Assembly (NCBI GenBank): GCA_036172245.1
Contig: JAYWIR010000011.1
Coordinates: 1,178,001 to 1,242,000 of the forward strand
Direction of reading: 5' to 3'
Source: Raillietiella orientalis
Lineage: Eukaryota
DNA length: 64,000 bases
The notes under the pieces are model-generated. The model did no database searches and was not told where the DNA came from. It was given only the letters and a program-made list of their open reading frames with translations. Each line of letters begins with the position of its first letter. The stretch's first letter is position 1. This document shows positions 1 through 64,000 of this stretch, one piece after another. Made by a program: the position numbers and the translations under genes.

Positions 1-94
1 CGACTTTGCCCGGCGACCTTCTCATTCCTTGGCTGCACCCGCCGCCCACTTCGAGCAGGAGGCACGCCAGGATGCATCGGACTGGAATAAGCTG

Positions 95-760
95 CATCAG
101 TCAGCTTCTGTCCGGAAGCACATCAGGATGCGCGCGCTGCCCACTTTGACCGGAAGCTCGTCACGGTGCACTCGACGCCCACTTTGACCGGAAGCACGCC
201 ACGTGGCATCCGTCAGCTTCAGTCCGGAAGCACATGAGGATACGCGCACCGCCCACTTTGACCGGAAGCACGCTACGCTGCACGCGACGCCCACTTTGAC
301 CGGAAGCTCGTCACGGTGCACTTGACGCCCACTTTGACCGGAAGCACGCCACGTGGCATCCGTCAGCTTCAGTCCGGAAGCACATCAGGATGTGCTCACC
401 GCCCACTTTGACCGGAAGCACACCACGCTGCATCCATCAGCTTCAGTCCGGAAGCACATGAGGATACGCGCACCGCCCACTTTGACCGGAAGCACGCTAC
501 GCTGCACGCGACGCCCACTTTGACCGGAAGCACGCTACGCTGCACGCGACGCCCACTTTGACCGGAAGCTCGTCACGGTGCACTCGACGCCCACTTTGAC
601 CGGAAGCACGCCACGTGGCATCCGTCAGCTTCAGTCCGGAAGCACATCAGGATGTGCGCACCGCCCACTTTGACCGGAAGCTCGTCACGGTGCACGCGAC
701 GCCCACTTTGACCGGAAGCACACCACGCTGCATCCATCAGCTTCAGTCCGGAAGCACGTG
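95..760. repeat. Modular minisatellite: core CGCCCACTTTGACCGGAAGC alternating with 3-4 recurring linker variants (38- and 74-bp units)
   Basis: About 18 copies of CCGGAAGC. Linkers such as TCGTCACGGTGCACTCGA and ACGCTACGCTGCACGCGA recur many times. Confidence 0.9.
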
Positions 761-2399
761 TAATTCCTTCCGCGGATTGGCTAGGCATCCCACGCTCCGT
801 GTGAAGGCTGAGCGAAACTAGCTGCAACACCAGCTCCTAGATGCCCTGCCGCCTGATTCACTAGACAGAACGAACGTCCCAGCGTCCACTATCTGAGAGA
901 CTGTGACCTCAAATCCATCGTTTCACCGATCCACGTACCCCCTATTTAGTTGAGTCCTTCTATTGTTTCCCATTCCAGCCCTGATATGAAGGCCCCTTAC
1001 CGTCGCTTCATCCATCTTGTTTGAAACATCACCCACAGAGACATTTTACCGGGTCTTTTCAGGAGCAGACGACTCCGTAGTTACCCTTGCATTCACGGCA
1101 CCTCTCCAGATGACACTTTTACCATTCGCTCCCCACCAATGAACAGCTTCTTCATCCCATTCATTGAGTCACTCGCTCTTCCTGCTCCCGTCACCTTCCC
1201 AGAGAACTGTTTTTCCAGGACGTCTTCTTTGTTCCCTCTTCCCTCCAGTCGGAACTGTTTTGTGATTCCGATGCATTCGCCTGACTCCTTTTTCTTGGAT
1301 CTCACCCTGCAAGAATGGATCTCTTCGGTTCCACACAAACGGGAAGATCCACGTCACCCCTCGTTCCATCTTGCCGTGTGCTCCACAGCACGCCAGATGC
1401 GTTCAGAGAGGAACCGCGAGGCGTCTCCTGGAGGCAAGGACTGGGTCCTCCGAGGCCTCCGGATGCTCGGAGAAGGGACGACCCATATGCGTCACGATGT
1501 CACCTCCTCCACTCTGGAAGCAGTTCGATTGCAGGGATGCGCACCTCCGCGGTCTGCGGGAATCGTCAGCGGCCATCTCCAGCGGCCTCCGTGGATGCTC
1601 GCTCCCCCACCCGCCTCAAGAACTCCCGTTCCCTGTTCCTTGACGTCCCGGCGACAGCGCGTCGCTGTTGCCGCCACCTCGACGGCCTCTTTTCGTCGAA
1701 ATGCCGAGCGCTGGTGATGGCAGTGGGCGTCCGCCTGGTTTAAGGATTCCGGAGTACCTTGGAGTGAGTCAGAGGCGCCCTATTGTGCGAGAGCACCCCT
1801 AGAAAACTCCCTCGCGTAGGGAGAGTCAAAGAAAAATGCCGTGGTAACTCCCGCTGGCGAAGTGCGCGGTGCCATTTCTGACGGGGGGAAGGGATGAGAG
1901 GGTCCTCCGTTACTGGGTGAAAGGCGAACTGCTAGGAAGGACCATTGCGCTGCGGCCGGATACCAGAGAAACCACCGCCCGCGGGATGGCAGTCGACGCC
2001 CCCGTTTGTGCGACATCACACAGGCGAAATCCGATTCCTCGAGAGAACCGGTAAGCAAGGCAGAACGGCAAAGCGGGGAGAAGGAAGGGGGAAAAAGGGG
2101 GGGAATCCCTGATGTGTGCTCCTCGCTTCCCTGATTTCGCTCCGCCCCTCCGTTCCGACTGCCCGCTCATCCCTCCGGGATGTGGTGCTGGAACGACCCT
2201 GCATCGACCACCTCGTCACTTGCGGGGCGGTGGGTTGGTCCCCATCTTCCTCCTTTGCATTATGCGGGAACCAGAATCAAGTGGGAGGAGGGAGACCCCC
2301 CCTCGCTTTTTACCCTTGAGACCTCGGTAGCCTTTTCGAAGACACGGACGGCGCCCGCGTCTCCAGTCGGTCATCTGCCGTCGTGCACCCACATTCTCG

Positions 2400-4500
2400 C
2401 CTCCGAGCGGCGCTGCCGTCGCTCACGCAGAAAAAGGGAAGGTATGGCAAACGACACCCTGGGGCATGATCCCCTCTCATACCACTCCCTCTCTCTTGGA
2501 CTGCCTCATCCGGGATGTGGAGGGTTCTCGGAGATCGTCCGTCGCCTTATCTTTCTCGGGAGCGCCGGCTTGCAGCACGTACTGACGCCACCTGCATCCT
2601 CCGTTTTCCATCTTCCCTTCCCTTCCCTTCACTCTCCCCAGAGCCGCAGCAGCAGCTGAGAGTAGCGGCCTGCTCGGCATAGCAACGACGACCTCGCTAA
2701 GGGAGATGGGCGCGGAGCAACAAGGTGTCCGTCTTCTTCCGAGCGGAGCAGCACGGAGCAGAGACGCGCCTCCCTGTCGACGACGACGAGCCCGCAAGAA
2801 GACGTCCTAGTTCTGGCGCGTGCTCCCCGTGCGCCTTCCTTCCGGCCCCCCTTCGGCTCCTTTTCTCCCCCACCTACCCCGTTTGCTTCTTTCCATCCCC
2901 TCCCGGAAGCGAGCCACGAATTTTTCGCCCTCCCCGCCCATCGGTCGATTGCCCCTGGCGACGACACGGCCGACGGCCGCCTCCGTTGCCCTTTCCGAAC
3001 AGCCCGGTCGAGGAACAGCTACTGCTGTTCTCCTCCCATCCTCTTTTGCGCCTTTTTCCCTCCATTGTTCGGCAAGCGGCTGGAAGTCATGGAGAGCTAC
3101 ACGCAGGGGAGGAAGGGCGTCACTCGCTCTGGCTGCACAGGGCAGCAACTTTCTCCGAGTGCCCTCGAGACCTCCCCTCTCGGCGGAAGAAAAGAGCCCT
3201 CGGGAAGGTTTGAGGACCCCTGCGTCTTCGTCTTCGGCAAGTCGTATGAGCTGTCGAGTTTTCCTGGCCCCGGCAAGGATGTACCGCTCTCAGAAGGAGG
3301 CCCGAGGGGAAGGTGAGGAAAAAGCAGAGAGAAAAAGGAACCAGGAGAGAACAGAGTCTCCCTGGAGAAACCTCCGGTGGGTGAAGGAAGGGCTGAGTCG
3401 GTCCAGGGAACGGTGTCCAGCTGACACCCGCATGCTTCGTGGAGGGAGCCAACCAAAGAAGAACCTTTCTCCCCCCTCCTCCTCTTCCTGCTCCCTTTCT
3501 CCTTTCCTCCTCTCCTCCAACCAAAGGGCTCGCAACTTCTAGTTCAAGAGGAGGAGACGGAGGCGGGGGAAGGATCATGAGCGAAATCACCACCCCTTTC
3601 TTTGTCTCTTCCCGCGCGACCCTAGGAAAGGAAGGAGGTGGTGATGGAGGGATGTGGAGCGCGCCAAAGGAGACACCTCAAAGGGACAAGACGAAGGGAT
3701 TGCGGAGAACAGCTCCTTTTCCTCCTCCCGCATTCTATTTATTCCTGAATGCGCAAGATCCTCCCCTTCCCCCCCCCCCTTTTACACGCACGCACACATG
3801 CTCACTTACACCTTCCACCGCGTCTGTGTCACGCAGCTAGTTTCCTCCCCGGAAGACAGACGAAGGGCGCTCGCGCGTCCCCGCTCTCTTTCGGGAAGCC
3901 GCCGATAAGGATTATTTGGGGTTCCTTCTGAGTGCAAGTGGGGACAGGGACAAGGGGTGAGAGAGAAAGACACTCCCGTTCTCTTGGGTCGGCTCCCGCA
4001 GGGGTCCCTTCGGACTTCCTTCCGTCTCGCCCTCCTTCTCCCTCCATTCGGGGACACTCCTTCATGAAGCTCTGCAGTGGGAAAGCAGGAGGATCGGGTT
4101 TCTCTCCCCCTCCTCTTTTCTTCCCCTCATCATCTCCCAGGAGAAGGAAGTCTCGCTGAGAGATGCGGCTGCCTGAAAGGCGATCCAACTCTCTGATCGA
4201 GAGGTTGCTGCCATCTCCCGGAGAGTCCGGGAACCCTCCCACGAGGCGCGCGCACGTCCTCACGGCAAAGAGGCAGAAGCTTGCTGACCCCTCTGACTCT
4301 TGATAGCTCTTGGTCTTCAGTCTGCCCTGCAAGAAGCTGGAGGAATGCGCTCAGCTTCTCCTGACACGGACCGAAATGGGTACGTCACGAGAGAAGGAGT
4401 AGCTTCCTTCAGGAAGTGTCCTCGACCTTGTTCCCTCTTCCTCGGAAACGGCCGCTCCGAATAGTTCACGTGTGTGTTCACCTTCCACGAGAGACATCCG
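2400..4500 (-). mobile_element. Possible highly degenerate non-LTR retrotransposon remnant
   Basis: Broken minus-strand frames. Only weak motif echoes, e.g. PISLSEVVVAM resembling the pre-RT 'P.s..EV..A' segment. Boundaries approximate. Confidence 0.25.
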
Positions 4501-4949
4501 CACATCCTGAGAATTCTGCCACCGCTAGGAGACGGAACTTTTCGTTCCTACCTCCTGAAGGGGCCGGGAAAGCACCCACTTGTCTGAAGGATGTATCTTC
4601 CTTCCTTCCTCTTCCTTCCTTCCTCTTCCTTCCTTCCTCTTCCTCCTTTCCTCCTTCTTCTCCCTTTCTCCTTCCCTCCTTCATTCCTCCTCCTCCTCCC
4701 TTCCTCCTCCTCCTTATATGAGCTTGCTATGCTGAAGCTTCTTCCGGGCAGACAGGAGATACATGAAACATACGCCATCCAACAGTCCCTCCGCTTGGTT
4801 TGCCACCTCGTGGATCATGTCAGGAAACGGTCGAATGGCACGAGGCAGGATGGGGGTGCGGAAGAGGGAACGCGAAATGCGGGAAGGCCACCGCTTGGTT
4901 CCCGCCTGAAATGTAGCCCTCGAGGTTTTTCTCCCGGTGGCGTCGAAAT

Positions 4950-5900
4950 GTTTATTTATAAATAAAACATAAGCCAAGAGTCGGTGGGACGCAGTGCCTC
5001 CTTCGAGCCCAAAAATTCTTGGGGGACTCCGACAGGTCCCGAGAAAGGACGGAGTAGAATGGGGAAGAAAAAGACAAAAGCAAAAGAAAAGGGGTTGTTC
5101 GAAAAGAGTGGGAGGGAAAAGTCTGGGATCTCTGTCCGAGTCGCTGGTTCATCTGCACCCTTCGCAGGATGCTGGCGCGCTCCTCCTCATGTCCTCTTAG
5201 ATGGGACCGTTCCGAAGCTGCCTGCAGGAAGCAGGTGGCGAACAGGATGGCCCCTTGTCGTGGAGGCAGCCCCTGACCCCGCTCTCACTGCGATAGCATC
5301 GCGCACGCAGCCCAGAGCCGCGACTGCGGCCCTGAACGGCCTGGGATCCCGCACGAAGAAGGAGGCTCTGGGGATCGTCCACCGGGATGGGTAGGAACGC
5401 TGGAAAAGGTTTGCCCGCAATTCCCGGAGGGAATGCATTAGCAGGTGAGGAGGGAGGGAGAGAGGGAAACGGATTTTTCTATCCATGCTCCCTGTGCAGT
5501 TCTCCGCGGCATTCCTCCTCGTCCGGTAGCAGGGGTCCACATCTCACCGGAGTCCCGATGCAACAGCAGCAGCGTCGACTGCTGCTGCCACTTGAGGGAG
5601 AGGAACAAGCTGTCCTTCATCACCGGAGGCACCTCCAGAATGTCTCTTGGGATCCCGAAGAGTCCTCCCCAGGGAAGGAGTCCATTCGGAGGAATCGTAA
5701 GTGTTGCTGTTGTCCAGGAGGCTGGTGCCATGTACCTCGCATCGCTGCGTCGAAGGGGGGAGGAGGGCTGGCTGTGGAGTGAGCCAACGATCTCAGCTCG
5801 CCTCCCGCCGTCTCCTCCACTATTCTTCCGGTATTCCGTTGAAATCCATGGCACCGGGTAACTCAGGGCGTGGTCTGGGTGATCTCGGCTCACGTCCCTC
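4950..5900 (-). mobile_element. Degenerate 3' fragment of a non-LTR retrotransposon (L1/Tx1-like ORF2 C-terminus), same family as 8100-9870
   Basis: Reverse complement shares blocks with the 8.2-8.45 kb and 9.5-9.8 kb regions (CGAGGTACATGGCACC, CCCTCAAGTGG, GCTTCCTGCAGG; peptides RHLLPAGSFG vs RHPLPAGSFG), followed by a T-rich tail. Confidence 0.6.
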
Positions 5901-6949
5901 ACTTTCTCCTGCGGCCAGATCTGATCGTTCTTAGGGCCGCAGGAGAATCCGTGGATGTTTGCTCTCCAGGGCGTCCACGTGCCTCGGCAGCAAGCCGCAG
6001 CGGCCAGGTTCCGGTGACAGTGCCAGGGGTAGCCCCTGAGGCGGCTGCCGAATCCAGTGGAGCGTCCCGCAGTGACGATCCGATCGGAGTCTTCGGTCTT
6101 CTGTTTGGCCGAGACGACCGACGAAGCCTCTGAAGTTCCGTATAGCAGACCAACCCATCCATTACAGACCCATCCCGGATACCTCGGGCAGATCGAGAAA
6201 AATGTCAGGAGAGAAGGGCCTCATGAAAACGGCGCCAGGACGCGACGCCTTTCCCTGTTGCCCTTCCGCTTCCTGCCGCCTTCGCACAGGAACAAAGGCA
6301 CTGTCTTCATCCCTCCTTTGTCGAGGACTCCACTTCATCCTCGACCCGGATGCTTCCCTTCTTCGCGTCCAATCGCAGACGTTGACTCCGCGGCCAGAGC
6401 CAGGAGCGTTCTCGCCTCGCGCTGAAGACGGCAGACTCACGCGGCGGAGTCGACCCTCGATTGTGGACCTAGTGGGATATGGACTTCAGAAAGAAGCGAG
6501 ATCGTTCCCTCCTCCCTTTTCGTTCCCCTCCCCCCCCCTCCCTCATCTCTGTCCCCTTGTTGGCTAGATGGCCGTACCACGCGGACAGAAGAGGGCCAGG
6601 TGAAAGGGGAGGATTCGAGGTTCGACGCTGAGAGAGATGAGCGGAGGCTGTCCGGGAAATGATCGGAAAACCACCAGGAAGACCCTGGCTCCTTGAAAAC
6701 TGAGGAGGTCGGTCCCAGCGAGGATCAAAGGGGCCGACATCGAGAGGAACGAAAAGGAGAGGAGGATATGAGATTCTTGGGGGTGGAAGGGGGTTGGGGA
6801 GAGGTGGAAGGGAGGAGAAAGGCTGGGTGCTTCTGTTGGGAGGTGCTGGAACTGCCCTGGGGCGAATCCCTTAGCCCTGCCTTCGCACCTGACGGAGTTC
6901 TCCAGGCCGAAGCGGTGGAGGCAGCCACAGAAGATGAGAAGAAAAAAAA

Positions 6950-7450
6950 CACACGCACCATGCTGTATGGGAAGTCAGTGGCCAAGTCCTCTACCCACCC
7001 TGCCTTGCAAGGGCAACGCCAGGAGACCCACCTACGTGGGCAGCCAGGGAGAGCGAGAAGGGAAAAGGGTGGCTCGCCTTTCCAGCGGGCGGATCCGCGT
7101 CGTGAGCCCCCTCGAGAAGGCGAAGGTAGGGAAGGAAAAGGAATCCGGAAGCACCCACGGCAGAGACTTCAGGATCTGAGGAGGGGAAGGGGGAGGGAGG
7201 GCGAGAACCACAAGGGCGCGCTTCTTAGGGCTTCTCCCTTTCCTGTTCTGGACCCAGGGATCCTGCTCTGCTTTCCCTCTCGGGATCCCGTGGCGCTCCT
7301 GCCTTCCTTTGCAGAAGGGACCGGCTGCAACCTGCCCGCGCCCTCACCTGCACGCGGGCGGCCAGGCTCCGAGTCCCCGGAGCGACCTGAGACACTCGCA
7401 CATCCGATCATTCTCACAGGTTCCAAGGCGCAGTCTCGGTTTCATGCACG
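6950..7450 (+). mobile_element. Possible degenerate APE-endonuclease fragment of a LINE
   Basis: QETH motif followed, across frameshifts, by GKRVARLSSGRIRVV, loosely like APE motifs. Weak. Confidence 0.25.
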
Positions 7451-8099
7451 TTCCACGAGCAGCAGGGAAATTGAGGTGCCGACAGAAGATCTCCTCCTCC
7501 CTTCCGGAAAAGAAATGGAAGATACTTGTTTCGGAATAAACAGGAAGTACGTTTCTTCCCGTGCTCACTCAAATTGTGCAAACATGCAATGAATTTCCAG
7601 CAGCAGGCAGAAAAATCTGCATCGTACTTGGGAAGTGTGTGAGAGATTGCAGATGTGGACAAGGATGCAAGAACCCAAAAGATAAATTGCTTTGCTGGAG
7701 TAACCAAAAAAACTTTTGTGTGTGTGTTCCTTTCCTTATGTAATTAGGGCTGCAAAATTTCGATCTCGTTGGTGCTAAAGACAACACGCCAGAATACTGC
7801 CCGGTGTACAGCAGATTCTGTATTCGGAAAGTGGTAATCTATTGTACAATTTGATTTTCAGAATGCTGTTGCTGTAAGGCACGACAGACACATTAAGCTG
7901 CACATTGAGAAAAAGCTGCGTCCAGGTTTACCAAAATTTTTCTTTATCAGTGTGTGAAGCATCTGTCTTTTATTAGCTGACCTGTACCATTGTTTGCATT
8001 ATTTTTGTGGCGACTGCAGTGAGGATATGATAAAACTCTCTACCGGGCACGAGATCTTCATATCACGAAAAATCCGTCTTCCGACAGTTTCAGAAGAGT

Positions 8100-9870
8100 G
8101 GAAGAACACTGGAGGCGGCGGGTAGTGAGCTGATCATGTTGGCCTACCCAGCAGCCACCCCCTTTGCCGCATCGGTGTCCTCTGCTATCGAGGTACATGG
8201 CACCTGCCTACCGGCTAGGTGGGAGGTTTCCAGAGGGATCTTGGCCTACAGAAAGCCTATCGGTGGTTGGACTACGTGGCAGCTAAACAGGAAGCAGCAA
8301 CAGCAAGAACCATCTCCAAAGGACTGGAACGTTGGGGCAAACTCTTCTCCATTCGGCACGAAGAGTTGGACTGTAAGCTGCTTCCCCTCAAGTGGAAGAA
8401 ATAGGCGCTGCTGGTGCTGCACTGGGGTCTCCCGCGCAATGCGCGTCGGCACCACTGGACGCTAAGTACCTCAGAGCCGGTCGCGTGCCTCGCGGCGCAC
8501 GTGGCTCTTGTTAAACATTAAACACACTGTTTTGTTTCCACGCCCCTCCGCCCGCGGCAACCCGCAGGGGGGCGTGTAATATTCAGTGTAATTCTTCAGG
8601 ATAGGGGGCACCCCGGGATGGGGGTCTGCCCTATGAATCCAGGAAGGGCTCGGAGTCCGTTCCTCTCACGCTTGGGGAGGGATCCCCCCGGACGGGGTGG
8701 ATCGCACCTCCCACCCTGGTTGTCTCCGAAGGGGAACCCCGAAGGGAATCTCCTTCCTCATTCTTTCCGGAGGGATACCCCCCTAATGGGGGGTGGTCCT
8801 CTCCATTTCAACTTCTCCTAAGGGAACCCGGAAAGGATCCGCTTGTAGGAATTTCTTCTCCGGAGGGAACCCGCAAGGGAACCGCTCCTTGTTCACTCCT
8901 CTGAAGAGAACCCCGAAGGGACGCTTCCGAAATTCAGAAGGGGCGCTGCAGCTTCCCGCAGGGAATCGCTCTCGCTTGCTTCCTTGTGCACTCTGTGAAG
9001 AGGAGACGACTCGGAGGGACCCCCCAACAGGGGGGTCCGCTCCTTTGAACAACTGGAGAGGTGCCCGTGAGGGCTCCTGCTCCATCTTGAAACCGGAGGG
9101 GTCCCCCGGTGGGGGGGGTCCGCTCTCCGTTGCACGACAGGAGGGGGAACTCCCCACTCCTTGATTCCTGGGAGCACCCGAAGGTCGACTCCCATTTTTC
9201 CCGCCTTCATCGGGGGCCTCCGGCTTAATCCACCGCCGGTGCCTCGCCCGAATGTCTCGGCCAACCAGCGCTATTGCAGGAGAAACTCGGAACCCGACGA
9301 CGCAGTGGCGTCAGAGTTTCTGCCGAAGTATTCGAACCCGCGACGCATGGTGCCACAAGGCCTCCGACGAGGGCTGGGGGCACCACTGGACGAGGGGAAG
9401 CGCATCGCCGAACTGTGCCAGGTGTGGGGAGAAGAAGACTTTTCCCCACCTCATAGTGCACTGCATCGCCCTCGGGGACTTGTGGGAACGCTTCTCCGTG
9501 TCCCTTCCTCAACCCGCGGACGATCCCAGAGGGCCTTTGAGGCCCCTCTTCGTGCGAGACGCCATGACGCCCGCAGCCGCGATCGCAGCGCTGTGCTGTG
9601 TGTGCGGTGTCGTCGCTGCGAAGTGCGACGCCGAGGGAGGCCGGAGCGACGGGGGGGGCTGTCCCGCACGCCATCCGCTTCCTGCAGGTAGCTTTGGGAT
9701 GGCCCCACCTGGAAAGGGAGAAGGAGGAGCTCGCAGGCATCCTTCAACGGATGCAGAGGCCTCACCCACCACGAAATGTGATCCCTTCCCTTCCCCCCAG
9801 CTAATCTTTTTGTCAGTTTCTACTTTTTGTTGTAGTTTGTTTCCTTTTTTCTTTCTTGTTTTGCTTCATC
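8100..9870 (+). mobile_element. Degenerate non-LTR retrotransposon 3' end (zf-RVT/CCHC region), interrupted by a SINE at 8462-9378
   Basis: LLPLKWKK*ALLVLHWGLP before the insert joins SPNCARCGEKKTFPHLIVHCIALGDLW after it, the C-x2-C...H-x4-C...W motif of L1/Tx1-clade ORF2. T-rich 3' tail at 9805-9865. Confidence 0.7.
8462..9378 (-). mobile_element. tRNA-derived SINE, copy 1 (A box deleted)
   Basis: Near-identical reverse complement of 60035-60985. B box GGTTCGAATAC on the minus strand at ~9328-9338. Flanked by direct repeat GGCACCACTGGACG at 8448-8461 and 9379-9392 (TSD). Confidence 0.85.
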
Positions 9871-11279
9871 CCGCCTCCCCTTCGTGGGCATGATGGACCT
9901 CGCCGGGCGCCCCCTCTTTTTCCTAATGTAATAATTGGGATCTGTGAGCCTTTTGGTTCCATGGATTCCTGCAAGAGTGATAAACTCCCCAGGTGTGAAA
10001 TCACGAAAAGTCCCTGTAGCTAGTCAGCTGTAATTAAAATGCCTTGGGTTTCACTTATTATCAGTTGGTCTCTCTCTGAATTTCAAAGTATGATTGCTTG
10101 AAGGTAGGTCGCCTTGGAATGCTGGCTTGAAGCTGGCAAACGGGAAAAGGCACAGCAACACCAGAGAACCAGAGCAGGTGGAGCTCGCCGGAATTCTTGT
10201 AAGGCGTTCGAAGAAGATTGGAAGCAGATGGCAAACATCACACACATAGTCGAGAACCCGACCAGAACTCGAGTTTCTCCCAAGAACCAAAGTGCATCTT
10301 AAGGACGATGGGTAGCAGCAGCGATCCCTGGCGATTCTTTCGTATCTTCATCTCCTCCTCCTTGCAACAAGCACGGAACCGGGATGAACCCGAGGCCGTG
10401 TCGGGTGCAGCCGACCGGTGGAGTTTCGGGTAACCACTGGAGGAACTCACTGGAGACTTCGAAGCCTTTGGTAAACTCCCTTGCCTTTGGTAGGGATTCA
10501 TAGTAATTGACGGGATTCGGCACACACTGTCTGGGGTTCACATTTCTCTCAATCTTCTTCTTTGCCTCTTCGAGAGGGCGGACCTCCACGTGAAGTGTGT
10601 GTAAACGACCGTTCGAAATGTGAACAAACAGTCGAATCGAGTCTCAGGTGTCCTGCTGCCAGAGGGGGTGGTCTTGCTGGTCCAAAGTGTCGCAGCCAAC
10701 ACCGAGGAAGCAACATTGCATGAATGTTGGTAGGACGTTTTGCCTCCCCCCCCCCTTTCCACAAATTAATAAATGCCTGGAAGCTGAATTGGATTACGAT
10801 TCATCGTCACATAAATTATGAACGAAACGGTTAAAATGACGATACCCCTCATATGCTTCCTAACGGATCGGCTAAAACAGAGCACGGGTGCTTATCCGTG
10901 AAAATTAATTGGTACAATGAAAAGTGGATTGCATCGATTTACAACTGAAGTTTCATTAGCAACAGGTATTGGAAAAAATATGGAGGTAAGTCGTTATTTG
11001 CCAACAAGACATACCAATTTTGGAACTGTTATATATATATATTTCTTTTTCATGAATCTGATTCAGAAATGAAATACCCGAGATTGCTTTTTCTGGTGCC
11101 TGTATTTAAATAATGTACATCTTAAACTTTAGTTTACATTATTTAAATACTATAAGTTAAATTATAGATTGATCTTTAAAAAACTGTTGTAAGTAATTCG
11201 CATGTTTGTTAAATGATATTCATTAAATATAGTAAGGTAGTTGAAGCTTCGTTTTCTTATTGAAAACTTGTATCCACAG

Positions 11280-14200
11280 TTGCCGGACATTCAGAAAATA
11301 AATATGCTCATGCAATGGAATTCCTTATAATCATTAGTTGTTCGGTTGCAGCTTTGTTTGTATTAATTGCCTTCATGTGTTCATGGTGCCTAAAAAAAAG
11401 ATGGAAGAGGTAAGTATTTGTAAATCTTTTGGATACAACTGCCAACCTTGATAATTTTAATCTGTTACACCTTATACTTTCAATACACTTTACATAAGTT
11501 AGTGCTCTGATGAATTTTGTTCCAGTATACCAACCATGACAAGAGAATCAAGCACCCACCTTGTATATGATGATGTTGTTGTGGAAGACAAAAGGTGACT
11601 TAACATTGAGTGTTTTGAAACGTGCTAACATAAAGAGTGTAACTTATCCTGGAAATTCTGGGAAAAGTTGTAAATATCACTTCATTGCTGGAATTGGGAT
11701 TTTAATTCTGTATTGAGAGCTTGATTAGTCATGTTCTAACAAGGTCAGTTTCAAAACCAGACTATACCTGGTGACTGATAATTCAATTGCTGTGTATTGA
11801 TTCCATTATTCATTTCAAAAGGTAGATCTGGTTTATGGATGACCCCATATTTGTGTTATATTCTACTACGCCATTTGTTGTTTGAATTTTCAAACACTTT
11901 AGTTTGTAGTGGATGCTATGGTCATGCCAAATGAATGAGTGCCCTCTGTGATCAAGTAAAAATTTAGGCTAGCATCCTGAGTGCTGAAACTTCTAAACTT
12001 GTTAATGTATACAATGGAAATTGACATATTTTATGACTGGAGAATATTGAGACAGATATGTTAACACCTTTAGAAGTACAGTTTTCAATGATATCTGACA
12101 AAATGCAGCCTGGAATTTCCATTTTTATGCAGAGTTGACATTTCAGATAGTTTATGTTGCTCACTTGTTGAGAGTATGTGTTTTGAAATTTCATCTTTCA
12201 AACACAGTCACTCACACAATGAGCTGAGACTCTCTGAACTACTTTTTGCTGTATACAAAGGCATTATTCTCTGGAGAACTATTCACAATTAGTTTGACTT
12301 TGCTTGTTTTGTTCAGATTAAATTATTCAGTCATGCTGTGATGCATTTTTGTATTTCCATTATCAAGCAGGTGTGCAGTTTATGTGCTCCCATGAAAATA
12401 TTAGCCAAATAGCATGAACTTGTTGCAGTTGCATATGAAGATTCTTGAATGCTTTTGATTATGCTTTGAATTAAAGGATGCAAGGTACCACAAATGCAGT
12501 CATGCTAAATGCACTTTTTGAAAACTAAGCATTCAGGAATTGCACTATATTGTAAGGATTTGATAACAAATATTTTCATGAATGCTTCCTTATTCCCAAA
12601 TGATCAAGAATATTAAATGATCCGATTTTATGTGCTAATCTTTTAAATTTGTGAAACCTGATTCTGGATGATCTTTGGCCAAAAAACTGCAGGACAAAAA
12701 GAAAAGCAAAATTGCATTAGCTGAATCATTCCCTATTTACTAATTGAAAATAAAAACAACTCAGCTGGATTTTTAAAGTTCTAGCAGCCAATAAGTAAAC
12801 TGAATGGTGCATTTGGATCCTTGAAAATATGGAACTATTATTTGTTTTTTTCTCTCTCTCTCTCCCTTCTTAAGAGGAAGATTTTAATGTATGCTTTTTG
12901 TTGTTGTGGCATTTTCCAGTCCAGTATAGAATGGTTCGTTTCAAATTACCGTACATGTTACGTGTATTTCCCATCATGTAAATACTGAACTGAATTTCAT
13001 TTTAGGAATTTTGCAAATGTGATACAAGTAGCCTCCGTTGAAAGCCTGCTGACATCAGTAAACGAAACGGATGACAGGATATTGACAGGTAAACCAACAT
13101 ATGGAATAAGATCCCCGAAATAATTCGTTAAAAAACAAAAAAAAAAAAAAAAACATTGTAATGTGAGCCATTTGGCGATGTACCTTGTTTTCTTCTATTA
13201 GAAAACGGCAGGAAAAATGTTGATTGTGCATGTGGGGAGGGGGGGGGGCATGCAATTAATATTTAATGTGTAAAGCCTGGATAGTTTTCATCTCATATGA
13301 CTATCATCATTTGTACTCTCAGATGCTTCAGCGAATGTTACGAATGATACCGACGTTCCCGCTCATCCAGAGAATGATCCAGATGAAGAAAAAATGAGGT
13401 ATGGATTGCATAAAGGTTTTAGTCGAGTACTGAATGCAGTGGACGTGGTTCCCGAAAGGCAGAGCATGGAGCTCTTTGAGTATAACTGATTCGGTGATTT
13501 CGAGTGTTTTGTGTGAACCCGGGACCGCCCCGTGCGTGAACCACCACAAACCACCGTGAAGACGAAAAAGTCTGCGGGTCACATGTAGCAAAATATGCTC
13601 TCCTTGAGGGATTCCGGTCGGCAAAGCTTGCACATCGTTTGCGAGCCCGGAGCCGGAAAATTCCAGGGGGTCCTGGACCGGACGGGATGCGTATTCTGGC
13701 GCCGAGCGGTGCGGTGGCTCATACCGATGGAACTACTTGCGTGCCTCTTAGCCGCCGCCCAGTAGTGCACCGTCGAGCGTGCGCGTGCTCGTGTTGGGGA
13801 GGATGGATTTGGACATTCCCCGTGGCGGTTCTCCCGAGTATCGTTTTTCCTCGCGCAAGGAAGCTTGAACGTCGCCAACCTCGATTTGTTCCAACCGAGA
13901 AGTACTCGTCCTCGTCCCGATGTTCTTTGCTGCCGTGCGTGATGTGTGTGTGAGAGGATGCTTATCTGTACCAAAACGATAAAAAGCAGTCCCTCGCTGG
14001 AACAAGGTTGAATATTGCAGGGGGAGAATGCAAACGGTTCTTTGGCGAATTCAATCGGAATTGTGCGCACCACGGGTTGTGCTCCCCCTCCCCCCGTTTG
14101 CGGTCACCAAGTTCGGGGCACCATCAGACATGACCTTATTTCACCTGTTTCGTGTGGATGCTTCCGTGCTGTGCGAGATGGGGGGGGGGAGGGGGAACAA

Positions 14201-15723
14201 GTGGCGGTTCCCATGGGTGGAGGTGAGAGAGAGCCAGCCCTCGTAATAATTCTGTAGGTAATCGTGATTACATACCCATCATGCCGCAGATGTACACGTG
14301 TGGCGCATACCACCCGTCAGAAATGTTGGTAGCTTAGCTCGTTTATTTACATTGCTGCATTACGGATGAACCGTCCGCCTCCATTCAACACTTTGCGTTG
14401 CAGCACACCAGATGTGTTCCTACCAAACGCTTCCAGTCGTGAAACTTCTGCGGAGGTGGTGGCTGACGACCCGGCAGCAGGTCAGGATGCAGCTCGTGCA
14501 GAATGCCACAGCGTGGAAGCTTTTCCGACCACGTACACGGAGCACTTGGATGCCATGTATGATTCAAGTTAGTGAGCATGTAATGTTTGACGGTTTGTGC
14601 ACTGGAAGTTTGTTTCAAATGCTACATGATTTTTTCGTCCAGAAAACTACACAAAGTTGATAATAAGAGAGCCGCTGGAGTTGATTCAAGCGTCCTGCAG
14701 AACGATGGGTGCGAAGAACTCCGACGTGGGCGTCACCGAGGATTCTGGTAAGTCGGCGCGGGAGTTCAGAACTTCAAAAGCATATTAAACAGAAATTCTC
14801 GTGTTCTTCCAGACGAAGTGTATGCCGCCATCGACTCCGGGGCCTCTACTGTGGATAGTGAAACCTACTGCAGGATCGAAACGCGTGCCGACCCCCCGGT
14901 CCCCCCGAGCCTGGACAGTCTGAAAATGCACGTCTCCTGCGGCGAAAAGTTCCCCCCCGCCAGCGGTAAGCAGCTTCCGGCCAGCTATCGAAACGAAACG
15001 GGCAGAGCAGGCAAAAGGGGTCGCTCGCGCGACCTCGCACATTGCAGAAGCTCTCTCGGTTGCGGGGGTCTCTCCCTTGCCGCCACGGCTTCGGGCGAGG
15101 GAATGGTAAAAGGTGCACATTTCATTTTAGAACTGCAAGCAAAGCTAATCAGGAGGGAGTTGAATTCCCCTTTGCCTCCTGCGCCCGATGCGAATGCGGA
15201 AGCCTCGTTGGACGATTTGTACGCCAAGGTTCAGAAATCCGGCAGCAGATTCAGCAGCCCCGAATGTGACGCGCAAAGCAACAGCGCGGCCGCAAGCTGC
15301 GCCACGGCATCAGCACAGGAAGCCATGGACTCGAGCTGCGGTCACGCGGACGTCTGTGTTCCGGCATCGCACCACATTACCGACGACCCCAATTACGAAA
15401 CCATAAAATCGAGCATGGACGATTCCGATGTGGGATATGAAGTTGTTTTGCCCTCTTATACCATAAAAGCTAATAATGAGTTCTCAGAATCATTATGTGG
15501 CAGCCCTAATTACGAAACAATTCAAGAGTGTGTTCAGGAGCACGGATACGAAACGTTAAGATCGCAGACCTTCACCCCCGAATCAAATTCCAACTGCGAA
15601 GGTCTGCATGCATTTGAATCACCAACAGACCCCTTTTATGAAAAAGTGCAAACACCCCATTATGAAACTGTGCGCTGCCCTACTGATTACTTGCCGAATT
15701 CTGGTAACGAACCTCAGATGTGA
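11280..15723 (+). CDS. Putative single-pass palmitoylated transmembrane adaptor protein (PAG/Cbp-like architecture)
   Basis: Phase-consistent GT-AG exons 11280-11409, 11526-11594, 13006-13088, 13323-13398, 14404-14567, 14643-14747, 14813-15723. Start is ATG 11315 or an upstream exon near 10917. Protein has MEFLIIISCSVAALFVLIAFMCSWCLKKRWK, then a disordered acidic tail with YDDV, YAAI, YAKV, YETI x2, YEVV, YETL, YEKV, YETV. Confidence 0.7.
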
Positions 15724-16367
15724 ACAGCTACGTTACTGCCACAGTTACCGAGTCGCCGTCACCTTGGCATCACCTGTTCTTGTATGCCCTCAACCAACAA
15801 ATACTCAGAAGATAATGTACCTTACCTTTCCGCCTCTGCAATGCACTTTGTATCAAATAGGGGGAGGGGGGGTACACTTTTCTTAAAGCATCAGATAAAA
15901 AAAAGCTTTAAGATAAAAAGATGAAAGTTAAAGGAGAAGAAGAAATCAAGGTACGTTTAAGAATGAAAAACGGTCATTATAATTTCCATTTTTTATTAAA
16001 AAGTACAAAAATATCAAAAGATTTAAATATAAAATGATACTACAATGAGTATCTATCAACTGTTCTCATTTTACAAAGAAAATAAAACCGATATATATTT
16101 AACAAATGTACAGTATTTTAATTGCTAGTGCATGCATATTAAAATATAAAAAGGCACAGCACTGAGATTTATCTAAAATTATCTAAAAAAATTTTAATCC
16201 TTGGTTAGTAAATTACAAAAAACTGTAATTAAATTCATCTCCTCCTTTTACCTTCTTCTTTAATTTTTTTTTTAAACATGATTTTAAAATGCTAACAATA
16301 AATGAAAAACCGTATACCTTAAAATATTTTAGTTTGCAAATGCTGAAAATGGAAATGCCCATGAGAG

Positions 16368-16400
<33 letters not shown>

Positions 16401-16776
16401 CTGGGCAAATGTAATCTCATCTTGATTTCGAAAAGCTAACATGATTGGCATGTCTGCAAACACTCCATTCATTGCAGTCACATAAATTAAAACATTGCGA
16501 ATTCATAATTCTTTGTGATTATTAATTAGCTGATTGTCACTATGTTCATGGTTTTACAAAATTTTCATGAGAACATTCCGTCCATTTTGGAATTTGTGAT
16601 GACAGGAAGACCAACAAAATGTTCACTATATAAAACACATCAAAAACAATATGCTGGCAGAAAAATCACAAAATTCCAAAAAAAAAATAATCTTCCAATA
16701 AAATTGGCTGAATTAACCAAAAGGCCTCCTTGTCCACAAATACTTTTCAAATGGAGAAGAAAAAAAAAAAAAACTC

Positions 16777-19700
16777 TCAAATTGTTGATTTGGAAAAAGA
16801 AACCCGCAAATGATTTGATTCACTTAATTGATGGTTGTGCATTTTCTAGAAGAGAAAAACCGGATACAAATTAGAAGATAAGTGAATTTGATTCTTACTA
16901 TCAATGCAAGGACTGCTTCCTCTACAGAATTTAACTGAATGAGGGCCATCTTGTGATCTTTTCTACAATGAAAAAAATACACAAGCGTATGTAGCACAAA
17001 TGATTTGAAAAACGATGCACTTGCATTATACATGCAAGTCAAGCCTACTACTTACGGAAAGAATTTGAATGCCTTGATTTCAAAACCATCTTTCTCAAAT
17101 GCTGCCAAAATGTCATCCTCGCCTACGCTAGGTCTATTGCTTTCTTGTAAAACTCACACTCCAGTAAAATCAACTTACGGAATGTTGGATAGATGCAAGG
17201 TTGCTGAGGGAGGATAAATATTCTGGTAATTTTTCGAACCAGGCTTTTTGAAGCGATGCAAACTAGAATTAGTGAAATCTTTAGTCAACCCAGCATCTGG
17301 CTGTCCTTCTTTTGGCATCTGCACGCTTTGGTGTTTGGAAAAAATCACTCTAATTTGTTTTCCCCAGACCTTCAGTTTATCTAAATGGTTCAATGCTATA
17401 GAAAACAAGTAGAACTGCCAACATTTACTTAAGCATTCAATACCTATCTGTGCATGCAGGGGTTCAGCCATTTGAATCAGTGCACTGTCTTTCTTATTAA
17501 ACAAAACCTTCACACGTTGCACGTCACCATAAACCCCTGTGGATAATGAAATGAAAAAACAAGACAACGATTGAAAATAAAATGAACTACATATAAATTG
17601 CATTATAATTTGGGAAAAAATTAGGTTGCAGTACTTCTTGTCATTTGCAATTTAAAAATAAAGGATAATGCATTAGGTGAAAGTAATAAATCATCTATTT
17701 ACTCAAAATTTTAATTATACAAATAAAAAAATAAAAGAGAGAAACATACCAAAGAGGGTAAAGAGAGCATCTGGTGTTACTGCCTAATGCATGAAGACAT
17801 AGGCAGAACGTGTGAGCGTTGAAGAGGTAGTCAAAGGTGAAAAATTTTATCCAATAGATGGCATTAGGGAGCACACCAGCAGACAGGAACAGCACAGCAC
17901 AGAATCAGTGGTGAAAAAAGCACGCATTGACAAGGATTCGTCAGTGAAAAAACATTTAACAAACAATTTTAATTTAATAAAAGTATATTGCTACTAAATG
18001 AACTTATCTCAGCTTTTAATAATAAAATGCAAGTAATTTAGAACTAGACTCTTAAAAGCAAAATTAACAAATTTCTTTTGACATTACAACTATAAGAGAA
18101 TTGTGTTTCATACCTCTTCATCCAAATTACTAACCAGCAAAACACACCCATACTGGGACTGGGATGATGATCTTACACCTACAGCAGCCAGAGCCGCCAT
18201 TACATTTCCACCCAATGGCATTCCACCTACAGCCATGCCTTTAAAATACGAAAATCAATAAATGATACATCTCAAAACACACATCAAAACAGACTAATTG
18301 CTATTATTTCACCTTCCGCACACACAAATTACATTTTCGAACATACCTCCAGAACTATTATAAGGAGCAGCTGCTAAAGGTGAACTCAGTCCCATTGGAT
18401 TGAGTGATGCTAACACACCAGGAGCTCCTGTTTAAAGAAGTCTGTACTTAAAAACTAATACAGAACAAAATGCTATGAAAAAAGATTTACTAGACATTAA
18501 ACATGAACTTATGCAATGGTACTTGCGGGATTAAATTTACAATCAGTCATTAAAAACATTGTGAAACTTGTGAAATAAAACCATCCCAACAAAACTTTCT
18601 ACATTTGTAATGTGAGGCTTACCTAAACCAGGATGACAGGAGCAGTATCCCCCCAAAGAACAATTTGCTGAATAGCCATAATTCTCATAACAAGAGCTCC
18701 CTCCCCCCTGACGACAGAGGCTTTTGGTTCCACAATTCCAATCCTCTGTAATCAAAGGAGCAGGAAAAAGTCCAGGGGAAGGATTGGGGCTTGGTCCAGG
18801 AGGTGGATATAGTAATGAAGAATCCCATAGACAGGTATCAGAATGTGAATCATTTCCATTTGGATTAAGAGAATCATGTGATTCTTTACATGTGCACAGT
18901 GAGGAAAATTCTGCAAGGTAAGGGCAGAAACCACAATTCCAACAAAAAGGATGGGATGAACTACAAGGAGCAAGGCAGCAATTTTCTAACAGCGACGTAC
19001 AATTATAAGGTCCCATTTCTAATTACATAGAGAAAGTGACTTAAGTGGAGGTTTGGTTGCTAAATGATAATTTAAGGCAATTGCACATTTTTTGTAGAAT
19101 GACATTTTGAAATCTGTGACAAAAAAGTCTAGCTCTTTTCATTCATGCTTTCCTTTTTCTTGTGTACTGTTATTGTTTCTTTTGGACTCACCAGTTAAGG
19201 AAGCTATCGAATCTAATGCTGCATCACCAGTTGGCAAGTTTGGATTTGTGTAATCTCGACTTTTTTCATTGTTGTATTTAACATTTAAGCTGGATAACTT
19301 AGAATATTCGATTCTCAATGTACAACAGGCATTGTATATATTTTGTCCATCTAAAGACTATGAAAAAATTAACATAACACACTTAAAGTGTAATTAAAAT
19401 GTACATTTTCATCAAACACCACAAAATAAAACATTTAGTTAATACCACAAAATAATAGTTATCTTAAAAAATTCGATAAACACAGTATTATGTTCTCAAT
19501 ACATAAATAAGGAACTACGAAAACTACAAAGCATACCAATTTAGCAGCCTGAGCAGTCACAACATCTGGATACTGAATTAACGCTTGGAATGTATCTAAG
19601 GAAAAAATGCCATAAAATACAACCTACACCAAAAGTAGATACATACTGTTTTTGGTGAATGTAACAATTTTCAATACTTTTCCTACTCTTGAGAATATCT

Positions 19701-22700
19701 GAAAAATAAATGAAAACTGCTACCTTTAAGCACTTGTAATAAACCTGATACAAAACATCCAAAGTTACTGGATACACCATGTGTTCGATTATAACCCTGA
19801 GTACAGTATTTGGACCTCCTTGAGTATCTGCATGACCAGCAAGAGCTTGAGCAGCTTGAAGAGCTGCCTGTGCAGATGCATTCTAAAACAGGAAAATAAT
19901 TTGGAACAAATGTAACTCGAACATAGCATTTTGAAATATGCAATATATTTTGAAGTTTATGTTGAAAATGTTTAACTTTTCTACATACTGCATTGGAGTG
20001 TGTTACATCAGTTTTTAGTTCCTTGTGATTTGAAAACTGTACATATACAGTTCTGTTGCGCAGCTGTGCAGCACAATTAGTAAAATAACTGACCATTGTT
20101 GTTGCTGACACTTCATCACTCATTTCCAAAAATGCCTGCCCAAAAACATTTTTAAGGAATAATGATAACATCCAACATTACTTGATTTTTTCCTTTCAAC
20201 ACCAACACATTAGTTACTCTTCCAAATGGAATTCCCAAATGAACAATCTCAGCTTCGGTTACTTCATTTGGTATGTTCCTTATGTGGACTACACGAGATG
20301 GCTTACCATTTGCCTGAGTTTTAGGTTCCAATTTTACCTGAAAACATTTACGAATTGATGAACCGTATTCGAAAACTGTTTACACTTGGGGGGGGAGAGG
20401 ACTTTTATCTGTCACTGTACCTTTTTGGCATCATTGCTGCTATCTGTGTGATTTTCTTGAGGGCTCATGACAGCACCATTACTTACAGCATTACACTGAG
20501 GCAAAATCTCTTCAGACCCACGCTACAAAAAATTATAAATTGCAAACAATTGCAAAAAAACCTATAGCACTCTTTGGAACAAACACAATTAGCAAATTCA
20601 CCAAAAGCATCTTATTTTGCAAGTTATGAAACAGGAATTCAAACCATAGCATTCCACATCAGCTTGTTTCTTTGCTTTCAAATTTGTTAGCTACTTAAAC
20701 ACATTGCACAATTTGGAAGTGATTCATCTAGAACGCGTTATGTAAAATGAGAGAAATCTCGTTTAGAAATCTGAAAGTTTCTATCATGGAAGATACCACT
20801 GCTAAACTTTCAAAAATTGCTGACTTTTGGTTTCATAAATACATGAAATGTTTTGACTGTTTACTGACAGTTTTAATGAAAGAAACTATACCTCTGGATT
20901 GAATTGATGTTTCGATTTACGCATTACAAAACTACCACTTGGCTTGGAAAATGTTCTTCAATACAATACTCCAAACGTTTTTATCGTTAAGATACTACCA
21001 ACAAATATTGTCTCGTTACTTTTTTTTTTTTTTTTTTTTTTGCAATGAAGGTATTACATTCTGACCATTTGTGCTAAAGTTCATGCCAAGTTCATTTGCT
21101 AGCAAGTGGCTTGAAAACTTTGCTTTCAAAACTTTCAAGACACAAAAACAATTTGCTTATAGGCTATTATCGGTGTACAATAAAAGTTACATTTACAGTG
21201 TACCACGTACTTATATGTATGATGGTTTCGCAAAGTGTTAGCAATGTCATTTTGGTGGAGGGGAGGGGGATTAAGAAATAAAAATTCATGAGTGCTTAAT
21301 AATACAAAATGCCGAAATAATTTGCTTACATAACCTCAACCAAAACTAGGACCAGTAGCATTAAAGCAATTTTATCATAGCAGTTGGTGTTTTTGTGTAC
21401 TCAACACCAAACACTCTAAAATAATTGCATTTTTTTTTTGGAAGAAAATAAAAAAACTTTAAATGTCCATATCTAAAGCAATAAGACACAATGGTTCGTT
21501 GAAGATTGTTTTCTTAAGATGGATACCACCATATTACCAAACATTTAACTCCATAGACAAATGTGCATTTAAACACAGGCATGTAATAAGCACACACATA
21601 AGCACACTTTTTCTTTACGTTTACACAGCACATTTAGAGAAAAGCTACCTGAATCTCAACTTTCCCAACAGTGAAATCATGAAACGTAAGTTTTCGTGCG
21701 ATCGAACTAAAGTGCCTTATGACTTGTACCAAGATTGTACCAAAAAAAAAGATGTTACACATTTTGGACAATTTGAGTACTTTCAACTATGCAACACCCG
21801 ACTGTATTTGCATGACCATGTGCTCCGAACGGCATGAAACTATGGGTGGCCTAAGGCTCGGTGGGTTGGTTACTTTTATCAAAAGTGAGTTGACTAAAGT
21901 GATGTCTGTAGACAAATTCGGCTTGCCCATGCCAAGCGTGCTGGAAAAAATTTACGTTAGGAATCCCAACGAAAAGCTTTGGGAAAAAGGGCGTGGGGCA
22001 CACAGGGCCCAATTAATGAGAAAACGATACAGCACATCAACTGAACACGGTACAGAACCTGGATCTTAATGAGCATTACTCTCCACGAAACAAAAAACCT
22101 TGCTTTTATGTTCAATCAAAATACCTTTCCAAAACTCATAAATCCAGTTATATATTATTTAAAAGTCGTAAAGGTTAGTAGAAGGGCGGGAAAAGAATTT
22201 TGGTTAGCATACTCCAATGCAAACAATTCACAAACTAAAAAACCGTGTTCTAAAAGAAACAACTCAACAATAGACCGCTCGACAACACATTCTATCGTTA
22301 CTACCAGAAATTCATTTACAAGATGCTCTGCAATAAAGATGCCGAAAATCGTCCAAATGATTTACAAAGTGTGAGGTGATATTTTCTGGGACTTGTATAC
22401 TGAACCAAGACTCGGTACGGGTTACTTATGACTGCAAAGGTAAACGAATTCCAACTTCATTTAACTTTTTTTTTTTTTTTTTTTTGAATGTTTACTCTGA
22501 GTTTATGAATGTAATGTTCAGATAACAGGTTTTGTTACACAGTTGAAATATGATACGGTAAAATATTCAAACGCGCATTACATGCAAGTTTCACATAATT
22601 TTTAGCTGTATTTCTTAATTGCAAATTCCCGAAAAATTCAAGATGAATACATTCTTATTGCTAATTTATTTTCAACCTAAAATTTACTGCCGAAAGAATC

Positions 22701-23637
22701 TATAAGTAGAAATAAATTGTGACTACCTTGACTCCTGGAGTTAGAATATCCCTGAAAAAAGAAAAAACAGTGTAAGTTCATTTGGAAAATCAAAGTTAAC
22801 AACAATCATAGATTAAAAACGATATCTTTTATAAAAGTGAATTCAAGTTTTAGAAATCAAGTTAACAAGTGCAAAAACCGGAGTGTAAATGATACGTAAT
22901 TACAAAATAACCTAACTGTTGAAACATAATGACCTTACACACACTTGGATACACAAACGAAACGTCGATTGCAAAAAAAAAAACTGATGGCAGTATATAT
23001 ATTTTGGATCGTTTAGCTCTTGGATCGTGAACAAATCAGAGCATGTACTTTTTACAAGACCACTGATAACAGAAGTGTCTCGAAATTTACATATCTACTC
23101 ATCCACTTGAAGCTGATCTACACAGTCGCTTTACAATAATGCCAACGTTCGCATTATGCTTTTCACTTTTACTGCAAAATCAACTTTTAACCCACACCAA
23201 GAGATCGAAAACTGCACGTTAACGGACACGAAGCAATCGTTAAAATGAATCAGGAGCTTGCAACACGCAAATTAATTTTCATTCCCAACTACTGGCACTC
23301 GAAACGAACCTACACCGCGACATATCACTTTTTAACAGTTGCCGATTTTTCGAATTCACAAATTTCAACTTGCACAAACAGAATTCAAGTTACATTGCGC
23401 GAATCCACGATCAGAAGTGTTACATCGACTTACCCATTCATATTATTGCAATTGCAAGATTTTATTTTGGTTTTTTTCTAACACTAAAAATGAGCAATAG
23501 GCACCCTTGCACAACTTTGCACAAGCAAGCAGGCGTTCAGCTACACAAAAATTCAACATGGCGAAGATAACGACAAAAAACAAAGTATCTAATTGCGAAT
23601 CTTGAGGATCGATCTGATCGTACGTTGAGAAGTACAT
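16777..23637 (-). CDS. heph: Polypyrimidine tract-binding protein (PTBP1/hephaestus orthologue), 4 RRMs
   Basis: Exons: (23637-23624, candidate start MYFST), 22751-22727, 20522-20421, 20337-20182, 20135-19989, 19882-19745, 19698-19647, 19595-19537, 19357-19192, 18427-18347, 18238-18114, 17783-17750, 17536-17444, 17395-17179, 17133-17056, 16962-16899, 16845-16777. Diagnostic peptides [74 protein letters not shown]. First exon is tentative. Confidence 0.95.
17750..17990 (-). promoter_or_regulatory. PTB 34-nt cassette exon with extended AG-exclusion zone and distant branch-point candidates
   Basis: Exon 17783-17750 is 34 nt. No AG on the sense strand from 17786 to 17990. CACTGAC at 17946-17940 and CACTGAT at 17910-17904. 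Confidence 0.75.
18623..18910 (-). other. Candidate alternative in-frame cassette exon of PTB (288 nt, 96 aa, Cys/Pro-rich)
   Basis: Acceptor TTTCTGCCCTTACCTTGCAG, donor G|GTAAGC. Phase 1 on both sides, matching the neighbouring exons. No stop codon. Confidence 0.6.
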
Positions 23638-23643
23638 GGGGCA

Positions 23644-23647
<4 letters not shown>

Positions 23648-23682
<35 letters not shown>
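23648..23682. repeat. (AAT/TTA)n microsatellite just 5' of the candidate PTB start codon
   Basis: About 11 TTA units read directly. Confidence 0.9.
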
Positions 23683-25090
23683 GGAAAAAAAGAAAAAAAA
23701 ATATACATTCAAGACGTTCGCCGCAAAACAACCAGCAGCTGTAATTATTATCCTACAGAATGCCTGGGACGCTACAACTTATCGGTAGATATGCATTTTA
23801 TTCGCAACATACGTCTGCCATGTTCAGCAAGCTCATGAAATGGAAAATTCTCAAATCATATGAACTGTTTTGAATTTTCGCCTTCAGTGTGTTTCGAGTA
23901 TCAGGTTTGTGTCCACAGACGGTCAGCATGCCATCGTGTATAATGCCACACGATACTCATTCAAGCTTACGAAAGTTTTGCAGAACGAAAATAGCACGAA
24001 CACTTAGCAAATATCGGAAAGCTCTTTGCTAAGGGTCTTAGTGCATCGGCCACAAATGCAGAAGGCACATAATGCCGAGCTCCATTCGACGAGCTTTCCG
24101 AAGCGAGGTATCCCAGAACCACGGATGGCAAAGTGATCTCACGACACGCGGAACACGGTTGTCTCAATCAATGAACAAATGAAGTTACAATACCAGGTAA
24201 AACACGAGCATGGAAGCAAACAACCCATGTCCCGTGCAAATAACGTGCGTGCTGCAGACAATTTGTGTGCACACGCGAGTTCCCGAGAACTCGTGCTTTT
24301 CTCTCCTAAACTTTTTCGGGGGTGTCGAAGCCTCCGCCGCGACTCGCTCCTCGTCGGGTGCGACAACACGTTGTTGCTAGGCGATCGGGTGACTCCCTGC
24401 GGACCCCCGCGCGGGGACCGTGTGGCCGCCGATCTAAAATTAGATGGGCGAGTAGGTGCCAGCTCCTGCAGCCGCACAAGTCCGGGGCTTTTCTCCTTCT
24501 TTTTTTTTTTTTATCATTCATCTCATTTTATTTTTTGTCATCGTCGTCTGAGTTCATCTTTCTCTCCCAGAGTCAACAGGACGGGGGTGAAGCGACGTGC
24601 TTCCTCGCTTGGCAGCACTGCTACCCCCATAGTTTGCTGTGGTGGTGGTGGTGGCTTGCCGTCTTACCCATTCCTGCAAGACCCTTCACAATCCATCATG
24701 ATCCACTCGGGATCCACTCCAGTGGCGGAATGCATAAAGAGGCGCGAGTGGCCACTCTGGTCCGAATCCTCGAAACACACGAAACCAAGTGGGACGTCGA
24801 CGTTTCGGTTTCGGTTGACCACGATGGCTGCTGGCCTGCATGAACAAATACGCTGTCAGCCGGAGCAGGGCAAAAACTGGTTTGAAGGTTCGAAAGTGGA
24901 AAAAGAAACGCACCCAACACAAACAAGAGAAGAAGAGAGGAAAAAATAACGTGCAGTGGCATTGCAGCCGCTTTGAAAAGAAAGACCCAGGCATGTACCG
25001 AATTTATGTAAGCCACACTGGAAAAGAGCACGCATTGCCTTGCAAACAAGAAGCAGACTGATGATGATGATTTCAAACGAGTCATTGATT

Positions 25091-25131
25091 TCTCTCTCTC
25101 TCTCTCGAGAGAGAGAGAGAGAGAGAGAGAG
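25091..25131. repeat. (TC)n immediately followed by (GA)n, a self-complementary dinucleotide repeat
   Basis: TCTCTCTCTCTCTCTC-GAGAGAGA... read directly. Confidence 0.9.
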
Positions 25132-28100
25132 ATGAAAGATAAAGAGATGAGCTTATGCAACCCAAGAAAATGAAACCTTTTTTTGAGTCTGTCATCCTAT
25201 AATGGGCAAGGGAAGTGCGGCAGCATTCAAGCTCAACCTGGAGTAACCCTGTAGGGGTTATTGCAAACTTGGTCCAATCCAGCTTGTGGATGCTTGTGCA
25301 GACTTGGCTGCTCCTTCCTCTTCTCTCGCAGGCAAAAGCGCTTTGCCGGATTCACAGCACGGGAAATTCGTTCTGTTAGGTACACGGGGATGCCTCGGAC
25401 ACGTTCCTTCCGATCATCGAGGGATTTTAACATATCTGTGAGAGGAACGAGATGAAGGTTCGACCGCCCCCCATGAAAAGTAGCGTCCGCCGAAAATAAT
25501 TCAGCTCCTGTCTCCGGAAGTTTCGGGAAAGTTGATGTGTGCTGGAAAAAAATTCTCCGTCGTGTTTCATTTCGCCTGGACCGACTTTGGTCCTGCCTCC
25601 TTTATTCGCATTTAGAGGAGCATCCGTCGAAACGGCGCACCGGAGAGCAGCAGAGATTATGTGCAGCCATTCTTTCCAACGAAACATCTAACAGCTCCAT
25701 TCCAAGGTTGGACCCTGATCCGATCTGGATCGTTTGCTTTTCGACTTGCAGCGGTCCACGGGCGCGGCGAACGTGGGTGATGCTTAATAAAATGGAGAGA
25801 TCAGTTGGTTTCCATCTGCAGAATATGTAGCGAAATGATGAAGCTGCCTCAGAGGACTAACAGGAAACCTCTTCCCACGACGTGTCGAGCTGCATCCTTC
25901 ATCTTGGCGAAGTCTCCGACACTAGGTCGCCAGGACAGCTGCGTTTGCTTCGATTGCGTTCTGGGGTTCTGCCAAACGGGTCATCGTTTTTACGTTGTGG
26001 TGGTAAAGGAAAGGTGGAATCGGTGAGAGAGGTGCGTAGAGGTGCCGTCGTCTCTCGATTCCTGAGGCCTTTGTTGGCATACGAATTCAAACTAGAAAAA
26101 AATTCCGCTCTTACACGCAGGCTGTGGACTGAAAGATGTATGCACAAACGCTCAAGCAGATGTTCCGCGCCCATTGGTGTCTTCGCCGCCGCTTGAAGGT
26201 TCTTTATGAAACATCACGAGACTTGGTCGGAGCTTGTGCTGCGCGGATACCCTGCAGCGTTCGCAGATCGTTGGTGCTTGCCATTTATAACTGTAGCTCC
26301 GTCTGCCGAGTGATGCCAGAGAGAGGTCTGTCCCGAAGCCTTCGAGACTTCAAGCTGACGGCAGAACCCTGGTGCTAACTCGCCCATCCTCGCCTAGGGA
26401 TACACGAGTCATTGCGGTCTTGATGAGCCGAAATTCGAGGTTGAGAAGAAGAGAATCCATCCTCTGTTGCAGGGTACGGAGGGGCTTGCTCGCACTGCAT
26501 AGGACAGTGGAACCTGATCGGGTGGAGCACTTCTAGTGTCCTGCTGGGTCCCTGGTAACATGGTCGGGAGTGGCTCCACGTTCCCGAACACTCGTTTGCC
26601 GACGGCTCTTTACACAACAAAGTTCCGTTTTCTTCTTCGGTCGTCCCTGCCATTTACTCTGGAGGCGGCAGTGCGACTCTTGGAGCTCGAAAAGCAGTTG
26701 GAAAGTGGTGAAGAGTCTCGCGAAGAGTAGTGGCGAAGCCAATCCTTTTCTGGTCCGATTTCCATTCTTTGTCATGACGCGACCAGCTGGTTGCCATCAA
26801 AACTACATCGCAGCCACACTTTGCCTTCCGGACACAACTTGTGGTGGTGTTGACTGAGGAGGAGCAAGGAAACATCCCTTACGCGTTCCTGGACGGGGGA
26901 TGGCAGTTAGTTACCTGCGGCCACAAATAAAAAGGTAGAGGCGCCGGATACGACCAAGAGTGGGAAAGATCGGTTGACAGTGCACGACTGGGCAAGAAAA
27001 GAGAGGGCTATTCCTGTCGGTGTACGTTATGCTGTACACTCGTTTCCCTGGTTGCTTCACGAGCTGTCGGGGGTCCAGTGTTTCGTGATCCTGCCGACAA
27101 GGCCCTCGTTCCATTTGCTATCGTCCGAGGAATCCCCGTAGCGAATTTCCTTCTCTGCTACACCTTTCTGGCCTGTTGTTCAAGCATCTGCTCACCCCTC
27201 TCCCCTCCTCCCCTCGTATTCTCGAAGTACCTGAGGAAAGCGCATGCGTGAAGCGCGCTGGAACGCAGGGAACGAGCGTTCCCTCGGATAGTCGGACTGC
27301 CGGGCGATGGATGCTGCAAGGAAACTTTGAACAAGCAATGAACCGCTTGTTCTGGTCTTTCTTCGGCCTCCCAGGTTATGCTGGAATAAATGCACTTTGC
27401 GGTTGGCAGAGGCAACCGTCTCCTTGTTTCCGGAGAAGCTCGTGGGTGCATACTGCTCGGTGGGGCTGCCGTTCTTTCAGAGCGAGAAGACGTGCTAAAA
27501 GTTTCAGAGTGCGGATGCGAGGTCCCGCAGCTGTGTCTGGCGGTAGCACGGACCTCCTTCCCTCGCTGCTGCTCCCGCTCTTCTCAGCGGAGAGGGTGGA
27601 CAGCAACCGAAGCGGACAGACCCTTCGCTAGCTTGGGGGAGCCGGCAACAGACGACTGCCGGAGGCGGAGTTCTCGACCGCCGCCGCTGTTTCCAAAGGG
27701 GTTCTTCTTCCGGGTGCCATCAGGCGCGAGAGTCACTTCTCCACCTCCTCCTCCTATTCATCCCTCCGGACCACCCTGGGTTCTTTTTTTTCCCCTTCCC
27801 TTCTTTCTTGTCTTCCTTCTCCTCAAACCCAGTGCCTCGGAATTTCGGCCAGGCAACAAAGAGGAGAGAGACGAGGGAGAAAGGGCAAAAACTGGCGTCT
27901 TCGGATCGCCTTTTGGGGCTACTGTGGCAGCCGACACCCGGCAAGATGGCAAAAGCGTGTGTGGTCCAAAAAGGTGCTGGCACGTCAGCATTGCGAGGGG
28001 GGTACGGGGCGAGGCGGAACAAGGTGCACCGTGCATCGCTCGCACACACTTGCCGCGCCCGCGTGTCCAAACCGGACTTCGCCTTTCGTGTCGCAGGTTG

Positions 28101-28311
28101 CCGTCGCAGAGCTTCTTCCTTGGTTCTTCCCCCCCTCCTCCTCTTCACTGTCGTCGCTCCTCTCTTTACGCTGCTTCCGTGCGAAAGCCTCGAGAGATGC
28201 TGCTACGTCCGGGAGCAACTTGTTCCGGAGATCCGCCGCTGCCGCTCGTGGACGGCCGAGCAGCACCTGTTGTCCACCAACATCTGCGGGGGCATTCTTC
28301 TCTCCCTCCCC

Positions 28312-28342
<31 letters not shown>

Positions 28343-31300
28343 GGCTTACTTTCCGCGCGAGCCCGTCCGTCCTCCCGTGCGTGCCAGCGGTGTTCGAGGG
28401 AGGTGCGGAGGGAGCGAAACTCCGCCGCCGCCGCCGCGGCGCGCGCGAGCATGCGCGAGGCAGCGGACGCGACGCCCGTGCTGGAGGCAGGAAACGCGAG
28501 ATGTCAGGGTGAGCGGCGGCCCCGCGAGGAATTCGCGCGCGCGCGCGCGGGTGTTCCTTCCGGTCGAAAGCGTCTCTCCCTCGTCCTCCTGGTCTCCTTG
28601 TTTTGTTTTGGTTTTCGTTCTCCCCCCCCCCCTCTTCCTCCTCCTCCTCCTCCCCTCCCCTCTTCGTTGTTTTTCTACGCGGGCCCGACTGTTTGTTGTT
28701 TCTTTTCTTCTTTCCTTTTTTTCGTGCTGGGTGGAGGCGGTTCACCTGGCCACCAGGTTGGCGAGGGCTTGCAGGCGTCCTCGCTGCTGTTTCGGACGCT
28801 GGAGACAAGAAGGAGTGACATGACGGCTGTTGGGCCGCAATTGGGGGGCGGCGCGAGCGGCTTCGACGCTCCCGTGGACCGGAGAGGGGGAGGGGTGTGC
28901 GACGAGGCGCTGCGCTGAGGAGGGGAAGGGCCGGACCTGGATTTTCCCGAGTGGCTCCCTCACCCTTTCCTTTCCCAAGAGCGGCGTCCCTTTATCCTTG
29001 TCTGGAAGAGGAAACCGTCGCAGGCGGGACGTGGAGGAGGGAGCAGCGAGGCTCGCGACTTACTCATTCCCTTTTCTCTGCTCCGAGGGAAACGCGGGGG
29101 TAAGGGTGGCGGCCGACGACAGCGGCGCGCCATCAGAGGAAGGCCGGCGAGCGGACAGGTGGTCTCCTCGTCGCCAGCGCCGGGATGGACGCGAGGATGG
29201 ACTGTGGGGGGCATGGAGGGGTGCGTCCATCCCTTGGCGCCTCAAAGGTGCCGCTGCTAGCAGGAGGAGGAGGAAGAAGAAAAGACTGCCCGCCACAGCC
29301 TCCACCACCCCCTTTCTTCCACGTCGCGGGCCGGCGAGGGATGGGGTAGGTCGCGTGCACGTCCCGCATTCCGGTGATCGCGCGGAAAAGGGCGCTCCCG
29401 TCCCCTTCTCTCCCATTCGTCTCTCCCCTCCCGGAAGGAAAAGACCAGGCGGCGGCGGCGCCATCGTCCATCCCTGTGGGTGCGTTCGCCCGTCGAGAGA
29501 TGGCGGCGGGCCGGAATGCGGCGGCGCGGAGTCGCCGCGACCAAAATTCGCGCGCTGCTAAAAAAAAAAAAGAAAAAAAAAAAAAAAAGAAAAAAAAAAA
29601 AAAAGAAGAAGAAAAGAAAAAAAGAGGAAAAAAAAATAAGTGTCACGGAGAGGGTTAACGGATTCCGCCACCACGGCGGGGGCGGCGGCGGAGGCGGCAG
29701 CAGCAGCAGCAGCAGCAACGGAAAGACGGTCGGCCTGTCCGTCTGGGAGGCAGTAGCGCCTCCTCCTTTCCGTTACTTCCTTCTCCCCTCCCTCCCTCTG
29801 CCCCTACCCCCGCTCCAGCAGCAGCAGCATTGGGCCGCAACTGGCGCAAGGAGACGACAATGGCACCTTAACCAGCACCGTTTTGGCGCGCGCCTGGCGT
29901 CTCCGGGGTTTCGTCCGAGGTCTTTTCTGCTGCCGTCGCTGACCACGCACAGGACGCTCCGCTCGCCTTCCGACCTTCGCGGCACCAGAGGGTTCGCAGG
30001 GGCGTGCGGAAGCCCCCCGTCCTCCTCGCGGGCAGGTGGGGGTCGAGGGTGACCGCCACTGCAGCCTGCTAGCAGACGGCCCGGTGGGTGGGAAGGGGCG
30101 GGCGAACCCTGCCCCATCAGCTCCCTCCCTTTTCCCGGCGCGCGGTGGGACAGGGGAAGAAGCCCCACCCTTGCGTCACCTTCATTTCGCGCACTACCGC
30201 TACTGGGTGCCTCCGCAGGTGGATCTCTCCGGTGTCACCCAGTAGGGGAGTCCAGAGCCGCAAGGAAAAGGGTGGAAGTGGGGGGGAAAGTGTAGACCGC
30301 ATGCCACTTCCTTCCCCCATCCCACCTTACGAGAGTGGGCGGGATGCAAGAAAAAGGAAAAGGGTCGACTGCTGCCCAGCCCTCTCCAGCGAGGGAAGTG
30401 GGGTTCAAGAGAGGGACTCGGAGGGAGTTGAGACGGGACAGACGGCAGACGGCCCTACCGTAGCCCCCCCCCCCACCCCCACCCCACCCCTCCTCCTCCC
30501 CTCCACTTTTCGAGCACTCGCACGTTCTGGAAACCTCGGGAGCGCGGGAGCCGCCGCGGGCGCTAAGTCTCCGGGTAGGAGGGTGCGCACGAGGGCGTTC
30601 CCTCCTCCTCCTCCTCCCGGGCCGGAAGGATGAGTGGGAGGGAGGAGGGGAGAGGGGCGCTCTTCCCTTCTCCGTGGCGGGCGACCCGCTGAACGCTGCC
30701 GGATCCAACGAGGTGCAGGCGGACGCGCGCGTCCCCGTTTTCCTCCTCGCACGCGCGCACGCGCGGACCTGCCCACCCGCCCGCCCCTCCTTCTTCCGGC
30801 TCATCGCCGCTGCTGCCCTCCCACGCAGCCGCTCCTCCTCCTCCTCCTCCCCCTCCTCCTCCTCCTCCTCCTCCCCCCCTCCCCCTCTTTCCCCGGCTGC
30901 CACTGCCCCTTCCGTGGGGCACGAAGGGAGGATGCGGATGAAAAGGGGGTGGAACGCGAGGGGAGGGGAGAGGGAGGAGAGGCGGTGGGAAGGTGGGACC
31001 CTCCGTCCGTCCGGAGCGGCCGGCAGGCGCCGGCGGTGGAAAGTGCAACGGCGGGTCCGGTAGGCTGGAAGAGTTCTCTCCCCCTTAGGGTCCCCCTGAC
31101 GCCCTTCGCCGAGAGAGGGGCGCCTGGGTTCCGTCACGCCCCCGTGGCCGCCCCCCTGCCGGTCCCTCAAGCCACCTCCGCGACTGGCCGGGAGGCAGGA
31201 GGGCAGCGGTGGCAGCGCCTTCTCTTCCCTCCCCCTGTCCCCTCCTCCCCCTGTCCCCCTGGCGGACCGTCCACATCCGCGGGTTCTCCGAGCATCCTCC

Positions 31301-31417
31301 TTCCTCGTAACGGATTGGGCGGCCCAAGTTCACTCGCCATCTAAAAATAACCCCGGCGGAGCGTCCGGCCAAGAGTAGCGCAGGAGCGCGCGAGAGGGGA
31401 GGAGGAGGGGGGGGGGA

Positions 31418-31525
31418 GGAAGAAGAAGAAGAAGAAGAAGAAGAAGAAGAGGAAGAGGAAGAGGAAGAGGAAGAGGAAGAGGAAGAGGAAGAGTAGGAAG
31501 AGTAGGAGGAGTAGGAGGAGGAGGG
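31418..31525. repeat. Polypurine compound microsatellite (GAA)n(GAAGAG)n(GGA)n
   Basis: Read directly. Other simple repeats occur at 29560-29640, 32949-32990 and 33279-33316. Confidence 0.9.
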
Positions 31526-31810
31526 GAGATGAAGGGAGGTGCGGCGGCGGCAGTGGCAGCGGTAGGGAATGGAAGTGGGAAGGGAGGGAGGAGCTTCTCG
31601 CCGGAGGCGGACGGGAGGACTCGCCGGAAGGGAGGGAGGGATGAGGAGGAGGAAGGGACGGCGACGACGGTGGCGCCGGCGGCAGCAGCGGTGGCACTTG
31701 CCAGGAGGAGGGGGGGGGGAGGGGGGAGGAGGAGGAGAGAGGCGCGCAGCAGCAGCCCGCCGCCGCGTAACGGTATCTAGGTTACCTAGCCTGCGAGGAA
31801 GGAGGCTGCA

Positions 31811-31816
31811 TATAAA
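31811..31816 (+). promoter_or_regulatory. Candidate TATA box of the DM4/DM12-like gene
   Basis: Isolated TATAAA in very GC-rich context, 340 bp upstream of ATG 32151. Confidence 0.5.
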
Positions 31817-32150
31817 GGTCCCTGCCGGTCGCCAGGGCGACAGATTCGGTTCTTCCCGCGAGACGCCGCGGCGAGCGAAGTCTTTTTGAGCGCGAGCTGC
31901 TGCTGTGGTGTTGGTGGTCGACGTCTCCCCCGTGTACCCGCACCGCGCACTACCGGTCGCCCCCAGCCTCCCGCTCCTCCCCCCACGCACGCGCTTGCCG
32001 ACGCAGGAAGAGCGGCCAGCGGCGGCAGCCACAGGACCGGCGGAAACCGGAAACGGGCGTCCCTCGCCGACAGGAAGAGGAAGAAAAAGAGGAGCAGGAG
32101 GAGGAAGAATTCCCGAAGGTCGTCATCCCTCTCATCACTAGCCAGCCAGG

Positions 32151-33268
32151 ATGGTGCTGGGCTTCGGCGGCGGCGGCTGCAGCCGGAGGCTCCTGGTGGC
32201 GGCGGCCACCCTCGCCTGCCTGCTGACCGCGACGGACGAGATCAGCATGAGCTACGACGAGCCCGAGACGAGCGGCGCTGGTGGCGCGGACGCGACCCTC
32301 GCGATGGCGCGCCGCTTCCAGAGCGAGGGCGGCACAGGGAGGGGCCTGCTGACAGGCCTCTTCGCCGGCATGCTCGGCGGCAACAGCACCGGAGGAACCA
32401 ACCTGCTCAAGCCCAGCCAGTTCCTCAACCTGGGCATCAACAACACGGCGGGGCTGCTGCAGCTCCTGGGCGCCAAGCTCCTGCTGTCGGCCTTCGCCCT
32501 GTCCGTCGCTGCGGCCATCGCGGGGCTGGCCGTGGGAGTAGCCACTGCCCCAGCCCTCAAGAGGACTTCCGACTACGGCGACCTTCCAGAGGAGAAGCAC
32601 GACTACTGGGAGCACAGCAGGTCAGAGAGGGACGGGAAGGACGGGGCGCGCGGGAGGGAGGAAAGGAGGCGTAGCGGATGGGGCGGCGGCGGCGGCGGCG
32701 GCGGTCCGCCTGCAGGGGGGTAGCAGCTGAGACCATTCTGACCACGATGCTCTTCTGCTCCCCGAACAGATCGATGCCCAGCGCCAGGCAGCTGGGCATC
32801 CTGGAGTGGATCGAGGTCCTGGAGGAAGTCTACAGGAAAACGGACAGGAAGAACCCGGAGTGCTTCGAGAGGCTGCTGTGTGAGATGCACCAGTCGTCCA
32901 AGCTCCAGGGACTCGCCCGAGGCATCGATGGAATCGCAAAGTGGGTCCTCCTTCCTTCCTTCCTTCCTTCCTTCCTTCCTTCCTTCCTTCTGGCCGCGGT
33001 GAGCGCGTGACATCTTCTGCTGACCGCCGCTAACCCAGTTTCCCCCTCCTCCCCTCCCCCGCCCCCTGAGCCTGCGGCTCGCGTACGTGCGTGCGAGCGA
33101 GCGCCGCAGGGGACGAGCGGCAGGGGAGAGGCCGCACTTGGCCGCTCGCCCTCGTCTGCTTCGCATTCTGCGCGCGCGTCTCCTTCGACCTCCTGGTCCC
33201 CTGCGCGCTCCCGCAGCCCTCGTCTTCCTTTCTGTTCCTCCCCCTCTGCCCTGGGTCCTCCCTCTGCC

Positions 33269-33320
<52 letters not shown>

Positions 33321-33590
33321 CTCGCCTTCTAACATACCCCCCCCCCTCCCTCTTCCAGCTACATCATGATGGCCAAGACCATGGTTCTCCAAGGCGACCT
33401 GCCCCTGGAGGCGAGCCTGGACGGACTCTTCGAAGCCATGGTGCGGGGCCAGCAGAGAGGGACGGACTGCAGCCGCCACTACGGCTCCTGCCAGCTGTCC
33501 ATCAGGGAGATCGGGGTCAAGTACTTCCGCGACGTACCTCTGGAGGGCAACAGCATCGACGAGGAAGAGATTCTCCCGGATCACGTATAG
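32151..33590 (+). CDS. Secreted/membrane protein with a DM4/DM12-like C-terminal cysteine domain (~290 aa)
   Basis: Exons 32151-32620, 32770-32940, 33359-33590 (GT-AG, phase 2/2, 873 nt). N-terminal hydrophobic signal, a second hydrophobic stretch, then ECFERLLCE...EAMVRGQQRGTDCSRHYGSC matching the arthropod DM4/DM12 C-x-x-R-x-x-C-E...C...Y..C pattern. Strongly GC3-biased codons. Confidence 0.8.
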
Positions 33591-33748
33591 CCGAAAGGAA
33601 CCGGAAGGAGAGAGTTCCCTCCTCCGGACCGCCTCCGTCCCGCCCGCCCCTCCCTTCCCCCCATCGAGCCGCGGACCCACCTCCCGACCCTTCGAGGGCG
33701 GAGAGAACCAAAAAAAAGAAAGCAAAAAAAAGACCTAAACAAACAGTC

Positions 33749-33779
<31 letters not shown>

Positions 33780-34330
33780 AGCGCGACCGAGAAGAGGAAG
33801 AGGAAGAAGAACGCTGCTGCGTCCCCAGCCAGACGGCGGCGGTGGCGGCGGCGATTTCCTTGCATCCGCCCGCCCGCCGCCTCCGCGTTCGGGTTGGAGG
33901 CAGGAGAGGAGGGGTACATGCACGGGCTCCTTGGGAGCCCCGCCAGGACGGCTCCACCGTAGGGAGGGAGGCGCACTCGGCGCCTCCGCTTCCCTTCTTC
34001 CCTCTCCTCCCCTCTTCCGCCCCGAGTCCTGACTGCACGCCCCACCCCCTCTCCCCCATCCACGGACGTTCCCTTCCTGCCGTTTGCCGGCCTGTCTTCC
34101 CTCCCGCCCGCTCGGTTTTTTTTTTTTTTTATTTTTTATTTTTTCGCTCTCCTCCCTTCCTTTCAAAAAAAAAAAGATGGCGCCCCTGCTTGTTCAAATA
34201 CACGCACGGCGTCTGCGGACGGCGTTGGTCACTGGGGTCAGCGGGCCGCGCGCGCGCGCGCGCCTCACGGATGGATGGATGGATGCCCCTGCAAGCAGAA
34301 CGCACCTCGGAGGGGTCAGCTGCAACGAAG

Positions 34331-35656
34331 ATGGCCACTCGGGGGTTGGGATGGGCTGCTTCTCTTCTGCTGCTGACGATGACAACGACGGTCCGACGAG
34401 CATGCGCAGAGGAAGCGCCTTGCAATGATTCCCTGGGGAGAAATGGGGGGTAGAAGAGGAGGAGGAACTCTGCCTCGTGATGTGGCCCCCCTCGCACCCG
34501 GACCTCTTCGGTGGAGTTCACCTCCTCCCCCACCGAAGGTCAAGAGCGGGGAAGGAGGATCTCCGAGGCATCAGCACCATTTCTCGCCGCGGTCTTGTCC
34601 GTCACAGGCCGAGGCGTCGCCTACGGCACATCGCGCGGAAGGAAGGAGAGAAAGGCGGACAGCGAGACGGTGGGTCGAGGCGCGCCCGCTCGCGTCCGCC
34701 TGTGACGTCACGCCCTTTGGCTCGCACGTCCGAACGGTTCCCTGCACCCCGCCTGCAGGCGCTGCGTTGCGTTGAGTGCGAGCGACCTTCGACGCCGGCG
34801 ACCACGACGACGACGAGTTCACGGAGCGAGTCGCCGGCGCGCCAGCTCCCTCCGTCCCTCCTTCGCGATCCCTTCTGCGCCCGCGATCGAACGGCCGAGA
34901 TGCGGGCGCGCGGGGAACGAAAACTGAGAATGCTGGAGGAGAGCGCGTTGCCCCTCCTCGACGCCCACCGGACTTCCTTGTTCTCTTCCTGTTCCGTCTT
35001 CTTTTCCCTGCTCCATTCCTCCACGGACCACCCCTGCTACGTTCCTGCGCCGGCATTCACCGCATTCACCGCCGGCATTCAGCCGAGGTGGCGCTTGAAG
35101 GGAAAGGGGGCAAGAGGGGGGGGAATTGCTGCCTTCGCCCGATAGGCACGCGCCCTATTGGGAATGTGACCTCTTTCCTGAGGAGCATCAGCTTCTCGAC
35201 GCGCTGCTACCTTCCTGTGGGAGCGACTGGTGGAGAGTACACGCGAGTGAGCCCAGAAGTACGCCAGAAGCACAACCCAGGACAGCGTGGGTGGCGCTTC
35301 GGGAGCGGAAGGTCGTCCTTGTCGTCGTCACACGAAGCGGGTGGAACGCGGCGAGGACAACGAGCTCCTGACTCGGGAAGAAGAAGAACCCAGTGAACGG
35401 AATCATCGTAATCTTTCTCCGGGCTGATCCTCCACGATCCCGGAGGATGCCCGGGAAGACGACGAAATCATGGCGGAGGGCCCATCCATTCACGAACACT
35501 CCAGCAAACGCTCAGGAACACCCGCTGCGCTTCCCGCTTTCCTACACCGAGCGCTTCATCACCGCGCGTGCAGAGCGGATACGAAGTGCGTGCCACCTGG
35601 TGGAAGTGTACGGGTTCATCGGCGTGCGGCGCGAGCGGCATGGCAACGGATGTTAG
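34331..35656 (+). CDS. Possible small secreted protein with a diverged discoidin (F5/8 type C)-like fold, or a pseudogene
   Basis: Signal-like MATRGLGWAASLLLLTM..., then CNDSLG. Later phase-compatible blocks HPCYVP...QP | RHAPYWECDL...AW | EHPLRFPLSYTERFI...CHLVEVYGF. One acceptor lacks AG. Confidence 0.35.
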
Positions 35657-36321
35657 GGTCGACACGATGGCTGGCCTAGTCCAGCTTTGTTTGCGATTCC
35701 CGGGCTTAATTACTTTGGCCTTGAACGGATGAGACGAAAAAAAGAAGGAAAGGAAAGAAGACACGCACACAACCGTACACACATACACGGCTTCGTGCAT
35801 TGCATTCCGATCCGAAATGCGTACCGCATGTGCATTGTCCGTGGTGCAAAACACGCGCGCGTACACGTGCAGTGCACTTTCCACCTACCACCACTCCGGC
35901 ACGGAAGGTGCCGACTGCTGCTGCTGCTGCTGCTGCAGCTGCGTGTTTTCCCAGCAGCAGCAGCAGCAGCAGTTTTCCCACCGCAGAAACTTCCGCCTCG
36001 GTGAGTCAAAGGAGGTTCTCGCCGGACGCACCGCAGCAGCTCCGGTATTCAGAGCGGTTGCTGAGCGACCGGAGCGGGAGCGAACGCAACTCTGCGTTCT
36101 AGATTCGAATCTCGAGAATTCAAACTTCACTTCGATTTCTTTCTTTCTTTCTTTTCTTTTTTTTTTTTTTTGAAAGTTTCGATCAGGCGTTGAATTCAGG
36201 ACGTTTTCTGCGGCCGGAAATAATTTTAACATCTGCGCTGCTCCACATACGACCCAAGCAGGCGGGCCAGCCGGATTGCGGCGAGAACACGTAGCAGGCC
36301 TGCCGCGCGCGCGCGCGCGCG

Positions 36322-36530
36322 CGCGCAGCGGATACGACGGGGGGGACGCGGGCCGCCGGCTGACGCAACAATGGCACTCCGAGGCGGCAACGGGGGGAGG
36401 CGCCGCTGCAGGGAGGCGGGACGCGCAGCGGATACGACGGGGGGAGGGGGGGGGGGACGCGGGCCGCCGGCTGACGCAACAATGGCACTCCGAGGCGGCA
36501 ACGGGGGGAGGCGCCGCTGCAGGGAGGCGG
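36322..36530. repeat. Two-copy ~100-bp GC-rich tandem duplication
   Basis: GCGCAGCGGATACGACGGGGG...GCAGGGAGGCGG occurs at ~36322 and ~36424, differing mainly in the G-run. Confidence 0.9.
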
Positions 36531-39019
36531 AACGGTACGCGCCAAAATCGGCCCGCCGCAAAGTCGGCCGTCAAGCGGTGCGGAGGGTTCTTCGGACGGA
36601 CGGCCCGGCCAATGGAGGCGAATCTCGCGTCGAACCGAGCGACCCTTGGTGGAATCTTTGCCTTCGCACCTGGGCACGCCGCCGCAGCAACTGGTTTCGA
36701 TCGCCGTCTCCGGGATGGCACTCCTCGAGCGTCGCGAGGTGATTAGCCGAAATTCTTCTTCCCCTTGGATGGCTCTGCTCGGGAGGAAAACAAGGAAAAG
36801 CGGTCACCGCTTGTTTCGAGGCGAGCGCGAATGGCACGCGCGCTTGCAAAGTCCACGCACGAATCCCTCGTAGGTATTGGCACGCGCTCAACGGGTAGGA
36901 ACGCGTAAGCAGGTCGCGCCGAGCGAACGCGCGTTACGTTTGCGTGACGCAACCCAAGCGGCGAAAACAATGGGGGGGCTGCGGCGCGGAGGAAGTGTAG
37001 CACAATGTAAGTCGACCGTGGAAACCGCCGCGCACGGTGTGGGGAGGCACACGGCGGCGACCTAGGGGGGGAAGCCGGAACTCTGCGTTATGTACCCCCC
37101 GAAATGCGACAGGCTCGCGGGATGCGGGAGCGGTGCAGCTCCGGGCTCGACGCAGACCGGAAGCACGCGCGTGAGAAGACGTTCGTTCTTCTTCGCGGAT
37201 CGCGGAAGTCATCGCACGCGCGCTCGTCATCGTCGATCGCGTCCAGTCTTAACCTCCCCCCCCCCCCCCATTCCATTACCCTCTCCGCCCCGCAGAGCAC
37301 GCTTACGCGTGCGTGAATCGCTCGCGCCGGTGCACCACCAGCGCCAGTCCCAGCTCGTTGGGGGGTGGAGGGCGCTCAAGGAGGGCACCGCATCCGTTTT
37401 GGCCACTCGATTTTCCTCCGCGGCAAAGCGGAGGAAGCGCACAACTTGGCGTTCCCTCTTCCCAGCTGTGGCGATCGAAGCTTTCGCAAAGGCTATATCA
37501 TCTCTTCGTCAGCGTCTTCATCCGATTGGTCCTTCCGGAACTCACCGCGGGAGGCAGCAGCATCCTTCCCCTGTTTCCATCAGACGAAGAGATTTCGATG
37601 TTCCGCGAAGCAACACGCAGTAGCAACACGCATCCGCGCGCTCGACGGGGGGGAGGCGCGTCTGCCCCGAAGAGTCTTCATGCTTGAAGCCGAGTCCGCA
37701 CGGGCTCTCCGTGAACGCTCGCGGGAGTCGATGGCGAAGCTGCAGGGCAGCCGATGCCACGAGAAGGGAAATGAAGGACAGGGTCGCCTTGGATAAAGAA
37801 GAGGGGAACTCTGGCCCACGACGCTGCCTTCCGGAAGGGCGCGCGTTTGTGGCGCCCACGGGAAGGTCGGAACGGGACCTCCGGAAGACGCCGCTGACCC
37901 CAGGCGCCAGGGCAAAGTACGACCTCGTTTCTAGGTCATTGGAAGGCGTCTCCCTGTCTCTTCTTCCGCCTCCCTCCTCCCCTCCCCATACCGGGAGGGG
38001 CACGGTCCCGGGAGTGCTCAGACATACGACCTTCCCGCTCACCGATAGGGCTTCTAGGTCGAAGGGGAAGTGAGCTGCGCCGGATTTCCACGACCTGGTG
38101 GTAACCTTCGCCTGACCTTCAGACAAGGGAGAGCGAGAAATGCGGAGGAAGGTACTGACTTCTTGCAACCGCCAGAGGCGCAGTGGGACGACAGTGGCGG
38201 CAGCTACCGTACCGTGATGGGGGGTGGGGGGAGGAGGGCGGGGGGGAATGCAGGCCGATCGCTTCGCCCGATCCGCGCGCGCTGGCTGCTCTTGTCTCCG
38301 CCGCCAGCGGCCGTCGGCGAATGCGCCGCTGCTGCCGCCTGCGGGGAGCAGTCCACCACTGCAGTAGCAGGAGGCGAGCCCAGGCCAGGTCCGTTTGCGC
38401 TGCTCGCCCCTGGAATCGGCCTCCCGCTTCCGGCGAGAGAGGGAGGGGACGGGAGGGGAGGGAGACCTGCCGGCAAGTGCCAGGCGGGACCTGCTCTCCT
38501 CTCGATGCGCTCCGGCGGGGTTTACGGTTTGCGCGTGCGCACGGGCGCACGCCCGCTTGCTGTGGAGACGCCGCCGCTGCAAATCGACGCGCGCGCAAAC
38601 CGTAAACCTGCCGTGCAAACCAACCAGCCGACGCCGACGCAGTGCATGACGTCACTCTGCCGCATTTTTCAGAAACGCATCACGTGACACCTAGCGGAGA
38701 GCGAATGCAACAATGCGAGTTGGATCATGGTAGAAGAGAGAAGAGCTTTGGGCTCTCTGCGCAGGGGTACCAGGCACACCCCTGAACCTTGCGGATGGGC
38801 TGCTTCGCAGTTCTCCAGGAGGGCGGAGATCCTGGACATCCCGTTCCATGGGAGCGGTAGTAGCAGGAGCCCTCGTTTCCGGTTGCGCGGTCGCTTTCGT
38901 CTCGTAGGCGGCAGAGTCAGAGGATGACCCGCGCGCTAGGCGACACCTTGCCGTGCTCCGGTTCGGGATTCGTCTCGTACCGCGGTTAGGGGTTAGGAAG
39001 ATGAGCCGGACCCGGTCCA

Positions 39020-40500
39020 GCTACCGGGAGTCTCTACTCTGGTGGATCGGAGAGGGCGGGTAGCTGCTTCGGCAAGGGTGAAGAGGATCTCGGCGCGGCT
39101 CATCTTCGAGTGGCGTGATCATCGCAGGGAAGGACCGCGATGGATGCGATTTCCGGTGCAAGTTCCCTGGATCTTTGGAGTTTCCCAGCCGGCCCTCGCA
39201 CAAGAAAACGTCTTGGAAGACTCTCCAGCAGCATCGCTACTTCCCATGGGCCGGAAGGGCTGGATGGGGGGAGGAGAGGAGCAGGATGGCTTCGAACCGT
39301 CAGGTGGCACGATAAGAAACTCACGGGGTCTCACTCTCTCCCCCGAAGTCACCAGGCAAAAGATTCGAAGTGCTCCAGGAGGCGCGAATCCAGGCGGCAG
39401 AACTTGGCCGTCTGAGGGTCTCACGGCTTCCGAATTTCGCGCGCTCCCTCCGCCCCCTCCCAGCGTTCGGTACGTCCCTGAGGGAACGCATAGAGAGATC
39501 TACGGGGATCAGGGGTTTTTCTCCCATTGCAGTAGAGGGAGAGGGACCTCCCCCCTTCCCCCCAGGTTGCTTTGGGATGACGAGCAATGAGGGAAACGCG
39601 CGCGCGCGGGAGACTTAAGTGACCTTCGAGACTTCGTGGAAGAAGAGGCCGTAGGAGAAAACGGGTGAGTTCCCAGCCGGAAGGTTTCCGCCTGAGGGAA
39701 CGCGGCGGGGTCCTCTTTCCGTCTCCCATCCCTTCGATTGCATGGATGGAGGGAGACGGGAGAAGATGACGAGGCAGGGCTGACTGACTGAAGGATGATG
39801 GGTGCCCTCCTTTCGAGAGGGCAAATGCGAGGAGGCGAGAGCGTCCTCTCATCCTCTCTTCGTCAGGGCATCCACTTCCTTCAGTGAGCAGGGCAGCACC
39901 TCTCTTTTGGGGGGAGGAGGGGTAGGGGACGCTTCTGTTTCCTCGAGACGCGACCGCCTGGCTCGAGACTCGAGCATCTGGTGTGTCGACCTGCAGCAGA
40001 CTCACCCACGAGCAGATCTTCTCTCCTTCCGCCCTCCTCCCGGGCAGCAGTAGCGCTCTCCGAGGGGGCTGAAGATGCGCACTTGTTGGTCCGCCGCCAC
40101 GAGTGCTGCTTCGGTGAGTCCGACGATGCTGAAGCGCCTCTGATGCGAGTCCGACGGAGTAAAGTAGGGGAGGGGGAGGGGGGGAGAGGTGCACTGTCCT
40201 GAGAATATCTGACAGGAAATTGACTCCAATGGCGCCACACGACAACGACCGGGACACCGTCCTAGAAGTTCGAACGAGCTGGTGCACAGCTCAGCGAAAG
40301 GCCGTCCGTCCGTCTTTAAGACTGCTGTCACATGAGCGACCTGGGATTGCTAGGAACCGTGACCCATGGTTCCCGAAGCTGGAGAACCTAGGAAAATTGT
40401 TGCGGAAGCCACATCCCACGTTTCGTAGCCTTGATGAAGCGGAACGTTCCCTGCCCGCGGATGAAAAATCTCTGGGACCACCTTAAGGACCTTTCTCTCG
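39020..40500 (-). mobile_element. Degenerate LINE fragment (pre-RT/RT N-terminal region)
   Basis: PSGPWEVAMLLESLPRR...GPAG...RELAPEIA resembles the 'EV..al..l...KaPGpDG...' region preceding non-LTR RT. Frames are broken; boundaries approximate. Confidence 0.35.
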
Positions 40501-40693
40501 CCACGCATGCTGCGTTGCCCACAACTACAGTGGACAGCATCCATCAGTAATTATTACGGAACGTATTCGTTGTTGCTGATCTATAGGCGTTCATCAGAGA
40601 GTAACGACCGCCTTCCATCTAAAACATGAAGACATGGAGACAACATGGTCATCAAGTTTTTCATCGTTGTCAAGGGCAGAAATGGATATGTCA

Positions 40694-42869
40694 TCTCATT
40701 CTTGGAAGCTTTGGCTAACATCTAAGTGCTTCGCGGTTTGTGGTTTCATGCATGAAGTTTAAAATTCTCCTTATGGTTTTTTACAGTGATTCTGAAAGGA
40801 ATAAATTTAGTCTCTTCAGGTTTAAACTGTTTGATGCGGTACATAAAATGACATTCTGGAAATTTCTCACATGTAGACGTAGATTTATTATTTTGTCAGA
40901 ATAGCATTTTGGTAAATAAGCAGGTTTAATTCATTCCATGATTTTGGACAAAACTTTGAAAAGTTGGTACTCTGATTGTTGTGCTGCGCTCATCTCGACC
41001 TATTCCCGCCTATTCGACATAGACAAGCAGTTATGTATTCACATGCAGAGTGAGACTCCTTCAACAGATGCCAGTTAGTCAGAATGAATGGCATCGGATG
41101 CTCACGGAGTTCGTCTCCTGTTTTGTGAACTTTCTGTGAGCTTAAATCAGACCTCGCATGTCGGTTTGATAACTTCCGAGGCTCTCTGTTTAGCTTTTTC
41201 CAGAGAATTAGATTACTATTTTCTGATAGATGCAACACACGCTGCTTGCTGGGTGCAAATAAGAAGAAACGATAATCAATGATCATGATTCATGTCGTGG
41301 ACCGTCATTGGTCAGCTCATGCCAGTAAAGTAGGGCTTTTTCTTTTTTCTCCTGGAATAATGAGATCGATATGCCTCTTTGCTAGTACGTCTAGCTTACT
41401 CACAGAACGGTATGAAAGTGTAAAGTAAGATAAGGAAGTCAATTCGGAAGAACTGAAGATGAATCAACCTGCACATCAAAGTCTCCGGATCGGGGAAATC
41501 CCAGAGAAAGGGAAATAATTGATACATGATTCGACATTGTGAAAGGAGCTAAAGCGATGTTGAAAGAGTGAGACATGCATAGAAAATATAAATAGTTTTA
41601 AGCAGTCTGATAATAATATTTCTCTGTGTCGAAGTGTTTTAAAAGTCATACGTAGCAACAAACATCAGAATGCTGAGAATATCCACGAGATAATTGTCAA
41701 TGAAAGCAATAAAAATTTCTCTATCGGGGATGCTGGATTATGCGCGGAATGTAGAAATGCATACGTGCTCTCATTCTTGGAAGTTTTGGCTAATGTCTAA
41801 GTGCTTCGCGGTTTGTGGTTTCATGCATGAAGTTTAAAATTCTCCTTATGGTTTTTTACAGTGGTTCTGAAAGGAATAAATTTAGTCTCTTCTTTACAAG
41901 TCTTAACAATCTTGCCATCCTAATGATTTTTCACATATGCAGCTTTCGGATTTTGATTTACACAAGTATTTTTGTTTTCTTTTTGAAATTTCTCCCACAA
42001 TCCAGACACGAAATTTTGCTCGTACGTTCCTTTATAATTTGTATTTTATGTACATAGATTTTTCGTTTTTTATTTCTGCTTGTTTTTTTTAAAAATAAAG
42101 CATCACCTTTTTTTAATGTGTCTGAAGTTGATTTTTGTCTTGGTTACAATTTAAAAATGGGAATTATCTTCTTTACTGTTTATTTTAAGTTTTTGTGTGC
42201 TTTCCCGACCTTTTACTTTTCTAAAGCTTTGAAGATTTGTATCTCTTTCAGCATGATGAAGAAATTTCAAGTAGAAATTTTCAACGCTTCCGAAGGTGTA
42301 TGTGATTTTATAAAATAATGGACAGCACTGTGCATGAATAAATATGAAATGTTGCTTTCAGTGTAAACACTTCCTTTTTTCAAGAAATATTGATATCTAT
42401 ATCACCTGAAAAATATAGAACAATTATCGAAAATCTTTTTAGATCCTATTGAACAAATGTTGTTTCGGAACGCTATTTGTTAAAAGAATAGACATAAAAG
42501 ATGAGAATTCTCAAATATTTAGCATGGAAATACTCGAAAAACCTTTTTTTGAATCTTTAAAGTTAGTCTAATGCTTAGAGAATAAGTGATTCCTAAATTT
42601 TTCTGTTCTCTAAACTCCCTAGTCATGCAAGAGCTGAAAGTGATTTCGCGCTGATTTTCAATTTGAAAAGCATGATTACCTGTTTAAATTGTTTGATGCG
42701 GTACATAAAATGACATTCTAGAAATTTCTCACATGTAGATGTAGATTTGTTATTTTGTCAGAATAGCATTTTGGTAAATAAGCAGTTTTAATTCATTCTA
42801 TAATTTTGGAAAAAACTTTGAAAAGTTGGTACTCTGATTGTTGTGCTGCGCTCATCTTAACTTATTCCC
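40694..42869 (+). repeat. Local duplication upstream of RPB1
   Basis: 40694-40817 matches 41769-41892 (124 bp). 40820-41007 matches 42682-42869 (188 bp). Few substitutions. Confidence 0.9.
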
Positions 42870-43006
42870 AAGTGACGGTGGGGATAAATGCACCGTGCTC
42901 ATCTTATGCAGTACTCTATTTAGTATCATGCATATATTTTGCCCCTCATGTTAGTAGTCGTTAGAATTTAAAGATCTAGGTGTTAAGTTTTTTGTAGAAT
43001 TTAAGC

Positions 43007-54613
<11,607 letters not shown>

Positions 54614-54721
54614 TTAAATTCATTCTTGTTTATTTTTGTGACATTAAAGAATTACATTACTTTTACAAGCATCTTTATTATTGGGAGGTTAAGTACAATT
54701 CCAAGATTATTGCTGCACCTT

Positions 54722-55208
54722 CTAGTTTTCTGAACAGCTTCCAGGGACATCTGGAACTGCTTCTAGGCCCTAGAGAATACACTGTCATTTCAAATAAACA
54801 CTACAAAAGGCTTACCGGAGCTCCGTACGCGAAGAATTTTCCAGTGAGTCTCCAATCCCTTAACATCGTTAGGTGTTCTCGTGGTGTGTTCACTTTCTTC
54901 TTGTACGGCTAAAAAAGAATTCCGTTCCTTTCCTTCACCTATCAGCTTTCAAGTAACAAAGGCGCAAGTGAAACGAAACATTGGAATTGCAGGGCTTTGG
55001 TATCAAAAACGCAAGTCTAAAGTACGTAAATTAAGAGTGCTAAACAAATGTTTACCAAGTAACTGTTATTGGAAATCCGAAAAATTTTAAAAAACAAGTC
55101 ATCACTTACACTTCCATTGTAAAGCGTATTCGTCAGCCAAACGAAACCTTCAATGCTGCTCAGAGCTCCAGCAACGATAACTGTCGGTACTATTATTCCA
55201 TACCACAT
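54722..55208 (-). CDS. NDUFA1: NADH dehydrogenase (ubiquinone) 1 alpha subcomplex subunit 1 (MWFE), 79 aa
   Basis: Exons 55208-55110, 54908-54816, 54769-54722 give MWYGIIVPTVIVAGAL...NGS-PYKKKV...MLRDWRLTG...-GLEAVPD...*, matching MWFE family hallmarks (MW start, TM helix, RD.RLTG, GLE.I/V). Confidence 0.85.
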
Positions 55209-58200
55209 GATACAGCGGATGTCGGAAACACAGTCAAAAACTTAAATGAAAAACACTGCGAATGATGAATGCGAAAATTAACTAAAGATGACTTTGTTTA
55301 TTTTGAAGTTTGGTGCAATTCAACGCACTTGTCACTGTACGCATACGGTGACCCCCAAAGGAATGTCCCAATGGATAATCGATAAAATTACTTGGAAAAC
55401 ATGAATTTCGCACAAATACATTTAATGCTTTGGGAATGTTGACTGGCAACCTTTACCGTGAACACTGCATTGAAACGTTCAATGCTGAAAGTCTGTTCAG
55501 TGCATTTGCAAGGTGCCCAAATTCGCAAAATAAAAATTCATAACGAGTGTTGCGAGTTGACACTTCTAACGGAATCAATTCTTAGATGCTTTCCAAAGTT
55601 ACAACACAATTCGACAGAGTACACCAATTGAAGAGGCTTACTTTGTTCAAGTGCAGATAGCGTTTATATCAAATATTAATATTTGATGATTATTTTCTCC
55701 ATTTTGCATCTTTGTTGATGTTTTGCTTATTCCCATGAAAAATCAACCACTGCAATAAAAATAAGTTGTATTAAAGGGGAAGGAATATTCGGATTTCCAA
55801 TTGATCCATTTGGAATGCTCCTAAAAAGAGCTTCTCAAAAAATATGCAGAGTGAGTCGAATCACAAACAAAAAGATCGATGGGAGTTCAGTGAAAACGTA
55901 AACATCACTAGATTATGTACTGTTGTACTGGAGTTATATGGAAAAGAACAGTGAAGGACTGAAAAATGAAGAGAAGCAATACAATGAAAAATGCTACTTT
56001 TTAATATGAGATCTTCCAATAAAAGAACAAAAACTGTCAATTGAGTTACAGAATTAATTTCTCTCCACAAAGTACATCAAGATATACTACCCAAACCACT
56101 CAGTCTAGATACATGAATGTGGTCAGCTACAGTTAGTTCGCTGAGCGACCACTGAGGTTTGCAAAATCTTTCAAAACTCATAACCCATTTGCAAAATTGA
56201 TAGTTCAAGAAGATCAGATCTCAATCTGTAGAATGAAACAATAAGTCCACTCATGCAAATTATTGGGAAAAGTTAAAATAATAACATCTGTCCGCCAAAC
56301 AAACTTCCGAGACAGAAAAGGGATACACTCTTTTTGGATTCCTAAATACAATGAGTCTCGGACTGAAGAGAGAACGAAGCAGATTTGATTCAAAGAGATT
56401 CAATTTCACAAATGAATTATCTTTAATTCATAACTGTAGATGAAAAATACCAAGAGCTCACAACTTCAACATGATTCAATGCATTGATGGCTGACTAATA
56501 ATAACTGTTAAGGATTAGCCAGGATACATTTGATTTTGTATTTAAAAATCTTCAAATAAGTGATAAAGAAACTGAAGGCCTCCTATCTCGTCACATGAAA
56601 AAATGGTTCCCCCCCCCCAAAAAAAAATTCTGCAGTTTCACACGAAGGATCCGATTTCTCAAAGTATGCGAGTCCTCCTCCTCCGAACTGAATATCCAAC
56701 AAGTCCGCTAAATCTCAACACATTGTATTGTGCAGTAAGAAGAAGAAAATTTCAGCTATATCACTTGAAAATTGTGATCTACGTACAGTATGGGATTTGA
56801 TGATATTTGTGATATTGGATTTGGCAAACTATAATGCTATGGTCATGCTGCTTACGGCTGGTTGAAGAATGAAGTTTCAAAATGTCTTAGGAAACTCAGA
56901 TTTGATTATAGAGGTGTGTTCGGTACAGAAGAATCTCTTACACAGATCAAACACTTGGCAAACAGATCACTTTCGTGTTGGTGAAAACAAGGTTTTTTTT
57001 TTTTTTTTTTTCCAAAAAACAATCATTACTGGCAATCAGCGTCGTCCTAAGAATCAGCAGTCCATTCGGGAAAACAGAATTTGGAAATTAAAAGTGTAAA
57101 CTTGAAAAACTTGAAGTTTGGAACCAATTTCTACGCTGAAAGTCCACGGCGAAAGGGGAAAGAAATTGGGATCCATCAAACCAGAAAATCGAAATGGAAC
57201 TTATTCTGCCGATTTTCTTTTGAGGGGAATGCAGCTTGATGTCTCCATCCGAAACCTTTGCGTGCTCTTAGCTCTTGCGAAGTTTTGGAATGAGCTTCCA
57301 CGGGCAAGCAAGGTAATAATTTTTTTCATGCCAATCATTTGAATCTTTGTGAAAAAAAACAAAAACAAAAAAAAAGGCATCTGGAGGCACAATAACAGTC
57401 TTCCTACGAATGAAAGTTTTGAATTGTAACTAACTGGAACGCCAATCATGGCTACCTTTTGAGAGAAAACGGCTACCAAGATTAAGCCGAAAACTTTGAA
57501 AAAGCCGAACTTTTTGTTGGCTTTCCACTTTCGAAAGCACCCTCTCGCTCACCTCTTCTTCCCTCAGTTCGCTCGTTCGTGGAGTGGGCTTCGACTTTCG
57601 TAGGACACACCGAACAGCCGTTCGCGCCGCCATGAGGGCGCCGTTTTCTCGCCTCTCGGAAGCAGGCTGACGTCCAAGAGTGGAAGGTTAGCCAAAGGCG
57701 GTAAAGCTCGCCTTCTTCCGTTGAGAATCGGGTCGAGGACTTCTCTGGAAGGAATCGTTCTCGTTCGTAGTTGGACATCTGCCACAATGCAAAGAGTCTC
57801 ACCTGGATTGCCCAAGGGCTTCTTCACCCTGGACCTCAGTCGAGGGATCACTCTCGTGAATGGCACATTTGTGCAACAACGGTCATAATATCCCAAGGAA
57901 AATACACCGCGGAGCAGCTTCCGTAATTTGATAAATGCTGTTTTCTTTGTGACCCCCGTTGCGATCATGTGACCTTCCTTTGCTTAGTCTACAGATGAGC
58001 GTTTGAGACACGGTAACGCGTCACTAAGAAGTTTGCTTGCACGTTCCTATTCCTCTGGAGCCACTGGGAAGAGGAGGAGGGGGGGGGGGAAATGCTCCGA
58101 ATCGCCAGTGCTTTGTTTTTCAATGGAAATGACCTTTGACCTTTTTCAATATGTGCGATACATGCCAACGTGCAGTTTCAAACAGCGAAGTCAATGTCTG

Positions 58201-60034
58201 CTTTAGTAAAGATCAAATTTAACAGCTGGTAGACGCAAATTGCATAATTAGAAGAAACTGGCTTGGTGTTGTACAGTTTTTAAATGTAATTAGGCGTCCA
58301 TGGTCGCCTCGTGCGCTGTACTAAACCAATAAAAATTTAGATGCGAGATGTAGATAAGATTTCTGTGGGGGATAAGTAGGGTCAAACGTGTCGGGTGTGG
58401 AGAATATAAAATTGGTGAATGATGCAGGATCTGTGTTCCAGCTACGATCCGAGTATGTTTACAGAGCCCTACGGATTTTGTGTGAATCAAACAGCCGTAA
58501 ATTTTTTTGCAGAAATGCTGCTGGATTCCGCGTTATCGTGTCTTGTTCAGCCCACTGTGCTTGCATTAAAGGGAGTCGGCGAGTTCTGTTTTTAAAGAAA
58601 TCCATTTTTTTTTTTTTGGAAGAGTTTCTTTTGCTAAATGAGCAACATTCGAGCAACCAAGAAGTGCGAATTCCCAAGGGTCATCCGTTGCCTCGGTAAC
58701 ACATGTGCGGTTTGGAAATGCCGCCGCCGCCCCTCGCAATCGGAGTGCTACCTAATCGAGAAAAATTCTTCCCGATGTTTGTCGAATCCTTTTTCATTCC
58801 TCCCTGATCCCAGAGCATCCTCTGAAACCAATAGACGCGCTGACTTTCATCTCTGCTTTCGGAGCGATGCGTTTCCCATCCGTGGAGAACAGCGCGCGCC
58901 TCTGCAAGATGAACCGGCAAAGCGGAATCCGCCGCCGTTGGCTCCTTTGGGAGCGATAGTCAAGGGCGTCGTCCAACGAGTGGATGCCCTTAGCTGTCCC
59001 GAAATGCATGGCTGTGCAAGGTCACCACTGCCGAGGCAGAAGGAGCCTTGAGAACAAACGGGGAGGCATGCATTCTGCAGCTTCCGTTTGCTCCATTCGC
59101 TCATGTGGCTGCATGTTGGTTCCCGTTTAACGAGCCGTCCACAAAGTGTACTGACGGTTTGGCTCCTTTTTTTTTTTTTTTTTCCTTTTTACGAGCAGAC
59201 TCACTGAGGAAATGCTGCTTCAGGACGCCGCCACCCGGGGTGAGCGTATGGCCCCGAATGCGCCTTCCGAGTGCTCTCTGAGCCCCCATGGCACTGACAA
59301 ATAGCCGCAAGACCTGTGAGAGGGGATACGAGCGAACTGTTTTGCACCGATGACCCGAGCGAGGTTCTTCCTAATTGGCAGATCAGGACATGTTTTCGAT
59401 TCCCATATGGCGAGAATGTGGGGGAACGTCGACCTTTTTCGAAGGATTTTCAGCCGGATTCTTTGTGCTCGCGTAGGCGAATCCTGACCATCTGATCGAC
59501 GGCAGAACAGGAAGGTCGATTCCGAAACCTTTTCGAAATCTAATGGATTTTTTTTTCATCTGCTTCCAGAAATTCGTTGGCGTGCCCCCCCACCCCCTCT
59601 GGCAGTGCTCCTACCAAACATGGAAAAGTGCTTTTCGATATTCCGTTCTGTGTTTGTCCGTTGCTCTCTCAGCAGCTTCGAGAAAAGGTCCTCCGAAGGT
59701 CTCTCCACCTTCCATTTCAGGGAAGGAGCCGGAGGCGCTATTCGGCGGACACCCATGCAAGTGGGGCTCGTGGGAGATACTGAACTCGCGGCACAGAATG
59801 AGCAGGATGCGAAACAGCACCACCCCGGCAAGCAGGGGACTGCTTGTCGGAAGCTCATTACAAAGTCCAAGCACGCTCGTGGGACGCTGCACAGGTCAGT
59901 GTGCATATCCACGAGGAGGTGAGGAGTACGAGCGAGAGAGCAGCGGCCTTTCTAAGGCGACGAATCCATTGCCCGGGCAGCATCGATGGATGATAAGGTT
60001 CCAGAAGTGTCGATTCGAGACCTTACTGCGAGCT

Positions 60035-60985
60035 GCCCGCGTCGGAGGCTTTGTGGTTAAGGCTTCCGCGCGTGGCACCATGCGTCGCGGGTTCGAATAC
60101 TTGGGCGGATAACTTGATGCCATTGCGTCGTTTGGGTTCCGAGTTTCTCCTGCAACGGCGCTGGTTGGCCGAGACATTCGGGCGTGGCCCCGGCGGTGGA
60201 TAAAGCCGGAGCCCCCCGGTGAAGGCCGGAACAATGGGAGTCGACCTTCGGGTCCTCCCAGGAATAAAGGAGAGGGGAGTTCCCCCTCCTGTGTGCAGAG
60301 GAGAGTGGACCCCCGTCACCGGGGGGACCGCCTCCGGTTTCAAGATGGAGCAGGAGCCCTCACGGGCACCTCTCCAGTCGTTCAAAGGAACGGACCCCCC
60401 TATTGGGGGGTCCCTCCGAGTCGTCGCCTCTTCACAGAGTGTGTACAAAGGAAAGAAGCTAAGCGAGAGCGATTCCCTGCGGGAAGCTGCAGCGCCCCTT
60501 CTGAGTTTCGGAAGCACCCCTGTGGGGGTTGTCTTCAGAGGAGTGAATAAAGGAGCGGTTCCCTTGCGGGTTCCCTCCGGAGAAGAAATTCCTAGAAGCG
60601 GATCCTTTCCGGGTTCCCTTCGGAGAAGTTGAAATGGAGAGGACCACCACCCCGCAAGGGGGGGGTGTGTCCCTCCGGAGAGAATGAGGAAGGAGAGTTC
60701 CCTTCGGGGTTCCCCTTCGGAGACAACCAGGGTGGGAGGTGAGATCCCCCCGTCCGGGGGGGATCCCTCCCCAAGCGTGAGAGGAACGGACTCCGAGCCC
60801 TTCCTGGATTCAATAGGGCGGACCCCATCCCGGGGTGCCCCCTATCCTGAAGAATATTACACTGAAGAATTACACGCCCCCCCCTGCGGGTTGCCGCGGA
60901 CAGGCGTGGAAACAAAACAGTGTGTTAATGTTTAAAAAGAGCCACGCGCGCCGCGAGGCACGCGACCGGCTCTGAGGTACTTAGC
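60035..60985 (+). mobile_element. tRNA-derived SINE, copy 2 (full head)
   Basis: tRNA-like head with A-box-like TGGTTAAGG (60054-60062) and B box GGTTCGAATAC (60090-60100). No TTTT on the sense strand. 3' stem-loop. Second copy at 8462-9378. Possible short TSD AGCTGC (60031, 60983). Confidence 0.85.
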
Positions 60986-62226
60986 TGCAGACGCTGTGGC
61001 ACGCACGGCCGCGCATTCTTCGAAACTCAACCCCCGGCGACTCTTCCGACTTTGGCGATCGTGGGAGGCGTCCGCTGATTGCCCATGCAGCAGCAGCAGC
61101 AGCACCATGCCGTGCCGGACTCCACCGAGCTTACGACCACCGACCACGGCGACGGTGATGCGCACGTGGCGGCCCGCCGACCGTGCGCGTTTCCAGGGCT
61201 GAGGGCAACCCGGCAGGCAGCTCGGTCCAGCGGGCAGTGGGAGCCTGGGCAGGGTTCGTGAGCGCGAGGCGCAGGCCCGCAGCTGTCCTGGACGTTGTCC
61301 AGGCCGAGGCGCGCAGACGGCGCTCCACGTGCAGCTTCCCTGCGAGCGGAGAACCGTTGCTGCTCTTCAGATCCGTCGCATTTGCTGCAACGCTTTGCAG
61401 ATCCGCAGATCGGAAGGTTTTCCTTTTTTACCATACCTTTTCTCTTTTTTTTTTCGAAAAAAAAAAAAAAGATACGTTCTTGCATGTAGAGATGTTTTCT
61501 TTAAATGACATCCATGGGTCAAATGCTCAGGCAGTGCTCCTGTAATGACAGCCGGCATGCACGTACACATCCGGGGGCGCCCGCCCGCGTGTCCGGTGTT
61601 TTCGCATAACTGGTTTGGTGTCATTCCAAGTTCTCGCAACACTCCCCTTCTTGTATTGAGTATGAGCATGGAGTTTCATCGTGTCCTTTTCCATGTCCCA
61701 TTTTTATCGATCGTTATTTTTTTTTTAACCCCCCAACCCCCCCAGCAAAATCGCCTTACGGCGATGGGCGTGGGTGGACAGCGGTCACGCAGACGTACCT
61801 CTCCCGAGGTGCACGTGCATGCCGCAAAATCATTTGCGAGGCGTCGCCCGGGGCGGTTTCGCGGATGACTGCTGCGAGTTTCGGGTAGACAGCCTCCCGA
61901 GTCTGCTTCCCGTGGCAACGGAAAAGCAGATGGAATAGATAATCCCGAAATGCAGGAAACGAGTGAACAAAGCGGGATCGGAGGAGATCGGACCTGATGC
62001 GCCTGGGCTTCCAGACCTCGTTCCTCAGCTCTCCCATCAAACAAGACCATGTGGACCGCCTTCGGGAAAGCACTCCGGAAGGTTCCGCGCTGGCGGTCGA
62101 ATGTGTTTGATGTCTGTGCCGATGGTCGTCCTGCATTCGTGTTTCGCCGCGAGCCTTTCCGGTTCGGCCTGGAACCGCAGCCTGGAATCGGTTTCTCCGC
62201 GCCAGCTGGTGATCAACACCGGCGAG

Positions 62227-62411
62227 ATGCAAAATTTCATCATCTCTGCCACGCTCATGGTGCTCATCTTGCTCATCGCAATACCCATCTCCGTGTTTTC
62301 CTTGACCGACATTCAGTTTATTCTCGATGGAACTCAACCCGTCTTCCCCAACCTGGATGACAAGAAGACGAGTGCGGAGGACGATGGTTACGATTACCTT
62401 TCCGGCATGAG
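62227..62411 (+). CDS. Possible first coding exon of an unidentified secreted protein
   Basis: MQNFIISATLMVLILLIAIPISVFSL is signal-like, with an upstream CAG acceptor (~62204) and an AG|GT donor at 62411. Downstream exons uncertain. Confidence 0.35.
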
Positions 62412-64000
62412 GTTGGTGACATTGCTGCCCCCCTCCCCCCCCCCTCAAATGCGCAAGTCGCAGCGGCTTTTTCCTTTGAAAGGAATAGGAGTTTATCAGG
62501 GAGAGGTGGCATCGGCCACTCCTGCTCAGGGTACGCGCCCTTGACCGCTTCTTCGCCGTCTTTCACTCTACATTCACGGTTTCCGGGTTTCGGGATGGAC
62601 GATGACGACCTCGTCGTCCATGACGTGCTCATGCGGGGACGGTGCAGACCGCGCCTTCGCGTTCGCGAGCGGGCCTCCACACCTTTTGCCCCCCCCCCCC
62701 CCCACACAGAGGTGTACCTCAATACGAGGCGGAAGCACAGAGGGAAAGAAGGCGAGAGGGAAATTCCACAACGCTTCGTGCCTTGGAATTCTCTTTTATT
62801 TTCGAAAACAAAAAAAGAAAAAGAACGGAGAGTAAAAACAGCAGAAGATTCACAGGCTGTGGTTGCGATTTGTTCTTTGCGCCGTGTCACTTGTGTGAGT
62901 CCTTCCCGTGCCTTGTAGGTGTTTCTTCCCGTAGGTAGGGTAGGGGCGTTCGGGAACGGCTCAGGATTTTGCACTCTCGTTCGAGTCTGCCTACTGCAGC
63001 CCGTGGGGGTCCCTTGTCCCCAACGCTTGCACTGGAACATTCGCACCGAGGAGAATTCGTTCCAGATCACTCGATGGCTTCGTAGGCGTGGGGAGAGGGA
63101 ATTTCGCATGGGATTCCTAAGCTGACAGTAACACTGAAGATCGCGTGCCCGCATCAGGAAACCAGACGTCTAGGGCCCAAGGGGCAAGCCACGTCTCTTC
63201 AAGCTCGGGGGACTGGCGTAGGACACGGACCACAGTAGCTGCATGGAGGGACGTAATAAATAACGAAAAAGACGAGTATCTTGCGGTGAAAACCGAGCAT
63301 CATTTTTTCCCATCAAGTTCGGAAACCGGCAGCCTGCTGTGCTGTTTCATCAGCTTTGGATAGATGGCTGAAGACTGACGTCACTAGCAGCTTCTTCGGT
63401 ACGGAGTTTGCGCGGAAGAACTGGGAATAGCAAGCGCTATTTCAGTGAGACAAGGAAAAAGCTCTTCCCGGGACCGCTTGGGGGGGGAGGGGGGGCTTTC
63501 GGGGAGACCGTTCAGGCGACGCGGTCTGTAAGAAGCACAAGAGACAAGCGCACAAGGGCTTACATCCGCCAACAGTCTCTGAGAAGGCGGCCGGGTACAT
63601 TGCACGCGCCCACCTCTGGTTTCCTCTCGGATGCCAGAACCTACTACATGGGGAGCCTCCTCGTCGGTTTTTGTCGGAACGTCCTCAAGCAGTAGCTGCC
63701 ACTGACCCCTCCACTTTCGTGTGATTTCCTATTCTAATGCCGTTCCAAGGTCATCTCTGGCAAGCCAGCCCGAAGGCGAACAAGAAAATGGGGACCACAC
63801 AGGAGACCATCATGCGTGTGGTTGCGAAGTGTCGTGTCCGTCGCGAAAATGGCAGCGTCTCGCGGGCGGCGAGGACCAGGGAGGGCGGGTGCCTTCTAAG
63901 TGTTTTCTCTTCCTGCTGACGAAATGGACAGCATGCCAAGGGAGTGGTCCCCCGGTAGAATCTGGGGCAAGTCTTTTGTTCCCAACAAAGGATCAGAGCT

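Follow-up and report, generated by a model that had tools for sequence, protein, structure and literature searches.

Self-limitation of PTB through skipping of exon 11 is a textbook case of coupling between splicing and mRNA decay, which was described in vertebrates. Human PTBP1 exon 11 was reportedly characterized as an autoregulatory cassette by Wollerton et al. in 2004. The locus presented here, a 64,000-nt stretch of the Raillietiella orientalis genome (hereafter the window), raises the question of whether an invertebrate PTB gene carries the same feedback circuit together with the same cis architecture. A full-text literature search, with subscription journals mostly outside its coverage so that a prior mention is possible, did not retrieve any invertebrate description of this PTB mini-exon module.

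A 34-nt frame-shifting exon at the start of RRM3

The window contains one PTB gene, which is crustacean-like and for which 15 coding exons (A to P) were modelled; the 5' exon(s) carrying the start codon were not located. The exon layout was obtained by tblastn, and the spliced model is a single open frame of 526 aa with the C-terminus ..SFSKSTI*. This model shares 78% identity with decapod PTBs over 526 aa, and its exon M shares 85-89% identity with named arthropod PTBs. The mini-exon (Table 1) is located between LLVSNL-x-EE and VYGDVQRVK, a position that makes it orthologous to PTBP1 exon 11 and PTBP2 exon 10. As for the vertebrate exon, its length is not divisible by three: it encodes 11 residues and the first base of a G codon. 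The first-pass annotation had described an exon of exactly this length carrying CTCTCTTT and CTCTTT motifs; both the length and the motifs were recovered. The facts that it quoted on PTBP1 exon 11 and PTBP2 exon 10 agree with the available excerpts of Gooding 2006 (PMC1431707) and Spellman 2007 (PMC1940037).

Table 1. Features of the PTB locus (positions in the window; the mini-exon is the exon of 34 nt)
Feature	Position	Strand	Details
PTB/hnRNP I (hephaestus-type) gene	16777..20522	-	15 modelled coding exons
Exon J, 5' of the mini-exon	18114..18238	-	ends ..LDEE; donor GT 18113-18112
Intron 5' of the mini-exon	17784..18113	-	330 nt, GT..AG
AG exclusion zone	17786..17990	-	205 nt; nearest AG 5' of the acceptor AG at 17992-17991
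CACTGAC, candidate distant branch point	17940..17946	-	A at 17941 (-157)
CACTGAT, second candidate distant branch point	17904..17910	-	A at 17905 (-121)
A-less stretch (U/C/G only)	17866..17904	-	39 nt, UGCU/CUG-rich
Predicted helix, 5' arm	17860..17880	-	would pair with the 3' splice site and exon start
Predicted helix, 3' arm	17770..17791	-	acceptor AG (17785-17784) and first 14 nt of the exon
Mini-exon, frame-shifting, start of RRM3	17750..17783	-	exactly 34 nt; contains CUCUCUUU and CCCUCUUU
CU/U-rich element just 3' of the 5' splice site	17721..17744	-	UUUCUCUCUUUU..; from motif density
Intron 3' of the mini-exon	17537..17749	-	213 nt
Exon L, next after the mini-exon	17444..17536	-	tblastn and gene model
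TGA in the skip frame, premature stop	17510..17512	-	ORF 17510..17602

An extended AG exclusion zone and candidate distant branch points

The AG-free stretch of about 205 nt that had been noticed upstream of the mini-exon has exactly this length. A first-order Markov model trained on the introns of the same gene gives such a run a probability of 2.9e-5, and 36 of 100,000 mononucleotide shuffles of these 205 nt, which include 43 A and 30 G, are AG-free. The run is not due to chance or composition. On both strands of the 64 kb, it ranks second among AG-free runs, the sole longer one (251 nt, 31593-31343) being a pure CT microsatellite. As the first-pass annotation had stated for most of them, the other introns of the gene lack such a feature (AG-free zones of 4-55 nt in the remaining 13) and are mostly short, 11 of the 13 ranging from 45 to 179 nt and the exceptions reaching 764 and 213 nt.

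The distant-branch-point class of Gooding 2006 (PMC1431707) calls for an active branch point situated well over 40 nt from the acceptor and for an AG exclusion zone of at least 150 nt, a length that the 205-nt zone exceeds. The available excerpts of this paper give AG-free zones of 381 nt for PTB exon 11, whose verified branch point UACUGAC lies at -351, 438 nt for nPTB and 590 nt for Fugu. For PTBP2 exon 10, a distant branch point at -389 is predicted (Spellman 2007, PMC1940037; Nakano 2012, PMC3464207). The locus therefore resembles PTBP1 exon 11 by its extended AG-free zone, by CUGAC-type sequences far upstream and by CU-rich sequences in and around the exon; it differs by a shorter zone (205 vs 381 nt), by candidate branch points that are closer (-157 and -121 vs -351) and by far shorter introns. 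It also shares with PTBP2 exon 10 a 34-nt orthologous exon, a putative distant branch point and skipping that would be unproductive; in the excerpts available, PTBP2 exon 10 differs in belonging to a cross-regulation network of vertebrate paralogues and in lying in an ultraconserved region.

The CACTGAC that had been placed about 157 nt from the acceptor is present, with a branch-type A at -157. Besides the second candidate at -121, CCCTAAT, within 17860..17880, provides a further one (A at 17864, -80). Branch-like sites are also found closer to the acceptor (TTGAC at -47 and CTCAC at -29), and the last 30 nt of the intron, with 70% pyrimidines and a low U content (0.37), form a tract no weaker than those of the other introns of the gene. 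The branch point used by the mini-exon is probably located at least 80 nt upstream of its acceptor.

Recurrence of the layout in other lineages

The comparative set included 76 metagenome loci encoding PTB relatives, 19 of which were not used (exon uncovered or no recognisable motif). A separate mini-exon was found in 26 genomic loci and is 34 or 31 nt long, i.e. 1 mod 3, in all of them; in two further genomic loci (L019 and L049), it is fused with neighbouring exons. AG-free zones were compared in 20 lineage representatives, which were selected visually and lack phylogenetic independence, after omission of near-duplicates (L011, L012, L013, L046, L065 and L068) and of L050, whose contig ends 45 nt upstream.

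The median length of the zone is 163 nt, vs 37 nt at the acceptor of the next exon, and the zone exceeds this control in 18 of the 20 representatives (Wilcoxon p 1e-4), the control introns being equal or greater in length (86-4467 nt). With a threshold of 140 nt, 11 representatives have a long zone, of 146-470 nt (8-79 nt for the next exon); it is only 1-78 nt in the nine others, one of which has an acceptor of the NAGNAG type, past which 275 nt are free of AG. A mini-exon preceded by an extended zone is also present in genomic loci of arthropod-, annelid-, bivalve- and brachiopod-like affinity, and CTGAC/CTGAT-type motifs lie deep within the long zones. AG depletion is shared by 10 of the 19 other representatives despite little sequence similarity; across phyla, it affects the same intron and always terminates at the acceptor. 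The alignment of the intron between species, which the first-pass annotation had suggested, brought nothing, as the window does not share nucleotide similarity with any locus beyond the exons. Since the zone is short in nine of the 20 representatives and the exon is fused in two loci, the module is dispensable in some lineages.

Predicted outcome of skipping, and skipped transcripts in relatives

Joining exon J to exon L leads to the frame GFMVTCNV*, the TGA of which was found where it had been predicted; it lies upstream of four junctions in the gene model, the next one being 66 nt away, in line with the several junctions announced. In 42 of 46 sequences, the skip frame meets a stop before the end of the following exon.

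Among 29 transcript-like metagenome contigs, four (L003, L016, L023 and L040; 2.1-4.6 kb) lack exactly these 34 nt. Protein identity points to a decapod-like (78%), a Littorina-like (gastropod, 82-85%), an annelid-like (66-69%) and a Pollicipes-like (barnacle, 92%) source, and the contigs represent four protostome species and three phyla. L003 shares 99.1-99.5% identity with L002, a contig that includes the exon, L040 shares 98.4% with L041 and L023 87-93% with L022; no close partner contig was found for L016. When six markers were followed along the 29 contigs, four frame changes were detected, every one at the mini-exon, and no other frame-shifting event was seen. A truncated relative of 343 aa, P0137, was rejected as a skip product, as its sequence continues into intron-like DNA. 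In R. orientalis itself, it is quite likely that the mini-exon is skipped, and likely, to a slightly lesser degree, that the skipped mRNA undergoes nonsense-mediated decay (NMD).

Putative regulators of the mini-exon

Two sets of motifs bear on the identity of the regulators. The first one includes the CU-rich sequences of the exon and of the downstream intron. The density of YUCUYY reaches 111 per kb in the mini-exon and the 20 nt that follow. In the 20 lineage representatives, CU motifs are more frequent in the first 60 nt of the intron following the mini-exon than in the next intron (p 0.013), and the pyrimidine fraction after the 5' splice site is also higher than that of the next intron (p 0.0013). 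The CU-richness of the exon itself is largely explained by the coding of LFTLF. A test for selection of a CU-rich exon at synonymous sites was not significant (pyrimidines at four-fold sites, 0.61 vs 0.57 for the remaining CDS; p 0.28, 26 sequences), and an excess of third-position pyrimidines in the mini-exon (0.73 vs 0.50) was discarded, as most of it results from amino-acid composition. A post-hoc subset of exons seemed biased in synonymous pyrimidine use and was not relied upon.

The second set is found in the AG-free zone. There, YGCY (8 vs 2.8 expected, p 0.004), CUG (9 vs 2.9, p 0.001) and UGCU (5 vs 1.2) are in excess but PTB-type motifs are not (UCUU, 2 vs 3.3; YUCUYY, 1 vs 2.1), unlike in the UCUU-rich zone of PTBP1. 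UGC occurs at -22 and -8 from the acceptor, the majority of UGC/YGCY being located at -80 to -130. Similar GCUG-rich tracts were found in L013/14, L053, L063 and L066. Across the 20 representatives, YGCY is modestly above the control (p 0.03), which is only a hint as it comes from one of several tests on non-independent lineages, and UGC alone does not show any significant excess (p 0.11). Additional regulators may thus act through the UGC/YGCY motifs of the zone.

These motifs could also be taken as the main signal: the AG-free zone and its UGC/YGCY tract would constitute an enhancer code for a very short exon, read by the eMIC domain of Srrm234 or by Muscleblind/CELF-type factors, and inclusion would be controlled, for example, by the tissue rather than by PTB feedback, skipping still being unproductive. 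The enrichment of the zone in YGCY, UGCU and CUG but not in PTB motifs, the UGC at -22 and -8 and the GCUG-rich tracts of other loci agree with such a code, as does the report, in the available part of Nakano 2012 (PMC3464207), that nPTB exon 10 is a key target of Srrm4, with UGC found upstream of Srrm4 exons; a UGC-reading activator is a possible input that the mini-exon would share with PTBP2 exon 10. In Drosophila, the short exons dependent on eMIC combine an extended AG exclusion zone with UGC motifs and strong branch-type sequences, as far as the available excerpts of Torres-Mendez 2022 (PMC8797185) go. According to the same excerpts, heph knockdown did not lift the repression of short exons that have long AG-free zones, which weighs against PTB feedback at the mini-exon. 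However, the eMIC-dependent exons are described there as neural, whereas the PTB mini-exon shifts the frame when skipped and has its UGC motifs mostly 80-130 nt from the acceptor rather than adjoining it; moreover, UGC alone is not in excess across lineages and CU-rich elements flank the 5' splice site. Control by such an enhancer code in place of PTB feedback therefore seems rather unlikely. As the orthologous vertebrate exons, which are 34 nt long and whose skipping is driven by PTB (Spellman 2007, PMC1940037, in the excerpts available), are also PTB-repressed, the code would complement the feedback and need not replace it. Whether PTB itself represses the mini-exon is an evenly balanced proposition.

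The mini-exon could instead be constitutive in R. orientalis, the skipped contigs of other species resulting from low-level splicing errors and the zone being a by-product of composition served by a proximal branch point. Short exons are generally error-prone, and the candidates at -47 and -29, together with the 70% pyrimidine tract, would suit a conventional acceptor. There is also a precedent in a vertebrate paralogue, as the branch point of the constitutive ROD1 exon 10 lies at -21 (Spellman 2007, PMC1940037, in the part available). However, AG depletion exceeds what composition predicts and recurs in 10 of the 19 other representatives, the four frame-shifting events of the 29 contigs all fall at the mini-exon, and the skipped forms were abundant enough to be assembled into contigs of several kb. 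All this makes a constitutive exon improbable.

It is less credible still that the AG-free stretch marks an element irrelevant to splice-site choice, whether the gene of a small RNA, a structured RNA or an enhancer acting at the DNA level. A helix is predicted to join 17880-17860 to the acceptor region and would sequester it (duplex of -26.8 kcal/mol; equally good folding in 9 of 1000 dinucleotide shuffles), but it is specific to the window, being non-significant in 11 other lineages, 17730-18000 does not fold in an unusual way (z -0.99), the 64-kb window does not contain any Rfam family, and the feature is found at the same intron across phyla, where it ends at the acceptor.

A proposed model for the circuit

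The reading retained, with some reservation, is that the mini-exon is probably the invertebrate counterpart of PTBP1 exon 11 and PTBP2 exon 10, i.e. a skippable, unproductive cassette likely to take part in PTB feedback. Its functioning can be depicted as follows. Inclusion of the mini-exon would lead to the full-length PTB with four RRMs. Its 3' splice site would be served by one or several distant branch points, the candidates being those at -157 and -121 of the 205-nt zone, and CU-rich repressor sites would be found within the exon and just past its 5' splice site. We propose that the mini-exon is easy to skip because of its small size, the far-upstream branch point(s) and these repressor sites. 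When PTB is in surplus, it would bind the CU-rich sites and promote skipping, negative feedback being the most likely logic, and factors reading the UGC/YGCY-rich tract of the zone may provide an extra input. Skipping would shift the frame and translation would end after eight codons. Four junctions would then lie 3' of the stop, along with about 494 nt that normally belong to the coding region, making the mRNA a substrate of NMD or, at best, the source of an RRM1-2 product.

Origin of the module

The first-pass annotation had proposed that the vertebrate circuit, including its cis architecture, is present in this invertebrate and has a deep bilaterian origin. The positional orthology, the cis layout of the window, its recurrence in protostome-like loci and the exact skips in four species support this proposal; the lack of PTB motif enrichment in the zone, the largely coding basis of the CU-richness, the proximal branch-like sites and a layout that is not universal weigh against part of it. 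The exact 34-nt skips in transcript-like contigs of four protostome species fit a deep origin. We lean slightly towards a single module, combining a mini-exon of 34 or 31 nt with the distant-branch-point/AG-exclusion architecture, that was inherited from the bilaterian ancestor. Arthropods, annelids, molluscs, brachiopod-like animals and vertebrates would have kept it for more than 0.5 billion years while their introns retained almost no similarity, and secondary losses would have occurred where the exon is fused or the acceptor conventional.

The protostome exon, its frame-shift logic, its splice-site architecture and natural skips in three phyla would then trace the circuit back to the ancestor of bilaterians. 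If this is true, the module would count as one of the oldest examples known of a regulatory feature conserved through the build of a splice site rather than through its sequence, and the circuit would become testable in genetically tractable invertebrates. The lineages also offer a comparative series for the role of the distant branch point, with long and short zones, fused exons and 34- and 31-nt forms. Within this series, the orthologous exon 10 of PTBP3/ROD1, for which the available excerpts of Spellman 2007 (PMC1940037) indicate a conventional branch point and no alternative splicing, resembles the exons of short-zone lineages (L020, L034 and the L057-L075 group), from which the mini-exon of the window differs by its extended zone.

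The PTB gene and its mini-exon

The layout of the host gene was drawn by tblastn with four named arthropod PTBs. The resulting 15-exon model (20522->16777, minus strand) is a single open frame of 526 aa ending in ..SFSKSTI* and shares 78% identity with decapod PTBs, as would be expected of a probably crustacean-like arthropod, the largest exon reaching 85–89% identity with named arthropod polypyrimidine tract-binding proteins. The largest intron (764 nt, 18428-19191, minus strand) interrupts the linker between RRM2 and RRM3, a region in which extra segments occur in named arthropod isoforms; it may harbor an alternative linker exon, and none was identified within it. At the acceptor of exon N (17134-17142, minus strand), a second AG follows 6 nt after the first (..AATAG ACCTAG..); the upstream one is favored by homology (IPPSVGEDD), and use of the downstream one would remove two residues in frame.

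Direct reading of the minus strand bore out every coordinate of the first-pass annotation, i.e., the 34-nt exon, the AG-free zone of about 205 nt and a CACTGAC at -157 (see table). When the mini-exon is skipped (junction 18114->17536), the frame runs on for 8 codons to a TGA at 17512-17510. In gene-model coordinates, this stop lies 66 nt short of the next junction and is followed by 4 junctions and by about 494 nt that are coding when the exon is included, as the annotation had proposed in placing it ahead of several junctions.

Features of the mini-exon region in the window and of the mini-exon in related loci
Feature	Position or locus	Length or sequence	Strand	Remark
Upstream exon	ends 18114	..LDEE	-	direct reading of minus strand
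Intron before mini-exon	18113-17784	330 nt, GT..AG	-	direct reading
Mini-exon	17783-17750	34 nt; 11 residues + first base of glycine codon	-	
Intron after mini-exon	17749-17537	213 nt	-	direct reading
Next exon	starts 17536	first 10 residues read	-	direct reading
AG-free zone	17990-17786	205 nt	-	nearest upstream AG at 17992-17991, hence the length
Candidate branch sequence	17946-17940	CACTGAC, branch A at -157	-	direct reading
Fused mini-exon	L019:3491-4924; L049:5158-5388			TECDHLF-type PTB relatives
Long AG-free zone	L005/11/12	180 nt		cockroach/termite-like
Long AG-free zone	L013, L014	at least 406 and 470 nt		
Long AG-free zone	L028	416 nt		chelicerate-like
Long AG-free zone	L035, L037	259 and 230 nt		
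Long AG-free zone	L052, L058	240 and 210 nt		bivalve-like
Long AG-free zone	L053, L063, L066/68	285, 264, 146 nt		annelid-like
NAGNAG-type tandem acceptors at mini-exon	L044:4866-4872; L046:5161-5167; L050:41-47			AG-free beyond tandem for 275 nt (L044), 310 nt (L046)
Short AG-free zone	L020, L034	69-70 nt		
Short AG-free zone	L057, L065, L070-L075	31-78 nt		31-nt annelid-like group

The AG-free zone and chance

The AG-free zone upstream of the mini-exon is confirmed to be non-random. A first-order Markov model built on the introns of the gene gives P = 2.9e-5 for a 205-nt stretch. Its letters include 43 A and 30 G, and when they are shuffled, AG is absent from only 36 of 100,000 permutations; the stretch is therefore not a mere pyrimidine tract. 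A single longer AG-free run (251 nt, 31593-31343) occurs in the 64 kb, both strands considered; this minus-strand segment is a CT-only microsatellite block (units CTT/CCT/GAAGAG). The 14 introns of the gene measure 83, 46, 106, 46, 51, 179, 764, 108, 330, 213, 48, 45, 93 and 53 nt, with AG-free zones of 36, 44, 31, 16, 26, 22, 12, 30, 205, 48, 17, 4, 55 and 46 nt, respectively. The earlier description of most other introns as short and devoid of such a zone holds: their zones are 4–55 nt, and 11 of the 13 measure 45–179 nt, the exceptions being those of 764 and 213 nt.

Conservation of the cassette

Relatives were fetched from metagenome contigs via the conserved exon M, which yielded 76 loci encoding PTB relatives. 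A separate mini-exon with AG..GT borders was found in 26 genomic loci: it is 34 nt long in 13 and 31 nt in 9, and has dual acceptors in the others (31 and 34 nt in 3, 34 and 37 nt in 1). Skipping shifts the frame for every form, one alternative 37-nt acceptor being set aside, and in 42 of 46 sequences the skip frame meets its stop before the end of the next exon. In two loci, L019 and L049, the mini-exon is fused with both neighboring exons, so that the switch cannot operate there.

The lineage comparison relied on 20 representatives, one per lineage, picked by eye, and on strict zone counting. The acceptor of the next exon served as a control; in the same loci, it is AG-free over 8–79 nt, though its introns run 86–4467 nt. 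The median zone is 163 nt at the mini-exon versus 37 nt at the control, which is exceeded in 18 of 20 representatives (Wilcoxon p 1e-4; 17 of 19 without the window), and 11 of 20 have a zone of 140 nt or more. Among shuffles of their own zones, long-zone loci give an AG-free fraction of 0 to 0.016, and within these zones they carry CTGAC/CTGAT-type branch-like sequences, often CACTGAY, 90–370 nt upstream. Annelid-like loci fall into two groups, one with a 31-nt exon (ATPDDLFTLF) and short zones (L057, L065, L070-L075), the other with a 34-nt exon encoding 11 residues and long zones (L053, L063, L066/68). This division may be a counterpart of the one between ROD1-like and PTB/nPTB-like paralogues in vertebrates.

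Skipped transcripts in relatives

Twenty-nine of the 76 loci lack introns over the region and were therefore treated as transcript-like. The mini-exon is included in 25 of them; in the other four (L003, L016, L023, L040), precisely these 34 nt are missing, and the flanks meet at canonical exon borders. L003 matches the inclusion contig L002 at 99.1–99.5% identity, and L040 matches L041 at 98.4%, so that the members of each pair are isoforms from a single species or population. L023 and L022 (87–93%) and L016 and L001 (88%) come from related species. By identity with named proteins, the four skipped contigs are, approximately, decapod-like (78%), Littorina-like gastropod (82–85%), annelid-like (66–69%, Capitella/Owenia) and barnacle-like (92%, Pollicipes). 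As a control for splicing noise, the reading frame was followed from one to the next of six protein markers through each of the 29 contigs; it changed only in the four skipped contigs, each time at the mini-exon. The mini-exon is skipped in nature in relatives.

A probable switch and its possible regulators

In vertebrates, the regulated exons are reported to be 34 nt long, their PTB-driven skipping producing an NMD substrate; ROD1 exon 10 is reported not to be alternatively spliced and to use a branch point of the conventional kind (PMC1940037). According to PMC1431707, the zone upstream of human PTB exon 11 spans 381 nt, and its branch point, UACUGAC at -351, was verified by mutation; the zones of nPTB exon 10 and Fugu PTB exon 11 reach 438 and 590 nt. 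The vertebrate facts on which the first-pass annotation relied agree with both papers. As the anatomy of the mini-exon, known here from sequence, matches this published case, it is most likely an unproductive-splicing switch. A small exon combined with a candidate remote branch point would be readily repressed. No description of an invertebrate PTB mini-exon switch was found in a full-text literature search of incomplete coverage.

The annotation had proposed that the vertebrate feedback circuit, cis architecture included, is present; this is partly supported. Protostome phyla and vertebrates do share the cassette, the way its skipping shifts the frame, and the extended zone without AG; the PTB-feedback part is weakened by several observations. 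YUCUYY density in the mini-exon and the 20 nt past its 5' splice site is 111 per kb versus 0–38 in the introns of the gene, and in the set of 20 lineage representatives, CU motifs (p 0.013) and pyrimidines (p 0.0013) are more frequent in the 60 intron nt that follow the mini-exon than in the same segment of the next intron. However, the CU-richness of the mini-exon is mainly dictated by its LFTLF codons, proximal branch-like sites occur at -47 and -29 with a 70% pyrimidine tract, and the motifs in excess in the AG-free zone here, which includes a 39-nt A-less stretch (17904-17866, minus strand), are YGCY, UGCU and CUG, with no such excess of UCUU or YUCUYY. According to PMC8797185, short Drosophila exons that combine UGC motifs with a long AG exclusion zone need the eMIC domain of Srrm234, and knockdown of heph failed to de-repress them; nPTB exon 10 is reported as an Srrm4 target in PMC3464207. 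Taken together, these motifs and precedents suggest that a UGC/YGCY-reading regulator may control the mini-exon, alone or together with PTB.

Local RNA structure

A predicted pairing of 17880-17860 with 17791-17770 (minus strand) would span the acceptor and the first 14 nt of the mini-exon. The duplex (-26.8 kcal/mol) is equalled in 9 of 1000 dinucleotide shuffles and is the strongest among the 14 acceptors tested; a local hairpin of 7 bp (17806-17800 with 17786-17780) is a competing fold. Acceptor-covering pairing was seen in the window and in none of 11 other lineages, and the helix is a possible species-specific modifier.

Other features of the window

A 375-aa open frame of YSPTSPS-type heptads (53486-54613, plus strand) encodes the C-terminal domain of RNA polymerase II; the gene for the largest subunit of this enzyme therefore lies on the plus strand. 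Composition is a sharp mosaic, with AT-rich blocks (GC 0.29–0.40 at 10–14, 16–24 and 40–58 kb), which house this frame and the PTB gene, between GC-rich ones (0.55–0.68 at 1–10, 26–40 and 60–64 kb). Two plus-strand frames lie beside the PTB gene (11264-11413 and 14752-15723); one has a hydrophobic membrane-like segment, and the other, a 323-aa frame with repeated YET[IL]/YEKV tyrosine motifs, may encode a single-pass receptor tail. A tandem array at 94-758 is GC-rich and shows periods of 38, 112 and 262 nt nested in one another.
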